60,765 nt of DNA from Actinomycetota bacterium. GTDB taxonomy: Bacteria; Actinomycetota; Acidimicrobiia; Acidimicrobiales; Ilumatobacteraceae. Within the stretch, counting starts at the first letter, position 1, and the number at the start of each line of letters is the position of its first letter. This document shows, piece after piece, positions 1 to 60,765 of this stretch. The notes under the pieces were generated by a model. It did not search any database, was not told the DNA's origin, and saw nothing but the letters and a program-made list of their open reading frames with translations. The translations under genes and the position numbers were made by a program. The stretch is from the NCBI GenBank assembly GCA_005778215.1, contig SXKB01000309.1:1-60765 (forward strand). Direction: 5' to 3'.

Positions 1-60
1 GCATGGCGCCGGCCATCATCATCGAGCGTCTCTGACCCTTCAGGTCCCGGTTCCTCGCAT

Positions 61-107
61 CGACGTCGCGGTCATTCCACCTTTTCGGTGGAGTGGCCGC
101 GACGTCG
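61..107. terminator. Long imperfect hairpin between convergent genes (candidate bidirectional terminator)
   Basis: The sequence is CGACGTCGCGG-TCATTCCACC-TTTTC-GGTGGAGTGG-CCGCGACGTCG. It has an 11-bp perfect outer stem, a ~9/10 inner stem and a 5-nt loop. It lies between a + strand ORF tail ending at 35 and the - strand gene ending at 133. There is no clear U-tract. Confidence 0.5.
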
Positions 108-132
108 GCGCGTGTGGCGACTGTTCGCGGGT

Positions 133-429
133 TCAGTTGGCCGCGCGGCGAAGTCGCTCGGCGAGGTGCACGGTCACCGAGTCACCCGGACGTTTGCCGA
201 TTGCCGACAGTAGGGCCGCGGTGACAGGGAGCCGGTGCGTGCCGTCGCCCTGCGCCATGAAGGAGCTGCGGAACGCCACGCCGTCGATCGTGCCGCGCAC
301 CTTGACCAGCCCGCGTGTGCCGAAGAACGCCGCACTCCACTCGGTGACCACGCACGTCCATGCGCCGGGTTGGTCGCCCCGGCTGAGCACGCCGACGAAA
401 GTGTGATCGAGCGACTCGGCGACGTCCAT
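133..429 (-). CDS. DUF1905 (YdeI-like) domain protein
   Basis: The tail of ORF 133..606 from internal ATG 429 reads [15 protein letters not shown]...[30 protein letters not shown]...GDSVTVHL, a typical DUF1905 pattern. The upstream part of the ORF is Arg/Gly-rich and overlaps the next gene. Confidence 0.75.
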
Positions 430-434
430 CCCGA

Positions 435-836
435 CTACTCGCGGTCGAGCGACACGGCCATGCCGGGCAACGTCACCCACGGCTGGCGATCCTGGCACCA
501 CACCTCGACGTTCGGCAGCACATCCGACCGGTCGTCGAGCACACCGGCCTTCACTGCGATGACGCCGGGCGTCTTCGCCAGCTCCGACACGATGGGCGAG
601 CCGCACGACGGGCAGAACCGGCGGCGCACGTACACGTCGTCGCCGAGCTCCCCGCGCTCCTCGTAGGTCTTCAGCTCACCATGCAGCGTGAGCTGCGACT
701 CGTGCGCCACGAGGTTCACCGAGAACGCCCCACCGCTCTGTCGCTGACAATGGTCGCAGTGGCACACGGCCGTGGCGATCAGATCGCCCGACAGCTCGAA
801 GGTCACCGCACCACACAGACACCGTCCAGTTCTCAT
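435..836 (-). CDS. GFA family (glutathione-dependent formaldehyde-activating / CENP-V-like) zinc protein
   Basis: [15 protein letters not shown]...[16 protein letters not shown]...[11 protein letters not shown] shows the characteristic Cys clusters of the GFA fold. The start is taken at the ATG encoding MRTGRCLCG. Confidence 0.85.
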
Positions 837-991
837 CGACCCAACGTAACGGGCGCGCCCCACCCCGGGGTTCACCCAGCGACGTCACAAGGACTCCACC
901 TGAACGGTGGATGGGCGCGACTTCGACGACGTGGACGGGCTCGGTGGAGTACCGGGCCGGGGGTGTCCACGGGCATACTGTCGGGCGGTCA

Positions 992-1067
992 GCCCCTCTA
1001 GCTCAATGGTTAGAGCAGTGGACTTTTAATCCATTGGTTCAGGGTTCGAGTCCCTGGGGGGGCACCA
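992..1067 (+). tRNA. tRNA-Lys: tRNA-Lys (anticodon UUU), CCA encoded
   Basis: Hand-folded cloverleaf: acceptor GCCCCTC/GGGGGGC, D arm GCTC-AATGGTTA-GAGC, anticodon arm GTGGA-CTTTTAA-TCCAT, variable loop TGGTT, T arm CAGGG-TTCGAGT-CCCTG, discriminator A, then CCA. The body is 73 nt. Confidence 0.93.
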
Positions 1068-1084
1068 CGTCGGGCCGGGACGCG

Positions 1085-1118
1085 ACGATGCCGCCGACCA
1101 GGCGGCCGGCGGCATCGT
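1085..1118. terminator. GC-rich hairpin between tRNA-Lys and a convergent gene
   Basis: ACGATGCCGCC (1085-1095) pairs perfectly with GGCGGCATCGT (1108-1118), giving an 11-bp stem and a 12-nt loop. It sits 18 nt after the tRNA CCA and 12 nt after the stop of the - strand gene at 1130. No U-tract. Confidence 0.5.
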
Positions 1119-1129
1119 GCGAGTTCCGA

Positions 1130-1678
1130 TCAGGGCTTGGTGGCCTCGACACCGGCGTTGCCGGTGACGATGCCCGTGGCACCGATGACCATGCCGCCCT
1201 CGGCGGGCACGCCGGACGTCATCTGGTCGCGCATCGCGGCGCACTCCTCGGGCGTGCCCTCGCGGGCATCGTCCATCGACAGCACCTGCACGCCGTCCGG
1301 CACCGGGATGGCCTCCTCACTGCCGACGATCTGGCCACTGCCGGCGTCGACGGCCACCGACACCACACCCGACCCGATCACGACACCCTCGGGCGGATTG
1401 GCCGGGTCGATCTCGACGACACCCGACCCGCCGGCCACGGGTACCGGGATCGCATCGTTCGAGAGCGGCATGTCGGGGAACAGACCGTCGGCCACGGCAC
1501 CCGAGAACGTGCACTGCACGGCCTCGCCGTCGTCACCGACGTTGATCATCGTCACCTCGTTGGCGGGCGGGGTGCCGCCGTCGTCGGCCATGGCGCTCGA
1601 CGAGATCATCGCCCCTGCACCGATGACACCGCCCGCGAGCAGCAGGGCGACCCCTCCGAACAACGTGTTGCGTTGCAT
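1130..1678 (-). CDS. Secreted hypothetical protein (signal peptide, Gly/Val/Asp-rich)
   Basis: The N-terminus MQRNTLFGGVALLLAGGVIGAGAMISSSAMA looks like a signal peptide. Codon usage is coherent. I recognise no domain. Confidence 0.65.
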   Translation of the reverse strand: MQRNTLFGGVALLLAGGVIGAGAMISSSAMADDGGTPPANEVTMINVGDDGEAVQCTFSGAVADGLFPDMPLSNDAIPVPVAGGSGVVEIDPANPPEGVVIGSGVVSVAVDAGSGQIVGSEEAIPVPDGVQVLSMDDAREGTPEECAAMRDQMTSGVPAEGGMVIGATGIVTGNAGVEATKP

Positions 1679-1740
1679 GACGCTTCCTTTCGGTTCGCTC
1701 CGACGATCGGAGCTCCTGATCGCATGGTCCGCGTCGATGA

Positions 1741-1783
1741 CTGAATGGAATCACGGGTGAACCTGAACGGGAGCTGAATGCGG
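1741..1783 (+). promoter_or_regulatory. Three phased CTGAAYG(C)GG direct repeats upstream of the response-regulator gene
   Basis: CTGAATGG at 1741, CTGAACGG at 1763 and CTGAATGCGG at 1774. Start-to-start spacing is 22 and 11 bp. The last repeat ends 32 nt before the GTG start at 1815. Confidence 0.3.
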
Positions 1784-1814
1784 TCGATCCGCGCCGACCA
1801 CGCGCCTCGGTACC

Positions 1815-2483
1815 GTGCCGATCGTGCGGGTATTGGTGATCGAGGACGACGACGCGATCCGGAGCGTGGTGGAGCGCGGGCTGCGGGCCGAGGGGTTCGA
1901 GGTCGACACCTGTGCCGACGGCGGCGAGGGTCTGTGGAAGGCGCTCGACGGCGGGTACGCGGCCATCGTGCTCGACCTGTTGCTGCCCACGATGAACGGC
2001 TACGCGGTGTGCGAACGGTTGCGCAGCGAGGGCAACACCACACCCATCCTGGTGCTCACGGCGAAGTCCGGCGAGTACGACCAGATCGACCTGCTCGACT
2101 CGGGTGCCGACGACTTCCTCACCAAACCGGCCAGCATCGCGGTGATCGCGGCACGGCTGCGGGTGCTGGTGCGGCGCAACGCGGCGCTCGCCTCGAACGT
2201 GGTGCTGCGTGGCGACCTGCGCTACGACATGGGCACCCGGGAGTGCTGGGTGGAGGGCGAGCCACGCACGTTGACCAGCCGCGAGGACCAGGTGTTGCGT
2301 CGGTTGCTGCTGGCGAACGGTGCGTGCGTGACGCGGCAGGAGTTGATGGACGACGTGTGGGGGCCCGACGCCGGCATCGACGGCAGCAACCTCGACATCC
2401 ACGTGCGCCGCCTGCGCGACAAGCTCGCGCCGGTGGCGGTGGAGAACGTGCGCGGACTCGGCTACCGGATCGGTGTGCGATGA
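1815..2483 (+). CDS. OmpR/PhoB-family response regulator
   Basis: The receiver domain reads VLVIEDDDAIR...IVLDLLLP...LTAKS. The winged-helix output domain reads LTSREDQVLRRLL...LDIHVRRLRDKL...VRGLGYRI. Confidence 0.93.
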   Translation: MPIVRVLVIEDDDAIRSVVERGLRAEGFEVDTCADGGEGLWKALDGGYAAIVLDLLLPTMNGYAVCERLRSEGNTTPILVLTAKSGEYDQIDLLDSGADDFLTKPASIAVIAARLRVLVRRNAALASNVVLRGDLRYDMGTRECWVEGEPRTLTSREDQVLRRLLLANGACVTRQELMDDVWGPDAGIDGSNLDIHVRRLRDKLAPVAVENVRGLGYRIGVR

Positions 2484-3796
2484 CGAACCCGTTCCACGGC
2501 GTGCGCGGCCGGGTGACGTTCACCGTGCTGGTGGTGTCGGCCGCGCTGTACTCGCTGGTGGGCACCATCGGGTTCGTGCGCATCGCGTCGAGCGGGCGGG
2601 AGGCGATCGAGGAACGCATCGACGAGGTGCTCGACGAGTTCGAGTCGGCGGTGCGCCTCGGCACCGGCACGACGTCGTTGTCGACCGCCGACGGTGTGAC
2701 CGTGACCGCGGTCGTTTCCACCGGCACCCCGCCCCCGACACCGGCGGGCACGCTGCAGGTGGTGCGCGAGGTGGAGGTGGCGGGCACCGACCTGCTGCTC
2801 GTGGGTGTCAGCTCGCAGGCCCGTCTCACCGACAGCCTCCGCTCGTTGTACCGCGGCCTGTGGCTGGCCATCCCGCTCGCCTCCATCGTCACCGCGTTGA
2901 TGGCGGGGCTGGCCACCCGCCGCGCGCTGCGACCGGTGGGCGCCATCACCGACCTCGCCGCCACCATCGGGGGCGCGGGCACCGGCACCCGCGTGCCCGT
3001 GCCCGACACCGGCGACGAGATCGAACGCCTTGCCGTGACGGTGAACGAGATGCTCGACCGCATCGACGAGGGCCGAGCCGCGCAGCGCCAGTTCACCTCC
3101 GACGCCGCGCACGAACTGCGCACGCCGTTGATGGCACTGCAGGGCGAGCTGGAGCTGGTGCAGCACCACAGCGCGCCGGTCGACGACGAACTGCTGCAGC
3201 GACTGGTGGCCCTGAGCGGTCGGCTGGGTGCGCGCATCGACGACCTGGTGCTGCTGAGCACGCTCGACGAGGCGCGGCCGTTGGCGCTGGCGCCGGTGGA
3301 CCTGGCCGACATCGTGCGCGACGAGGCGAACGCGGTGGTGCCCCCCGCCACCGTGCACGCGCCGGCCGACGGCAGCGCGACGGCCGTGGTCGACGGGGTG
3401 CTGGTCGCCCGTGCGGTGCGCAACCTGTTGGCCAACGCCCGCCGGCACGCCACCACCGACGTGGCGGTGACGGTGGAGGTGGCGGGCGACCGGGTGTGGG
3501 TGCACGTCGACGACGACGGCCCGGGGGTCGACCCCGCCGTGCGCGACGAGATGTTCCGCCGCTTCGCCCGGCTCGACGAGGCGCGCAGCGTGGACCGTGG
3601 CGGTGCCGGGCTGGGCCTGGCCATCGTGGCGTCGGTGGCCGAGTCGCACGGGGGCGGTGCCGTCGCCGGCGACAGCCCGCTCGGCGGCGCCCGCCTCTCG
3701 CTGTGGCTCCCGCTCGGCGGCGGGCCTCGATACCGAGGCTTCCGTGCGCACCCGGGTGCGCACGATTGCCTCGTTATGGCTCAGTCGGTGGCGTAG
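2480..3796 (+). CDS. Sensor histidine kinase (HAMP + HisKA + HATPase_c)
   Basis: The ATG at 2480 overlaps the regulator's stop (ATGA). There is an N-terminal TM (FTVLVVSAALYSLVG), an H-box FTSDAAHELRTPL and an ATPase G-boxes region DDDGPGV...GGAGLGLAIV. Confidence 0.92.
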   Translation: MTNPFHGVRGRVTFTVLVVSAALYSLVGTIGFVRIASSGREAIEERIDEVLDEFESAVRLGTGTTSLSTADGVTVTAVVSTGTPPPTPAGTLQVVREVEVAGTDLLLVGVSSQARLTDSLRSLYRGLWLAIPLASIVTALMAGLATRRALRPVGAITDLAATIGGAGTGTRVPVPDTGDEIERLAVTVNEMLDRIDEGRAAQRQFTSDAAHELRTPLMALQGELELVQHHSAPVDDELLQRLVALSGRLGARIDDLVLLSTLDEARPLALAPVDLADIVRDEANAVVPPATVHAPADGSATAVVDGVLVARAVRNLLANARRHATTDVAVTVEVAGDRVWVHVDDDGPGVDPAVRDEMFRRFARLDEARSVDRGGAGLGLAIVASVAESHGGGAVAGDSPLGGARLSLWLPLGGGPRYRGFRAHPGAHDCLVMAQSVA

Positions 3797-4170
3797 AGCA
3801 CCATCGCCTGGCGGGTGTCGAGGTACTCCTCCAAGCGGGTGATGCGACCGTCCTCCACCCAGAACCGGATCATCGCCGGCATCTTCAGCGGGCCGCCCTT
3901 CGCGTCGCCGGTGAGCACGTGCTGCTGCACGAACCCGCCGGGCGCCGGGAAGCGGCGGATCTCGGTGTACTGCAGGTTGCTCGCGCGGCGGTGGAGGTCG
4001 ACCAGCGTGAGGAGGTTCTCGTCGACCGTCTGGTCGCGCTGGTCGAAGTTGTGCCAGATCTGCGCGTGCGGCGCGTAGATGCCGCGAACGGCCTCCGCGT
4101 CGCCGGCGGCGATGGCCGACACCAGTCGGTCGCCCAGTTCGTGCACCTCGGTCTCGGTCAGCTCGCTCAT
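3781..4170 (-). CDS. SnoaL-like / NTF2-fold protein
   Basis: MSELTETEVHELGDRLVSAIAAGDAEAVRGIYAPHAQIWHNF...RFWVEDGRITRLEEYLD is a typical SnoaL_2 pattern. The 3' end overlaps the kinase 3' end by 16 nt (convergent). Confidence 0.8.
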   Translation of the reverse strand: MSELTETEVHELGDRLVSAIAAGDAEAVRGIYAPHAQIWHNFDQRDQTVDENLLTLVDLHRRASNLQYTEIRRFPAPGGFVQQHVLTGDAKGGPLKMPAMIRFWVEDGRITRLEEYLDTRQAMVLYATD

Positions 4171-4202
4171 GCGCCGACAGTACCCGCATCGTCGGCCGGG
4201 CG

Positions 4203-5015
4203 GTGGCGGCATCGGGTGGTGAGCGCGAGACTCGCGCCGTGACGTACACGCATGTCCTGGTCGAGACCGATGGTCCCTTCACCACCATCACGCTGAACCG
4301 CCCCGAGAAGCGCAACGCGCTGGCGCTCGAGGTGATGGTCGAGCTCACCGAGGTGTTCCGCACCGTCGGTGCGAGCGACGCGACCGGTGTGATCCTCGCA
4401 GCGAACGGACCGGTGTTCAGCGCCGGCCACAACTTCGGCGACATGGCGGGCGCGAGCGTGGAGGAAGCGATCCACCTGTTCCAGGTGTGCACCGAGATGA
4501 TGGACACCGTGCAGTCGATCCCGCAGGTGGTGGTGGCACGGGTGCACGCGCTGGCCACAGCGGCCGGGTGCCAGTTGGTGGCCACGTGCGATCTGGCGGT
4601 GGCGGCGAAGTCGGCCGGGTTCGCCATTCCCGGCGGCAAGGGCGGGTTGTTCTGCCACACGCCGTTGGTGGCGGTGGCGCGCAACGTGGGTCGCAAGCGG
4701 GCGCTCGAGATGGCGCTCACCGGCGATGCGATCGACGCCGACACGGCGGTCGACTGGGGGCTGATCAACGCGGCCGTGCCCGACGAGGAACTGCACGCGG
4801 CCACGCAGGATCTGCTGGCACGCGCCACTCGGGGCAGCGTGGCCAGCAAGGCGCTGGGCAAGCGCGGGTTCTACGCGCAGGTGGGCATGGAGCAGTCGCA
4901 GGCGTACGAGTTCGCGGTGGCGATGATGGCGAACGCGGCGGTCACCCCCGACGCGCAGGAGGGCATCGCCGCGTTCCTCGAGAAGCGCAAGCCGTCGTTC
5001 ACGCAGCGACCCTGA
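4203..5015 (+). CDS. Enoyl-CoA hydratase/isomerase (crotonase) family protein
   Basis: ITLNRPEKRNAL...FSAGHNFGDM...VHALATAAGCQLVATCDLAVA...ALEMALTGD...EGIAAFLEKRKP. The start is uncertain; the GTG at 4239 (VTYTHVLV) is an alternative. Confidence 0.9.
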   Translation: MAASGGERETRAVTYTHVLVETDGPFTTITLNRPEKRNALALEVMVELTEVFRTVGASDATGVILAANGPVFSAGHNFGDMAGASVEEAIHLFQVCTEMMDTVQSIPQVVVARVHALATAAGCQLVATCDLAVAAKSAGFAIPGGKGGLFCHTPLVAVARNVGRKRALEMALTGDAIDADTAVDWGLINAAVPDEELHAATQDLLARATRGSVASKALGKRGFYAQVGMEQSQAYEFAVAMMANAAVTPDAQEGIAAFLEKRKPSFTQRP

Positions 5016-5034
5016 CCCGCGGGGGTTGTCACCT

Positions 5035-5051
5035 GTACCCCCGGGGGGTAT
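5035..5051 (+). promoter_or_regulatory. CsoR-type operator (GTACCCCCGGGGGGTAT palindrome)
   Basis: This G/C-tract inverted repeat, TACCCCC/GGGGGGTA, lies immediately at the csoR start. It resembles the TACCC..GGGGTA boxes described for CsoR regulons (recalled from the B. subtilis copZA and Streptomyces literature). Confidence 0.65.
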
Positions 5052-5349
5052 GGTGGTCGGCGTGGAACACACCCCCGGCTACCACGACCAGAAGCAGCAG
5101 CTCGTCGCCCGCCTGAAGCGCATCGAAGGACAGGTGCGCGGCCTGCAGCGGATGATCGACGAGGACACCTACTGCATCGACGTGCTCACCCAGGTGGCCG
5201 CGGTCACCAAGGGTCTGCAGGGCGTCGGGTTGCAGCTGCTCGACGAGCACCTGCAGCACTGCGTGGCGGGCGCCACCGGCGACCCGGCGCGTACCGAGGA
5301 ACTGGTCCACGAAGCCACCAAGGCAGTCGAACGACTGCTGCGAGCCTGA
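5050..5349 (+). CDS. csoR: CsoR-family copper-sensing transcriptional repressor
   Basis: QKQQLVARLKRIEGQVRGLQRMIDEDTYCIDVLTQVAAV...LDEHLQHC is the CsoR/RcnR fold with the Cys-His-Cys ligand pattern. The start is placed at ATG 5050, after the operator. ORF-track start 5026 is possible but would put the operator inside the gene. Confidence 0.9.
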   Translation: MVVGVEHTPGYHDQKQQLVARLKRIEGQVRGLQRMIDEDTYCIDVLTQVAAVTKGLQGVGLQLLDEHLQHCVAGATGDPARTEELVHEATKAVERLLRA

Positions 5350-5362
5350 ACAGGAGCGTCAC

Positions 5363-5572
5363 ATGAGCGACAGCACTCTCACCTTCACCGTCCCCGGCAT
5401 GACCTGCGGTCACTGCGAAGCCGCGGTGAAGGGCGAAGTCGGCAAGGTCACCGGTGTGGCCGGCGTCGACGTCGACCTCACCACCAAGCTGGTCACCGTC
5501 GCCGGAACCGACCTCGACGCCGAGGCCATCGTGGCCGCGATCGACGAGGCCGGCTTCGAGGTCGCGGGCTGA
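5363..5572 (+). CDS. copZ: Copper chaperone CopZ (heavy-metal-associated domain)
   Basis: It carries the GMTCGHCEAAV metal-binding motif, is 69 aa long, and has an AGGAG Shine-Dalgarno sequence about 8 nt upstream. Confidence 0.93.
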   Translation: MSDSTLTFTVPGMTCGHCEAAVKGEVGKVTGVAGVDVDLTTKLVTVAGTDLDAEAIVAAIDEAGFEVAG

Positions 5573-5573
5573 C

Positions 5574-6356
5574 ATGAGCGTGGGGGCCCGTCTGGGCGCG
5601 TTCCTGTTGGTGCTGCTCGGCACGTTCGGCACGGCGTACGCCGTGGGCGAGAAGCTGCCCGGGCACAGCCACGGTGGGCACACCCACGGGCCCGGCTCGG
5701 TGGTGCCGCCGGGCTTCGAGAGCAACGGCTACCGCCTCGTCACCGACTCGGTGCAGGGCGCCGATGGCGACCCGCGGCTGATCACGTTCCACCTCGAGAT
5801 GACCGACGGCATGCGCGTCACCGAGTTCGCCGAGAACCACGGTGCGCTGCTGCACACCATCGTCGTGCGTCCCGACCTGAGCGGGTTCCAGCACCTCCAC
5901 CCCGACGTGGCCGACGACGGTTCGTGGCAGGTGCCGCTCGACGAGCCCGGCCAGTGGCACATGGTGTTCGACCTGTTGCCCGCCGATTCGAGCAACTCGG
6001 TCGTGGTCAGCGCGAACAGCGACGACGAGGTGGCGGTGGAACCCGTGCCGTTGCCCGAGCCCGACGACGACGTCACGGTCGACGGCCTGCGCGTGGTGCG
6101 CAACGGGTTGGACTTCACCGTCACGAACGACGACGGCAGCCCGGCCGAACTCGAGTCCTATCTCGGCAACGCCGCCCACCTGGTGGCGCTGCGCCAGGGC
6201 GACCTGGCCTACGTGCACCTGCACGCCACCGACGACATGGCCGGCATGTTCATGTTCGGCTCGGCACTGCCCGAGGCCGGCACCTATCGACTCTTCCTCC
6301 AGTTCGGTCACGACGGCGACGTGGTGACCGTGCCCTTCACGGTGACCCAACCATGA
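5574..6356 (+). CDS. Membrane-anchored His-rich protein of unknown function embedded in the copper operon
   Basis: The start is 1 nt after the copZ stop, and the stop overlaps the copA start (ATGA). It has an N-terminal TM/signal (LGAFLLVLLGTFGTAYA), then HSHGGHTHG, and two repeated LHxxxx...HLH(P/A) segments. I recognise no family. Confidence 0.75.
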   Translation: MSVGARLGAFLLVLLGTFGTAYAVGEKLPGHSHGGHTHGPGSVVPPGFESNGYRLVTDSVQGADGDPRLITFHLEMTDGMRVTEFAENHGALLHTIVVRPDLSGFQHLHPDVADDGSWQVPLDEPGQWHMVFDLLPADSSNSVVVSANSDDEVAVEPVPLPEPDDDVTVDGLRVVRNGLDFTVTNDDGSPAELESYLGNAAHLVALRQGDLAYVHLHATDDMAGMFMFGSALPEAGTYRLFLQFGHDGDVVTVPFTVTQP

Positions 6357-8557
6357 GCACGCCCGTCATCCCCACTCCCCCCGGTCTCGATCAGCTCGAT
6401 CTCGAACTCACCGGCATGACCTGCGCGGCCTGCGCCAACCGCATCGAGAAGAAGCTCAACCGGCTCGACGGCGTGACCGCCACGGTGAACTACGCCACCG
6501 AGAAGGCGAACGTGCACTTCGACGCGGCCACGGTGAGCCCCGAGCAGTTGGTGGCCGCGGTGGAGAGCATCGGCTACGGCGCGGCGATCCCCTCCCCCGA
6601 ACCGAGCGACGAACCCGACGCTGCCGACGTGCGACTGGCCGATCTGCGCCGCCGCCTGGTGGTGGCAATGGCGCTCGGCATCCCGGTGCTGCTGCTGAGC
6701 ATGATCCCCGCGTTGCAGTTCCGCGGGTGGCAGTGGTTGTGCCTGGTGCTGTCGACGCCGGTGGCCGTGTGGTCGGCCGCGCCGTTCCATCGGGTTGCAT
6801 GGAAGAACGCGAAGCAGGCCGAGGCCAACATGGACACGCTCGTGTCGGTGGGCGTGATCGCCGCGTACGGCTGGAGCCTGTACGCGTTGCTGGCCACGCC
6901 GGCGGGCGAGCTGGGCATGGAGATGCCGATGTCGCTGGTGCCGGCTCGCGGCGACAGCCATCACCTCTACTTCGAGGTGGCCAGCACCACGGTGGCGCTC
7001 ATCCTGGCCGGCCGCTACTTCGAGGTGAAGGCGAAGCGCCGCGCGGGCGGTGCGCTGAAGGCGTTGCTGGCGCTGGGCGCCGACACGGCGAACGTGCTGC
7101 AGCCCGATGGCACCGAACGCACGGTGGCCGCGAGTTCATTGCGCGTCGGCGACCGCTTCGTGGTGCGGCCGGGCGAGCGCATCGCCACCGACGGCGAGGT
7201 GGAGGACGGCACGTCGGCGGTCGACATGAGTCTGGTCACCGGCGAGAGCGTGCCGGTCGACGTGGCACCGGGCAGCGCGGTCACGGGCGCCACCATCAAC
7301 ACCAACGGCCGACTCGTGGTGCGTGCCACCCGAGTGGGCAAGGACACCGCCCTCGCGCAGATGGCGCGACTGGTGGAGGCCGCGCAGAGCGGCAAGGCGC
7401 CGGTGCAACGATTGGCCGATCGCGTCGCCGGCGTGTTCGTGCCCATCGTCATCGTGCTCGCATTCGCGACGCTGGGTTTCTGGTTCGCCCGCACCAACAG
7501 CCTCACCGAGGCCATCGGCCCGGCAGTCGCAGTGCTCATCATCGCCTGCCCCTGCGCACTGGGGTTGGCCACGCCGACGGCACTGTTGGTCGGCACGGGT
7601 CGAGGGGCGCAACTGGGCATCCTCATCAAGGGTCCAGAGATCCTGGAGAGCACCCGCAAGGTCGACACGATCGTGCTCGACAAGACCGGCACGGTCACCA
7701 CGGGCACGATGAACGTGGTGGGCGTGCAGCCCGAGGGCGTCGACCGCGACGAGTTGCTGCGGTGGGCGGCGGCCGTGGAGCAGGGCAGCGAGCACCCGAT
7801 CGCGAAGGCGGTGGTGCGCGCTGCCGATGGCATCGACGTGCCCGCCGTGACCGAGTTCGCGGCGCTCACCGGCGTGGGCGCCACCGGCACGGTGGACGGC
7901 CATGCGGTGTGGGTGGGCCGGGCCAGTGACGAGCAGGCCGCAGCGCATCCCGGTCACACCGTCATCGCGGTGCGGGTCGACGACCGGCACGTCGGCACCA
8001 TCGCGGTGGCCGACACGGTGAAGCCCACCAGCGCGGCGGCCATCGAGCGGTTCCGCCGGTTGGGCCTGCGGCCCGTGCTGCTCACCGGCGACAACCAGGC
8101 GACGGCCACCGCAGTGGCGGCCGAGGTGGGCGTCGCGCCCGTCGACGTGATCGCCGGCGTGCTGCCCGACCAGAAGGTCGCCGAGGTTGTGCGCCTGCAG
8201 GGCGAGGGCCGAGTGGTGGCCATGGTGGGTGACGGCGTGAACGACGCCGCGGCGCTGGCACAGGCCGACCTGGGCATCGCCATGGGTTCGGGCACCGACG
8301 TGGCCATCGAGGCCAGCGACCTCACGTTGGTGCGCAGCGACCTCACCGCAGCGGCCGACGCCATCCAGCTCAGCCGCCGCACGCTCGGTGTCATCAAGGG
8401 CAACCTGTTCTGGGCGTTCGCCTACAACGTGGCGGCCATCCCGTTGGCGATGGCGTGGATGCTGTCGCCGGTGGTGGCCAGTGCGGCGATGGCGTTCAGC
8501 AGCGTGTTCGTGGTGAGCAACAGCCTGCGCCTGCGTCGCTTCCGGCCGGGGCACTGA
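6353..8557 (+). CDS. copA: Copper-translocating P1B-type ATPase
   Basis: N-terminal HMA motif GMTCAACANRIEKKL, TM CPC motif IIACPCALGLATP, phosphorylation site DKTGTVT, and hinge VAMVGDGVNDAAAL. Confidence 0.96.
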   Translation: MSTPVIPTPPGLDQLDLELTGMTCAACANRIEKKLNRLDGVTATVNYATEKANVHFDAATVSPEQLVAAVESIGYGAAIPSPEPSDEPDAADVRLADLRRRLVVAMALGIPVLLLSMIPALQFRGWQWLCLVLSTPVAVWSAAPFHRVAWKNAKQAEANMDTLVSVGVIAAYGWSLYALLATPAGELGMEMPMSLVPARGDSHHLYFEVASTTVALILAGRYFEVKAKRRAGGALKALLALGADTANVLQPDGTERTVAASSLRVGDRFVVRPGERIATDGEVEDGTSAVDMSLVTGESVPVDVAPGSAVTGATINTNGRLVVRATRVGKDTALAQMARLVEAAQSGKAPVQRLADRVAGVFVPIVIVLAFATLGFWFARTNSLTEAIGPAVAVLIIACPCALGLATPTALLVGTGRGAQLGILIKGPEILESTRKVDTIVLDKTGTVTTGTMNVVGVQPEGVDRDELLRWAAAVEQGSEHPIAKAVVRAADGIDVPAVTEFAALTGVGATGTVDGHAVWVGRASDEQAAAHPGHTVIAVRVDDRHVGTIAVADTVKPTSAAAIERFRRLGLRPVLLTGDNQATATAVAAEVGVAPVDVIAGVLPDQKVAEVVRLQGEGRVVAMVGDGVNDAAALAQADLGIAMGSGTDVAIEASDLTLVRSDLTAAADAIQLSRRTLGVIKGNLFWAFAYNVAAIPLAMAWMLSPVVASAAMAFSSVFVVSNSLRLRRFRPGH

Positions 8558-8569
8558 CCCGCCCGGCGG

Positions 8570-9328
8570 TCACGCGGCGAGCAGCGACTCGGCCGTGCGC
8601 CGCAGCCGGTGCACCAGCGCGTCGCGGAGGTTGGTGACGGTGCGCACACTCACCTCCATCTCGTGCGCGATCTGCGGCGGGGTGGCACCGTCGAGCAGCA
8701 GTGCCAGCAGCTGCTCGTCGCGCGGTGTCAGCGACGTGCAGCGCGCGACCGCCACCAGTTCGGCGAGCGTCTCCACCGGGTCGTCGTGATGCACCGGCCG
8801 GTCGAAGTGGTCGGTGGGGTGCAACTCGGGCACCACGGTGGCACGGTACGGGCGGACGAACGCGTGGTACTCGGCGTCGCGCAGGAGACTGGCAGCCAGG
8901 TGGTGCGGGCGCCGCTCGAGCGGGTAGGTGCGCACCACCTGCCAGGCGGCGGTGACCACCTCCTCGAGTGCCATCGCACCGCCTTCGGGTCGGCGAGCCC
9001 AGCGCCGAGCGGCCGCAATCAGGCCGGGCATCATGCGCTGCAGCACCACCCGTGCGGCCAGGTCGTCGTGCCGGGCGAGCGCCACCAGGTGGCGCAGCAC
9101 GGCGTCGGGCGAGGGGCCGGAGCCGGCGGGCGCGGTGGGGCGCTGCCGGAACGAGCGCCGCAGGCCGGCCGCCACGGCGAGGTCGTCGAGCGACCGGAAC
9201 GGCACCCCGAGCTGCCAGGCGGCGGCCCGGCGGAGCACGGCGGGGCGGTGAGCGAGCACGTCCCATTCCCGCTGCAGGCGGGCCATGAACGTGGGCGGAA
9301 CGGACGAGGGGTGGGGGAACGAGGTCAT
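8570..9328 (-). CDS. Sigma-70-like / LuxR-type HTH regulator
   Basis: The C-terminus LTPRDEQLLALLLDGATPPQIAHEMEVSVRTVTNLRDALVHRLR is a region-4/LuxR-like HTH. The central part (EEVVTAAWQVVRTYPLERR...LLRDAEYHAF) is reminiscent of ECF region 2. The start is at the ATG encoding MTSFPHPSS. The rest of the 680-aa track ORF is Arg/Pro-rich shadow sequence. Confidence 0.7.
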   Translation of the reverse strand: MTSFPHPSSVPPTFMARLQREWDVLAHRPAVLRRAAAWQLGVPFRSLDDLAVAAGLRRSFRQRPTAPAGSGPSPDAVLRHLVALARHDDLAARVVLQRMMPGLIAAARRWARRPEGGAMALEEVVTAAWQVVRTYPLERRPHHLAASLLRDAEYHAFVRPYRATVVPELHPTDHFDRPVHHDDPVETLAELVAVARCTSLTPRDEQLLALLLDGATPPQIAHEMEVSVRTVTNLRDALVHRLRRTAESLLAA

Positions 9329-9453
9329 GCCCGCAGCGTCCGCGCGGCCGTTCACCGGGCGGCTCACCGATGGCCTCACCGAGGCGCTCATCCCCAGGTC
9401 ATCGGGCAGATTTCTCTGCCGATCGGCCCGGTGAGTCGTCGTCAGTGAGGGTG

Positions 9454-12400
9454 ATGAACTGGTACTGCACCTGGCACACCGGCCCCGACGCGGGTGACTC
9501 GCACCACCTGGCCGAGGGCCGTCACCTCGTGGGCCGCGCCCACACCGCAGGCGTCCGCTGCGACGACCCGGCCCTCCTTCCCCACCACGTCGTGCTGGAG
9601 GTGCGGCCCGACGGCTCGTTGTGCGCCGAGCAACTGGCCGGCCGGGTGCCGGTGCGCCACGCCGATGGACGATCGCTGCGGGAGGGCGCCGCCGACCTGC
9701 ACGACGGGTCAGTGCTGGAGGTGGGGTCGAGCCTGCTGATGGTCCGGCGCGGCACGCCCCCGACGGTGGCCCCGGCGACGGTGCGGACCGACGGCAGCCT
9801 GGTGCGCGCCCCGCGCGCCGTGCCGCGTTGGGAACCCGCGTGCCCGGCGCCGCCCGAACCGTTGCGCCTCGACGACGAGCCGGTGGGCGGGCTGATGCCG
9901 GCATTGTTGGGCGTGGCGGGTGCCGCGGTGATGGCGGTGCTGCTGCACCAGCTGATGTTCCTGCTGTTCGGCGTGATGGGTGCGTTGGTGGCGGTGGGCA
10001 GTTGGGTGGCGCAACACGTCGCGCGTCGTCGACGCCACGCCCGCGACCGGCACCAGCACGAACTTGCCCAGCACGTGCACCATGAGGCGTGCGCCGCCGA
10101 CCGCGCAGCATTCGTGGCGGCCCATCTCGCCACCGTGCCCTCCCCTGCGACGGCGCGCGCCGCGCTGGCGGACGGCGGCGATGCCACGGTGTGGTCGCGG
10201 CGGGCCGATCACGGTGACGCGTTCGTGGTGTCGGTGGCGCGAGGCGCGGTCGCGCATCCGGCGCTCGGCGAGCCGGTGGCCGACCTGCCCGTGCCGCTGG
10301 CGTTGGGCCCCGGGGCGCGGGTGGCGTGCACCGGGCCCGGCGCGCACGGTGTGGCCCGCGCAGCGGTGGTGCAGTTGGCCACCATGACCGGGCCGGCCGA
10401 GGTGCGCATGGTGGTGGTGACCCGCCATCCCGAGCGGTGGGCGTGCATCGCGACGTTGCCGCACCTGCAGCTGCCCGACGGCACCACGGCGGTGGTGGAC
10501 GAACCGCGTCTGGCCGAGGCATTCGAACAGCTCGGCGACACCGTGCCGGTGGTGGTGGTGACCGACGCCGCTGACGCATTGGCCACTCGCACCGGGCAGC
10601 TGCGCCGGGCACTCGACGACCGCGTCGCGTTGCTCGCGGTGCTGCCCGACGACGCTGCGCCGCAGCTGTGCACCTCGGTGCTCACGTTGCAGCACGGGCC
10701 GATGGCGCGGTGGGTGCCCGACACGGTGGCCACACTGCTGCCCGAGCCGGTGCGCGTGACGGCGATGAGCGAACGGACCGCCGCCGAGTGCGCCGCCGTG
10801 CTGGCGGCGTGGCGCGACCCGGAGGATCCGCTCACCGCGCACCGCCTGCCGCGCGACGTCATCCTGGCCGACGTGGTCGACGGGCTCACGGTCGACGACG
10901 TGCGTCGACGGTGGCGCATCGCGGTGCACGAGGCGCGTACTCCCATCGGCACCGCGGCCGACGGCATGGTCGACCTCGATCTGGTGCGCGACGGCCCGCA
11001 CGGCCTGCTGGCCGGCACCACGGGATCGGGCAAGAGCGAGCTGTTGCGGTCGTTGGTGGCTGGGCTCGCGTTGCACGTGCCGCCTCACCGGCTGCAGATG
11101 GTGCTGATCGACTACAAGGGTGGCGCCACGTTCGACGCGCTGCTGCCGCTGCCGCACGTGGTGGGTGTGGTGACCGACCTCGACGACACGTTGGCCGATC
11201 GTGCGCTGCGCAGCCTGCAGGCCGAGTTGCGACGCCGTGAGCAGTTGCTGCGCGAGCACGGCGTGGCCGAGCTCGCCGGGCTGCGCGACCACGCGCCCGA
11301 GGTTGTCCTGCCGAGGTTGCTGGTGGTGATCGACGAGTTCGCCGCGTTGGTGCAGGAGCAGCCCGACTTCCTCCATGCGCTCGTGGGCGTGGCCCAGCGA
11401 GGGCGCAGCCTGGGCGTGCACCTGCTGCTCGCGACGCAGCGACCGAACGGGGTGATCAGCGACGACATCCGCGCCAACACCGAGCTACGGCTGGCATTGC
11501 GGCTGCTCGACTCGGCCGACGCCATCGATGTGGTGGGCGACGCCCGGCCGGCACACCTGCCGCGCTCGGTGCCGGGCCGCGCGGTGATGCGGCTCGGTGC
11601 GGCCGAGCACCTCGAGTTCCAGGCCGCGCGGGTGGGCGACGTTGCAGCAGTCGTGACCGCGGTGTGCGAGGCCGCGGCGCTGGACGACGTGGTTGCGGGT
11701 GCACCGCCGTGGGTGCCGCCGCTGCCGGCGCGCCTGTCGCGTCGCGACGTGGCGGCGGGCGCGTTGGGCCGGTGCGACGACCCCGATCGACAGCGGTACG
11801 TCGACCTGCGCTGGCAACCCGACGACGGCCACCTGGTGGTGGCTGGCGCGACGGGCAGCGGAGTGTCGTCCACCCTGCGCACGGTGACCGCACACCTGCT
11901 GGCCTCCACCCCTCATCACGTCTACGTGTTGAGCGCGCACGACGATGCGGCGTGGCTCGCGATGGCCACGCATCCACGGTGCGAGGTGGTGCCGCTGGCC
12001 GACGCCGAGCGCACGATGCGGTTGCTGCGTCGGGTGCTGCAGCGGCACCGCACGCCCGAGGCGGTGAAGTCCGTGCTCATGGTGGACGGGCTCGACGTGG
12101 TGCGGCGTTCGCTCGACGACGTGGCGACGGGCGACCAGTACGACGCGCTCGAGTCGGTGCTGGCCACCGACGGCGGCGTGACGGTGGTGGCGGGCACCAC
12201 CAACCCGGTGGCCGTGTCGTCGGCGTTGCTGGCGCGCACCGCACACCGGTGGGTGCACCACCTGCCCGACGCGCACGATGCCGCAGCCTGGGGTGTGGCG
12301 GCGCGCGACGTGCCCGGCCCGGTGCCGGGTCGGGTGGTGGTGCTGCCCGGCGGGTTGCAGGCGCAGGTGGTGGCACCGGCCACCGTCCAGGCGGTCGCGC

Positions 12401-13119
12401 GCGAACGCGCAGGTTCGGGTGCAGTGCCCATCGAGCGCATCGTGGCGGTACCCGACGAGGTGGGCGACGACGTGCTGCCCGCCGGCTGTCGGGTGGACGG
12501 CGATGCGGTCCTCCCAGTGGGGGTCGACGTGGCGGCGGGAGCACCAGCCGCGCTCACGGTGCCCGAGGGCGATCACGTGTTGATCGTGGGCGGCAGCCGT
12601 TCGGGGCGCAGCACGCTCCTCGGCCGTTTGGCGGTGGCGTGGCGGGAAGCGCATCCGCACGGTCGGGTGGTGGCGGTGTTGCCACGACGGTCGGCGTTCC
12701 CGGTGGCGGTTGCCGATCGGGTGGTGCGGCGCGGCGGGCAGGTCGACGTGCTCGAGGTGCGCGACGGCCCGTGGCTCGTGGTGGTGGATGACGCCGAGCT
12801 GATCGACGACGCGTCTGGCTCGCTGGGCCGGTGGGTTGCCGCACGCACGGGCGACTGCACGGTGATGGCCGCCGCACGGGCCGATGCGTTGCGGCACCAG
12901 TACGGTCACTGGACCGGTGGCATTCGCCAGGGGCGGGTGGGGTTGGTGGCCGCAGCCAACGCCGACTCGGACGGCGAGTTGCTGGGCGCGATGCTGCCAC
13001 GGCGTGTGCCGGTGCGTGTGCGGCCCGGGTTGTGGTGGGTGCTCGACCACGACGGGCCGAGGCTGGCGCAGGTGGCACGGCCTGCGGGGCGGTCCCTTCG
13101 CCGGCAGACCGCGCTGTAG
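9454..13119 (+). CDS. FtsK/SpoIIIE-family triple ATPase with EccC/EssC-like layout and an N-terminal FHA-like domain
   Basis: GAGG lies 4 nt before ATG 9454. There is an FHA-like N-terminus (HLVGR...HHVVLEV...GSVLEVGSSLLMV), two TM helices and a degenerate NBD. Three P-loop modules follow: GTTGSGKSE with LVVIDEF and LLLATQRP; GATGSGVSS; GGSRSGRST with LVVVDDAE. Confidence 0.9.
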   Translation: MNWYCTWHTGPDAGDSHHLAEGRHLVGRAHTAGVRCDDPALLPHHVVLEVRPDGSLCAEQLAGRVPVRHADGRSLREGAADLHDGSVLEVGSSLLMVRRGTPPTVAPATVRTDGSLVRAPRAVPRWEPACPAPPEPLRLDDEPVGGLMPALLGVAGAAVMAVLLHQLMFLLFGVMGALVAVGSWVAQHVARRRRHARDRHQHELAQHVHHEACAADRAAFVAAHLATVPSPATARAALADGGDATVWSRRADHGDAFVVSVARGAVAHPALGEPVADLPVPLALGPGARVACTGPGAHGVARAAVVQLATMTGPAEVRMVVVTRHPERWACIATLPHLQLPDGTTAVVDEPRLAEAFEQLGDTVPVVVVTDAADALATRTGQLRRALDDRVALLAVLPDDAAPQLCTSVLTLQHGPMARWVPDTVATLLPEPVRVTAMSERTAAECAAVLAAWRDPEDPLTAHRLPRDVILADVVDGLTVDDVRRRWRIAVHEARTPIGTAADGMVDLDLVRDGPHGLLAGTTGSGKSELLRSLVAGLALHVPPHRLQMVLIDYKGGATFDALLPLPHVVGVVTDLDDTLADRALRSLQAELRRREQLLREHGVAELAGLRDHAPEVVLPRLLVVIDEFAALVQEQPDFLHALVGVAQRGRSLGVHLLLATQRPNGVISDDIRANTELRLALRLLDSADAIDVVGDARPAHLPRSVPGRAVMRLGAAEHLEFQAARVGDVAAVVTAVCEAAALDDVVAGAPPWVPPLPARLSRRDVAAGALGRCDDPDRQRYVDLRWQPDDGHLVVAGATGSGVSSTLRTVTAHLLASTPHHVYVLSAHDDAAWLAMATHPRCEVVPLADAERTMRLLRRVLQRHRTPEAVKSVLMVDGLDVVRRSLDDVATGDQYDALESVLATDGGVTVVAGTTNPVAVSSALLARTAHRWVHHLPDAHDAAAWGVAARDVPGPVPGRVVVLPGGLQAQVVAPATVQAVARERAGSGAVPIERIVAVPDEVGDDVLPAGCRVDGDAVLPVGVDVAAGAPAALTVPEGDHVLIVGGSRSGRSTLLGRLAVAWREAHPHGRVVAVLPRRSAFPVAVADRVVRRGGQVDVLEVRDGPWLVVVDDAELIDDASGSLGRWVAARTGDCTVMAAARADALRHQYGHWTGGIRQGRVGLVAAANADSDGELLGAMLPRRVPVRVRPGLWWVLDHDGPRLAQVARPAGRSLRRQTAL

Positions 13120-13129
13120 CGTGCGGCGC

Positions 13130-14071
13130 ATGGACGAGACCAGCCCGCAGTGGGCCGCCCCGTCGGGCGACCCTGCACTTCCCCTTCAGCCCATGGCAGC
13201 CCCCGAGCCGCCGTCGTCGGGCGAGGCCGCCGACGCTGCGACGCCGATCACGTCGGTGGTCATCGAGGAGGCGCCGAAGAAGTCGCGCAAAGGGCTGGTG
13301 GCTGCGGTCGCGATCGTGGTGATCGCGGCGCTCGGCGTGGGCGGTTTCCTGCTGGCGACGGGCGGCGACGACGACTCGTTCTCGTTGGAGGCGGCCGTGG
13401 TGCGCGCAGGAGAGGCAGCGGGCACCGAGTCGAAGATCATCACCGAGGCGATGGGCCAGGAGGTGAGCATCACTGCCGAGATGGGCAACACGTCGAAGGT
13501 GATGCACATGGAGATGAACCTCGGCGAGTCGCCGTTGGGCGACCTGTCGTTGGAGGCCATCCTCGACGGGCCGAACGAGACCATCTACATCGGTGCTGAG
13601 TTCTTCACACAGATGATGCCCGAGGAGATCGACGCCGAGTGGCTGAAGATGGACCGGGCGGCGATGGACGCAGCGGGTGAGGACACCAGCTTCTTCGACC
13701 AGATCGACGGCAGTGCACAGCTCGACCAGTCGGCGATGGTGAAGAACGCGAAGTCGATCACCGACCTGGGCATGGAGGAGTTCGAGGGCGAGCAGGTGAA
13801 GCACTACGAGGTGGTGCTCTCCACCGCCGACCTCGCCGAGGTGGACGGCATCCTGCAGGGTCAGATCGAGTCGATGGAGGGAGATCTTCCCGACGAGATC
13901 GTGTACGACATGTACGTCACGAAGGACAACGAAGTGCGCCGGGTCACCAGTGCCATCGACTTCGGCATCACGAAGGTGAAGGTCGACATGGTGCAGCACC
14001 TGCTCGACGAGGAGCCGGTGATCGAGATCCCGTCGGGTGACGACGTCATCGACATCGCCGAACTCATGTGA
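13130..14071 (+). CDS. Single-pass membrane protein with an acidic ectodomain (LppX/LprG-like fold is only a guess)
   Basis: It starts 11 nt after the ATPase stop. It has a Pro-rich cytoplasmic tail, the TM LVAAVAIVVIAALGVGGFLL, and a ~230-aa Asp/Glu-rich C-terminal domain. Confidence 0.7.
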   Translation: MDETSPQWAAPSGDPALPLQPMAAPEPPSSGEAADAATPITSVVIEEAPKKSRKGLVAAVAIVVIAALGVGGFLLATGGDDDSFSLEAAVVRAGEAAGTESKIITEAMGQEVSITAEMGNTSKVMHMEMNLGESPLGDLSLEAILDGPNETIYIGAEFFTQMMPEEIDAEWLKMDRAAMDAAGEDTSFFDQIDGSAQLDQSAMVKNAKSITDLGMEEFEGEQVKHYEVVLSTADLAEVDGILQGQIESMEGDLPDEIVYDMYVTKDNEVRRVTSAIDFGITKVKVDMVQHLLDEEPVIEIPSGDDVIDIAELM

Positions 14072-15308
14072 CCGAAGCCGCCCACCTCGCGAGTGCGGCG
14101 GTGGCGGCCAGGGCGATCGCTTCGTCGTTGCCGTGATGGTGGCGTGACACCGCGGTGCCGGCGATGAGGCCGGCCACCACCGGAGCGCCCACGCCGTCGG
14201 TGAGGTCGAGCCATTCGCCCCAGCTGGCGGGATGGTCGTACCAGCGCAGATAACCAGAGGGCGACACCGGCCACCACCGTTCGTCGAACCGCAACACCAC
14301 CTTCTCCACCACGCCGGGCACCAGCCGTTGGATCGCCGCAAGCTGCGCTGCGGGCAGGCCGGGGGTGAGCGTCAGTTCGGGCGCGAGCCACACGGGAATG
14401 GTGCAGATGCAACGATCTGCGCGGTGGATCTCGCCGCTCGCGGTGCGCACCTCCACACCGTCGGCATGCCAGGTAACGCCGCGCACGGGAGTGCCGAGCC
14501 GGATGTCGACGCCGTTCGCCAGCCGTTGCTGGAGCGCGGTGTAGCCGCCGGGCAGCCAGCGGTCGCCCACGCCCACGCCGGGTTCCTCGAGTGCGGTGCG
14601 GGCAGCCAGCAGGTGGGGCGGCGCCGGGTTCTCGAGCTCGAGCTCCAGGTCCACCGCATGTTGGGCGTCGCGCCGTTGGGAGGGTGTGAGCGCGGCAAGG
14701 TACGCAGGCAGCACGTCGGCGACGGTGGCGTCGGCGGGCGCAATGGCGAGGTGCGCAGCGAGCGCGGCGTGGGCAGCGGCCACGTCGCCCACCGGGCCAT
14801 CGGCGGCGGCGGCGAGCGGACGGTGGAAGTCGGTGGGCACGCTGCGCAGCCCCCACTGATCGGCCAGTCGGGCGAGCGAGTTGGTGGGGCCCTGCTGCAG
14901 CCAGGCCGCCCCGGCGTCGGCGTGCACGTCGCGCCCGAGCGCCACGGTGTGGGCGCGGCCGCCGATGCGGTCGCGCGCTTCGAGCACCACCACCTCGGCA
15001 CCGAGGTCGATGGCCGTGCGGGCGGCACCGAGGCCGGCGAACCCGGCGCCGATCACGGCGATGCGACGCGCACCACCGTCGATGGCCCATCGTGCGGCGC
15101 GGACACCCTCGTCGTACGCGCCGTGCGTCATCGACGGGGCGACCGGGTTGGTGGCGTCGCCGGCGAGCACGAACCGGTCGTCGACAGGCGTGCCGGCGGT
15201 GGCGCGGTCGGTCGTGCTGCCGCCCACACCGAGCGACGTCCACGACCCTCGCGACCACTGGTCGGTGCCCCAGTGGGTGACGTGCCAGGCGACCGGTGCG
15301 GGGTGCAT
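14064..15308 (-). CDS. Flavin-containing amine oxidase family protein, apparently circularly permuted
   Basis: IAVIGAGFAGLGAARTAIDLGAEVVVLEARDRIGGR (the dinucleotide-binding motif) is preceded by THWGTDQWSRGSWTS...RFVLAGDAT...HGAYDEGVRAA, which is the family's usual C-terminal segment. See findings. Confidence 0.85.
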   Translation of the reverse strand: MHPAPVAWHVTHWGTDQWSRGSWTSLGVGGSTTDRATAGTPVDDRFVLAGDATNPVAPSMTHGAYDEGVRAARWAIDGGARRIAVIGAGFAGLGAARTAIDLGAEVVVLEARDRIGGRAHTVALGRDVHADAGAAWLQQGPTNSLARLADQWGLRSVPTDFHRPLAAAADGPVGDVAAAHAALAAHLAIAPADATVADVLPAYLAALTPSQRRDAQHAVDLELELENPAPPHLLAARTALEEPGVGVGDRWLPGGYTALQQRLANGVDIRLGTPVRGVTWHADGVEVRTASGEIHRADRCICTIPVWLAPELTLTPGLPAAQLAAIQRLVPGVVEKVVLRFDERWWPVSPSGYLRWYDHPASWGEWLDLTDGVGAPVVAGLIAGTAVSRHHHGNDEAIALAATAALARWAASVT

Positions 15309-15364
15309 GGCGGCGAGTCTGCCCGACTGCCACGGGGTGGGACGCGCCAGTAGGCTCCCGCCCG

Positions 15365-16441
15365 ATGAAGCGGACGACCTCTCCTGCACGCCGGTTCGCG
15401 CGTGCCCTCGCACCCGTCACCCTCGCCGCGCTCGCGCTGGCCGCATGCGGCAGCTCCAGTTCGGAGTCGCCGTCCACCAGCATCCTGGTGGCACCGAAGA
15501 TCACGGTCACGTCGGTGAAGGGCGATCCGCGCAGCCAGTTGTTCGCGGCCATCTACGCCCGAGTGTTGGAGGACAACGGCTATCGCGTCTCGCGCAAGGA
15601 TCCGGTGGAGCTCGATCGTGCCGGCTATCTCGATGCGTTGGCGGCGGGCGAGTTCCAGGTCATCCCCGACAGCACGGGTGCGCTGCTGAGCTTCGCCTAC
15701 TCCCAGCCCGACGCGCCGGTGGCGCCCACCACGGTGGTGCCCGATGCGCCGGCCAGCACGGTGGCACCCGTCACCACGCCCACCCCCGACACGAGCGGCG
15801 CGAGCACCACGGCGGCCGCCGCCACCAGCACCACCGCGGCGGCCACCATCACGAACGGGCGGTCGGTGGCCGAGCAGCTGATCGCCATCCGTGCAGTGCT
15901 CGACGAAGCGGTCACGGTGGGCAACCCCACACAGGCCGAGGACAAGGCGGTCATCGCGTGTACGCAGGCCACCGTCGACCAGTTCGAGGACTCGCAGTTC
16001 GTGACGCTCACGAACCTGGCGTCGAACGCGCCGCAGATCCGCCTGGCCGGTTCGGCCGAGTGGCGTGACGACACCGAGGCCGGCCTGCCGGCGCTCGAGC
16101 TGTACTACGGCGGCGAGTTCCAGAGCATCGACACGGTGGAGGAGGCCGACATGGCCGCGGCCATCGACGACGATGCGGCCGACTGCTTCGCGTTGGGTTC
16201 GATGAACCCGGTGATCACCACGAAGCGCCTCACGATCCTGCAGGACGACAAGGCGATGGTGCGTGGCAACGCGTGGGTGCCGTTGATGGCGGCCACCATC
16301 GCGAACGCCGACGTGATCACGGCGCTCGATTCGGTGAACGTGGCGCTCACCAGCAACCGCCTGAACCAGATGTTCAACGAGATCGAGCAGAACGGCACCG
16401 ACCCCGCCGTCGTCGCCGACGCCTTCCTCGACACCCTCTGA
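15365..16441 (+). CDS. Glycine-betaine/osmoprotectant-type ABC substrate-binding lipoprotein (OpuAC-like)
   Basis: It has the lipobox LAACGS. OpuAC-like segments are present (GDPRSQLFAAIYARVLEDNGY..., AGEFQVIPDSTGALL, ...LQDDKAMVRGNAWVPL). A Pro/Thr/Ala-rich insert of about 50 aa sits in the middle. Confidence 0.8.
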   Translation: MKRTTSPARRFARALAPVTLAALALAACGSSSSESPSTSILVAPKITVTSVKGDPRSQLFAAIYARVLEDNGYRVSRKDPVELDRAGYLDALAAGEFQVIPDSTGALLSFAYSQPDAPVAPTTVVPDAPASTVAPVTTPTPDTSGASTTAAAATSTTAAATITNGRSVAEQLIAIRAVLDEAVTVGNPTQAEDKAVIACTQATVDQFEDSQFVTLTNLASNAPQIRLAGSAEWRDDTEAGLPALELYYGGEFQSIDTVEEADMAAAIDDDAADCFALGSMNPVITTKRLTILQDDKAMVRGNAWVPLMAATIANADVITALDSVNVALTSNRLNQMFNEIEQNGTDPAVVADAFLDTL

Positions 16442-16491
16442 GCCGCGCCGTCGTCGGAGCGGCGACGCCCGGTCCAGCCCGACTCGAGCGC

Positions 16492-16541
16492 TTCTGGGCA
16501 TGCCCAGAATGACCCCGGGGTGCTTCTGGGCATGCCCAGAA
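16492..16541. repeat. 50-bp double palindrome, left copy
   Basis: TTCTGGGCATGCCCAGAA-TGACCCCGGGGTGC-TTCTGGGCATGCCCAGAA. Both 18-mers are perfect palindromes, and the second extends to 20 bp (16523-16542). Their centres are 32 bp apart. Confidence 0.95.
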
Positions 16542-16557
16542 GTCGACCGCGTGGGAA

Positions 16558-17418
16558 ATGGTCGGGTGTCACCCCGCCATCGCGGGTTGGTCGCGTCGAC
16601 GGTCGATGGTTGACTGCGCGGGCATGGCTCGCCCTGCACCTCGCCTCCACGACCCACGGCTCGCGGCGCGACACCTCGACGAGCTCACCGCCATCATCGA
16701 CCGTGTCGGCCCGCCCGTCTGGATCGCCGGCGACACGCTGGCCGCGCTCTACGGCGTCGACGGCAGCACACTCGCCGCGCCGTACTCCTTCGCCGTCCCC
16801 CGCGGACGGGCACCTCACGTCAATGGCCACCACGTCCATCGCCTGCGCGATGTCTCCCGCCTCGACACCGCCACGGTGCTCGGCCTGCCCGGGTTGTCGG
16901 CCACCCGCCTGCTCATCGAATCCGCCGCCACGAAGGACGCCCGCCAGCTCACCGTGATGCTCGACTCCCTGCTGCGCGACGGGTTCACCAGTGAGGACTT
17001 CCTCCATCGCCGCATCATCGAACTGCGCCGCAAGGGCCGGCCCGGACTCGACCACCTCCTCGCCGTCATGGAGGGAGCCGAGCGCATCCGCGGCGGCCAC
17101 TCGTTCCTCGAGCGCGCCTACCTGTCGTACCTCGGCGAGATCGGCCTGCCCCGGCCCGACACGCAACAGGTGCTCGCCCGCCGCGGCGACACCCTCGTGC
17201 GCGTCGACTGTCACTTCCCCGGCACGAACATCGTGGTCGAACTGCTCGGCTACCGCTGGCACCGCACACAGGAGCAGATGGAGGTCGACGCCGCCCGCGT
17301 GAACGCGCTGCACCTCACCGGTCACGAGGTGTACCAGTTCACCTACGACCAGGTCACCCTGCGCACGTCGACCCTCGTCGACACGATGGCCGCACTCGCG
17401 CCCCGGCTCGTCCGCTGA
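16558..17418 (+). CDS. DUF559 (Vsr-like endonuclease fold) protein with an AbiEi-like N-terminal region
   Basis: The C-terminus reads ...HSFLERAYLSYLGEIGLPRPDTQQVL...VRVDCHFPGTNIVVELLGYRWHRT...DAARVNALHLTGHEVYQFTYDQV, typical of actinobacterial DUF559 proteins. The start is uncertain (ATGs at 16558, 16606, 16624). Confidence 0.8.
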   Translation: MVGCHPAIAGWSRRRSMVDCAGMARPAPRLHDPRLAARHLDELTAIIDRVGPPVWIAGDTLAALYGVDGSTLAAPYSFAVPRGRAPHVNGHHVHRLRDVSRLDTATVLGLPGLSATRLLIESAATKDARQLTVMLDSLLRDGFTSEDFLHRRIIELRRKGRPGLDHLLAVMEGAERIRGGHSFLERAYLSYLGEIGLPRPDTQQVLARRGDTLVRVDCHFPGTNIVVELLGYRWHRTQEQMEVDAARVNALHLTGHEVYQFTYDQVTLRTSTLVDTMAALAPRLVR

Positions 17419-17464
17419 CCCGGCGACGCCACGGCGTCGCCCCCGTCGCCCCCCGATCTCCGGC

Positions 17465-17514
17465 TTCCGGGCATGCCCAGAACGACCCCGGGGTGGTTCT
17501 GGGCATGCCCAGAA
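17465..17514. repeat. 50-bp double palindrome, right copy
   Basis: TTCCGGGCATGCCCAGAA-CGACCCCGGGGTGG-TTCTGGGCATGCCCAGAA. It is 47/50 identical to the left copy. One arm substitution occurs in the first 18-mer. Confidence 0.95.
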
Positions 17515-17579
17515 ACGGCACCGGACCGGCCCTCTGAGCCGCGCCCGGACCGACGACGGCACTGCCGTAGAGTGCCGCC

Positions 17580-18500
17580 ATGATTCGCGTCGACGGGATG
17601 ACGAAGCGCTTCGGCTCGAAGACCGCCGTCGACCACCTCTCGTTCGACGTGCGACCCGGCGTGGTGACCGGCTTCCTCGGCCCGAACGGCTAGGGCAAGA
17701 GCACCACCATGCGCTGCATGCTCGACCTCGACCGCGCCGACAGCGGCACCGCCACCTTCGACGGCCGCCGCTTCCGCGACCTGCACCGCCCCCTCCACGA
17801 AGTGGGCGCCCTGCTCGACGCCGGCTACGTGCACCCCGGGCGCAGCGGCCGCAACCACCTGCGCTGGCTCGCCGCCACCAACGGCATCGGCATGGCCCGG
17901 GTGAACACCGTGCTCGAACAGGTCGGCCTCACCGCCGCCGCCGATGCCCGCCTGCGCTCGTACTCGCTCGGCATGCGCCAGCGGCTCGGCATCGCCGCCG
18001 TGCTGCTCGGCGACCCGCAGACCATCATCCTCGACGAACCCGCCAACGGCCTCGACCCCGAAGGCATCCGCTGGATCCGCGACACCCTCTCGTGGCTGGC
18101 CGGCCAGGGCCGCACCGTCCTGGTGAGCAGCCACCAGCTCAGCGAGATGGCGCTCATCGCCCACGACCTGGTGGTGATCGGGCAGGGCCGGCTGATCGAG
18201 CAGTCCACCGTCGCCGGCTTCGTGGCCGAACACGCCGATACCTGGGTACGCGTGCAGAGCCCCACCGTCGGCGCCCTCGTCCCCCACCTCACCGCACTCG
18301 GCGCCGCGGTCACCACCATCGACCCCACCACCGTCGACGTGCGCGGCACCACCAGCGCCACCGTCGGCGAGCTCGCCGCCCACCACGGCGTGGTGCTGCA
18401 CGAACTGGCCACCCAGACCGGCTCGCTGGAGGACGCCTTCCTGAAGGCCACCGCCGAGTCCGTCGAGTACCACTCGGGCCCGATGGGAGACCCGTCGTGA
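17580..18500 (+). pseudogene. ABC-2-type transporter ATP-binding protein interrupted by an in-frame TAG inside Walker A
   Basis: [50 protein letters not shown]... The stop is codon 38 (17691-17693). The remainder is an intact reading frame with signature YSLGMRQRL and Walker B IILDEP. Confidence 0.8.
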
Positions 18501-19249
18501 TCGACCTCGTCCGCGCCGAATGGATCAAGCTCCGCACCGTGACGATGAACTGGGTGCTCGTCGCCATCGCCGTGCTGTTCCCGCTGGCCGTCACCTTGCT
18601 CACCTCGTACTTCCGCGGCGACGAGGACATGGACGCCCGTCAGCTGCTCGAAGTGCTCACCGGCAGCTCGTTCGTGCCCGCCCTGCTCGTGGCCGTCATC
18701 GCCGCCGCATCCATCACCAGCGAGTTCGGGTTCGGCACCATCCGCGTCACGTTCACCGCCACACCCCGCCGCGCCCGGGTGCTGGTGGCCAAGGCGATGG
18801 TGCTCGTCGTGTCGGCCGTGTGGCTGCAGACCGTCGTAGTGCTCATCGGCGCACTGGCCGGCAAGGCCCTCGCCGAGTCACAGGGTTCGTTCATCGACTT
18901 CGCCGACGTGCCCACCGGGCTGCCCGCCCTACTGGGCACCGTGGCGCTCGCTGGCATCATGGCCCTCATCGGCCTCGGCCTGGGCATGTTGGTGCGCAGC
19001 ACCCCGGTCGCGATCGCGATGCTCATCCTGTGGCCCCTCATGGCCGAAGCGCTCATCGGCGGCCTGCTGCAGCTGGTGTTCGACGAGGTCGACATCGTGA
19101 GCTGGATGCCGTTCCGTGCCGGCTTCTCCATCGCCGCGATCGAGTCGTTCGGCGGGCCCGACCGACTGGTGGCCGGCATCTACTTCGCCGCCGTCGGTCT
19201 CGGCCTGTGCGCACTCGGCGGCTGGGCCGTCAACCGCAAGGACGCCTGA
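18497..19249 (+). CDS. ABC-2 family transporter permease
   Basis: The GTG start overlaps the ATPase stop (GTGA). The N-terminus is IDLVRAEWIKLRTVTMNWVLV. About 6 TM segments are predicted by eye. Confidence 0.85.
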   Translation: MIDLVRAEWIKLRTVTMNWVLVAIAVLFPLAVTLLTSYFRGDEDMDARQLLEVLTGSSFVPALLVAVIAAASITSEFGFGTIRVTFTATPRRARVLVAKAMVLVVSAVWLQTVVVLIGALAGKALAESQGSFIDFADVPTGLPALLGTVALAGIMALIGLGLGMLVRSTPVAIAMLILWPLMAEALIGGLLQLVFDEVDIVSWMPFRAGFSIAAIESFGGPDRLVAGIYFAAVGLGLCALGGWAVNRKDA

Positions 19250-19271
19250 CCCGGCGCTGATGCGAATCCCG

Positions 19272-19351
19272 CCCATGGGTGGGGAATGCGTCAGAACTGA
19301 CGGGAAACGCACCCGTGGGTGGGAAATGCGTCAGGAATGACGGGAAACGGA
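19272..19351. repeat. Two tandem 40-bp repeats, each with an internal hairpin
   Basis: The units are CCCATGGGTGGGGAATGCGTCAGAACTGACGGGAAACGCA and CCCGTGGGTGGGAAATGCGTCAGGAATGACGGGAAACGGA (35/40 identical). Each contains CGTCAG..CTGACG or CGTCA....TGACG. They lie between convergent genes. Confidence 0.9.
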
Positions 19352-19406
19352 CCCGACCCCTACGAGGCGGCCCGAGGCGGCCCGGCGCAGCCCGGCGCGG
19401 CGGGGG

Positions 19407-20069
19407 TCAGCGGGCGCGGAGTTCGAGGGCGTCGCGCTTCAAGATGGTGTAATGGCGCTCGTGCTGGTCGATCCAGCCGAGGCGGATGAAGCTGGCGATG
19501 GCCTTGTTGACCCGCTCACGCGACGCACCCACCATGCCGGCGAGTTCCTCCTGGGTGATGGGCAGCACGAACTCCTCCGCGCCACCCGACAACTCGAGCA
19601 ACCGCTTCGCCGTGCGGCCGGTGACGTCGAGGAACACGCTGTCGGCCAACGCTTCGTCCATCACCCGCAGGCGTCGCGCCAACAACCGGCACACACCCCA
19701 CAACAACGCCGGATCACTGCGGAACGCCTTGATGACCGGATCGAACGGAATGGCGAACACCACCGACGGCTCCAACGCACGGGCCATCGCGGAGCGCGAC
19801 CCCTCGTCGAGCAACGCCATCTCGCCGAACAGGTCGCCCGAGTCCATGAGCGCCACCACGGTCTCGCGATGGTCGATGGGATTCGCGATGGCGATGGCCA
19901 CCCGACCACTCACCACCAGGTACAACGAATCGGCCACGTCGCCTTCGCGGAACAGCACATCACCACGGATGAGCGGCAACTCGGCACCGGCGGCAGCGAT
20001 CTCGCGGATCACCGCGGCCGGCGCGTCGGCGAAGAAATCGGTTCGTGCGAGCAGTTCTTCGTGAGCCAT
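19407..20069 (-). CDS. Crp/Fnr-family transcriptional regulator (cNMP-binding + HTH)
   Basis: The cNMP domain reads LFREGDVADSLYLVVSGRVAI...DLFGEMALLDEGSRSAMARA. The HTH reads ITQEELAGMVGASRERVNKAIASF. Confidence 0.9.
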   Translation of the reverse strand: MAHEELLARTDFFADAPAAVIREIAAAGAELPLIRGDVLFREGDVADSLYLVVSGRVAIAIANPIDHRETVVALMDSGDLFGEMALLDEGSRSAMARALEPSVVFAIPFDPVIKAFRSDPALLWGVCRLLARRLRVMDEALADSVFLDVTGRTAKRLLELSGGAEEFVLPITQEELAGMVGASRERVNKAIASFIRLGWIDQHERHYTILKRDALELRAR

Positions 20070-20114
20070 GTCCGATGGAACGGTACTACCCTCGCCGGGG
20101 TGTCGGTGCAGCGA

Positions 20115-21245
20115 ATGCGGAACGTGTGGACCATCGTGGTCGCAGGAGGCTCGGGCACCCGGTTCGGCGGACCCAAGCAGTACGAGGCGCTCGGCCATCG
20201 CCGAGTGCTCGACTGGTCGGTGCAGGCCGCACGCGACGCCGGTGACGGCGTGATCGTGGTGGTGCCCGCCGGCGACGCCGAACGCGAAGGCGGGGTGCCG
20301 GGTGGTGCCACCCGCAGCGAGTCGGTACGCGCCGGCCTGGCCCACGTGCCCGCCGACGCCACCATCGTGTGTGTGCACGACGCAGCCCGCCCGTTCGCCG
20401 GCCCCGACGTGTTCGCCCGTGTCATCGACGCCGTCGAGCACGGAGCCGACGCCGCCATCCCCGGCATCCCCGTGGCCGACACCATCAAGCAGATCGACCA
20501 CGCCGGCGCCGTGGTGCACACCCCGAACCGCGCCGAGCTGATGGCCGTGCAGACCCCGCAGGCGTTCCGCGCCCAGGCCCTGCGCGACGCCCACGCCGGC
20601 GGCGCCGACGCCACCGACGACGCCGCACTCGTGGAAGCCGCCGGCGGCACCGTGGTGGTGGTGGCCGGCGACGTCGCCAACCGCAAGATCACCGACCCCG
20701 ACGACCTGCGCTGGGCACGCGAGCGCATCGCCACCACCGAAGGGACGCACCGCATGCACACTGATGTCCGCGTCGGCCAGGGGTTCGACATCCACCGCTT
20801 CAGCGACGATCCGGCCCGTCCGCTCGTGCTGGGCGGCGTCACGTTCCCCGACGCACCCGGCCTGCACGGCCACAGCGACGCCGATGCCATCGCCCATGCC
20901 GCCACCGACGCACTGCTCGGCGCCGCCGGGCTGGGCGACATCGGCGAACACTTCCCCGACACCGACCCGCAGTGGAAGGGTGTCGACTCGCTGGTGCTGC
21001 TGCGCCACGCCGCCGGCCTCGTGCGCGACGCCGGATGGCGCATCGGCAACGTCGACTGCAGCGTGGTGTGCGAGACACCGAAACTGGCACCGCACCGCGC
21101 CGAGATGCAACGTCGCCTCAGCGACGCCGCCGGCGCACCCGTGACCGTGAAAGGACGCCGCGCCGAAGGCCTCGGAGCCCTCGGCCGACGAGAAGGCATC
21201 GCCTGCTGGGCGAACGCCGTGATCATGAAGGAGACCGGTTCGTGA
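20115..21245 (+). CDS. ispDF: Bifunctional IspD/IspF (MEP cytidylyltransferase + MEcPP synthase)
   Basis: The IspD part VVAGGSGTRFG...VHDAARPF...QTPQAF and the IspF part VGQGFDIHRF...GHSDADAIAHA...DIGEHFPDTDP are in one uninterrupted frame. The start is ATG 20115 or GTG 20106. Confidence 0.92.
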   Translation: MRNVWTIVVAGGSGTRFGGPKQYEALGHRRVLDWSVQAARDAGDGVIVVVPAGDAEREGGVPGGATRSESVRAGLAHVPADATIVCVHDAARPFAGPDVFARVIDAVEHGADAAIPGIPVADTIKQIDHAGAVVHTPNRAELMAVQTPQAFRAQALRDAHAGGADATDDAALVEAAGGTVVVVAGDVANRKITDPDDLRWARERIATTEGTHRMHTDVRVGQGFDIHRFSDDPARPLVLGGVTFPDAPGLHGHSDADAIAHAATDALLGAAGLGDIGEHFPDTDPQWKGVDSLVLLRHAAGLVRDAGWRIGNVDCSVVCETPKLAPHRAEMQRRLSDAAGAPVTVKGRRAEGLGALGRREGIACWANAVIMKETGS

Positions 21246-22234
21246 AGCCGAAGAAGCCCGCACAGGGAGGCCCCCGCGGTCAGCGCACCGCCGGCACCGG
21301 CAAGGCCCGCACGTCGGGCGCACCGCGCACCGGCACCAGCAGTGGTGGTGGCACGGGTGGCACCGGCCGCGGCCCCTCCCCCAAGGCCAGCGGCGGCCGA
21401 CAGTACGCGTCGCGCGGCGCCGGCCGCACCGGCAGGGTGGCCGCACCCGGCGACCCCGCCCCGAAGAAGCCCGGCGAGAAGACCCTCGGCGGCGAGCAGG
21501 TGGAAGGCCGCCAGGCCGTGCGCGAACTGCTCATCGCCGGCAACCGCCGCGTGAAGGAGGTGTGGGTGTCGGGCGAGCTGGCCGAGACCGAGATCCTCGC
21601 CGACATCATCGAGATCGCGCGCAGCATGCGCGTGCAGGTCACCGAGGTGGCCCGCAAGCGCCTCGAGTCGCAGGCCCGCAGCGAAGCGCCGCAGGGCGTG
21701 CTTGCGTTCGCCGCCCCGCTGCAGGAGGTGGAGCTCAGCGCGATGCTGAAGCGCACCGGCAGCACGCCGCCGTTCCTGGTGGCGGTCGACGGTGTCACCG
21801 ACCCCGGCAACCTGGGCGCCCTGCTGCGCTGCTGCGAAGGCGCCGGCGTGCACGGCGTGGTGCTGCCCCGCCATCGTGCGGTGCACATCACCCCCACCGC
21901 GGCGAAGAGCGCGGCCGGTGCCGTGGAGCACGTGCCGATGGCCCTCGTGGGCGGCCTGCCCTCGGCCCTCGAGCGGATGCGCGAAGCCGGCATCTGGGTG
22001 GTGGGCCTCGCCGACGAGGCCGACAAGAGCCTGTTCGAGCTCGACGACCTGGCCAACGAAGCCATCTGCCTCGTGCTCGGCGCCGAGGGCAACGGCCTGT
22101 CGCGCCTCGTGCGCGAACGCTGCGACCTCATCGTGAGCATCCCCATGCGCGGCCGGCTCAGCTCGCTCAACGTGAGCGCCGCCGCCGCACTGGCCACCTA
22201 CGAGGTCACCCGCCACCGCGTCCGCAAGGGTTAA
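21242..22234 (+). CDS. rlmB: 23S rRNA (guanosine-2'-O)-methyltransferase RlmB-like (SpoU/TrmH family) with a basic Gly-rich N-terminal tail
   Basis: The GTG start overlaps the ispDF stop (GTGA). Motifs are EGRQAVRELL, VTDPGNLGALLRCCEGAG, LVLGAEGNGLS and IPMRGRLSSLNVSAA. Confidence 0.9.
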   Translation: MKPKKPAQGGPRGQRTAGTGKARTSGAPRTGTSSGGGTGGTGRGPSPKASGGRQYASRGAGRTGRVAAPGDPAPKKPGEKTLGGEQVEGRQAVRELLIAGNRRVKEVWVSGELAETEILADIIEIARSMRVQVTEVARKRLESQARSEAPQGVLAFAAPLQEVELSAMLKRTGSTPPFLVAVDGVTDPGNLGALLRCCEGAGVHGVVLPRHRAVHITPTAAKSAAGAVEHVPMALVGGLPSALERMREAGIWVVGLADEADKSLFELDDLANEAICLVLGAEGNGLSRLVRERCDLIVSIPMRGRLSSLNVSAAAALATYEVTRHRVRKG

Positions 22235-22244
22235 GTACCCGCGA

Positions 22245-22946
22245 CTAGGGCGACGTGGTGTCGACCACGTCCTCGGTCTCGGTGCCCACGATCACCGACG
22301 TGGCCGGCAGCACCGACGTCGACGTGGTGGACGTGCCCCCTGCCTCCGGGTCGGGACACGTGACCTTGGTGATCATCTGCGTCTCGAAGTTGAACGTCGA
22401 CGTGGCGGCCGCGCCATAGGTGTTGATGAAGTCGGTGAGCGACGACGTGTCCTCCGGGCACGACCGGTCGACCTTGCCCGCACGTCGCACCACCCAGTCG
22501 TTCTCCAACAACACGAACGGACCGTCGAGCATCTCGCGCACGGCCGGCAGCTCCACCGTCTGGCCGGGCGGGCCCTCGATGATGCTGAACCACAGCACCG
22601 CATCACCCAGCAGGTCGGCCGCCACCGTGCACGTGGCCACCGCCGTCAGATCGGGGCAGTCGATCTCACCCGGTGTCCCCGCCTCGATGACCATCGTGCG
22701 CGTACCGTCGAGCTGCAGCGCCAGATCGGCCGTGGTGCGCCCTTCGTCGAACGCGAACCCGGTCTCGGGCGTGATGCCGAACGCCCACGAGATGAGATCG
22801 ATCTCTCGTGTCACCGGTCCGTCGTCGCTGCTGGCCTGCACGCCGGTGGGCGGCGTGGTGCGGTTGAACACCAGGATCAGCACCAGGAACAGCCCCGCCA
22901 GCGCCGCCAACGACAGCCAGAAACGGAGCGAGAGGAACTGGCGCAC
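22245..22946 (-). CDS. Membrane-anchored hypothetical protein
   Basis: The N-terminal TM is FWLSLAALAGLFLVLILVF. The ectodomain has 4 Cys and a Thr/Ser-rich tail. It lies 15 nt downstream of hemL on the same strand. Confidence 0.65.
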   Translation of the reverse strand: MRQFLSLRFWLSLAALAGLFLVLILVFNRTTPPTGVQASSDDGPVTREIDLISWAFGITPETGFAFDEGRTTADLALQLDGTRTMVIEAGTPGEIDCPDLTAVATCTVAADLLGDAVLWFSIIEGPPGQTVELPAVREMLDGPFVLLENDWVVRRAGKVDRSCPEDTSSLTDFINTYGAAATSTFNFETQMITKVTCPDPEAGGTSTTSTSVLPATSVIVGTETEDVVDTTSP

Positions 22947-22961
22947 GCCCGCGAGCGTAGG

Positions 22962-24260
22962 TCAGCCGCGCATCGCGACGGCCGCGGCACGCGTGGCCGC
23001 CGCGCCGATGGCGTCGATGACGTCGTCGGTGTGACCCAACCCGACGAACAATGCCTCGTACGCACCCGGCGCCAACGCCACACCCTCGGCCAGCATCGCG
23101 TGGAAGAACGCCGCGTACAGCCGCTCGTCGGTGGTCTTCGCCTCGTCGAAGTTCGTGGGCACCGCACCCGGCCCGAAGAACATGCCGACCAACGTGCCCA
23201 CCACGGGGAACGACGCCGGCAGCCCGGCCGATGCACACGCCGCGGTGAGCACCGCCGACAACTGCGCCGCACGACCGCGCAGCAACTCGTACGCCTCGGG
23301 GGTGAGCTCACCGAGCGCCGCCCGACCCGCGGCCGTGGCCAACGGGTTGCCCGCCAACGTGCCCGCGTGGAACACCTTGCCCAACGGCGACAACGTCTCC
23401 ATGATGTCGCGTCGGCCACCCACCGCACCGATGGGCAGACCGCCACCGATGACCTTGCCGAACGTGGTGAGATCGGGCCGCACGCCGTACTGGCCCTGTG
23501 CCCCACCCGTGCCGAGGCGGAACCCGGTGATGACCTCGTCGAACACCAACAGCGCACCCACACGGTCGCACTCGGCGCGCAGGCCTTCGAGGAACCCCGG
23601 CGCAGGTGCCACCACACCCATGTTCGCCGCCACCGGCTCCACGAACACCGCGGCCACCTGGTCGTCGAGCTGCGGCACCACGTTGTACGGCACCACCATC
23701 GTGGACGCCACCGCACTGGCCGGCACGCCCGCCGTGCCCGGCAACCCGAGCGTGGCCACACCGCTGCCACCCGCCGCCAACAACGCGTCGGTGGCACCGT
23801 GGAAGTTGCCGTGGAAGATGACGATGCGGTCGCGACCCGTGAACCCACGCGCCAACCGCACTGCGGTGCTGGTGGCCTCGGTGCCCGAGTTCATCAGCCG
23901 CACCCGCTCGCAGCTGGGCACCCGTGCCGAGATGGCCTCGGCCAACAGCAACTCGCCCGGCGTGGGCGCTCCGTACGACGTGCCGTTCGCGGCCGCCGCG
24001 GCCAACGCCGAGGTCACCGCCGGATGGGCGTGGCCGAGGATGACCGCGCCGTAGCTCTGCACCAGATCGATGTAGCGGGTGCCCTCCACGTCGAACACGT
24101 ACGGACCCTCGGCACGCTCGACCAGGTACGGCGTGCCACCCACCGCCTTGAACGCACGGATGCTGCTGTTCACCCCACCGGGGATGACCTCGCACGAACG
24201 GGCGAACAGCTCGGCGTTGGAACGCGGCAGATCGAGGGGAAGGGGCGGCAACTGGGTCAT
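22962..24260 (-). CDS. hemL: Glutamate-1-semialdehyde 2,1-aminomutase
   Basis: IPGGVNSSIRAF...YIDLVQSYGAVILGHAHP...VFDEVITGFR...TFGKVIGGGLP. The start overlaps the hemB stop (ATGA). Confidence 0.96.
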   Translation of the reverse strand: MTQLPPLPLDLPRSNAELFARSCEVIPGGVNSSIRAFKAVGGTPYLVERAEGPYVFDVEGTRYIDLVQSYGAVILGHAHPAVTSALAAAAANGTSYGAPTPGELLLAEAISARVPSCERVRLMNSGTEATSTAVRLARGFTGRDRIVIFHGNFHGATDALLAAGGSGVATLGLPGTAGVPASAVASTMVVPYNVVPQLDDQVAAVFVEPVAANMGVVAPAPGFLEGLRAECDRVGALLVFDEVITGFRLGTGGAQGQYGVRPDLTTFGKVIGGGLPIGAVGGRRDIMETLSPLGKVFHAGTLAGNPLATAAGRAALGELTPEAYELLRGRAAQLSAVLTAACASAGLPASFPVVGTLVGMFFGPGAVPTNFDEAKTTDERLYAAFFHAMLAEGVALAPGAYEALFVGLGHTDDVIDAIGAAATRAAAVAMRG

Positions 24261-25261
24261 GCGTGGGCCTCCGCGAACCAACGGGTGAGATAGGTGAGGA
24301 TGATGTCGGCACCGGCCCGCTTGATGGCGGTGAGGTGCTCGGTGGCCACCACGTCGTGGTCGATCCAGCCGTTCGCCGCGGCCGCCTTCAGCATCGAGTA
24401 CTCGCCGCTGACGTGATACGCCGCGAGCGGCACGTTCACCTGCGCTCGCACCGCCGCGATGATGTCGAGGTACGCGAGCGCCGGCTTCTCCATCACCATG
24501 TCGGCACCCTGGTCGAGGTCGGCCTGCACCTCGAGCAACGCTTCACGCGGGCCGTTGCGCCAGTCCTGCTGGTACGCCTTGCGGTCGCCGCCACCCACGA
24601 TGGCGCAGTCGACCGCATCGCGGAACGGGCCGTACAACCCGCTCGCGTACTTCGCCGAATAGGCGAGGATGCTCACGTCGCTGTGGCCCGCACCGTCGAG
24701 TGCCGACCGGATGGCGCCCACCTGGCCGTCCATCATGCCGCTCGGCGCCACCACGTGCGCCCCGGCATTGGCCTGCGCCACCGCGATGCGCCCGTAGATC
24801 TCGAGCGTGGCGTCGTTGTCGACCGAGGTGTGCGGATGCCCCGCAGGCCCGTCGAGCACACCGCAGTGCCCGTGATCGGTGTACTCGTCGACACACAGAT
24901 CGGCCATCAGCACGATGCGATCACCCACGTCGTCGGCAAGATCCTGCAAGGAAAGTTGCACGATTCCCTCAGGGTCGAACGCTCCAGAGCCGATGGAATC
25001 CTTGATGGATGGCACACCGAACAGCATGATCGCGCCCACCCCGAGGTCGGCCAACTGCCGCACCTCGGTGCGCAGGCTCGCCCGCGTGTGCTGCACCACC
25101 CCTGGCAGCGAGGCGATCGGCTGCGGTTCGTCGATGCCCTCGCGCACGAACAGTGGTGCCACCAGGTGGCGGACGTCGAGCTGCGTCTCGGCCACCAGGT
25201 CGCGCAACGGAGCAGAGCTCCGGAGGCGCCGCGGCCGCGAGACGGGAAAGTTGCCGGTCAC
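24257..25261 (-). CDS. hemB: Porphobilinogen synthase (delta-aminolevulinate dehydratase)
   Basis: RPRRLR...LVAPLFV...ADLCVDEYTDHGHCG...VAPSGMMDGQV...YASGLYGPFRDA...MVMEKPAL. The GTG start is at 25261. Confidence 0.95.
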   Translation of the reverse strand: MTGNFPVSRPRRLRSSAPLRDLVAETQLDVRHLVAPLFVREGIDEPQPIASLPGVVQHTRASLRTEVRQLADLGVGAIMLFGVPSIKDSIGSGAFDPEGIVQLSLQDLADDVGDRIVLMADLCVDEYTDHGHCGVLDGPAGHPHTSVDNDATLEIYGRIAVAQANAGAHVVAPSGMMDGQVGAIRSALDGAGHSDVSILAYSAKYASGLYGPFRDAVDCAIVGGGDRKAYQQDWRNGPREALLEVQADLDQGADMVMEKPALAYLDIIAAVRAQVNVPLAAYHVSGEYSMLKAAAANGWIDHDVVATEHLTAIKRAGADIILTYLTRWFAEAHA

Positions 25262-25300
25262 GGCCTCGCATCGTATTCGCACCAGCCCAGGAATCGTCCC

Positions 25301-26809
25301 GTGAACGCGACCACCAGCACCGAGCAGCTCGCCGTCGAGGCCCGTCAGTCGGGCGAGTTCCGACGCGCCGCCGAACTGTTCTCCGCCGCCGCTGCCGAGG
25401 CGCCCGACCTGCAGGCCCGTCTGCACCTGCAGATCCGCCAGGCGATCTGCCTGGTGGCCGCCGACCGGCTGGAGGAGGCCGCCGCGCTCGCCCGCGTGGT
25501 GGCCGACGAGGCCCGCGCCGACGGGCACCTGGCCGAACTGGCCGACGCCCTCGGCCTGCTGGTCGACGACCACACCCGCGCCGGTCGCTGGGCCGAAGCC
25601 ACACAGGCGCTCTCCGAAGCGGTGTACATCCTGCAACGGCTGCCGAACGACCCGCAGTACTACCAAGTGCTGCAGAACATGGCCGACACCTACGCCCACT
25701 GCGGCTTCGTGGAACCCGCGCTCGAGCTGTACGACCGGGCCCTGCGCCTGGCCGACAACGACAGCGACCGCCAGTTCACCTACGCGAGCATGTCGGCTGC
25801 GTACCACGACGCCGCACAGCGGGAGACCGACCCGTTGGAACAGCATCGCCTGCTCCACGACGGCCTCTACGCCGCCACCGCGGCCCTCGACCCCGAGGGC
25901 GCCACCGAAGCGCTCTCCATCGGCGAAGCACTCGCCCATCGCTCGATGATGTTGGCCGAGATCGGCCACTACCACTCGGCCGTCGACGACGCCCGCCGCG
26001 CACGCGACGTGGCCTCGCAGCATGGTCTGCGCGGTGAACTCGCCCTCTCCATCGCCGGTGAGGCACTCGCCGTCTGGGGCCTCAGCCGCGATGCCGGCGT
26101 GCGCGACCTGATCGCGGAGGCGTTCGCCGCCGCCGAGGGTCTCGACCTCGAGCGCTACCTCGGCCCACTGCACGAGCTGGAGGTGGAAGTGCTGTGGACG
26201 CTCGGCCAGTACACCGAGGCCCGCGCGGCACTCGAACTGCAGCTGCGCGCCGCGCTGCGCCGCCAGCACGACGAGAGCGCCGTGCGATGGGAGCACGTGC
26301 GGCTCGGCGCCGACCACCTGGAAGTGGCCGCCATCAGCGAGAGCGACCCGCTCACCGGGCTGCCCAACCGCCGCCACCTCGCGCACGTGCTGCCTGAGGC
26401 CGTCCATGCCCACGCCCCGGTGTGCCTGGGCATGATCGACCTCGACGGGTTCAAGCACATCAACGACGAATACGGCTACCTGCTCGGTGACGGCGTGCTG
26501 CAGGAAGTGGCCACCGTGCTCGAGCGCGTCTGCCGACGCGGCGACACCGTGGTGCGCCTCGGCGGCGACGAGTTCGTGATGGTGCTGCGCGAGACGTCCC
26601 CCAACGACGCTCGCGCCGTGTTCGAACGCGTGCGCCAACTGATCGGTATGCGCACCTGGCACGGCATCCCGGCCGACGTGCGCCTCACGGCCAGCGTCGG
26701 CCTCACCGTCGGCAGCCACGGCGCCGAACCCGACCAGTTGCTGGCCCAGGCCACCAACGCGCTGCAGCAGGCCAAGCGCGCCGGCCGCGACCGCATCATC
26801 ATCCAATAG
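25301..26809 (+). CDS. Diguanylate cyclase (TPR-like helical N-domain + GGDEF with I-site)
   Basis: DPLTGLPNRR...DLDGFKHINDEYGYLLGD...RRGDTVVRLGGDEFVMVL. The RxxD (RRGD) lies 5 residues before GGDEF. The GTG start is at 25301. Confidence 0.9.
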   Translation: MNATTSTEQLAVEARQSGEFRRAAELFSAAAAEAPDLQARLHLQIRQAICLVAADRLEEAAALARVVADEARADGHLAELADALGLLVDDHTRAGRWAEATQALSEAVYILQRLPNDPQYYQVLQNMADTYAHCGFVEPALELYDRALRLADNDSDRQFTYASMSAAYHDAAQRETDPLEQHRLLHDGLYAATAALDPEGATEALSIGEALAHRSMMLAEIGHYHSAVDDARRARDVASQHGLRGELALSIAGEALAVWGLSRDAGVRDLIAEAFAAAEGLDLERYLGPLHELEVEVLWTLGQYTEARAALELQLRAALRRQHDESAVRWEHVRLGADHLEVAAISESDPLTGLPNRRHLAHVLPEAVHAHAPVCLGMIDLDGFKHINDEYGYLLGDGVLQEVATVLERVCRRGDTVVRLGGDEFVMVLRETSPNDARAVFERVRQLIGMRTWHGIPADVRLTASVGLTVGSHGAEPDQLLAQATNALQQAKRAGRDRIIIQ

Positions 26810-26833
26810 GAAACTGGATAGGGTTCCCCACCA

Positions 26834-28051
26834 ATGGCAGCACAGGCATGGTTCTCATCGGGTGACGTCGACGTCGCCCCCGGTACCACCGTGGTGTTGC
26901 AGCTCACCGTGGTGAACCTGTCCGACACCACCGACTCGTTCGTGCTCACGCCCGTCGGCATGCCCGCGGCCTGGACCACGCTGCGGCCCGCGAACATCAC
27001 CCTGTTCGGCGGCACCCAACAGATCGTCGATGTGGAGGTGTCGCCCCCGCTGGTGTCGAGCACCATCGCCGGGCCCGCCGCACTGTCGGTGCGCATCGTG
27101 CCGCAGCGCGACCCCGACAACCTCAGCACCGCCGAGACCACGCTGGTGATCGGTGAGAGCTTCGACCGACGCCTCAACGTGCTCACCCCCGCCCTACGTG
27201 GCCGCCGCACCGCCACCTACGACCTGATGGTCGAGAACCGTGGCAACACCCTCGCGTCGTGCCGCATGCACCTCGTCGACCCGACCGGCCGACTGGAGGG
27301 CGACTTCGACCCGCCCGCCGCCGGCGTGGAACCCGGCGCCAGCACGCTGGTGCGGATGAAGGTGCGCGCCACCGGCATCCAGTGGAACCGCCACCCGCGC
27401 ACCATCCCGTTCCGCATCGACGCCGACCAGCCCGGCAGCCCCACCGCCACCGCGCCGGCCACGTTCGTGCAGGCACCCATCGTGCCCGAGAACCTCATCG
27501 GTCGCCTCGTGGCCACCGGGCTCGTGGTGGGCGCGTTCGCGCTCGCCTGGGTGGGCATCGTCAAGCCCGCCATCCGCGACGCCGCCGACGATGCCGTGGC
27601 CGACCAGGTGGTCACCCAGACCACCGTGGTCACCAGCAGCGTCGAGCCCAACCCCGACGACACCACCAACACGGGTGGCGGCAACGGTGGCAGCACCGAC
27701 AACGGCACCATCGTGAACATCCCACTGCCCGTCTCGGTGCCCCAGGGCCAGACCGGCGCGAACCAGTACACGGTGCCGGCCGGCCAGACCCTGCGCATCA
27801 CCGACATCGTGGTGCAGAACCCGCAGCAGGATCAGGGCACGCTGGTCCTCGCCCGCAACTCGAACGCGCTGTTCACGTACAGCCTCACCAACATGTTCGG
27901 CGCCGACATCGATCAGCCGCTGCGCACCCCGCTCGAGTTCCAGTCGGGCGAACAGGTCACCGTCACCGTCACCTGCGACGGCGTCGGCGATCTCACCGGC
28001 ACCGCCTGCAGCCCCAACGTGCTGCTCAGCGGCGTCCTCGTCCCCGCCTGA
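26834..28051 (+). CDS. Hypothetical single-pass membrane protein with Ig-like (CARDB/NEW3-like) N-terminal repeats
   Basis: There are two roughly 100-aa beta-rich segments (VVLQLTVVNLSDTTDSF...; YDLMVENRGNTLASCRMHL...). The central TM is LVATGLVVGAFALAWVGIV, followed by a C-terminal ~160-aa domain. No N-terminal signal peptide is seen. Confidence 0.7.
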   Translation: MAAQAWFSSGDVDVAPGTTVVLQLTVVNLSDTTDSFVLTPVGMPAAWTTLRPANITLFGGTQQIVDVEVSPPLVSSTIAGPAALSVRIVPQRDPDNLSTAETTLVIGESFDRRLNVLTPALRGRRTATYDLMVENRGNTLASCRMHLVDPTGRLEGDFDPPAAGVEPGASTLVRMKVRATGIQWNRHPRTIPFRIDADQPGSPTATAPATFVQAPIVPENLIGRLVATGLVVGAFALAWVGIVKPAIRDAADDAVADQVVTQTTVVTSSVEPNPDDTTNTGGGNGGSTDNGTIVNIPLPVSVPQGQTGANQYTVPAGQTLRITDIVVQNPQQDQGTLVLARNSNALFTYSLTNMFGADIDQPLRTPLEFQSGEQVTVTVTCDGVGDLTGTACSPNVLLSGVLVPA

Positions 28052-28052
28052 G

Positions 28053-28078
28053 TCCGGCCCGTTCGCCGATCGGCCGGA
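28053..28078. terminator. Hairpin between convergent genes
   Basis: TCCGGCC (28053-28059) pairs with GGCCGGA (28072-28078), with a 12-nt loop. It fills most of the 34-nt gap between the stops at 28051 and 28086. Confidence 0.4.
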
Positions 28079-28085
28079 GTGGCCG

Positions 28086-30473
28086 TCAGTCGGTGTCGAA
28101 GCGGGGGGAGTTGGCGCCGGCCCGCTTGCGGGGCACCATCACCGTCACGTCGGCCGTGGCCAACTGCCCGTCGAGCGTCTGTGCCACCAGCGTGCGCGGC
28201 CCGGGACGATCGTTGGGGCGCAACGTGAACTCCACCAGCAGGCCACCCATCGCATCGGTGACCACCGAGACCGGACGACCCGAGCCGTCGGCCCACGACA
28301 CCGTGACCGGCGTGTTGGGAGCGAACCCGGCACCCACCACCGTGAGGAGACTGGGGGCCACCGCCACGGTGTTGCTGACGGCGAGCTTCGGCTCGTAGTG
28401 GCCCTCGCCACTCACCAGCATCGTGGTGTACGCACCGTCGGTGGTGGCCACCACCACGCTCGCCGTGCGCAGACCTGCGCCGGTGGGCGTGAACACGATC
28501 TCGAGGTTGCACGTCTCGGCGGCCGGCACCGTGCGCCCGCTGCACTCGTCGTTGCCGACCACGAAGTCGAGCGGGTTCGAACCCTGGATCTTCACCGACC
28601 GCACCCGCACCGGGTTGAACGCCACGTTGTAGATCGAGAACACCATCGGCTCGTCGCGACCGCCCACCACCATCGGGTGCGCCTCGGCCCCGCCCGGGCT
28701 GGGCGCCAACGCCGGGTCGCCACCGAAGCCGGTGAGCTCGGACGTCATCTCCATCGCACCGAAGCCGGCCTCGGCCACCTTCAGCGTGCCCTCGGTGCGG
28801 CCCGCCGCGAACGGCATCAGCATCAGGTTCACCGTGCACACACCGCCGGGCGGCACCGGCACGTCGACCTGGTCGACACACGTGCCACCGCTCACCAGGA
28901 AGTCGGGGTTGTCGACTTCCACGGTGTGCGGGATGAACGACGACGGTCCGCGGTTCGCGAGCACCAGGTACCACTCGGGACCCGGATAGCCGACGGCCAC
29001 CGTGCCGAGATCGAGGTTCGCGAGGCTGAGCACCGGTCGATGCTCGACCACCGCGATCTGCCGACCGTCGGCCGGCAGGTTGCCGAACGCCTGACCGGCG
29101 AGCGTGTCGAACACCACCACGCGACCGTTGGCCGACACGCGCGGCTGCGAGTTCGCCGCCGGTGCCGGCGTGATGCCGTCGGCCAGGGTGCTCACCCGCT
29201 GCACCGTGCCCAGTGCCGGCACGCTGACCACGATGTCGCCGTCGAACTGGCCGCCGAGGTCACCGTTGCGGGTGGGGAACAGGTTGGTGGCCCGGCTCAC
29301 GTAGAACAGTTCGTCACCCGACCGGCCGAGCGCCGGCTGGGTGGCACCGAGATCGGCGGCCACCGGCGGCTGCGCCGGGTCGCCAGGGGCACGGCTGCCG
29401 AGATCGAGCGAGCCGTCGGTGCGGTCGTACAGGTACACCTGCGGCAGGCAGTCGGGACTGCACACCGGCAAGGTGGCGCCGGGCACCAGGTTGGAGGCCG
29501 TGGACACGAACGCCACGTACCGGCCGTCGCCCGACACCGCCGCGCTGCCGGCCTCGCCCGACTCACCGGCCGGCGACAACGAGATGCGGCGCACGTTCGT
29601 GTTGCGATCGAGGTTCGCCCGGTCCCACACGTACACGTGCGAGGTGGCGTAGCCGCCTGGCTGCTGACCCGAACTCCACTTGCCGAGCGGCAGGCTGGCA
29701 TCGGCGTCGGCGGTGAACGCCACCACGGTGCCGTCCTCGCTGATGGCCGGCTCGCGCAGGCCGCGGTAGCGGAACGTGGTGTCGGGGGCGGCACCGGGGC
29801 TGCCCGCCACCGGCTCGGCCCGTCCCGGCTCGCCGAGCGGGATGGTGAGATCGACCACCGTGACGGCGGTGAGTTCGGGGGCCACGATGCTGAACCGGTG
29901 CGTGTAGGCGACGACCGCACCCTCACCCGAGATGGCGGGGCGGTACAGCGGGCTCACGTTGTCGGCGGCGCTGGACTCGAAACCCGAACCACGCGTGGTG
30001 GACACGAGGTCCCACTCACCCGGCTCGCCACCGCACTCCACCAGGCGCTGCGTGTACACGTCCCACCGGTCGCCCTGGTCGTCGTCGCGGAACAGGTCGT
30101 ACGGGGCTTCGGTGATGACCGCCACGTTGCACCCGTCGGCGCTGATGACCGGCCACACGCTGTTGCCCGGCCGCACGCCGTCGGCCAGCGTGGTGAGCTC
30201 GGCCACCGTGCCCGCCGCGCGGTCCTGGATGAACGTGGTGCTGGTGCGGGTGTCGGCGGCGTCGAGCGGACGACCGGCGAACACCACCAGGCGACCATCG
30301 GCCGACACCGAGGGCGTCTGCGAGAACACCTCCGCCACCGGCGTGGCCGACAGTTCGGTCTCGTCGGCTGCCGGCGCGCGTCGATCAGCGGCGACGTGGG
30401 TGACTCCCACTGCCACTACCGAAGCCACCGTGCCCACGAAGAGCCAGTGGCGCGCACTGCGCGTGCCGAACAT
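28086..30473 (-). CDS. Secreted TolB/PD40-like beta-propeller protein with two choice-of-anchor-D-type Ig domains
   Basis: It has a signal/TM (HWLFVGTVASVVAVGV) and repeated S(A/G/E)DG(R)xV(A/V)F blades. Two segments follow the pattern LG.V.VG...L.N.G...F....C....PGG.C.V...F.P...G. Confidence 0.8.
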   Translation of the reverse strand: MFGTRSARHWLFVGTVASVVAVGVTHVAADRRAPAADETELSATPVAEVFSQTPSVSADGRLVVFAGRPLDAADTRTSTTFIQDRAAGTVAELTTLADGVRPGNSVWPVISADGCNVAVITEAPYDLFRDDDQGDRWDVYTQRLVECGGEPGEWDLVSTTRGSGFESSAADNVSPLYRPAISGEGAVVAYTHRFSIVAPELTAVTVVDLTIPLGEPGRAEPVAGSPGAAPDTTFRYRGLREPAISEDGTVVAFTADADASLPLGKWSSGQQPGGYATSHVYVWDRANLDRNTNVRRISLSPAGESGEAGSAAVSGDGRYVAFVSTASNLVPGATLPVCSPDCLPQVYLYDRTDGSLDLGSRAPGDPAQPPVAADLGATQPALGRSGDELFYVSRATNLFPTRNGDLGGQFDGDIVVSVPALGTVQRVSTLADGITPAPAANSQPRVSANGRVVVFDTLAGQAFGNLPADGRQIAVVEHRPVLSLANLDLGTVAVGYPGPEWYLVLANRGPSSFIPHTVEVDNPDFLVSGGTCVDQVDVPVPPGGVCTVNLMLMPFAAGRTEGTLKVAEAGFGAMEMTSELTGFGGDPALAPSPGGAEAHPMVVGGRDEPMVFSIYNVAFNPVRVRSVKIQGSNPLDFVVGNDECSGRTVPAAETCNLEIVFTPTGAGLRTASVVVATTDGAYTTMLVSGEGHYEPKLAVSNTVAVAPSLLTVVGAGFAPNTPVTVSWADGSGRPVSVVTDAMGGLLVEFTLRPNDRPGPRTLVAQTLDGQLATADVTVMVPRKRAGANSPRFDTD

Positions 30474-30518
30474 GCTGCGTTCTCACTCCCGCCCGGTCGT
30501 TGCGAACTTCCAGGAAGT

Positions 30519-31250
30519 CTAGGTCTCGGAGGATAGGGACGTCACCAGGACGTCGATCAATCCTCTCAGTGAATGATCGGTTGCCACCAGGGAAATCTTG
30601 AGGTCGAGCGTGGCCGCTGCGGCCGCCGTCTGTGGGCCGATGGCCACTGCGATCGGCGGGGTGGAGGTGCCGAACACGGCCACCCACGCGCGCACCGCCG
30701 AACCGCTCGCGAACAGCACGGCATCGGCCGACAACGCGGCCAGTTGCAGACGCGCGTCGGGCCGCGCCGGCACCGTGCGGTAGGGCGTGCTGACGGTGAC
30801 CTGCCAACCCCGCGCACGCAGGCCGTCGGCCATGGTGGGTTCGGCGTCGAGTGCCTGCACCAGCAGCACCGCACCCGAGCCCGACGGGAACTCGGCCAAC
30901 AACCCGGCCGCGCTCTGCTGGGCCGGCACCAGAGTGGCGGTCACACCTCCGCTGAGCAGGGCCGACGCGGTGGTGGCACCCACGGCCGCCACCCCTGCGG
31001 GGGCGGTGGTGTGCGCCGCCACGTACTGCTCGGCACCGTTCGGCGACGTGACCACCAGCCAGTCGAACGCCGCCGGATCCAGTGCGCGCAACGCTGCGGC
31101 GGCCTCCGGATCGACCACCTGCTCCACCAGCGGCACCACCACCGGCACCGCGCCCTCGGCCTCCAGCAACCCGGCCAGCGAACCGGCCTGCGACGACGAC
31201 CGCGTCACCACCACCCGCCGGCCCTGCAACGCGCCGGACGAGGGGGCCAC
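30519..31250 (-). CDS. hemD: Uroporphyrinogen-III synthase
   Basis: LQGRRVVVTRSSSQAGSLAGLLEAEGAVPVVVP...WLVVTSPNGA...VLFASGSAVRAW. The start (GTG 31250, 5 nt after the hemC stop) is uncertain. Confidence 0.85.
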   Translation of the reverse strand: MAPSSGALQGRRVVVTRSSSQAGSLAGLLEAEGAVPVVVPLVEQVVDPEAAAALRALDPAAFDWLVVTSPNGAEQYVAAHTTAPAGVAAVGATTASALLSGGVTATLVPAQQSAAGLLAEFPSGSGAVLLVQALDAEPTMADGLRARGWQVTVSTPYRTVPARPDARLQLAALSADAVLFASGSAVRAWVAVFGTSTPPIAVAIGPQTAAAAATLDLKISLVATDHSLRGLIDVLVTSLSSET

Positions 31251-31254
31251 GTCC

Positions 31255-32124
31255 TCAGCCCGCCCCGAGCTCGGTGCGCAGCTCGCGGGCCAGCGCCGCT
31301 GCCTCGGCCGTGCCCTGCGGCCCCAACGCGACGGACCGCGCCACGTGCCGTCCCGACGCCGGGTCGGCCAGGAACCCGTGCAGCACGCCGTCGACCGCGT
31401 GCGCCGCCACCGGCAGCGAACAGCCGGTGCCCAGCTCGGCCAGGAACGCACGCTCGACCTCCACCGCCACCCGGCTGACGGCATGGTCGACGGCCGCCAA
31501 CCGCTCGGCGGTCGCGGTGTCGTCGGCACGGCACTCGATGGCCACGCAGCCCTGCCCGGGCGCGGGCACGAACTCGGTGACCGACAGTGCCTGCGCGATG
31601 CGATCGGTGAGGCCGAGGATCTCCATCGCCGCCACCGCCATCACCAGCGCGCCGCCCTCGGGCAGCTTCGACAGGCGGGTGTGAATGTTGCCGCGCAGCT
31701 CCACGAACTGCAGATCGGGCCGCACCGCCTGCAACTGTGCCCGGCGTCGCACCGACCCGGTGGCCACCGTGGCTCCCGCAGGCAGGTCGGACAGCGCGGC
31801 ACCCACCAACGCATCGCGCGGGTCGCGGCGCGCGCAGAAGGCCGCCAACTGCAGTCCGTCAGCGGTGATGGACGGCAGGTCCTTCGCACTGTGCACGGCG
31901 AGGTCGGCGTGCCCGTCGAGCACAGCCCGCTGCACCTCCTTCACGAACACACCCTGGCCACCGATGGAGTGCAACGGCACGTCGGTGCGCTGGTCACCCA
32001 ACGTCTCCACGAACACCAGCTCCACCGACAGCCCGGGATGCGCCGTCATCAGCGCATCGGCCACGGCCTGCGACTGCGCAGTGGCCTGCGCACTGCTGCG
32101 CGTGGCGAGACGGAGCACGGTCAC
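31255..32124 (-). CDS. hemC: Hydroxymethylbilane synthase (porphobilinogen deaminase)
   Basis: LRLATRSSAQA...GGQGVFVKEVQ...DLAVHSAKDLP...RGNIHTRL...PAPGQGCVAIE. The GTG start at 32124 lies 8 nt after the hemA stop. Confidence 0.94.
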   Translation of the reverse strand: MTVLRLATRSSAQATAQSQAVADALMTAHPGLSVELVFVETLGDQRTDVPLHSIGGQGVFVKEVQRAVLDGHADLAVHSAKDLPSITADGLQLAAFCARRDPRDALVGAALSDLPAGATVATGSVRRRAQLQAVRPDLQFVELRGNIHTRLSKLPEGGALVMAVAAMEILGLTDRIAQALSVTEFVPAPGQGCVAIECRADDTATAERLAAVDHAVSRVAVEVERAFLAELGTGCSLPVAAHAVDGVLHGFLADPASGRHVARSVALGPQGTAEAAALARELRTELGAG

Positions 32125-32131
32125 GGCCGCC

Positions 32132-33388
32132 TCAGCCGAGATCGAACAGTTCGCGCACCGCGGCGGCGTTGCGCTCACCCTGCGGCGTACCCGCGTCGTC
32201 CTTCAGCCGCACCGACACCTGGTGGAGCAGCTTGGCGACGATGCCCTTGGTGAGCGCCTCCACCGTCTCGCGCTGCGCCGGATCGAGCGCGGCGAGCCGG
32301 TTGTGGAACCGCTCGAGCTCGGCGGTGCGCACCGCGTCGGCCTTCTCGTGCAGCTGGGCCACCAGCGGCGCCGCCTGGCGGGCCGTGGCCTCCATGCCGA
32401 ACCGCTCGACCTCTTCGCCCACGATGTCGCGCACCTTGTCGGCCTCGGCCTGACGCTGCGCCAGCCCTCGGGCCGCCCAGTCGCGGAGGTGATCGAGGTT
32501 CAACAGGGTGACACCGGGGACCGACATCACGTCGGGCGCCACATTGCGCGGCACGGCGATGTCGACGATGAGCAACGGCGACGCGGCACCGGCGCGGTGC
32601 GTGGCCACGAGCTCGTGATCGATGAACGTACCGGCGCCGCTGCTGGTGAGCAGCACGTCGGCGTCGTCGAGCGCCTCGGCCCAGTGCGCGAACGGCACGA
32701 TGCGACCGCCCACCCGCTGTGCGAGGTGCTCGGCGCGGGTGTCGGTGCGATTCGTGACCGTGATGTCGGTGGCACCGGCACCCACGAGCGCGACGGCGAT
32801 GCCCTCGCCCATCTCGCCGGCACCCACCACGAGCACCTTGCGGCCCGCCAGTGAGCCGAGGATGTCGTGGGCCATGTCGACCGCAGCGTGGCTGACCGAC
32901 GTGGTGTGCTTGCCGATGCCGGTCTCGGTGCGTGCCCGCTTGCCGGTCTCGAGCGCGTGACGGAACAGCAGGTTCAGCGTGGTGCGCGCCCCGCCCTCGA
33001 CCTGCGCAGCCTCCCAGGCGCCACGCACCTGACCGAGGATCTCGCTCTCGCCCAGCACGGCACTCTCGAGGCCGGACGCCACTTCGAACAGGTGACTCAC
33101 CGCCGCGTCGTCGTGCTGGCTGTACAGGTGCGGGTGCAGCTCGTCGGGTTGCAGCCCGCCGAGTTCGCAGAAGAAGTCACGGATGTCGGCGTAGGCGCCG
33201 TGGAACCGCTCGGCCACCGCGTACACCTCGGTGCGGTTGCACGTGCTGAGCACCGCCGCCTCGCGGATGTTCGCGCGGCTCACGAGGCCCGTGATGACCT
33301 TGCCCAACGCCTCACCCGGAATGGCGACGCGCTCGAGCAGGTCGATGGGGCCGGTGCGGTGGTTGACACCGATGACCACGATGCTCAT
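32132..33388 (-). CDS. hemA: Glutamyl-tRNA reductase
   Basis: VIGVNHRT...LSTCNRTEVY...ESEILGQV...VLVVGAGEMGE. Confidence 0.96.
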   Translation of the reverse strand: MSIVVIGVNHRTGPIDLLERVAIPGEALGKVITGLVSRANIREAAVLSTCNRTEVYAVAERFHGAYADIRDFFCELGGLQPDELHPHLYSQHDDAAVSHLFEVASGLESAVLGESEILGQVRGAWEAAQVEGGARTTLNLLFRHALETGKRARTETGIGKHTTSVSHAAVDMAHDILGSLAGRKVLVVGAGEMGEGIAVALVGAGATDITVTNRTDTRAEHLAQRVGGRIVPFAHWAEALDDADVLLTSSGAGTFIDHELVATHRAGAASPLLIVDIAVPRNVAPDVMSVPGVTLLNLDHLRDWAARGLAQRQAEADKVRDIVGEEVERFGMEATARQAAPLVAQLHEKADAVRTAELERFHNRLAALDPAQRETVEALTKGIVAKLLHQVSVRLKDDAGTPQGERNAAAVRELFDLG

Positions 33389-33400
33389 GCAGCGACCACC

Positions 33401-34093
33401 CTATGCGCTCGCCGACCGGCCGTTGCCATTCTGCACGGCATGAATGGCACCGCCGGCGCGGCGCTGCTCGTGGTAGCTGAGGATCTGCAGTTCGACCGCC
33501 AGGTCGACCTTGCGCACTTCGATGGCCCGCGGCACCGACAGCACCACGGGCGCGAAGTTGAGGATGCTGGTCACACCGGCCTTCACCAGGCGATCGGCTG
33601 CGTCCTGTGCCGCAGCGCCGGGCGTCGCGACCACGCCGATGTTCACCCGGCGGGTGGCCACGATCTGCGGCAGTTCGTCGATGTGGCGCACGCGGGTGCC
33701 GCCCAGCACGGTGCCCACCTTGGCGTCGTCGATGTCGACGATGCCGGCCACGGGGAAGCCCCGCTCGCCGAACCCGCCGTAGCCGGCGAGCGCCTGGCCC
33801 AGGTTGCCGGCGCCGACGATGACGACCGGCCAGTCGTGGGTGAGACCGAGCTCGCGGCGGATCTGGTACACGAGGTACGCCACTTCGTAGCCCACGCCTC
33901 GGGTGCCGTAGCTGCCGAGATAGCTGAGGTCCTTGCGCACCTTGGCGGCGTTCACGCCCGCCAGTTCGGCCAGACCCTCCGAGGAGATGCTCTCCACGCC
34001 CTCGTCGGCCTGCTCGCCGAGGATGCGCAGGTACACGGGCAGACGCGACACGGTGGCATCGGGGATGCGTCGGCGGTTGCGGTCGGGGGCCAT
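33401..34093 (-). CDS. rex: Redox-sensing transcriptional repressor Rex
   Basis: IPDATVSRLPVYLRIL...ISSEGLAELAGVNAAKVRKDLSYLGSYGTRGVGY...VVIVGAGNLGQAL. ATG 34093 is preferred over GTG 34114 because of the operator position. Confidence 0.93.
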   Translation of the reverse strand: MAPDRNRRRIPDATVSRLPVYLRILGEQADEGVESISSEGLAELAGVNAAKVRKDLSYLGSYGTRGVGYEVAYLVYQIRRELGLTHDWPVVIVGAGNLGQALAGYGGFGERGFPVAGIVDIDDAKVGTVLGGTRVRHIDELPQIVATRRVNIGVVATPGAAAQDAADRLVKAGVTSILNFAPVVLSVPRAIEVRKVDLAVELQILSYHEQRRAGGAIHAVQNGNGRSASA

Positions 34094-34115
34094 ACCGTCG
34101 CCAACGTTAGGCACT

Positions 34116-34131
34116 CGTGCACACGTTCACA
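34116..34131 (-). promoter_or_regulatory. Candidate Rex operator (ROP-like inverted repeat)
   Basis: CGTGCACACGTTCACA compared with the consensus TGTGAAC-N3-TTCACA (recalled from Streptomyces Rex work) gives a right half of 6/6 and a left half of 5/7. It lies 23 nt upstream of the rex ATG. Confidence 0.5.
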
Positions 34132-34319
34132 AAGCCAGCCGGGTGAGAGACCGGCGAGATTCGACGTGTCATCCGACACCCTGCGCGCTCCGCCGTTCGC
34201 CGGTCGCCGAGGCTTCTGGCAGGTTTCCGTCCCGGATTCCGGGACGGAACGCCGCCAGATGCCGATTCGGGACGAATTGCGCCCAGAAACCTGGCCCCGC
34301 ACGCCGTAACCTGCGGCCG

Positions 34320-35057
34320 ATGAACGCCGCACTCGCCGCCGCCGCCACGCTGGTCGCGCTCGCGTTCTGCCTCAGCACGCTCGACCGCTGGCTGCGCCGT
34401 CGCCGGCCGCACGAACTGGCCTGGACGGTGTCGCTCGCCCTGTTCGCCCTCGGATCGCTCGCCCTGTGGTGGGCGGAGAGCGCCGGCTGGAGCCTCGGCG
34501 CGTTCCGCATCTTCTACATGGCCGGGGCCGTGCTCAACGTGCCGTGGCTGGCCCTCGGCACCGTGTACCTGCTGGCCGGCCAACGGGTGGGCGACCGGGT
34601 GAAGTGGTGGCTGGTGTTCCTCAGCGGCCTCACCGTCGGCATCGTCGGATTCGCCCCCACCGACGCACCCGTGTCGGGCGACGTGATGCCCACCGGCAAG
34701 GAGGTGTTCGGCATCGCGCCCCGCGTGCTGGCCGCCGTCGGCTCCGGCGTCGCCGCCGTGGTCATCATCGCCGGCGCGCTCTGGAGTGCCTGGCGGGTGT
34801 GGCGCGGCCGCAACCCGTCGCTCGGCGGACAGCGCACCATCACCGCCCCCGGACGACTGGTGTGGGGCAACCTGCTCATCGCCACCGGCACCCTGGTGCT
34901 CAGCGGCAGCGGCACCCTGGCCGGCCGACTGGGCAAGGACCGCGCGTTCGCCGTCACCCTGCTGGTCGGCATCGTCGTGCTGTTCCTCGGCTTCCTGGTC
35001 GCGTCGGCCCCGCCACGGCGGAAGGCCGCCGCACCCGAACTGCGATCGGTGGCCTGA
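34320..35057 (+). CDS. Polytopic membrane protein, unknown function
   Basis: There are about 6 hydrophobic helices (ALAAAATLVALAFCLSTL, VSLALFALGSLALWW, ...). I recognise no family. Confidence 0.65.
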   Translation: MNAALAAAATLVALAFCLSTLDRWLRRRRPHELAWTVSLALFALGSLALWWAESAGWSLGAFRIFYMAGAVLNVPWLALGTVYLLAGQRVGDRVKWWLVFLSGLTVGIVGFAPTDAPVSGDVMPTGKEVFGIAPRVLAAVGSGVAAVVIIAGALWSAWRVWRGRNPSLGGQRTITAPGRLVWGNLLIATGTLVLSGSGTLAGRLGKDRAFAVTLLVGIVVLFLGFLVASAPPRRKAAAPELRSVA

Positions 35058-35060
35058 GCC

Positions 35061-35513
35061 GTGAACGGTGGCGCGCACGAATGGCGACGCGACGACGGCT
35101 ACTCGGTCAGCGACGACCGCGACCGCATCGACCGTGAGTTCGTATGGCGATGGTTGGCCCACGACTCGTACTGGGCCAAGGGCCGCACCCGCGAGGTGAT
35201 GGACCGCGCCATCGACGGCTCGCTGTGCTTCGGGCTGTACGCGCCCGATGGGTCGCCGGCCGGGTTCTGCCGGCAGGTCACCGACCGCGCCACGTTCGCA
35301 TTCCTCAGCGACGTGTTCGTGCTCGATGCGCATCGCGGCACTGGCGCCGGCACGTTCCTGGTGCGCTGCGCCATCGAGCACCCCGACATGGCCGGCGTGC
35401 GCCAGCAGACGCTGCGCACCCAGGACGCCCACGGCCTCTACGAGAAGTTCGGCTACCGCGGCATCACCCCCGACGAACTCCCCACCTGGATGGTGCGCTA
35501 CCCCCTCGGTTAG
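35061..35513 (+). CDS. GNAT-family N-acetyltransferase
   Basis: FLSDVFVLDAHRGTGAGTFLVRCAI...YEKFGY is the acetyl-CoA binding motif A pattern. Confidence 0.85.
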   Translation: MNGGAHEWRRDDGYSVSDDRDRIDREFVWRWLAHDSYWAKGRTREVMDRAIDGSLCFGLYAPDGSPAGFCRQVTDRATFAFLSDVFVLDAHRGTGAGTFLVRCAIEHPDMAGVRQQTLRTQDAHGLYEKFGYRGITPDELPTWMVRYPLG

Positions 35514-37007
35514 TCAGACGAGGCTGCGGCGGAGGAGCTTGCCACTCACGTTGCGCGGCAGTTCGTCGACGAAGAGGATCTTGCTCGGGCACTTGTACCG
35601 AGCGAGATGGTCGAGGCACCACGTGACCAGGGTGTCCTCGTGCGCCGACGCACCGGGCTCGAGCACCACGAACGCCTTCACGGCCTCGCCGGTGTGCGGA
35701 TGCGGCACGCCGACCACACCCACCTCGTGGACCGCCGGGTGCTCCATCAGCACTTCCTCCACCTCGGCCGGGTACACGTTGAACCCGCTGACGATGATGA
35801 GGTCCTTCGCTCGATCGACCAGGTACAGGTAGCCGTCGTCGTCGGTGACCGCGATGTCGCCGGTGCGCAGCCAGCCGTCGGCCGTGAGCACCTTGGCCGT
35901 CGCCTCGGGCTCGTCGAGATAGCCGAGGAACACGTTCGGGCCCTTCACCCAGATCTCGCCGGAGTCGCCCTGCAGCGCGTCGTCGCCGTGCTCGTCGACC
36001 AGGCGCACCTGCATGCCCTCGAGCACCTTGCCCACCGACCCGATGCGCTGCTCGAGCCCGCTCGACGAGGTGACGATGGGCGACGCCTCGGTGAGGCCGT
36101 AGCCCTCGAGCAGTTCGAGGCCGTAGCGGTCGCGCAGTCGCTTGGTGGCCTCCTCGGGCATCTTCGCGGCGCCGGTGAGTGCCATGCGCACACCCGTGAA
36201 GCTGTCGGCCGGTGCTTCGTCGAAGTGGCTGAACGCCAACCACAGCGGCGGCGCGCCCGGGATGACCGTGACGCCGCGCTCCTTGATGGTGTCGAGCGCG
36301 GTGGAGGGGTCGAACCGCTGCACCAGCACGACGGTGGCGCCACGCAGCAGGCTGAGGTTGAGCACCACGTTGAGTCCGAAGATGTGGAACACCGGCAGCA
36401 CGCCGTACACCACGTCGTCCTCGGTGACGCCACCGTTGGCGGTGTGCACCTGGTCGAGGTTGGACAGCAGGTTGCCGTGCGACAGCATCGCGGCCCGGGG
36501 TGAACCGGCGGTGCCGCTGGTGAAGATGAGCGCGGCGAGGTGCTGCTCGTCGACCTCCACGACGTCGACCGGGTCGGCAGTGAGCAGGTCGTCGAACGAC
36601 GCGTCGGCCTCGGGCACGGTGCCGGCCTCCGTGGCCAGCACGTGCCGCAGCGACGGCAGCTGCGCACGATCGACCTGCGCCCACGCGGCAGCTGCCGACG
36701 GCTCGACCACCACGAGCGACGCCGACACGGTGGCCAGCTCGCGCTCGATCTCGGGCGCTGGACTCACCGGGTTGAGCGGCACCGCGACCGCACCGAGGCC
36801 GAGGGCGGCCAGGTACAGGTCGACGAAGTAGCGGCCGTTGCTGCACAACAGTGCGACGCGATCGCCCTGCTGCACACCGAGCCGAGCCAGCCCACCGCGG
36901 AGGTGGGCCACCTGGTCGCGGAGCATGCCGTAGGTGGTGGGGCGGCCGCGACTGAAGATGGCGACGCGGTCCGCGGGATGCGGGTCGATGATGTGCGCGA
37001 GATTCAC
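35514..37007 (-). CDS. AMP-dependent acyl-CoA synthetase/ligase (long-chain fatty-acid-CoA ligase-like)
   Basis: IFTSGTAGSPRAAMLSHGN (AMP-binding motif), GYGLTEASP, WLRTGD and PRNVSGKLLRR. Confidence 0.93.
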   Translation of the reverse strand: MNLAHIIDPHPADRVAIFSRGRPTTYGMLRDQVAHLRGGLARLGVQQGDRVALLCSNGRYFVDLYLAALGLGAVAVPLNPVSPAPEIERELATVSASLVVVEPSAAAAWAQVDRAQLPSLRHVLATEAGTVPEADASFDDLLTADPVDVVEVDEQHLAALIFTSGTAGSPRAAMLSHGNLLSNLDQVHTANGGVTEDDVVYGVLPVFHIFGLNVVLNLSLLRGATVVLVQRFDPSTALDTIKERGVTVIPGAPPLWLAFSHFDEAPADSFTGVRMALTGAAKMPEEATKRLRDRYGLELLEGYGLTEASPIVTSSSGLEQRIGSVGKVLEGMQVRLVDEHGDDALQGDSGEIWVKGPNVFLGYLDEPEATAKVLTADGWLRTGDIAVTDDDGYLYLVDRAKDLIIVSGFNVYPAEVEEVLMEHPAVHEVGVVGVPHPHTGEAVKAFVVLEPGASAHEDTLVTWCLDHLARYKCPSKILFVDELPRNVSGKLLRRSLV

Positions 37008-37072
37008 GTGGACGGCCCCCTCTGCCGGATCCCGATGTTACTCACCGGTCACCGGCCCGCGCGCGGGACGGT

Positions 37073-37156
37073 TCAGAACCGCAGCAGCGAGATGATGCCG
37101 GCCGCGAGGATGGCGAGGAGCAGCAGGCCGAGGGTGAGCGTGGTCGCGGGGCGCAT
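37073..37156 (-). CDS. Possible 27-aa hydrophobic micro-protein
   Basis: ATG...TGA encodes MRPATTLTLGLLLLAILAAGIISLLRF in the 180-nt gap between two - strand genes. No convincing Shine-Dalgarno sequence. It is too short for the ORF track. Confidence 0.2.
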   Translation of the reverse strand: MRPATTLTLGLLLLAILAAGIISLLRF

Positions 37157-37186
37157 TCGGCCAGGCTACCGGTGCGGCGGCGCGGG

Positions 37187-38065
37187 CTATCGGCGTGGCT
37201 GCAGGGTGACCGGGCTGGTGGCGCCCGGGCCGCGGTCGCCCTCGGCGAGCGGCGTGAGCGTGACCTGATCGGTGGTGACCAACTGCAGCTCGTCGGCGGC
37301 CGACCGACGCTCGAGCACCAGGGCGAGCATGCCGAACGGATCGACGGTGAGGCCCACCGAGCCGGGGCCCAGCTGACCGGCGTGCCGCACCCGCTCGGCC
37401 ACACGCGTGACCTCGCCGGCCTGCACCACCACGCGCACGCCGTCGCGGTCGGCCCATGGCGCCACGTCGTCGATGCCGAGGTTGAGCTGGCAGTCGCCGA
37501 CGTGGTTGATCCACAGCACGTCGGCCGTGACACCACCACCGTCGACGTCACGAGGCAGCGGCACCGTGCCGGGCAGCAGCAGGTCGGCTTCGATGGCGTC
37601 GCCCAACTCGAGCAGGTCGACCCCGTTGCACAGGTGAGCCGCCACCGGCGCGAGCACGTCGCGCGTGGGGCACGCGCCACCCGGGCTGGCGAGGTGGTAC
37701 CCCACATCGGTGAGCACCACCGCGCGCCCCGCACCGCCGGCCATGGCCACCGCAGGAGCGAGCACCCCGTTGTCGGGCCCGACCAGTACGCCCTCGCCCC
37801 CGGCGACCTCGATGGCCACCAGCGGGCGATCGAGCGCCGGGCCGGCATCGACCGAGGCGAGCACCACCCCCGACGGCACGTACCCGATGGCGCGGGCCAG
37901 CGCCAGGCTGCCGGCACGCACGTCGTACGCCGCGACGTGATGGGTGAGGTCGATCACCCGGGCGTGCGGGGCGAGGTCGCGGACCACGGCGTGCACCAGG
38001 CCCACCGACTCGTCGACGACGCCGAGGTCGCTGAGGAACGAGATGGTGTCGTAGCGGTGCGGCAT
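37187..38065 (-). CDS. SAM hydrolase / SAM-dependent halogenase family protein (DUF62, S-adenosyl-L-methionine hydroxide adenosyltransferase-like)
   Basis: ISFLSDLGVVDESVGLVHAVV...VIDLTHHV...VLVGPDNGVL...VLWINHVGDCQLN. Confidence 0.85.
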   Translation of the reverse strand: MPHRYDTISFLSDLGVVDESVGLVHAVVRDLAPHARVIDLTHHVAAYDVRAGSLALARAIGYVPSGVVLASVDAGPALDRPLVAIEVAGGEGVLVGPDNGVLAPAVAMAGGAGRAVVLTDVGYHLASPGGACPTRDVLAPVAAHLCNGVDLLELGDAIEADLLLPGTVPLPRDVDGGGVTADVLWINHVGDCQLNLGIDDVAPWADRDGVRVVVQAGEVTRVAERVRHAGQLGPGSVGLTVDPFGMLALVLERRSAADELQLVTTDQVTLTPLAEGDRGPGATSPVTLQPRR

Positions 38066-38083
38066 GGCCGCGAACGTACCGGG

Positions 38084-38130
38084 AAAAACGCAGAGGGCCG
38101 ATGCCAACCCCCCGATGGCACCAGCCCTCT
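38084..38130 (-). terminator. Intrinsic-terminator-like hairpin with a T5 tract (read on the - strand)
   Basis: On the - strand the sequence is AGAGGGC-TGG-TGCCA-TCGGGGGGT-TGGCA-TCG-GCCCTCT followed by GCGTTTTTCC. It lies about 160 nt after the proC stop and 19 nt before the ATG of the next - strand gene. Confidence 0.55.
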
Positions 38131-38156
38131 CCGGCGCAGCCCCCCGTGGGGAGCGC
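38092..38156 (+). ncRNA. Candidate 6C-like structured RNA (two hairpins each displaying CCCCCC); strand and identity unresolved
   Basis: Exact C6 runs occur at 38108-38113 and 38140-38145. The first is in the loop of the AGAGGGC/GCCCTCT + TGCCA/TGGCA hairpin. The second lies between GCGC (38134-38137) and GCGC (38153-38156). Confidence 0.3.
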
Positions 38157-38291
38157 GACATCCGGATGATGAATCTTCCGGTGGTCTTGCGACCGAGCCG
38201 AAGGATAGGCACGCGCGCGGCCGTGAGAAAAGAGTCACAGCAAGAAAAAGTGTGGATGCTCTGATCTGCGGATTCGTTGCTCAGCGAACGA

Positions 38292-39083
38292 TCAGCGGCG
38301 GCCGAGCTCCGCGCCGCGTGCCGTGGCGGCCATCACGGCCTCCAGGAAGGCGGAACGCACGCCGTGTTCCTCGAGCACCCGCAGGCCCGCAGCGGTAGTG
38401 CCGCCGGGCGACGTGACGTTGGCGCGCAACGTGGCGGGGTCGCCCCGATCGGCCAGCAACGCCGCCGACCCGACGAACAACTGGGTGACCAACTGCTCGG
38501 CATTCGCCCGGCTGAGGCCGGCCAGCACGCCCGCCTCGGTGAGCGCCTCGGCCACCAGGAACAGGTACGCGGGTCCGCTGCCGGCCAGGCCGGTGACCGC
38601 GTCGAGCTGTGACTCGGGCACGCGCACCACGATGCCCACGGCGCCGAGGATGCCCTCGGCCCACTCGAGGTCGGCGTCGTCGGCCGTGCTGCCACCGCAG
38701 ATGGCGGCCGCGCCCTCGCCCACCAGAGCCGGCGTGTTGGGCATCGCCCGCACCACCACCACGTCGGGACCGGCGGCCTCCTGCAGCGCATCGATGGAGA
38801 TGCCGGCGGCGATGGACAACAGGCGCGTGGCCCCGGCCTTCGCTGCGGCGGCGCACGCGGTGGCCACGTCGTACGGCTTCACGGCGATGAGCGCGGCCTG
38901 GCACGCCGGGGTGTCGGCCACCACGGCGACACCGGGGAACAGCTCGGCCAACTGCGTCGCCCGCGTCGCCGACACCTCCACCACGGCCAGGTCGGCGGGC
39001 TGCCAGCCGCCCTGCAACAGGCCGCCCACGAGCGCTGCGCCCATGTTGCCGCCACCCACCACTGCCAGCCGGTACGTCGTCAT
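38292..39083 (-). CDS. proC: Pyrroline-5-carboxylate reductase
   Basis: LAVVGGGNMGAAL...AVKP...RAMPNTPALVG...GSGPAYLFLVAEAL...VTSPGGTTAAGL. Confidence 0.95.
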   Translation of the reverse strand: MTTYRLAVVGGGNMGAALVGGLLQGGWQPADLAVVEVSATRATQLAELFPGVAVVADTPACQAALIAVKPYDVATACAAAAKAGATRLLSIAAGISIDALQEAAGPDVVVVRAMPNTPALVGEGAAAICGGSTADDADLEWAEGILGAVGIVVRVPESQLDAVTGLAGSGPAYLFLVAEALTEAGVLAGLSRANAEQLVTQLFVGSAALLADRGDPATLRANVTSPGGTTAAGLRVLEEHGVRSAFLEAVMAATARGAELGRR

Positions 39084-39188
39084 GCCGGGCAGGCTACGTC
39101 GCCGTTGCGGGCGGTCGGCACGACTTCCCCGACGTCGCCGACCGCCCGCACCCACACTGGGTACGGCGAGTCGCGACGATCGGCAGAA

Positions 39189-39656
39189 TCAGGTGAACTT
39201 GCTGGCGAACGCGAGGCGCAGCAGCGACGGGAACGCGGCCTCCACGTACTGGTACAGCGAGCCGATCACGCGATCGAGTTCGGCCTCGTTGAGTGCGGCC
39301 AACGGCAACTCACCGCGCAGGAACAACGCGTCCTCCACACCGATCGCGAAGTGCGCACCGACCAATCGGTCGTTGCGGCGCAGCGCCGCCTCGTACACCT
39401 CGGCGACGTGCTCCTGCGGCGCCGGCAGCACATAGGCCTCGTACCGCAGCGTGCGCTGGCCGAGCGTGAGCCAGATGGTGATGTGTTCCTTCTCCTCGCC
39501 GCGGAGTCGCACGTACCAGCGCGGTTCGGCGCTGTCGGCAGGGTCGCCACGGTCGATGGCCTCCACGAGGTCGTTGCCCTCGGCGAAGCCGTGCAGCCAC
39601 CCTGTGATGGCGGCCTCGTACTCCTGCAGCGTCGGTGGCAGGTGGTAGTCGGTCAT
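39189..39656 (-). CDS. YbjN-domain protein (the usual mshA neighbour)
   Basis: WYVRLRGEEKEHITIWLTLGQRTLRYEAYV...GAHFAIGVEDALFL. The start overlaps the mshA stop (ATGA). Confidence 0.8.
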   Translation of the reverse strand: MTDYHLPPTLQEYEAAITGWLHGFAEGNDLVEAIDRGDPADSAEPRWYVRLRGEEKEHITIWLTLGQRTLRYEAYVLPAPQEHVAEVYEAALRRNDRLVGAHFAIGVEDALFLRGELPLAALNEAELDRVIGSLYQYVEAAFPSLLRLAFASKFT

Positions 39657-40900
39657 CCGCAGGCCACCCGTTCGCGCGCCCCGAGGTCGGTGTACAGCCG
39701 GCGCAGGCGCGCTGCGGCGAAGCCCCAGGTGTAGCGACGCGCGCGCTCGGCGCCGCGGCGGCCCAGGGCGGCCGCGTGGCCCGGGTGCTCGATGATCTCG
39801 CGCAGGTAGTGCGCGAACAGCACGGGGTCGCGATCGGGCACCAGGTAGCCGGTCTCGCCATGGTCGACCAGCGTGAGCAGGCCGCCCACGCCGCTGGCCA
39901 CCACCGGCACACCGCAGGCCGAGGCCTCCAACGCCACCAGGCCGAAGCTCTCGCTGCGGCTGGGCACCACCACGGCATCGGCGGCGCGGTAGTAGGTGGA
40001 GAGGATGTGGTGCGGCTGCGGCGGCACGAACCGCACCTGCGCAGCGAGCCCGAGTTCGTGCACGAGCGCTCGGAGGCGGTCCTCCTCGGCGTTGCCCTCC
40101 TGGCCGCTCGCCCCACCCACCACCAGCAGCAGCGCATCGGGGCGACGAAGTTCGGCCAGTGCACGCACCGCCACCTCGGGGGCCTTCAGCGGCTGGATGC
40201 GGCCGACGAACAACAGCACCGGCGCATCGAGCGGCAGGTCGAGGGCGTTGCGCGCACCGGAACGCTCGCCGGGCGCGAAGAACGCGTGCTCCACACCGGG
40301 TGCGACGATCTCGATGCGGCCCTGCGGGTTGCCGTAGAGGCGGCGGAACTGGTTCTCCTCCTCGGTGCAGCTGACGCAGATGGCGTCGGCGCAGCGGATG
40401 ATGCCCGCCTCGGCGTCGTGACGCCACTCGCTCTCGTGGTCGCCGCCCTCGGCCTTCACCTTCGCCAGCGTGTGGAACGTGGTGACGAACGGGATGTCGA
40501 GTTCGTGCTTCAACCGGTGGGCGACGAGGCCGCTGAGGAAGTAGTTGGCGTGCATCACGTCGGCCGGGGCGTGGTTCTTCATGTGGTCGATGACGCCGTC
40601 GCCGAACTCGTCGAGCACCTCGGGCAGGCGTTCCTTCGGCAGGTCGAACGCACCCGCCGTGAGGTGCACCACGCGGTGACCGGGCTCGACCTGCACCACG
40701 TCGGGCTGGTCGGCGTGCGTGCGGCGGGTGTACGTGGTGCACTCCACGCCGGCCTGGGCCAGCGCCGACGACAGCTCGCGCACGTACACGTTCATGCCGC
40801 CACTGTCGCCCGACCCCGGCTGCGCCAGGGGCGAGGTGTGGAGGGAGATCACGGCGACCCGTTGCACGACGGTTCGGAACACTAACTGTTCGGTCAACAT
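39653..40900 (-). CDS. mshA: D-inositol-3-phosphate glycosyltransferase (mycothiol biosynthesis)
   Basis: RVAVISLHTSPLAQPGSGDSGGMNVYV...VMHANYFLSG...FVGRIQPLKAP...VVPSRSESFGLVALEASACGVPVVA. The start is ATG 40900 or GTG 40867. Confidence 0.92.
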   Translation of the reverse strand: MLTEQLVFRTVVQRVAVISLHTSPLAQPGSGDSGGMNVYVRELSSALAQAGVECTTYTRRTHADQPDVVQVEPGHRVVHLTAGAFDLPKERLPEVLDEFGDGVIDHMKNHAPADVMHANYFLSGLVAHRLKHELDIPFVTTFHTLAKVKAEGGDHESEWRHDAEAGIIRCADAICVSCTEEENQFRRLYGNPQGRIEIVAPGVEHAFFAPGERSGARNALDLPLDAPVLLFVGRIQPLKAPEVAVRALAELRRPDALLLVVGGASGQEGNAEEDRLRALVHELGLAAQVRFVPPQPHHILSTYYRAADAVVVPSRSESFGLVALEASACGVPVVASGVGGLLTLVDHGETGYLVPDRDPVLFAHYLREIIEHPGHAAALGRRGAERARRYTWGFAAARLRRLYTDLGARERVACG

Positions 40901-40942
40901 TCCGAGCCGGATGACGAGGCCCGGACCCGCGCGGGCCCCGCC

Positions 40943-42277
40943 GTGCCAGAATCGCAGGTCATGCGGTTCCGCTCGCTCCCCGAACGTCGCGCTCGCCTGC
41001 GTCGTGTGCTGTCGCCCCTGCGCGACTTCCTGCACACCGAAGCGGCCGGCGGCATCCTGCTCGTGGCCGCGTCGGTGGCCGCGCTGGTGTGGGCGAACTC
41101 GCCGTGGAAGGCCGGCTACCAGCGCCTGTGGCACACCGAGATCGGCATCACCGTGGGGAGCCACGAGCTGGTGCTCGACCTGCAGCACTGGGTGAACGAC
41201 GGCCTGATGACCATCTTCTTCCTGGTGGTGGGCCTCGAGATCAAGCGCGAACTCACCACCGGCCACCTCGCGGGCCGGCGTGCCGCCACCCTGCCGGTGG
41301 CCGCGGCACTCGGCGGCATGGTCGTGCCGGCGGTGCTGTACCTGGTGATCGCCGGCGGCACCGCACCCAAGGGCTGGGGCGTGCCGATGGCCACCGACAT
41401 CGCGTTGGCCGTCGGGGTGCTGGCCCTGGCCGGGGGAGCGGTGCCCGCATCGCTGCGTGCGTTCCTGCTGGGCCTCGCCGTGGTCGACGACATCGGCGCC
41501 ATCGTGGTGATCGCCGTCTTCTACTCCACCGGCGTGGCGTTCGGCTGGCTGGCGGCCGCCGTCGTGGGTGTGGCGCTCACCGTGTTCCTGCGCCAGTTCG
41601 GTGTGCACCAGATCATGGTCTACGTCGCGCTCGGCACAGCGGTGTGGTTCGCGCTGCACGAGGCCGGCATCCATCCCACGCTCGCGGGTGTGGCCATGGG
41701 TCTGCTGGCACCGGTCACGCCGCGCGTGGCGCCCGAGCTGATCGACGCCGACGAGCTGGCCGACATCAGCTCGTACGAGGCGGCCCATCACACGGCGCAG
41801 ATGGCCCGGTCGTCGGTGAGCACCGTCGAGTGGCTGGAGCACCTGCTGCACCCGTGGACCAGCTACGTGATCGTGCCGATCTTCGCCCTGGCCAACGCCG
41901 GCGTGGTGGTCAGCGGCGACAGCCTGCGCGACGCGCTGCGCTCACCCATCTTCTGGGGCATCATGGCCGGTCTCGTGCTGGGCAAGCCGCTCGGTGTGTT
42001 GCTGGCCTCGCGCCTCACCATCCGCAGCGGCCGCGCCGACCGGCCGGAGGGCACCACCACCCGCCAGTTGCTGGGCGCCGGCAACGCGGCCGGCATCGGT
42101 TTCACCGTGGCGTTGTTCATCGCCGAGCTCGCGTTCGTCGACGACCTGGGCGCACCGATCGAGGACGAGATCGCCGATGCGAAGATGGCCATTCTGCTCG
42201 CGTCGCTGATCAGTGGTCTGCTCGCGTTCGCGGTGTTGCGTCAGCGGTCGCGGGCGGCCGACACGAAACTGTCGTAG
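40943..42277 (+). CDS. nhaA: Na+/H+ antiporter NhaA
   Basis: HWVNDGLMTIFFLVVGLEIKRE...GWGVPMATDIA...VDDIGAIVVIA. The start may be ATG 40961. The 3' end overlaps the convergent HTH gene by 37 nt. Confidence 0.93.
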   Translation: MPESQVMRFRSLPERRARLRRVLSPLRDFLHTEAAGGILLVAASVAALVWANSPWKAGYQRLWHTEIGITVGSHELVLDLQHWVNDGLMTIFFLVVGLEIKRELTTGHLAGRRAATLPVAAALGGMVVPAVLYLVIAGGTAPKGWGVPMATDIALAVGVLALAGGAVPASLRAFLLGLAVVDDIGAIVVIAVFYSTGVAFGWLAAAVVGVALTVFLRQFGVHQIMVYVALGTAVWFALHEAGIHPTLAGVAMGLLAPVTPRVAPELIDADELADISSYEAAHHTAQMARSSVSTVEWLEHLLHPWTSYVIVPIFALANAGVVVSGDSLRDALRSPIFWGIMAGLVLGKPLGVLLASRLTIRSGRADRPEGTTTRQLLGAGNAAGIGFTVALFIAELAFVDDLGAPIEDEIADAKMAILLASLISGLLAFAVLRQRSRAADTKLS

Positions 42278-42588
42278 ACGTTGAGCAGTGCCTGCTGCTG
42301 CTCGGGTGTCAGCAACGGATCGGCGGCGATGGCCTCGCGCACACTCCGGGCGTTGGCGTCGGGGTCGAGGATGCCGGCGCGCTCGTAGAGGGTCTCGGCG
42401 CTGATCTGCAGTGCCTTGGCGAGTTGCTGGAGGATCTCGGCCGACGGCTTGCGCAGCCCGCGTTCGATCTGTGACAGGTACGGGTTGCTCACCCCGGCCG
42501 TCTCCGCCAGGCGGCGCACGCTCATGCGCGCCACCTCGCGCTGGGTGCGGATGAAGTCGCCGAGCTCAGTCAGTGGTGTCGTCGTCAT
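42241..42588 (-). CDS. XRE-family helix-turn-helix transcriptional regulator
   Basis: LGDFIRTQREVARMSVRRLAETAGVSNPYLSQIERGLRKPSAEILQQLAKAL. Confidence 0.88.
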   Translation of the reverse strand: MTTTPLTELGDFIRTQREVARMSVRRLAETAGVSNPYLSQIERGLRKPSAEILQQLAKALQISAETLYERAGILDPDANARSVREAIAADPLLTPEQQQALLNVYDSFVSAARDR

Positions 42589-43081
42589 CGTCGGCCAGCA
42601 GTCCCTCGACGTCGGCCTCGCCGTCGCGGTAGCGGCGCACGAGTTCGGCGCTGAGCGCGTCGATGCGGCCGAACAGGTCCTTGCGCTCCGACGACCGCGC
42701 TTGCTCGAACTCGTGCAACGAGGCGATGTAGCCGCCGAGCTCGTCGAGCGACATCGACGCGAGGTCGCTGGAACCGGCGTCGGAGCACAGTTCCTCGAGT
42801 GCCTGCGCGAGCGGGTGGTGGCTGTAGTCGTCGGCCGGCCGCGGCGGGCGCGCCGGGCCACCGGTGAGCTGCGAGCTGAGGATGGCCGGCAGTTCGCCGG
42901 TGATGTTGGCGTCGGCGTCACCCACCGCCCGGTGCCGCAGCTCGGCGCGGGCCAGGTCGAGGCGCGCCTGCACCAGGCGGCGCACGTAGCTGACCGCGTC
43001 GTCCTCGTGCTGCAGTTGGGCGCGCAGGGCACGCAGTTCGTCGAGCGGCAGGGCCGTGGGGTCGAACTCGGTGGTGTTCAT
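42566..43081 (-). CDS. RsiG-like coiled-coil protein (candidate c-di-GMP-binding anti-sigma-type factor)
   Basis: There are two helical segments. DDAVSYVRRLVQARLD follows D-x3-S-x2-R-x3-Q-x3-D. EQARSSERKDLFGRID follows E-x3-S-x2-R-x3-F-x3-D. The tail is acidic. The start overlaps the upstream stop (ATGA). Confidence 0.55.
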   Translation of the reverse strand: MNTTEFDPTALPLDELRALRAQLQHEDDAVSYVRRLVQARLDLARAELRHRAVGDADANITGELPAILSSQLTGGPARPPRPADDYSHHPLAQALEELCSDAGSSDLASMSLDELGGYIASLHEFEQARSSERKDLFGRIDALSAELVRRYRDGEADVEGLLADDDDDTTD

Positions 43082-43320
43082 GTGGATCCTCCACTCACGG
43101 GCGGCAGCACCGCCACTTCGTCTCCGGTGCGCACGGCCATGTGCGGTTCGGCGGGATCGCCGTTCAACCACACCCGGCAGTTCTGCAACACCGCTCGGAA
43201 ACCGGGGCCGTACGCCGCCTCGGCCTGTTCCAACATCTCGCCCACCGTGGCCACGTCGAACTCCGCATGCCCGGTGCCTGCGGCCTCACGGGCAGCAGCG
43301 AACAGACGGAGCGTGGCCAT
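43078..43320 (-). CDS. MoaD/ThiS-family ubiquitin-like sulfur-carrier-type protein (GG followed by two extra residues)
   Basis: MATLRLFAAAREAAG...VWLNGDPA...GDEVAVLPPVSGGST, 80 aa. Confidence 0.8.
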   Translation of the reverse strand: MATLRLFAAAREAAGTGHAEFDVATVGEMLEQAEAAYGPGFRAVLQNCRVWLNGDPAEPHMAVRTGDEVAVLPPVSGGST

Positions 43321-43371
43321 GCGGCAGATGGTAGTGGGCGCATCTCCGCAGCGACGGCTACCCTCCCGGCG

Positions 43372-43980
43372 ATGTCGACCGCTCATCCGCCCGTCACCCG
43401 CATCCTCGCGTTGCGGCACGGCGAGAGCGAATGGAACGCCGTCGGCCGCTGGCAGGGCCAGGAGGACCCGCCGCTCACCGAGACCGGGCTGCTGCAAGCG
43501 CTGACCGCAGCGCAGCAGCTGGGCACGTTCGACGCGGTGTGGGCCAGCACCCTGCAGCGCGCCGCACACACCGCCGCCGTGATCGCCGAGACCATCGGCG
43601 TGGGCCCGGTGCAGACGCACCCGGGCCTGATGGAGGCAGCGTTCGGGCCGTGGCAGGGCCTCACCCACGACGAGATCGAAGCCGGTTGGCCCGGGTACCT
43701 GGCCGAGCACCGCCGTCCCGACGGCGCCGAGGACCCTGCGGCCGTCGTGGCCCGCGCCCTCGACGCGTTCCGCGACATCGCCGCCACCACCTCGGGTGGC
43801 GAGGTGCTGGTGGTCACCCATGCCGGCCTCATCCGTACCGTGTGCCGCGCGCTCGGCGAGCACGACCTGCGGTTCCCCAACCTCGGCGGCACCTGGTTCG
43901 CGGTGCACACCGACGGCCGTGTGGTGGTGGGCGAACAGGTGCAGTTGGTCGAGCCCACCGCGTTCCGCGACACGCTCTGA
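43372..43980 (+). CDS. Histidine phosphatase family protein (phosphoglycerate-mutase-like)
   Basis: The RHGESEWN catalytic motif is present, plus LQRAAHTA and VVTHAGLIR. Confidence 0.9.
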   Translation: MSTAHPPVTRILALRHGESEWNAVGRWQGQEDPPLTETGLLQALTAAQQLGTFDAVWASTLQRAAHTAAVIAETIGVGPVQTHPGLMEAAFGPWQGLTHDEIEAGWPGYLAEHRRPDGAEDPAAVVARALDAFRDIAATTSGGEVLVVTHAGLIRTVCRALGEHDLRFPNLGGTWFAVHTDGRVVVGEQVQLVEPTAFRDTL

Positions 43981-43995
43981 CCACGAAGGTACGGC

Positions 43996-44559
43996 GTGGA
44001 CGACGAACTGCGACTCCCCCTCTTCGACGAACCGGTCGCGGCCGATGCGCGGTCCCCGCGCGATGGCGAACCGTTCCGCGTGGAGGTGGTGCGATCCGCG
44101 CGCCGCAAGCGCACCGTCGGCGCCGAACTCCGTGGCGACATGTTGCACATCGCCATCCCGTCGTGGATGAGCGCGGCCGAGGAGTCGCACTGGGTGGCGA
44201 AGATGACTGCCGGCTTCAAGCGCAAGTTGTCGAGCGACCGCATCGACCTCACCGAGCGCGCCGCCACCCTGGCGCGCCGACACCAGTTGCCCCGCCCGCG
44301 CGAGATCCGCTGGGCCGACGACATGAGCAGCCGCTGGGGTTCGTGCACGTACAGCACGGCCAGCATCCGCATCTCGAACCGGCTCGCCCCGTTCCCCGAC
44401 TGGGTGATCGACTACGTGATCGTGCACGAGCTGTGCCATTTGGAGGTGCGCGGGCACGGCCCCGAGTTCTGGCGTCTCGTGCAGCGTTACCCGAAGGCAG
44501 AGCGGGCGATCGGCTATCTCATCGCGAAGTCGGGCGACTCCGAACTCGACGAGGGTTGA
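43996..44559 (+). CDS. YgjP-like (DUF45 / M48-family) zinc metallopeptidase
   Basis: SRWGSCTYSTASIRISNRL...IDYVIVHELCHLEVRGHGPEFW (HExxH). Confidence 0.88.
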   Translation: MDDELRLPLFDEPVAADARSPRDGEPFRVEVVRSARRKRTVGAELRGDMLHIAIPSWMSAAEESHWVAKMTAGFKRKLSSDRIDLTERAATLARRHQLPRPREIRWADDMSSRWGSCTYSTASIRISNRLAPFPDWVIDYVIVHELCHLEVRGHGPEFWRLVQRYPKAERAIGYLIAKSGDSELDEG

Positions 44560-44567
44560 ACCGTCGG

Positions 44568-46913
44568 TCACGTGACCGCGTGTTCCTGTCGCGGTCGCAA
44601 GCCCACCAACAGACTGCCGGCGATGACGGCGATGAGCGCCATCACCACGAGCGACAGGGTGTTGCGCAGGTCGTCGTCGGCGGCGGTGCCCACGGCCAAC
44701 ACCTGGGCGACGAGCACGCCGCTGGTGATCGACTCGATGCGCGGCGTGCCACGCGACAGTGCGATCTCCGCCGACGTGCTGTCGGCAGCGACCCGCATGC
44801 CCTCGGGCGGCTCCACGAACCCGTGGCACTGACGACCCGGCAGCGGCACCGAGAACCGGCCCGCAGCGTCGGTGGTGGCGCGCGTGGTGCGACCCGGCGC
44901 GTCGCGGCACACCGCACTCACCACGACGCCGTCGAGTCCCTCACCGCCCGCGGCGAGCACCACCACACCGCTCCACCGCGGTGTGAGTGCCGACGCTTCG
45001 GCGCGGGCCGGCAGCGAGCTGGCCACCGCCCCGACCAGTGCGAACAACGACACGAGTCGCAACGCCATCCGGCCGGCACCGGGCGACGCCACCACTTCGG
45101 GGGCGGGCGCCACCGGCATCGGGTCGGTGACCGAGATGCCGGGAGCGAGGCCCAGTTCCTCCCACGCCGGTTCGATCACGCAGAACTCGGCCAGCGCGTC
45201 GGCCGTGACGTCGTCGACCTCCACGAACTCGAGCCCCAGGCGCCATTCACCGGTCACGGTGGGGGCCACGTTGCGCACCACGGCGGACACGGTCATCGAG
45301 GTGACACCCGTGCGGGTGGGCACGATGGCCTCGAGCACGGCGTGCTCACCCACTTCGAACCCGGCATGGCTCACCACACCGGCACCGAGCGCCGTGAGGT
45401 CCACCAGGGTGACGCCACGTTCGGCGAGGCTGGCCGACAGTGCGGCACCCACGCGAGTGGCGCGGCGCACCTGAGCCCGCCGACCCAACACGCGCAGCAC
45501 GTCGAGCGACAGCGCCAGCACCCACAGCCCCACGGCCACCATGGCCAGGAGCGCCGGCTGCGGCAGCTCACCCATCGTGTGCGTGACCCGATCGCTGAGA
45601 CCGCGCAGCACCAGCACGACACTCACCATGATGACGGCGCCGACGAGGCTGGCCCCGTACTGGCGGGCGGGCAGGTTCACCACGGGCGGCCGGCCGCTGT
45701 CGGTGAACGGATCGAGGCCGCTGTTGAACGTGGCACCGATGTTGTGCAGGCTCCAGCGAGTGCGGTCACCCGGTCGCAGTGTCCAGCCGCTCAGCAACGA
45801 CACGGCGAGCGAGGTGTACACGAAGTACGGCGCCCAGAGCACGCCCATCACCGCGACGGTGCCGGTGAAGGGCACCTCACCTGCGAGCAACGCACCGCAC
45901 AGCACGGCCAGGAACGCCACGCGGCGGAGGCTCGACAGCGGCCGTACCGACCACGCCAGTGCAGCGAGGCGCTGGTCGACCGTGAACGAGCGCGGCCGCA
46001 TCACGCCGTACTCGCCGAAAAGCATCTGGCGGGCGCCGCGCACTCGTTGCACGCGCTCGCGGTACACACGGTCGGCGTCGCGCTCTGCGCGGTGTGCCAG
46101 CACGGGCACGTCGGCGGGGGCGGTGATGCGCCACCCGGCGCCGTGCAGCGCCACGGTGGCGAGCCAGCACGACTCCACCGGACCGGCGAGCGTCTCGGGC
46201 ACCACGGCGAGGGCGTGGGTGCGCACCAGCGAACCGGCGCCGGTCCACACGGCCACACCGCGGCGGCCGAGCGCCGGGTTCAACGCGCTGCGTTCGAAGG
46301 TGAGTTCGTGGCGGCCGTCAGGCCCGTGCTCGGGCGAGTCGTCGGCGATGGTGACACCGAGGCCCTGCACCACGGCCACATCGGGGTCGGCGAGGTCGAT
46401 CGCCAACCGTTCCACGATGTCGTCGGTGGGCACGTCGCCGGCGTCGAGCAGCAGGAACTCGCCGGTGTGCACCGTGGCTCGCACCACGGCGAGACCGTTG
46501 TGGTCGTCGGGGTCGGTGGCGGCGTACAGCGCGCCGAACGAGTGGGCGAGCGCCGCGACCTCGGGGCGACCGTCGTGATCGACCACCACCACACGGGCCG
46601 AGCCGCGCACGTCGCGCAGCGCCAACAGCGTGGCCCGCAGTTCGTGTGTGGCCTGGCCGTCGGTGCGCACCACCACGTCGACCGGCGTCACGGTCACCGG
46701 ACCGCGCCGCGCCGCGACAGGACTGGGCCACAACGCCCAGGTCAGCAGCACCGTGGCGAGCAGGCCGACCAGTTCGACCCCGAAGAACGGACCCGCCAGC
46801 CATGCCGGCGCGTGGTCCATCGACGCCACGAGACGCCAACCCAGGTACGCGACACCGCCGATCAGGCCGGTGACCGCGAGCACGCGGGCTGCCAGGTGCT
46901 CGTTCCTCCTCAT
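44568..46913 (-). CDS. Family-2 processive glycosyltransferase (BcsA-like) with a PilZ domain and a C-terminal TM-flanked extracytoplasmic beta domain
   Basis: GT2 motifs are VVVDHDG, LLLDAGD and VQRVRGARQ. There are multiple TMs. The PilZ motifs are RRAQVRR and DLTALGAG. These are followed by a TM, a VVVSAV...TDAAGRFSVPLP segment (CarboxypepD_reg-like) and a terminal TM. Confidence 0.85.
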   Translation of the reverse strand: MRRNEHLAARVLAVTGLIGGVAYLGWRLVASMDHAPAWLAGPFFGVELVGLLATVLLTWALWPSPVAARRGPVTVTPVDVVVRTDGQATHELRATLLALRDVRGSARVVVVDHDGRPEVAALAHSFGALYAATDPDDHNGLAVVRATVHTGEFLLLDAGDVPTDDIVERLAIDLADPDVAVVQGLGVTIADDSPEHGPDGRHELTFERSALNPALGRRGVAVWTGAGSLVRTHALAVVPETLAGPVESCWLATVALHGAGWRITAPADVPVLAHRAERDADRVYRERVQRVRGARQMLFGEYGVMRPRSFTVDQRLAALAWSVRPLSSLRRVAFLAVLCGALLAGEVPFTGTVAVMGVLWAPYFVYTSLAVSLLSGWTLRPGDRTRWSLHNIGATFNSGLDPFTDSGRPPVVNLPARQYGASLVGAVIMVSVVLVLRGLSDRVTHTMGELPQPALLAMVAVGLWVLALSLDVLRVLGRRAQVRRATRVGAALSASLAERGVTLVDLTALGAGVVSHAGFEVGEHAVLEAIVPTRTGVTSMTVSAVVRNVAPTVTGEWRLGLEFVEVDDVTADALAEFCVIEPAWEELGLAPGISVTDPMPVAPAPEVVASPGAGRMALRLVSLFALVGAVASSLPARAEASALTPRWSGVVVLAAGGEGLDGVVVSAVCRDAPGRTTRATTDAAGRFSVPLPGRQCHGFVEPPEGMRVAADSTSAEIALSRGTPRIESITSGVLVAQVLAVGTAADDDLRNTLSLVVMALIAVIAGSLLVGLRPRQEHAVT

Positions 46914-47031
46914 TCCTTGCTACGTCCTCACTGCATCGGGTTCTGTTGTTCTTCATCGGCGCCACGCTGCGTGGACTTGAACCGGCCGCGACGGCGTGAG
47001 GACGGTGGAGGTCGGGTAGCCTTCCCCACTC

Positions 47032-47661
47032 GTGGGCACCGCCAAACGTGAACGTCAGAAGGCCAACCGTCAGCTCCGTCTCGAGGAGCTCGCCAAGGAG
47101 GCCCGCAAGGACAAGTCGAAGAAGGTCGGGCTGCGCATCGGTCTGGCCATCGGTGGCGTGGTCGCCCTGGTGGGTGCGGTGTACCTGTTCAGCGGCGACG
47201 ACAACGACACCGCGGTGCCGGCGTCCACCACGGTCGCGGCCGGTGCCACCACGACGGTGGACCCGAACGCTCCCACCACCACGACGCCGCCGAAGCCCGA
47301 GGTGTCGGTGCCCGGCGCGAACGTCGATGCGTTGAAGGTCACCGTGCTGCGTGAAGGCACCGGTACCGGCGCCGCCGCCGGCGACACCATCAGCGTGCAC
47401 TACGTGGGCGTGCTGTCCACCGACGGCACCGAGTTCGACAACAGCTACGACCGCGGCGAGCCCATCACCATCGAGCTCGGTGCCGGTCAGGTCATCGAGG
47501 GTTGGGACCAGGGGCTCATCGGCGCCACGGTCGGCAGCCAGTTGCAGCTCGACATCCCGGCCGACCTCGCCTACGGCGACGCCGGTCGCACCGGTATCCC
47601 GGGCGGTGCGTCACTCACCTTCGTGGTCGACGTGATGGACATCGTCCCGGCCGCCGGCTGA
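47032..47661 (+). CDS. Membrane-anchored FKBP-type peptidyl-prolyl cis-trans isomerase
   Basis: It has a basic N-tail, the TM IGLAIGGVVALVGAVYLF and a Thr/Pro linker. The FKBP core reads VHYVGVL.DGTEFDNSYDRGEP...GAGQVIEGWDQGL...IPADLAYGD. Confidence 0.92.
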   Translation: MGTAKRERQKANRQLRLEELAKEARKDKSKKVGLRIGLAIGGVVALVGAVYLFSGDDNDTAVPASTTVAAGATTTVDPNAPTTTTPPKPEVSVPGANVDALKVTVLREGTGTGAAAGDTISVHYVGVLSTDGTEFDNSYDRGEPITIELGAGQVIEGWDQGLIGATVGSQLQLDIPADLAYGDAGRTGIPGGASLTFVVDVMDIVPAAG

Positions 47662-47689
47662 TCGGGCCCCACTGCTCAGGCGCTACTGA

Positions 47690-48313
47690 TCAGGGCAGTT
47701 CGCCGAACACCTCGGCGTTGCCCACCCGTTCCCAGCCGTCGGCGGTGCGCACCAGCGCGTCGCCGGTGCGCAGCACGCCCACGCTGGTGTTGGCGAGGTC
47801 GCGGGTGCGGTGCAGTCGTTCGGGCGACCACGTCTCGGCCTCGGTGACCAACGCGAGGTCGCGCACCAGGCCCAGCCCCAGCGTGAACGCTCCACCGCGC
47901 GGATCGACCATCGGGTCGCACATCGCAGCCGCGCTGCCGCCCGTGGCCGCGACGACACCACCGTTGGCCAGCACCGTGTCGAGCGCCTCGAACAGCGGCG
48001 TGTCCTTCAGCACCGACTTGAGGTGCAGCGGCTGATCACCCACGAACCACACGGCCTTCGCCGCGCGCACCACCTCGGCGGCGCCCGGCTCCATCGCTTC
48101 GCCGCGACGCAGCACCATCAACGCCTCCACCGCCACGTCCAGCCGTTCGGCCCAGTTCATCGCCGTGGCGACCAGGCGTTCGGGGTGTTCGAAGGCGTCG
48201 GCGGTGGGCAGCACCACCACCTCGGTGGCGCCGGCGGCGCGCAGCAGGCGGGCGTCGAGTTCGTCGTTGGCGGTGAAGGGGCCGCCGCCCTGCAGTGCAA
48301 TCGTGCCGGTCAT
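47690..48313 (-). CDS. Peptidase S51 / cyanophycinase-like class-I glutamine-amidotransferase-fold protein
   Basis: IALQGGGPF...VVVLPTA...AVWFVGDQPLHL...GVVAATGGSAAAM. Confidence 0.7.
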   Translation of the reverse strand: MTGTIALQGGGPFTANDELDARLLRAAGATEVVVLPTADAFEHPERLVATAMNWAERLDVAVEALMVLRRGEAMEPGAAEVVRAAKAVWFVGDQPLHLKSVLKDTPLFEALDTVLANGGVVAATGGSAAAMCDPMVDPRGGAFTLGLGLVRDLALVTEAETWSPERLHRTRDLANTSVGVLRTGDALVRTADGWERVGNAEVFGELP

Positions 48314-48341
48314 GGCGCCGAGCGTACGCGGCGCGCGGCGA

Positions 48342-49118
48342 CTATTCGGTGAGTTCGGCGCGGAGCCGCTCGACCGCATCGGCGGGGACGCCCATGGCCA
48401 TCGCGAACTCGCAGATGCTGCCGTGGCGCTGGCGCACGTGGCCGATCATCCGCATCATCGCCTCGGGCACGGCGGCCGAGAACACGGCGGGGCCCTCCAT
48501 GATGCGTGCGTGCAGTTCGGGGAACTCCCGTGCCGACCAGTCGCGCATGCGCTGCATGCCCGCCTCGGTGAGGGCGTAGTCGGCCACGATGTACTCGTCG
48601 AGCACGTCGAGGCAGCCCAGCACGGTCATGGCCAGCATGCCGGTGCGGTCCTTGCCGGCGGCGCAGTGGAACACGGCGGGCAACGCGTCCTGCTCGGCCA
48701 GCAGCACGGCGGCCTCGGCGAGGCGACGTTCGCCTTCCTCGAGCATCGCGAGGTAGGCGCTCTCCAGGAAGTCGGCGGCATCGGTGGCGTGTTCGCCCTG
48801 CGCTGCGGTCCACGTGCTGTCGATGACCGGTACGTGATGGAACTGCACGGGGTGGTGCTCGCGCGGGAAGGTGCCGCGTTCGTCGAGCTCGGCGTGGGTG
48901 CGCAGGTCGATCACGGTGCGCAGGCCGAGGCCGCGCACCACCTCGAGGTCGGCGTCGGTGAGCCGGTACAGGCCGTCGGCGCGGAACAGGCGACGCCAAC
49001 GGGTGGTGCGCCCGTCGAGCGTGGGATACCCGCCCATGTCGCGGAAGTTGTGCACCGCGTCGAGCCGCACCAGGCGCCGCGGGTCGTCGCCGATGGAGGG
49101 GAGGAGGTGGGGGGTCAT
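48342..49118 (-). CDS. Protein-tyrosine phosphatase-like protein
   Basis: NFRDMGG...VIDLR and the active site VFHCAAGKDRTG (CX5R). Confidence 0.88.
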   Translation of the reverse strand: MTPHLLPSIGDDPRRLVRLDAVHNFRDMGGYPTLDGRTTRWRRLFRADGLYRLTDADLEVVRGLGLRTVIDLRTHAELDERGTFPREHHPVQFHHVPVIDSTWTAAQGEHATDAADFLESAYLAMLEEGERRLAEAAVLLAEQDALPAVFHCAAGKDRTGMLAMTVLGCLDVLDEYIVADYALTEAGMQRMRDWSAREFPELHARIMEGPAVFSAAVPEAMMRMIGHVRQRHGSICEFAMAMGVPADAVERLRAELTE

Positions 49119-49184
49119 CACCGGATCACCGTACCCAGGCCAGGTTGCAGACCGGTGCCTGGCAGGTGTCACAGGGGTGAATCG

Positions 49185-50408
49185 TCAGCCGGGGTGCACC
49201 TGGTCGATCGAGGCCCGCAGCCGGGTGACGATCTGCTCGATGTCGGCCTCGGTCACCACGAACGGCGGGGCCACCATCACCGCGTCGGCCACGGGACCCG
49301 ACCCGGCGGGGTACACCCACATGTCGCGTTCGAGTGCGGCCATCATCACGGCATCGCGGCTGCAGCGCAGCTCGATGCCCCAGAACAGGCCCTTGCCGCG
49401 GATCTCCACCACGGCCGGGTGGTCGCCGAGCTCGGCGCGCAGTCGCGACTCGAGCACCGCACCCATCGACGCAGCGCGGGCCACCAACGACTCGCGGCGC
49501 AGGATCTGCAACACCTCCAGGCCGGCGGCGCAGGCACCGTCGTTGCCAGTGAACGTGAAGTACATGAAGCCCGACCCGCGCAGCGTCTCGGCCACCTCGT
49601 CGGTGGCGGCCACCGCGCCGAGCGGCACGTAGCCACCGCCCAGCCCCTTGCCGCCGACGATGACGTCGGGCTCGAACGGGAAGTGCTGGTGACCCCAGGT
49701 GATGCCGGTACGGCCGTACCCGGTCATCACCTCGTCGGCGATGAGCAGGATGTCGTGCTCGTGGCAGATGTCGGTGACGGTCTGCCAGTACTCGTCGCTC
49801 GCGGTGAGGCAGGCACCGGCGGCGCCGGTGATCGGCTCGGCGATGAACCCGGCGATGGTGCCCGGGTCCTCCTGCTCGATCACCTTCAGCACCTGCTCGG
49901 GGTCGTCCCAGGGCACCTTCGGGAACGGCAGCAGCAGTGGCTCGTACCCCTTCTGGCGGGTGAGGTGGCTGGCCGCCGCCATCGTGCCCAGGGTCATGCC
50001 GTGGTAGCTGGGGTGGCGGCCCACCACCTTCCACCGATCGGGCCGGCCCTTGGCCACCTGGTACGCGCGGGCCAGGCGGATGGCCGAGTCGGTGCTCTCG
50101 CTGCCGCCGCTGGTGAAGAACACGTGGCTCATGCCCTCGGGCAGCCAGTGGTCGACGAGTTCGTCGTGCAGGGCGAGACGCGACGGCGTGGGCCACAGCG
50201 GCACCACGTAGCCCATCTTCATCGCCGCGGCCGCGGCCTGCGCCACCGACGTGCGGCCCCAGCCGACGTTGCCGACGATGGCACCGGCGGCGGCATCGAG
50301 GATGCGGCGGCCATCGGCAGTGATGAGGTGCACGCCGTCACCGTCGACGATGGTGGGTGACTCGACGGCACCCGGCAGGAAGGCGTAACGCTCGGAATCA
50401 GTGGGCAT
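49185..50408 (-). CDS. Class-III (omega) pyridoxal-phosphate aminotransferase
   Basis: FFTSGGSESTDSA...GYHGMT...LLIADEVMTGYGRTG...DVIVGGKGLGGGYVPLG. Confidence 0.92.
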   Translation of the reverse strand: MPTDSERYAFLPGAVESPTIVDGDGVHLITADGRRILDAAAGAIVGNVGWGRTSVAQAAAAAMKMGYVVPLWPTPSRLALHDELVDHWLPEGMSHVFFTSGGSESTDSAIRLARAYQVAKGRPDRWKVVGRHPSYHGMTLGTMAAASHLTRQKGYEPLLLPFPKVPWDDPEQVLKVIEQEDPGTIAGFIAEPITGAAGACLTASDEYWQTVTDICHEHDILLIADEVMTGYGRTGITWGHQHFPFEPDVIVGGKGLGGGYVPLGAVAATDEVAETLRGSGFMYFTFTGNDGACAAGLEVLQILRRESLVARAASMGAVLESRLRAELGDHPAVVEIRGKGLFWGIELRCSRDAVMMAALERDMWVYPAGSGPVADAVMVAPPFVVTEADIEQIVTRLRASIDQVHPG

Positions 50409-51057
50409 CCACCGAGTATCGCGCCAGGTGGTGTCGGAACATGATGCTGAGGCGCGGCCCCTGCACGGCGGCGGTCTTCGGCACGCAGTGCTCCCACTGG
50501 TGCTGGCACGCACCGCCCATCACGAACAGGTCGCCCGGCCCGAGCTGCCACCACCGCGATGCCCCACCACCCTTCGGGCGCATCTGGAACGTGCGCGGCG
50601 CGCCGGTGCTGACGATGGCCACCACCGGGTTCTCGAGGTGGAACCGTTCGCGGTCGGCGTGCCACGCCACCGAGTCGCGACCGTCGCGGTAGAGGTTGAA
50701 GCCGATGGCGTCGAACGGTCGGTGGTACCGCACGGTGAGCGCGTGCAGTGCGTCGTGCAGCACGGGCAATGGGGCGGGCGGCTGCTCGCTGCTCCACCAC
50801 GCGGTGAGCCGCGGCTCGGGCAGTTGCCGATCGAACATCACCACCTGCCGCTGCCGCCAGCTGAGCTTCGCGACGAGTTCGGCGAACACCAGGTCGGCGC
50901 CGTGCAACCAGCCGGGCACGTGGTCCACCCAGCTCTCGTCGTCGAGCAGGGTGCGCTCCACGCCGAGGAACTCGTGGTCGACGGCGGGCTCCTCGAAGGC
51001 GAAGAGACATTGCTGCCAGATGAGGGCGGGATCGTCGACGGCGGGCATGTCGGCCAT
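50398..51057 (-). CDS. alkB: Alpha-ketoglutarate-dependent dioxygenase AlkB
   Basis: FNLYRDGRDSVAWHADRE...GDLFVMGGACQHQWEHCVP...RLSIMFR is the HxD...H Fe(II) triad with RxS. The 3' end overlaps the aminotransferase start by 11 nt. Confidence 0.88.
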   Translation of the reverse strand: MADMPAVDDPALIWQQCLFAFEEPAVDHEFLGVERTLLDDESWVDHVPGWLHGADLVFAELVAKLSWRQRQVVMFDRQLPEPRLTAWWSSEQPPAPLPVLHDALHALTVRYHRPFDAIGFNLYRDGRDSVAWHADRERFHLENPVVAIVSTGAPRTFQMRPKGGGASRWWQLGPGDLFVMGGACQHQWEHCVPKTAAVQGPRLSIMFRHHLARYSVDAH

Positions 51058-51127
51058 CCTCGCGTGTCGAACACACGTTCGCAAGCGCGGCACGGAGGAG
51101 GCGGTCGCGGGGCCCTAGAGTGCCCCC

Positions 51128-51934
51128 GTGCCCAAGCCCTTCGAACCCGTGCGCATCGAGTCGGCCGACGACGAGCGCATCGTCGACTACGTGGGCCTGC
51201 GCGACCGCAAGGAGAGCGACCAGTACCTCATCGCCGAGACCGCGCCGGTGGTGGAACGCCTGCTCGCGTCGACGTTCAAGGTGCGCTCGTTCCTGCTCAC
51301 CGAAAAGGGGTACGCCCGCCTGAAGCCGGCCATCGACGCGGCCACCCTGCCGGCGCCGGTGTATCTGGCCGAGCGCGACGTGATGGAGCAGATCACCGGA
51401 TTCGACATCCACCGCGGGGTGCTCGCCTCGGCGCGTCGGCCCTCGCAACGCACGCTCGGCGACCTGCTGTCGCGTTCGAAGCGCATCATCATCCTCGAGG
51501 GTTCCAACGACCACGAGAACATCGGCGTGGTGGCGCGCTCGGCACGCGCCCTCGGCTTCGACGCGATGGTGCTCGACCCGTCGTGCGCCGACCCGTACTA
51601 CCGGCGCAGTGTGCGAGTGTCGATGGGCGAGATCTTCCATCTCCCCATCACCCGCTGCACGAAGTGGCCAGAGCCGTTGGAGTTCATCGCGCAGCAGGGG
51701 TTCGAGACCTGGGCGCTCACCCCCGACGCCGACGCCGAGAACCTGTTCACGATGGGCATGCCCGACAAGGTGGCGTTGCTGGCCGGCGCCGAGGGGCCGG
51801 GCCTCACGCCGATGGCCCGGGCGCGCACGCACTACGACGTGCGCATTCCGATGCACCACGGGGTCGACTCGTTGAACCTCGGGCACGCGTTGGCCATCGC
51901 GATGGCCGCCGTGTCACCCCCTGTTCAGGACTGA
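51128..51934 (+). CDS. TrmH/SpoU-family RNA 2'-O-methyltransferase
   Basis: IILEGSNDHENIGVVARSARALG...ALLAGAEGPGLT...IPMHHGVDSLNLGHA. It has a GTG start. Confidence 0.9.
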   Translation: MPKPFEPVRIESADDERIVDYVGLRDRKESDQYLIAETAPVVERLLASTFKVRSFLLTEKGYARLKPAIDAATLPAPVYLAERDVMEQITGFDIHRGVLASARRPSQRTLGDLLSRSKRIIILEGSNDHENIGVVARSARALGFDAMVLDPSCADPYYRRSVRVSMGEIFHLPITRCTKWPEPLEFIAQQGFETWALTPDADAENLFTMGMPDKVALLAGAEGPGLTPMARARTHYDVRIPMHHGVDSLNLGHALAIAMAAVSPPVQD

Positions 51935-52590
51935 GCCGGCTCCGGGGCGTTGCGGCGGGCGGGGACGCCGACCGCCATGCCGATGATCAGACCGAGCAGC
52001 ACGCCGATGGCGCCGCCGCCGACCACGTCGAGCGGGTTGTGCGCACCCAGGTACACGCGGGCGATCGAGTTCAGCACCGCCACGCCGACCGGCACCCACT
52101 TCCACCGGCCCGGCAGGTACGGCCACACCAGCGTCGCCACACCCCACGCGATGATGGCGTGGCCCGAGACGAACGACAGGCCCTCCATCGGCACGTCGCG
52201 GAAGTGACCGCACGACGTGTCGCCCGCGCAGATCGATGTGCCGGGCCGCTGCCGCTCGACCAGCTGCTTCACGATCTGCTTCTCGACGAACAGCTTCAGC
52301 GGCATCAACAGCAGCAGTCCGAGCACCAGCCGCCACTTGCGGAACACGGCGGCCACCACCGCCACACCGGCCGGCACGAACAGCAGGCCGGCCAATTGGA
52401 ACAGCCACATCGGCTTCTCCAAGAAGTCGGGCAGGCCGTTGATGCCGTGGAAGATCGCTTGCTCCCAGCCCGGCACCTCGCCGGTGGAGGCGACCACGGC
52501 GGCGAGCACCACCACCAGCGCGCTCGCACCGAGCGCGAGCAACCAGTCGCGCTGGTTCCACGGGTGCACGTACTGCTCGTCGTGACTCAT
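51925..52590 (-). CDS. PAP2-superfamily lipid phosphate phosphatase (copy 2)
   Basis: KQLVERQRPG...SFVSGHAI...RVYLGAHNPLDVVGG are the three PAP2 motifs. Confidence 0.88.
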   Translation of the reverse strand: MSHDEQYVHPWNQRDWLLALGASALVVVLAAVVASTGEVPGWEQAIFHGINGLPDFLEKPMWLFQLAGLLFVPAGVAVVAAVFRKWRLVLGLLLLMPLKLFVEKQIVKQLVERQRPGTSICAGDTSCGHFRDVPMEGLSFVSGHAIIAWGVATLVWPYLPGRWKWVPVGVAVLNSIARVYLGAHNPLDVVGGGAIGVLLGLIIGMAVGVPARRNAPEPAQS

Positions 52591-53219
52591 GCCGCATCCT
52601 CCTGTTCGGTGAGCCGCGCACGCAGGCGGCCCATCACCTCCACCGTGGCGAGCCCCACCAGCACGCCGAACGACCAGCCACCCACCACGTCGGCGGGCAG
52701 GTGCACGCCGTGCACGATGCGGCCGATGCCGACCAGCACGGCGAGCAACGCCACCACCGGCCGGGAACGACGCGGCAGCACGGTCATCGCGATCAGCGCG
52801 GTGCACGCAGCAACGGCCGAGTGGCCCGAGATGAAGCCCAGCCCGGTGCCGCTGCCCTCGCGTACGTCGATCTCCGGCAGGTACTGCAACGGCCGACCGC
52901 GCTCGACCAGTTGCTTCACGCCCTTGGCGGCGAACCAGGTGGCCACTCCGCCGATCACCGCCGCCGCTGCGGTCCACGTGTCGCGTTTCCACACCAGCAC
53001 CACCACGGCCAGCAGCAGCGGTGCCAGCACCGTGCCGAGCTGCATCACGGGGTACAGCACCGACGCCACCCAATCGGGCGCCCCGTTGATCCACATCGTG
53101 AGGTCGAGCTCCCACGCCGGGATCGGCGACTGCAGGGCCACCACACCCGAGACACCGAGACCGACGGCGGCGCCGATGGCGATGCGACCGGGGTGATCGA
53201 AGTGGAGCGTCGTGGTCAT
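52587..53219 (-). CDS. PAP2-superfamily lipid phosphate phosphatase (copy 1)
   Basis: KQLVERGRPL...GFISGHSA...RIVHGVHLPADVVGG. The stop overlaps the start of copy 2 (ATGA). It is a paralogue of the downstream gene. Confidence 0.88.
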   Translation of the reverse strand: MTTTLHFDHPGRIAIGAAVGLGVSGVVALQSPIPAWELDLTMWINGAPDWVASVLYPVMQLGTVLAPLLLAVVVLVWKRDTWTAAAAVIGGVATWFAAKGVKQLVERGRPLQYLPEIDVREGSGTGLGFISGHSAVAACTALIAMTVLPRRSRPVVALLAVLVGIGRIVHGVHLPADVVGGWSFGVLVGLATVEVMGRLRARLTEQEDAA

Positions 53220-53314
53220 GCGAAGGCAGTTCAGCACAAACGGTGTACCCGGAGTCACTAAGGTCTCTTCTCCACGAAGCAATTCGCGCGCTCCTGCAAG
53301 CAACCCGAGGCACC

Positions 53315-55732
53315 ATGAACGAGACCGCTCCCGACGAAGTCCACACCGACGTCACCGGTTCCGGCCGCACCGAGGAATCCTCGGTGTCCTACGAGCGCTC
53401 ACCCCGCGACGTGCTGCGGTTGGTGGTGTTCGGTGTCACTTCGTTGCTGCTCGTGCTCATCGTGCGCTACGCGAAGGGCTCCACCAGCGGATTCGAAGAG
53501 GACATCGTCGCCCTCCTCGACTTCCTGCCGCACTCGGTGCAGCGCATCGTCAACGGCGTGATGCAGGTGCTCGTGCTGGTGATCGCGATCATCGTGCTGG
53601 CCGTGCCGATCATGCGCAAGAACTGGCGCATGCTCGGCTACATCGTGCTCGGCAACGTGGTCGCGGCCGGGTTGATGTGGTACGTCGAGAGCTTCGTCGA
53701 CCGTCGCGAGCCCGACGCGCTGAACCTCGCCAACGACAGCCGCGGCGGCGTGAACTCCGACATCTTCCCGTCGGCCATCACCATCGCGCAGTTGGCCTGC
53801 ACGTTCGTCATCATCGGCGTGTTCATGCCCCGCCGGTGGCGCAAGGCGGGGGCGATCGTGCTCACCACGCTCGTGGTGGTGCGGTTCCTCATCTCCGCCG
53901 TGTTCCCGGCGAACGTGGTCATCGCACTGCCGCTCGGCGCGGCCATCGGCTCGGCCATCCTCTTCGCCCTGGGCCGACCCGACCGTCGCCCCACGCTCGA
54001 CGGCGTGCGCGCCGCGCTCGTCGACTCGGGCCTTCCCGTGGCCAGCGTGCGGAAGGCGAAGGTCGACGCCCGCGGCAGCACCCCGTACTTCGCCACCCTC
54101 GACGACGGGCAGGGCGTGTTCGTGAAGGTGCTCGGCGAGGAGGAACGCTCCGCCGACCTGTTGTTCCGCATCTACCGTTTCCTGCGCCTGAAGAACGTCG
54201 GTGACGACCGCCCGTTCTCCAGTCTGCGGCGCACCGTGGAGCACGAAGCCCTCGTGTCGTTGTACGCCCGCGACGTCGGCATCCTCACGCCACGCATGCG
54301 CGGTGTGGTCGACGTGGGCTCCGGTTCCATGCTGCTGGCCCAGGACATGATCGACGGGAAGTCGCTCGACGGCCTTCCCGACGACGAGATCAGCGACGAC
54401 ATCATGCGCGGCACGTGGGAGCAGATCGCGCTGCTGCGCCGGCACCGCATCGCCCACCGCGACCTGCGCCGCGCGAACGTGTTCATCGCCAGCGACGGCA
54501 AGCCGTGGATGATCGACTTCGGCTTCTCCGAACTCGCCGCCTCCGACACGCTGCTCTCGGCCGACGTGGCACAGATGCTCGCGTCGTTCGCCGTCGTTGC
54601 CGAACCCGAACGCGTGGTGCGGTGCGCCGTCGAGGTGCTCGGCAAGGACGCCGTCGCGTCGGCGCTCCCCCGGCTGCAGATGCCGGCGCTCAGCGGCGCC
54701 ACGCAGACCGCCCTGAAACATCAGAAGGGACGGTTGAAGGGCCTGCAGGACGAAGTCGCCGCGCAGTGCGGCGTACAGGAGGTGCAGTTCGAGCAACTGC
54801 AGCGAGTGAAGGGCAAGACGATCTTCATGATCGCCGTGCTCGCCATCGCGACCTGGGTGCTCATCCCCCAGTTCGCCGACCTGCCGAGCATCGTGTCGCA
54901 GGTGAAGAACGCCGATTGGAAGTGGTTCCCGCTGGTGCTGGCGATGTCGGTGGTCACGTACCTCGGTGCCACGGCCAGCCTGATGGGTGCCATCCCCGAC
55001 CACCTGCCGTTCGCGCCCACGCTGGCCACGCAGACCGGTTCGTCGTTCGCGAGCAAGCTCGCACCGGCCGGCCTCGGCGGCATGGCCCTCAACGTGCGCT
55101 ATCTGCAGAAGCAGGGCGTCGACGAGCCGGTGGCGGTGTCGGGCGTCGGCCTCAACTCGGGCGCCGGCCTCGTCGGTCACGTGTCGCTCATCCTCATCTT
55201 CCTGCTGTGGGCTGGGCGCGACGCGTTCGGTGGCTTCACGCTGCCCGATCCGAAGTGGCTCCTCATCGGCGTCGCCGCGGTTGCCGTGTTGGCAGCCATC
55301 GCGATGGCGGTGCTGGCAACTCGCAAGCTGGTGCTCACCAAGCTGCTGCCCATCATCGGTCGCGCGGTGCACGGCATGGCCGAGGTGTTCAAGCGCCCCG
55401 GCAAGCTCGCGGTGCTGCTGCTCGGGTCGATGACCGTGACGATGAGCTACCTGCTCGGCGTGTACTTCTCGGTGGAGGCGTTCGGTGGTGGACTGCCGCT
55501 CGCCACCGTCGGCGCGGTGTACCTGGCCGGTGCGGCCGTGGCCACGGCAGCACCGACCCCGGGTGGTCTGGGCGCGATGGAGGCGGCACTCATCGCCGGC
55601 CTCGTGGCCGCGGGGCTCGAGAACACGGTCGCGGTGCCGGCGGTGTTCATGTTCCGCCTCGCCACGTTCTGGATGCCCATCCTGCCGGGCTGGCTGTGCT
55701 TCATGTGGCTGCAGCGCCGCGAGTACATCTGA
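53315..55732 (+). CDS. Three-part membrane protein: N-terminal polytopic region + protein-kinase-like domain + LPG_synthase_TM (UPF0104, flippase-like) domain
   Basis: The kinase core is VFVKVLGEEE...RIAHRDLRRANVFI...MIDFGFSE (HRD, DFG). The C-terminal 8-TM region ends ...TPGGLGAMEAALIAGL...FRLATFWMPILPGW, typical of the MprF-type TM domain. Confidence 0.85.
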   Translation: MNETAPDEVHTDVTGSGRTEESSVSYERSPRDVLRLVVFGVTSLLLVLIVRYAKGSTSGFEEDIVALLDFLPHSVQRIVNGVMQVLVLVIAIIVLAVPIMRKNWRMLGYIVLGNVVAAGLMWYVESFVDRREPDALNLANDSRGGVNSDIFPSAITIAQLACTFVIIGVFMPRRWRKAGAIVLTTLVVVRFLISAVFPANVVIALPLGAAIGSAILFALGRPDRRPTLDGVRAALVDSGLPVASVRKAKVDARGSTPYFATLDDGQGVFVKVLGEEERSADLLFRIYRFLRLKNVGDDRPFSSLRRTVEHEALVSLYARDVGILTPRMRGVVDVGSGSMLLAQDMIDGKSLDGLPDDEISDDIMRGTWEQIALLRRHRIAHRDLRRANVFIASDGKPWMIDFGFSELAASDTLLSADVAQMLASFAVVAEPERVVRCAVEVLGKDAVASALPRLQMPALSGATQTALKHQKGRLKGLQDEVAAQCGVQEVQFEQLQRVKGKTIFMIAVLAIATWVLIPQFADLPSIVSQVKNADWKWFPLVLAMSVVTYLGATASLMGAIPDHLPFAPTLATQTGSSFASKLAPAGLGGMALNVRYLQKQGVDEPVAVSGVGLNSGAGLVGHVSLILIFLLWAGRDAFGGFTLPDPKWLLIGVAAVAVLAAIAMAVLATRKLVLTKLLPIIGRAVHGMAEVFKRPGKLAVLLLGSMTVTMSYLLGVYFSVEAFGGGLPLATVGAVYLAGAAVATAAPTPGGLGAMEAALIAGLVAAGLENTVAVPAVFMFRLATFWMPILPGWLCFMWLQRREYI

Positions 55733-55754
55733 CCCGTTCAGCCGCCAGTCGCAC

Positions 55755-56594
55755 TCACGGCCTGGTCGACACGCCCTCGGCGAGCCAGTGGTTCACCAGC
55801 CACAGCTCGTCGAGGTGGGTGGCCACGCGGGCGAGTGCGTGGCCCATCAGTCGTCGCCCGGTGGGCGTGGGGGTGACCACCACTGCACGCCGGTCGCCGT
55901 CGACAGCGCCGTAGTCGCGTCGTACGAGACCGCTGGCCTCCAGCCGATCGAGCAGCTTCGTGGCTCCGCCGCTCGAGAGTTCGAGCAACTCCATGACGCT
56001 CCCCGGGCGACAGCCGCCTTCGAGCTCCGCATGGCAGAGCACGATGAGCGAGGAGAACTCGATCGCCGTGGGTGACCCGGCCTCGCCGGCGGCACTTTCG
56101 CGCAGCGTGGTGCCCAGACGAGCGACACACGCGATGAGTTCGCCACACGGCTCGAGGCCGGCCGACGGACCGCCCCCACACGCCTCGGCCAGCTGCACGA
56201 TCTCCTTCGCGATCGGCCGAACGTCGTCGTGCGCGTCGTCGACGACCTCGATGAAGCGCCCCATCGCTGCTCGCCCCGCATCGGTGAGTTCCACCTCGAC
56301 GGCGCGGCCGTCGCGGCAGTCACCCCGCGCGCCACGGTGCGCCAGGCCGGCCGACTCGAGCCGATCGAGCAGCTTCGTGAGGCCGCCGCTGGTGAGGCCG
56401 GCCGCCTGCTGCAGGTCGCGCGGTCGCAACGCGCCATCGCGGTACAACGCCAGGCACACGCGGACCTCGGCGTTCTGGCGCAGCTCACCCAGTCCGGCGC
56501 GGTCGATGGCGGTGTCGAACACCAGGCTCATCCGCCGCACCAGCACCAGCATCATGGCCACGCGCTCGCGCGTCGCGGCGTCGAGCGTGGCCAT
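55755..56594 (-). CDS. Tandem (fused-dimer) MarR-family transcriptional regulator
   Basis: One chain carries two winged-helix units: LRPRDLQQAAGLTSGGLTKLLDRLESAGLAHR...RAVEVELTDAGR and CRPGSVMELLELSSGGATKLLDRLEASGLVRR...RAVVVTPTPTGR. Confidence 0.85.
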   Translation of the reverse strand: MATLDAATRERVAMMLVLVRRMSLVFDTAIDRAGLGELRQNAEVRVCLALYRDGALRPRDLQQAAGLTSGGLTKLLDRLESAGLAHRGARGDCRDGRAVEVELTDAGRAAMGRFIEVVDDAHDDVRPIAKEIVQLAEACGGGPSAGLEPCGELIACVARLGTTLRESAAGEAGSPTAIEFSSLIVLCHAELEGGCRPGSVMELLELSSGGATKLLDRLEASGLVRRDYGAVDGDRRAVVVTPTPTGRRLMGHALARVATHLDELWLVNHWLAEGVSTRP

Positions 56595-58216
56595 CAGGCC
56601 GATCCACCGGCCGCCGCTGCCGCCGTCGGCCGTTCGGGGATGCGGCCGGTGGCGAACACCGCGCCCAGACCCAACAGGGCGAGCATGGCGAGCGAGATGC
56701 GCAACGCCTCGACGCGAGCGTCGGCGTTGTCGTCGATGATGGCCTGGGCGAGATCGGGTTCGACACCGGCGGCATCGAGGCCGCTGCGCAGTTGCTGGTC
56801 GCTCACGAACGGCACGCCGCTGGAGAGTTGCACGGTGGCGCCCTCCACCACCGAGGCCGGCACGTCGGGGTTGTTCGCGATGTTGTCGAGGAACGCCGTG
56901 GTGAGCGACGCCACCAGCACCGCCCCGGCCAGTGCGGTGGCCACCGATGCACCGAGGTTCGTGGCCGTGTTCTGCAGGCCGCCCACCTCACCCGTGCGCG
57001 AGTCGGGCACGGAACCTGCGACCACGGCGCCCAGCTGCGAGGCCAGACATCCGACGCCGAGGCCCCCCATGAACAGCGGCCAGGTGACGATCTCCGGGCC
57101 GGTGCCCAGGTCGAGCAGGGCGATGAACAGCACGATGGCGCCCACCATGAGCAGCAGCCCGGTGCGCACCACCGTGCGCGGCGATGCCTGCGGCCACTTG
57201 CGTGGGATGCCGACGGCGGCCAACAACAGTGCGATCGACAGGGGCATCAGACGCACGCCGGTCGCGATGGCCGACAGACCGAGGGCCACGGTGAGGAACA
57301 GCGCCACCAGGTAGAACAGGCCGCCCTGCACCAGGAACTGGAAGAAGAACGCCGACAGGCCCGAACGCAGTTGCTGGATCTCGAACAGTGCCGGATCGAC
57401 CAACGGCACGCCGCCCTTGGCCACCATCCGATGCTGCCATTGCATGAACAGCCACAACAACGCCGCGCCGGCGACCATCAACCAGAACGACAACGACAGC
57501 CCGAGGAACGCCGGACCGTCGGCCTTCGGCCGCAGGAATCCCCACGTGCCGGCGCGCAGGATGCCGAACACGAACAGACCCAGACCCGAACCCGAGAGCG
57601 CCGTGCCCACCAGGTCGAGGCGCACACCCTTGTCGGGCGGCGACGCCATCATGTTGCGACCGAAGAACAGGATGAGTGCCACCAGCACCACCTCGCCCAC
57701 GAACACGTAGCGCCATGACAGGTAGGTGGTGCACAACCCGCCGATCAGTGGGCCCACGGCGATGGCCACCGCGGCGGAGGCCGCCAGCAGGCCGTACGCC
57801 TTCGGACGATCGGGGCGGGCGAAGTTCGAGGCCACCAACGCCACCAGCGACGGGAGGATCAGCGCGGCACCGATGCCCTCGAGCAGCGACCATCCGATCA
57901 GCAACATCGGCAGGCTGGTGGAGAGCGCCGTGGTGAGCGAACCGGCGGCGTAGATGCTGGCGCCGATCATGAAGCCCTTCTTCGGGCCGATGATCTGGCC
58001 GACCTTGCCACCGGTGATCATCAACGCCGCCATCACCAGGGTGTACATCGTGATGGCGGTCTGGATGCCGGAGATGTCGGAGTTGACGTCGTTGGCCACT
58101 TCCACCATCGACACGTTCATCACCGACGAGTCGAGCGCCATCACGAACTGGCCTGCGGCCAGCGTGGCGAGCACGAGCGAACTCCCGGACCGCGCCCCTG
58201 CAGTGTCAGTGTTCAT
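56594..58216 (-). CDS. MFS transporter, DHA2 (EmrB/QacA, 14-TMS) type
   Basis: LDSSVMNVSM...ITGGKVGQIIGPKK...LEGIGAALILPS. About 14 helices. The stop shares 1 nt with the MarR start (TGATG). Confidence 0.9.
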   Translation of the reverse strand: MNTDTAGARSGSSLVLATLAAGQFVMALDSSVMNVSMVEVANDVNSDISGIQTAITMYTLVMAALMITGGKVGQIIGPKKGFMIGASIYAAGSLTTALSTSLPMLLIGWSLLEGIGAALILPSLVALVASNFARPDRPKAYGLLAASAAVAIAVGPLIGGLCTTYLSWRYVFVGEVVLVALILFFGRNMMASPPDKGVRLDLVGTALSGSGLGLFVFGILRAGTWGFLRPKADGPAFLGLSLSFWLMVAGAALLWLFMQWQHRMVAKGGVPLVDPALFEIQQLRSGLSAFFFQFLVQGGLFYLVALFLTVALGLSAIATGVRLMPLSIALLLAAVGIPRKWPQASPRTVVRTGLLLMVGAIVLFIALLDLGTGPEIVTWPLFMGGLGVGCLASQLGAVVAGSVPDSRTGEVGGLQNTATNLGASVATALAGAVLVASLTTAFLDNIANNPDVPASVVEGATVQLSSGVPFVSDQQLRSGLDAAGVEPDLAQAIIDDNADARVEALRISLAMLALLGLGAVFATGRIPERPTAAAAAGGSA

Positions 58217-58297
58217 GACTGCACAGTAACCCCGCCGCCGTGTGCACTCCCGATGCCGATGGATTCCTGACCGTGTCAGCGTCCCTACACTTCGTGC

Positions 58298-59596
58298 GTG
58301 TCGTCATCCGTCCTGAAGACGCTGGTGCTCGTGGTGGGCATCGCAGCGCTGAGCCCGTTCGTCTCCGACCTCGCGAAGCGCTGGACGCGCCTGCCCGGCG
58401 TGGTGGTGGAGATCGTCCTCGGCATCGTCATCGGTCCGCACGTGCTGGGGCTGGTGGAACTCGACGAGGTCGTCCGAGTGCTGGCGGAGATGGGCCTGGT
58501 GTTCCTCATCTTCCTCGCCGGGTTCGAGATCGACATGCAACGGGTGAAGGGGTCGCCCATCCGGCTCGCGGTCAGCCACTGGCTGTGTTCGCTGGTCATC
58601 GGCATCGTCGTCGCCACGCTGCTGCATGCCGGCGGCGTCACCATCGGGATCCGGTTCGTGGCCATCGCCCTCACCACCACCGCGATCGGCACCCTGTTGC
58701 CCATCCTGGGCGATGCAGGCATCCTGCCCACTCGGTTCGGTGCGTTCGTGCTCGCCGGTGGGGCGATGGGCGAGCTCGGCCCCATCCTGGCCATCTCCAT
58801 CGCACTCACCTCCGACAACCCGGGTCGCACCACGCTGGTGCTCGTCGGGTTCACGGCACTTGCGTTCGGCACCGCAGCGCTGGCCGCACGCCCCGCGCCG
58901 CCGCACGCCATCCGGCTCATCACCACCACGTTGCACTCCAGCGCCCAGCTCGGTGTGCGCCTGTCGGTGCTGTTGTGCGTGCTGCTGGTGTGGGTCGCGA
59001 ACCGCTTCGATCTCGACGTGCTGCTGGGTGCATTCGCCGCAGGCATGATCGCCCGGCTGTTCCTGGTCTCGCAGGCCACCGAGCCCACGTCGGAGGAACC
59101 GACGATCGATCACCGGCACGAGGTGCAGACCCGCCTCGAGTCGCTCGGCTTCGGGTTCTTCATCCCCCTCTTCTTCGTGGTGAGCGGCGTGAAGTTCGAT
59201 CTCGCTGCACTCGGTCAGTGGGGCACACTCGCCAAGGTGCCGATGTTCCTCGTGCTGTTCCTGGTGGTTCGCGGATTGCCGGCGTTGCTCTACCGCCGCG
59301 AACTGCACTCGCTCGACGTGCGCGCCCTCGGTCTGCTGCTGTCGGCAGGTCTGCCCCTCATCGTGGTCATCACCGGCCTCGGTGTGGAGGAGGGGCAGAT
59401 GCGGTCCGACAACGCCGCGGCGATGGTGGGCGCGGGCCTGCTGTCGGTGGTGCTGTTCCCCATCATCGGCCTGGCGCTGCACGGGAAGGCGCCCGACGTG
59501 CCCGAACCGGCCACGGTGTCGCCCCGTGCCGGACGCCGCCGGCGGCGGGCCACGGCCGAACTCAGCCCAGACCCAGCCGATCCGGCGTCGCGCTGA
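58298..59596 (+). CDS. Cation:proton antiporter (CPA2/Kef-type Na_H_Exchanger domain)
   Basis: PGVVVEIVLGIVIGPHVLG...LAEMGLVFLIFLAGFEID. Multiple TMs and a basic C-tail. It has a GTG start. Confidence 0.88.
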   Translation: MSSSVLKTLVLVVGIAALSPFVSDLAKRWTRLPGVVVEIVLGIVIGPHVLGLVELDEVVRVLAEMGLVFLIFLAGFEIDMQRVKGSPIRLAVSHWLCSLVIGIVVATLLHAGGVTIGIRFVAIALTTTAIGTLLPILGDAGILPTRFGAFVLAGGAMGELGPILAISIALTSDNPGRTTLVLVGFTALAFGTAALAARPAPPHAIRLITTTLHSSAQLGVRLSVLLCVLLVWVANRFDLDVLLGAFAAGMIARLFLVSQATEPTSEEPTIDHRHEVQTRLESLGFGFFIPLFFVVSGVKFDLAALGQWGTLAKVPMFLVLFLVVRGLPALLYRRELHSLDVRALGLLLSAGLPLIVVITGLGVEEGQMRSDNAAAMVGAGLLSVVLFPIIGLALHGKAPDVPEPATVSPRAGRRRRRATAELSPDPADPASR

Positions 59597-60539
59597 CCTC
59601 GCGGAACGCCGACGGCATGCCGACGGCCACGGCCTCGTCGAGCATCGTGCGCAGCCGTTCGACCGTCGGGTGCAGGTCCTCGCGAGCCAACCCGGCCAGC
59701 ACGTCGAACGCCGCGTGGAGCCGGCGCACCACCGGGGTGCCGTTGCCCAGGTACTCGCCGCTCTCCACCAGCACCTCGATCCACCCGTCGTACCGGGCCG
59801 CCAAGGCCACCAGCGCCGTGCGGTCGATGGCCTGCACCACGCCGGTGTGACCGGTGGTGCGCAACACGTCGCCCGCCACGTCGGCCGGGCGTGGTGCCGG
59901 TGCGTACTCGACTGCCAGCGGGAACGACGCCGCCACCGACTCGCGGCCCGACGTGGTGACCATGGTGAGCAGGTACTGCACGCGCAGCATGCGCGTCATG
60001 CCGTGCAGGAAGGCCAGGAACGCCACCAGGGTCAGCACGAGCATCCCGATGGTGACCAGCACCGTGAGCGACGGCACCTGCTCGCGATCGTTCAACGCGA
60101 CGGTGGCGTGCAACGAGAACACGAACGTGGCCAGGAAGCAGCCCAGGGTGAGCTGCGTGAGACGTGAGCGCACGAACACGCGCACCACCCGTGGCGAGTA
60201 CTGACCGCCCGCGAGTTGGATGGCGACCAGCGTGGTGGTGAACACCACGCCCATGAACGTGAGCATCGCCACCGACACCGTCTTCGCGAGCTCGGAGGCA
60301 GCTTGCACGCGATCTCCCGTGAGCCACCCGATCTCGTCGACCACCTGTACCTCGAGGTCGATGGCCAGCACCACACGGGCCACGCAGTAGGCAGCGAACG
60401 TGCACACCGCCGGGACGAACCACAACGACGACCACACCCGCTCGGTGTACCTCAGTCGGCGCAACGGTTCGTGCGGCGCCAGGCGGGCCGGCACCGTCTC
60501 GACGTGGGGCACATGCGGTGACGCGGGCATCCCTCGCAT
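59562..60539 (-). CDS. DUF2254-family membrane protein
   Basis: SLWFVPAVCTFAAY...VAMLTFMGVVFTTTLVAIQLAGGQYSPRV...LGCFLATFVFSL. It overlaps the antiporter 3' end by 35 nt. Confidence 0.8.
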   Translation of the reverse strand: MRGMPASPHVPHVETVPARLAPHEPLRRLRYTERVWSSLWFVPAVCTFAAYCVARVVLAIDLEVQVVDEIGWLTGDRVQAASELAKTVSVAMLTFMGVVFTTTLVAIQLAGGQYSPRVVRVFVRSRLTQLTLGCFLATFVFSLHATVALNDREQVPSLTVLVTIGMLVLTLVAFLAFLHGMTRMLRVQYLLTMVTTSGRESVAASFPLAVEYAPAPRPADVAGDVLRTTGHTGVVQAIDRTALVALAARYDGWIEVLVESGEYLGNGTPVVRRLHAAFDVLAGLAREDLHPTVERLRTMLDEAVAVGMPSAFREVSATPDRLGLG

Positions 60540-60588
60540 CGTACGGCACGGGGTCGCTGACCTGGTGAGAAGGTCGTAAGGTCAGGGG

Positions 60589-60765
60589 ATGCCGAAGCGA
60601 CTCACCATCACCGACATGGAGCACCACGCGCCCGCCCGCACGACGCCCTCGGCGAAGGAGTACCTGGCAGAGATCACGCAACTGCAGATCGAGATGCTGA
60701 AGATGCAGCGCTGGGCGCAGGAGTCGGGCGCGAAGGTGTGCATCCTGTTCGAGGGCCGCGACGCC
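60589..60765 (+). CDS. ppk2: Polyphosphate kinase 2 (5' fragment, runs off the window)
   Basis: ...YLAEITQLQIEMLKMQRWAQESGAKVCILFEGRDA is the PPK2 N-terminal pattern that precedes the Walker A motif. 59 codons are visible. Confidence 0.8.
   Translation, partial: MPKRLTITDMEHHAPARTTPSAKEYLAEITQLQIEMLKMQRWAQESGAKVCILFEGRDA

What the first reader, a model, noticed from the sequence alone, without database searches (positions are those of the whole stretch)
16450..17529. DUF559 (Vsr-like endonuclease) gene bracketed by two copies of a 50-bp double palindrome
Seen: 16492-16541 reads TTCTGGGCATGCCCAGAA-TGACCCCGGGGTGC-TTCTGGGCATGCCCAGAA. 17465-17514 reads TTCCGGGCATGCCCAGAA-CGACCCCGGGGTGG-TTCTGGGCATGCCCAGAA, which is 47/50 identical. 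Three of the four 18-mers are perfect palindromes and one extends to 20 bp. The centres within a unit are 32 bp apart, about three helical turns. The spacer has its own CCCCGGGG core. Because each 18-mer is self-complementary, the two in a unit can also pair with each other (18-bp stem, 14-nt loop). The only gene between the units is a 286-aa AbiEi-like/DUF559 ORF, with its own small hairpin after the stop (GGCGACGCC-AC-GGCGTCGCC, 17422-17441). Inference: several readings are possible. The palindromes could be the termini of a small selfish or mobilisable cassette, the recognition or cleavage sites of the encoded endonuclease-fold protein, or paired operator/insulator hairpins. Multi-copy DUF559 genes in Actinomycetota have, as far as I know, no established mobility mechanism, so a gene with defined repeat ends would be informative.
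Basis: partly seen in the sequence, partly recalled or inferred. Interest (0 to 1): 0.72.

Follow-up and report, generated by a model that had tools for sequence, protein, structure and literature searches.

The report
Nuclease gene bracketed by its own palindromic sites
A small inserted cassette holds a gene for a DNA-binding nuclease between two copies of a 50-bp palindrome that is almost certainly that protein's own binding site, and the same layout recurs across a large, undescribed actinobacterial protein family.

Summary
Two near-perfect 50-bp palindromes (16492-16541 and 17465-17514, 47/50 identical) flank one gene (16606-17418).

The protein combines an AbiEi/Rv2827c-like DNA-binding region with a Vsr/DUF559-like nuclease domain. 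The putative catalytic residues are invariant.

- **Not a local accident.** In 48 of 68 loci encoding relatives, the up- and downstream flanks share a 40-70-bp dyad-symmetric repeat (control 1/68). The sequence is lineage-specific. The copies are direct. A T(T/C)TG(T/G)G motif sits about 23 bp from the centre.
- **Same design as a known operator.** Rv2827c, the closest solved structure, binds 23-bp inverted repeats separated by 13 bp.
- **The cassette was inserted.** Three relatives have the binding-protein gene overlapping the ABC ATPase start (ATGA) with nothing between them. The window carries a degenerate duplicate of the binding-protein gene's 3' end at the right junction.
- **Solo units exist.** A related metagenome-assembled genome holds at least 15 solo copies of the 50-mer in intergenic DNA, 12 of them inside a MITE-like repeat.

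Best reading: these are the protein's cognate sites. The upstream copy acts as an operator, and the sites are probably also nuclease targets. The logic resembles REPIN-RAYT, but with an unrelated enzyme. The mechanism is unproven.

The parts
15365..16441 (+). OpuAC-type substrate-binding protein gene. The cassette was inserted at its 3' end.
   Evidence: Pfam OpuAC, E = 9.6e-18. Gene call taken from the near-identical contigs L181/L182. In relatives L183, L184 and L186 its stop codon overlaps the ABC ATPase start.
16388..16467 (+). Left copy of the duplicated target: the 3' end of the binding-protein gene plus about 26 bp downstream. It contains the perfect 16-bp repeat at 16434-16449.
   Evidence: Gapped local alignment to 17510-17558 scores 55.6, against shuffles of 28 +/- 4.8 (maximum 46). 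The 16-bp repeat is D12.
16492..16541 (.). Left (upstream) 50-bp unit: 18-bp palindrome, 14-bp spacer with a CCCCGGGG core, 18-bp palindrome. Putative operator and protein site.
   Evidence: It lies 65 bp upstream of the called start. An equivalent unit sits upstream of relatives' genes.
16566..16574 (+). GTGTCACCC motif between the left unit and the gene.
   Evidence: The same 9-mer follows the unit in L049, L101 and the 12 MITE-like copies of MAG JBDKJP. TGTGTCACC forms the arm of the units in other lineages. Its role is unknown.
16606..17418 (+). Gene for a 270-aa protein with an AbiEi/Rv2827c-like region (residues about 1-172 of the 264-aa query that starts at 16624) and a Vsr/DUF559-like nuclease domain (about 175-264).
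   Evidence: Called as 270 aa in L181/L182. AlphaFold model pLDDT 86. Foldseek hits: 1zel (Rv2827c), 3r3p (I-Bth0305I catalytic domain) and 3hrl (DUF559 protein). D195, E206, H213 and D222 are invariant in 29 sequences. PADLOC AbiEi models hit family members.
17422..17441 (+). Small GC hairpin after the stop codon. Possibly a terminator. Not conserved.
   Evidence: z = -2.05. Absent in L101. No T-tract terminator found.
17465..17514 (.). Right (downstream) 50-bp unit, a direct copy of the left unit.
   Evidence: Direct orientation is favoured here (48 against 46 matches) and clearly in asymmetric lineages.
17510..17558 (+). Right, degenerate copy of the duplicated target. It reads N-G-T-G-P-A-L-stop and contains the 16-bp repeat at 17530-17545. 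It abuts the unit through a shared CAGAA.
17580..18500 (+). ABC-2-type transporter ATPase, the downstream half of the interrupted operon. It carries a window-specific in-frame TAG at 17691-17693.
   Evidence: Pfam ABC_tran. Translation. C at 17692 in both near-identical assemblies.

Best explanation
The two 50-bp units are the cognate DNA sites of the protein encoded between them. That protein joins an AbiEi/Rv2827c-type DNA-binding region to a Vsr/DUF559-type nuclease domain.

**Shown**
- Gene plus two direct copies of the site form a discrete cassette. In this lineage it was inserted at the 3' end of the binding-protein gene of a binding-protein/ABC-exporter operon.
- The arrangement 'gene flanked by two copies of a lineage-specific, dyad-symmetric 40-70-bp unit' is a family trait.

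**Inferred**
- Two protomers bind the outer T(T/C)TG(T/G)G motifs about 23 bp either side of the dyad, as Rv2827c binds 23-bp inverted repeats separated by 13 bp.
- This places the nuclease domains over the central spacer. I-Bth0305I, a Vsr-fold homing endonuclease, works in a comparable way: it is a homodimer with a footprint of about 60 bp and a central 14-bp pseudopalindrome.
- The upstream unit serves as an autorepression operator for a potentially toxic nuclease. The downstream unit is a second site, used for looping, as a roadblock, or as a boundary.

**More speculative**
- Cutting or nicking at the units creates the breaks that account for three things: the cassette's insertion, the breaks in gene order exactly at the left unit in close relatives, and the spread of solo and MITE-like copies.
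- On this view the gene and its repeats form a persistent, mostly vertically inherited partnership. It is comparable in logic to REPIN-RAYT but uses an unrelated enzyme.
For: **Family-wide link between gene and repeat**
- 48 of 68 homologue loci share a repeat of at least 30 bits between the up- and downstream flanks; the swapped-partner control gives 1 of 68.
- The units differ between lineages but match within a locus, up to 100% over 50 bp.
- A third copy within about 4 kb occurs in only 1 of 31 loci, so the units are specific to this gene's flanks.
- Two more distant relatives (profile E = 1e-38 to 1e-49) have palindromes on both sides. Two others have one upstream only.

**Geometry of the units**
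- The units are dyad-symmetric: on average 21 of 30 positions are complementary, against 15.4 for controls.
- The outer motif starts at -23/-24 in 12-13 of 19 distinct lineages.
- The motif-plus-dyad scan hits 32 of 65 loci, against 2 of 195 control windows.

**The protein**
- Structural matches to Rv2827c, I-Bth0305I and a DUF559 protein.
- AbiEi profile hits in family members.
- Invariant D195, E206, H213 and D222.

**Precedents**
- Rv2827c and AbiEi operators are paired 23-bp inverted repeats with 13-bp or 3-bp gaps that overlap the promoter (PMC7319586).
- I-Bth0305I's footprint (PMC3239194).

**Insertion**
- Empty sites with the same neighbouring genes in L183, L184 and L186.
- The target is duplicated in the window.
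- A second locus (DUF459 gene / enoyl-CoA hydratase gene) shows presence or absence of the cassette.

**Solo units**
- At least 15 in MAG JBDKJP, 3 in JANMFL, and 1 each in CAWGHJ, JBMOGW and JANOET. They are intergenic and often lie between convergent genes.
- The left flank is not conserved between the window, L101 and L049, although the cassette and the ABC genes are shared.
Against: - No binding or cleavage has been shown.
- The third residue of the E-x-D-G motif of DUF559 is Leu here (ELLG), so the nuclease could be inactive or specialised.
- The gene is single-copy where this can be judged. Its divergence tracks that of its neighbour (r = 0.67), and its context is conserved within clades. 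Regulation alone could therefore explain the conservation.
- The empty sites carry no solo unit, so the unit is not simply a pre-existing target.
- There is no general target-site duplication.
- Most solo copies in JBDKJP sit in a longer repeat with its own tentative terminal inverted repeats, which another enzyme could move.
- The copy number in the window's own genome is unknown: the 60-kb window holds only these two units.
- Two of four distant relatives lack the downstream copy.
Confidence: 0.5

Rival explanations
1. Regulation only. The units are AbiEi-type operators. The upstream one represses the promoter. The downstream one supports a repression loop or acts as a protein roadblock or insulator. 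The nuclease domain works elsewhere, for example as a defence or toxin effector. The cassette arrived by ordinary horizontal transfer and illegitimate recombination. The solo copies are an unrelated MITE that happens to carry an operator.
For: - The design is the same as the experimentally mapped Rv2827c/AbiEi operators.
- The upstream unit is the most universal element; distant relatives L196 and L198 have it alone, as does L121.
- Context is conserved and the gene co-diverges with its neighbours.
- 12 of 15 solo copies lie in a longer repeat with its own ends.
- No hits in plasmids or phages.
Against: - The downstream copy is kept in direct orientation at 90-100% identity, spacer included, in most lineages. 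That is more than operator function requires.
- Solo units sit mainly between convergent genes, where there is no promoter to regulate.
- Plain solo units without the MITE context exist (L051, L052, L067, L003, L015, L035, L037, L062, L074).
- Breaks in gene order fall exactly at the left unit.
- The nuclease residues are invariant.
Confidence: 0.3
2. Recombination-site cassette. The direct repeats are sites for a recombinase supplied from elsewhere in the genome, as with integron attC sites or Xer/dif modules. The circle 'gene plus one unit' excises and integrates at solo units, and the encoded protein is only cargo or a regulator.
For: - Direct orientation of the flanking units.
- Solo units exist.
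- Variable cargo: an extra ribbon-helix-helix gene inside the L049 cassette.
- Hairpin-forming sites.
Against: - The empty sites have no solo unit.
- The unit sequence co-varies with the encoded protein across lineages, which points to that protein as the reader of the site.
- The unit (18 + 14 + 18 bp) does not resemble the 28-bp dif layout (own knowledge).
- No arrays of cassettes were seen.
- No recombinase gene was looked for systematically.
Confidence: 0.07
3. Generic REP-like or terminator hairpins that accumulate in intergenic DNA and flank this gene by chance or through an insertion preference, with no link to the protein.
For: - Solo copies are scattered through unrelated intergenic regions of a related MAG.
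- The units form strong hairpins and sit just after stop codons.
Against: - 48 of 68 loci against 1 of 68 controls. The unit sequences are unrelated between lineages but identical on the two sides of the gene.
- Neighbouring genes in the same loci are not flanked by them.
- No T-tract terminators.
- No bias between G.T and A.C mismatches, which a strand-specific RNA hairpin would be expected to show (25 against 22).
Confidence: 0.04

Closest known systems
AbiEi / Rv2827c antitoxin-repressors of type IV toxin-antitoxin systems and their operators
   Same: - Rv2827c (1zel) is the best structural match for the N-terminal ~170 residues.
- AbiEi profiles hit family members.
- The operators are pairs of ~23-bp inverted repeats with a 13-bp gap (Rv2827c) or 3-bp gap (AbiEi) that overlap the promoter (PMC7319586). 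This is the same design and position as the upstream unit.
   Different: - No AbiEii toxin gene follows. Instead the AbiEi-like region is fused to a Vsr-like nuclease domain.
- A second copy of the site lies downstream of the gene.
- Solo copies occur elsewhere in related genomes.
REPIN-RAYT systems (REP doublets and REP-associated tyrosine transposases)
   Same: - The gene is flanked by its repeat type.
- Each gene lineage has its own repeat sequence.
- The gene is apparently single-copy, vertically inherited and persistent.
- The repeat is two inverted arms with a spacer, forming a long hairpin.
- Extra copies lie in intergenic DNA (PMC3337134).
   Different: - The enzyme is a PD-(D/E)xK / Vsr-fold nuclease with a winged-helix region, not an HUH/Y1 IS200-like transposase.
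- The flanking units are direct repeats.
- Only about 1-17 copies per genome were seen, not hundreds.
- The host is Actinomycetota (Acidimicrobiia-like), not Proteobacteria.
EDxHD-family homing endonuclease I-Bth0305I (Vsr-fold)
   Same: - The catalytic-domain fold matches (3r3p, probability 1.0, TM 0.64 on the target).
- It is multidomain and homodimeric, with a ~60-bp footprint and a central 14-bp pseudopalindrome (PMC3239194). This matches the size and symmetry of the unit.
   Different: - The gene is not in an intron, intein or phage (no phage hits).
- It is flanked by two intact sites rather than splitting a single site.
- The empty alleles carry no site.
DUF559 (PF04480) / Vsr very-short-patch-repair endonucleases
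   Same: Weak Pfam similarity over the C-terminal ~55 residues. Structural match to the DUF559 protein 3hrl. The G-x-x-W-H-type motif and the acidic residues are conserved.
   Different: - Below the Pfam gathering score.
- The E-x-D-G motif reads E-L-L-G.
- No associated cytosine methyltransferase was seen next to the gene.
- There is an extra DNA-binding region, and the gene has dedicated flanking sites.

Membership tests
Pfam DUF559 (PF04480) | Score at or above the curated gathering threshold (20.6 bits) | tested here: not met
   16.8-17.0 bits for the window protein. 14 of 29 family members give E < 0.01, best 6e-5. No NCBIfam model matches.
Vsr/DUF559-like PD-(D/E)xK nuclease fold | Core nuclease fold with conserved acidic and histidine residues | tested here: met
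   Foldseek matches 3r3p and 3hrl with probability 0.98-1.0, from a model of pLDDT 86. D195, E206, H213 and D222 are invariant. Catalytic activity cannot be tested with these tools.
AbiEi antitoxin (type IV TA) | N-terminal winged-helix region plus AbiEi C-terminal domain | tested here: met
   1zel (Rv2827c) is the top structural match: 167 columns, probability 1.0, but TM only 0.37. PADLOC AbiEi models hit P0036 and P0105 (E = 3e-9) but not the window protein itself.
AbiEi antitoxin (type IV TA) | Bicistronic operon with an AbiEii nucleotidyltransferase toxin | tested here: not met
   The only ORF between the units is this gene, and the next gene is an ABC ATPase. An AbiEii-like ORF lies upstream of the cassette in L101 only, outside the units.
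AbiEi antitoxin (type IV TA) | Paired inverted-repeat operator upstream of the gene | tested here: met
   The unit lies 65-132 bp upstream of the candidate start codons, with 18-bp arms and a 14-bp gap. Compare the 23-bp repeats with a 13-bp gap of Rv2827c. Binding was not tested.
REPIN-RAYT | The associated gene encodes an HUH/Y1 (IS200-like) transposase | tested here: not met
   The protein has an AbiEi-like region plus a Vsr-like nuclease domain.
REPIN-RAYT | Gene flanked by its repeats, with a specific repeat type for each gene lineage | tested here: met
   The orientation is direct.
REPIN-RAYT | Repeats dispersed in many copies per genome; gene single-copy and vertically inherited | tested here: inconclusive
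   At least 15 solo units in one MAG and 1-3 in four others. The window's own genome was not scanned. Context is conserved and the gene co-diverges with its neighbour. Copy number per complete genome was not measured.
Homing endonuclease gene (EDxHD family) | Insertion splits the recognition site, and the empty allele carries an intact site | tested here: not met
   Both flanks carry complete units. The empty alleles L183, L184, L186 and L189 have no unit.
Insertion sequence / transposon | Terminal inverted repeats, short target-site duplication, several copies per genome | tested here: not met
   The units are direct repeats. There is no general flanking duplication; the window has a long, degenerate one of about 50-80 bp. 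Only one gene copy was seen among the fetched loci of MAG JBDKJP.
Rfam RNA families | Match to a curated covariance model | tested here: not met
   Only a tRNA in the window. In the related loci there were only sub-threshold microRNA-hairpin hits on the units.

The most novel reading that the evidence does not exclude
A previously unrecognised class of nuclease-repeat partnership in Actinomycetota. Proteins that fuse an AbiEi-like DNA-binding region to a Vsr-fold nuclease domain form a superfamily of thousands of sequence clusters. On this reading they recognise and cut their own long palindromic sites. They thereby drive the insertion or excision of their cassette and the spread of solo and MITE-like copies. 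This would be a REPIN-RAYT-like system built on an unrelated enzyme, and it would give the multi-member 'DUF559/AbiEi' proteins of actinobacteria a mechanism.
Probability: 0.3. Interest if true: 0.85.

Novelty: new variant of a known kind. Interest (0 to 1): 0.72.

Why it matters
- **A function for an unannotated family.** These proteins are annotated at most as 'hypothetical' or 'very-short-patch-repair endonuclease'. A profile search finds 14,732 representative clusters at E <= 1e-3 and 6,169 at E <= 1e-10. A conserved, sequence-defined DNA partner on both sides of the gene gives a directly testable hypothesis for what they bind, and probably cut.
- **A second kind of gene-repeat partnership.** If the nuclease acts on the units, this would be an independent example of a persistent, vertically inherited partnership like REPIN-RAYT, in high-GC Gram-positive bacteria.
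- **A source of genome rearrangement.** It would also help explain operon disruption and breaks in gene order in these genomes.
- **Still of interest if purely regulatory.** A nuclease gene enclosed between two copies of its own operator would be an unusual control design.

I found no paper describing this arrangement in the searchable library.

Tried and rejected
- **Known RNA:** no Rfam family matches the units or the longer repeat.
- **Strand-specific RNA hairpin:** G.T-type and A.C-type mismatches inside the arms are balanced, 25 against 22.
- **Promoter or terminator:** the consensus scan found none in 16300-17700.
- **Plasmid or phage carriage:** no tblastn hit, even at E = 1e-3.
- **General target-site duplication:** not found in the other loci. 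The two high scores were an artefact (L108) and tandem extra units (L179).
- **More copies in the window:** no further unit and no MITE-flank sequence in the 60 kb. The GGGCATGCCC at 51753 is coding sequence.
- **Sequence-level match to solved structures:** none. NCBIfam: none.
- **Solo unit at the ABC locus of CAWGHJ:** L015 does not hold the ABC orthologue. The true orthologous site, L183, is empty.
- **Perfect-palindrome search:** a search for perfect palindromes of at least 14 bp missed most units. I replaced it with a test that compares the flank upstream of each gene with the flank downstream.
- **Cap on the genome-wide pattern scan:** it returned exactly 100 stretches and may be capped, so the solo-unit counts are lower bounds.
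Full report
**1. The observation**

The window contains exactly four matches to TTCTGGGCATGCCCAGAA at up to 3 mismatches. They lie at 16492, 16524, 17465 (one mismatch) and 17497. The chance expectation is 0.01.

They form two 50-bp units that are 47/50 identical. Each unit as a whole is a near-perfect palindrome, with 26-nt arms that are 92% complementary and no gap. As single-stranded DNA the units fold at -27 and -25.4 kcal/mol (z = -9.5 and -6.2).

One gene lies between them. Two near-identical assemblies call it at window 16606-17418, 270 aa.

**2. The protein**

Sequence databases say little:
- Pfam gives only a sub-threshold DUF559 hit (17 bits against 20.6).
- NCBIfam gives nothing.

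Structure is more informative. An AlphaFold model built from 29 homologues has mean pLDDT 86. Its best matches among solved structures are:
- Rv2827c, the M. tuberculosis AbiEi-family antitoxin-repressor (1zel), for the first ~170 residues.
- The catalytic domain of the Vsr-fold homing endonuclease I-Bth0305I (3r3p), for the last ~90 residues.
- A DUF559 protein (3hrl), also for the last ~90 residues.

PADLOC AbiEi profiles hit family members. D195, E206, H213, D222 and other residues are invariant in the alignment, so the nuclease site looks maintained. However, the DUF559 E-x-D-G motif reads E-L-L-G here.

A profile search of 1.84 billion representative proteins finds 14,732 clusters at E <= 1e-3 and 6,169 at E <= 1e-10. 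Named sources are Ilumatobacteraceae, Microthrixaceae and unclassified Actinomycetota. There are no hits in plasmid or phage collections.

**3. The link between gene and palindrome is a family trait**

I fetched 80 metagenome loci encoding relatives at 47-92% identity.
- Of the 68 with enough flank on both sides, 48 share a repeat of at least 30 bits between the upstream and downstream flanks.
- Pairing each upstream flank with another locus's downstream flank gives 1 of 68.

The repeats have these properties:
- They are 40-70 bp long and dyad-symmetric (21 of 30 complementary positions on average, against 15.4 for controls).
- They are very different between lineages. Examples are TTCTGTGAATTCACAGAA..., GTTTGTGTCACCGA... 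and CGTGAATGCAATGG....
- Within a locus the two copies are 90-100% identical.
- Where a unit is asymmetric enough to tell, the two copies are direct repeats: 19 loci favour direct, 5 favour inverted by only 1-3 nt, and 2 are equal.
- A motif T(T/C)TG(T/G)G or TTCTCG starts 23-24 nt from the dyad centre in 12-13 of 19 distinct lineages.
- Other genes in the same loci are not flanked by the unit. A third copy occurs in 1 of 31 loci.

Four more distant relatives gave a mixed picture. Two have palindromes on both sides (L192, L193). Two have one only upstream (L196, L198). L121 also has only the upstream unit. The upstream unit is therefore the most universal element.

**4. Precedent for the site design**

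Rv2827c binds pairs of 23-bp inverted repeats separated by 13 bp, within -1 to -131 of its start codon. AbiEi binds two 23-bp repeats separated by 3 bp. Both repress their own promoter (PMC7319586).

The window unit has 18-bp arms and a 14-bp spacer. It ends 65 bp before the called start codon, so it has the same design and position.

I-Bth0305I is a multidomain homodimer with a footprint of about 60 bp centred on a 14-bp pseudopalindrome at the cleavage site (PMC3239194). This matches the size and symmetry of the unit.

**5. The cassette was inserted**

The window is 99.96% and 99.83% identical to two public contigs of the same species (L181; L182 = GCA_005798505.1). There are no differences within the cassette.

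Three more distant relatives (L183, L184, L186) keep the same gene order: FtsK-like gene, amino oxidase, OpuAC binding protein, ABC ATPase, ABC-2 permease, Crp-like regulator, IspDF. In all three, the binding-protein stop codon overlaps the ATPase start (ATGA) and nothing lies between them.

In the window, the sequence just right of the right unit (17510-17558) is a degenerate duplicate of the binding-protein gene's 3' end and what follows it (16388-16467). The alignment scores 55.6, against shuffles of 28 +/- 4.8 with a maximum of 46. The junction shares CAGAA with the edge of the unit. The insertion therefore duplicated about 50-80 bp of target.

The closest relatives that carry the cassette (L101, protein 92% identical; L049, 81%) share the unit-gene-unit-ABC arrangement. 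Their sequence to the left of the left unit is completely different. It includes an AbiEii-like gene in L101, and L049 has an extra ribbon-helix-helix gene inside the cassette.

A second locus shows presence or absence of the cassette. It lies between a DUF459 gene and a convergent enoyl-CoA hydratase gene. L102, L104, L105, L112 and L118 carry the cassette. L189 is empty with a 9-bp intergenic gap, and L191 with a 56-bp gap. L188 and L190 hold other content.

Within that clade the gene's divergence tracks that of its neighbour (r = 0.67), and context is conserved among close relatives. The cassette is therefore mostly inherited vertically, with occasional gain or loss. Some copies are decaying: L085 is fragmentary, and L049 has a 1-bp deletion.

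**6. Solo units**

I scanned one genome per species for the 18-mer. MAG JBDKJP is the closest such genome, at about 91% nucleotide identity in the ABC genes.

| Genome | Units found |
|---|---|
| JBDKJP | 2 gene-flanking units plus 15 solo double units on other contigs |
| JANMFL | 3 solo |
| CAWGHJ | 1 solo |
| JBMOGW | 1 solo |
| JANOET | 1 solo |

The solo units are intergenic and often lie between convergent genes.

Twelve of the JBDKJP copies sit at a fixed position inside a longer (~165-250 bp) repeat. This repeat has further hairpins and tentative terminal inverted repeats (GGCAGTTCGGCAC / GTGCCGAGTGCC).

Even so, the gene-unit link across lineages rules out a generic REP reading.

**7. 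Mechanism**

*Shown:*
- The cassette is discrete and was inserted.
- Flanking direct copies of a lineage-specific dyad-symmetric site are a family trait.
- The protein has an AbiEi-like region plus a Vsr-like nuclease domain.

*Inferred with good support:* the units are the protein's binding sites, and the upstream one is an autoregulatory operator.

*Inferred with weak support:* the nuclease acts at the units. This would explain the conserved downstream copy, the solo and MITE-like copies, the breaks in gene order at the left unit, and the insertion itself.

The arms' mismatches show no strand bias, and the outer motif sits at a fixed distance from the centre. This is consistent with recognition of duplex DNA by a symmetric oligomer, but it does not exclude cruciform or hairpin forms.

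**8. Comparison and novelty**

The system works like an AbiEi-type autoregulated gene and, in its logic, like REPIN-RAYT. It fails the defining tests for each of the following:
- RAYT: no HUH/Y1 enzyme.
- A classical homing endonuclease gene: the sites are intact, and the empty alleles lack a site.
- An insertion sequence: the repeats are direct, and the gene is single-copy.
- An AbiE toxin-antitoxin pair: there is no AbiEii partner.

Full-text searches found no description of this arrangement. I rate it a new variant of known kinds, with a 0.3 chance that it represents a new class of nuclease-driven repeat system.

Noticed in passing
window 17691-17693: There is an in-frame TAG inside the Walker A motif of the ABC ATPase (GPNG*GKST). 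Two near-identical assemblies (L181, L182) and the orthologue in L049 have TCG (Ser) here. This is a strain-specific nonsense mutation or a sequencing error in the gene just downstream of the cassette.
   Followed up: yes
L072:2703-2749, L089:4176-4222, L042:100-146 (MAG JBDKJP): A second dispersed 47-bp palindrome family, TTCTGGGTGGTTTCCGTCCCGG.ATCCGGGACGGAAACCACCCAGAA. It has the same outer TTCTGG...CCAGAA arms and the same overall length as the 50-mer, and is sometimes stacked in the same MITE-like repeat. It may be a second site type for the same or a paralogous protein.
   Followed up: partly
L004, L064, L042 (MAG JBDKJP; alignment): A further hairpin repeat, GTGGGCATGGAATGTTGCGC...GCGCAACATTCCATGCCCAC, is appended to some copies of the longer repeat. 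The intergenic repeats of this MAG are modular and stacked.
   Followed up: no
L049:5604-5882: The orthologous cassette in MAG JBDKJP carries an extra ribbon-helix-helix (CopG-type) ORF between the nuclease gene and the right unit. The units there are 1443 bp apart instead of 973 bp. The nuclease gene has a 1-bp deletion relative to the window.
   Followed up: partly
L101:682-2058: An AbiEii-type nucleotidyltransferase toxin ORF lies upstream of the cassette in the 92%-identical relative. In that genome the binding-protein gene is absent, so the left flank looks like a variable toxin-antitoxin or defence region.
   Followed up: partly
window 16566-16574; also L049, L101 and the JBDKJP repeat copies: The 9-mer GTGTCACCC recurs 18-40 bp after the unit in the gene-flanking copies and in the MITE-like copies. 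TGTGTCACC is the arm sequence of the units in other lineages. Its role is unknown.
   Followed up: partly
L190:4440-4545: At the DUF459 locus of another relative, the place of the cassette is taken by a different repeat, CGAGTGTTTCCGGCC, present in direct and inverted copies, followed by unrelated ORFs. This intergenic spot seems to collect insertions.
   Followed up: no
L154:3847-3884 and L179 flanks: Some loci have an additional tandem or partial copy of the unit next to the upstream one.
   Followed up: no
window 992-1064; L064:5504-5610: A tRNA gene is the only Rfam match in the window. A TPP riboswitch lies near one solo unit in MAG JBDKJP. Both appear unrelated to the finding.
   Followed up: no
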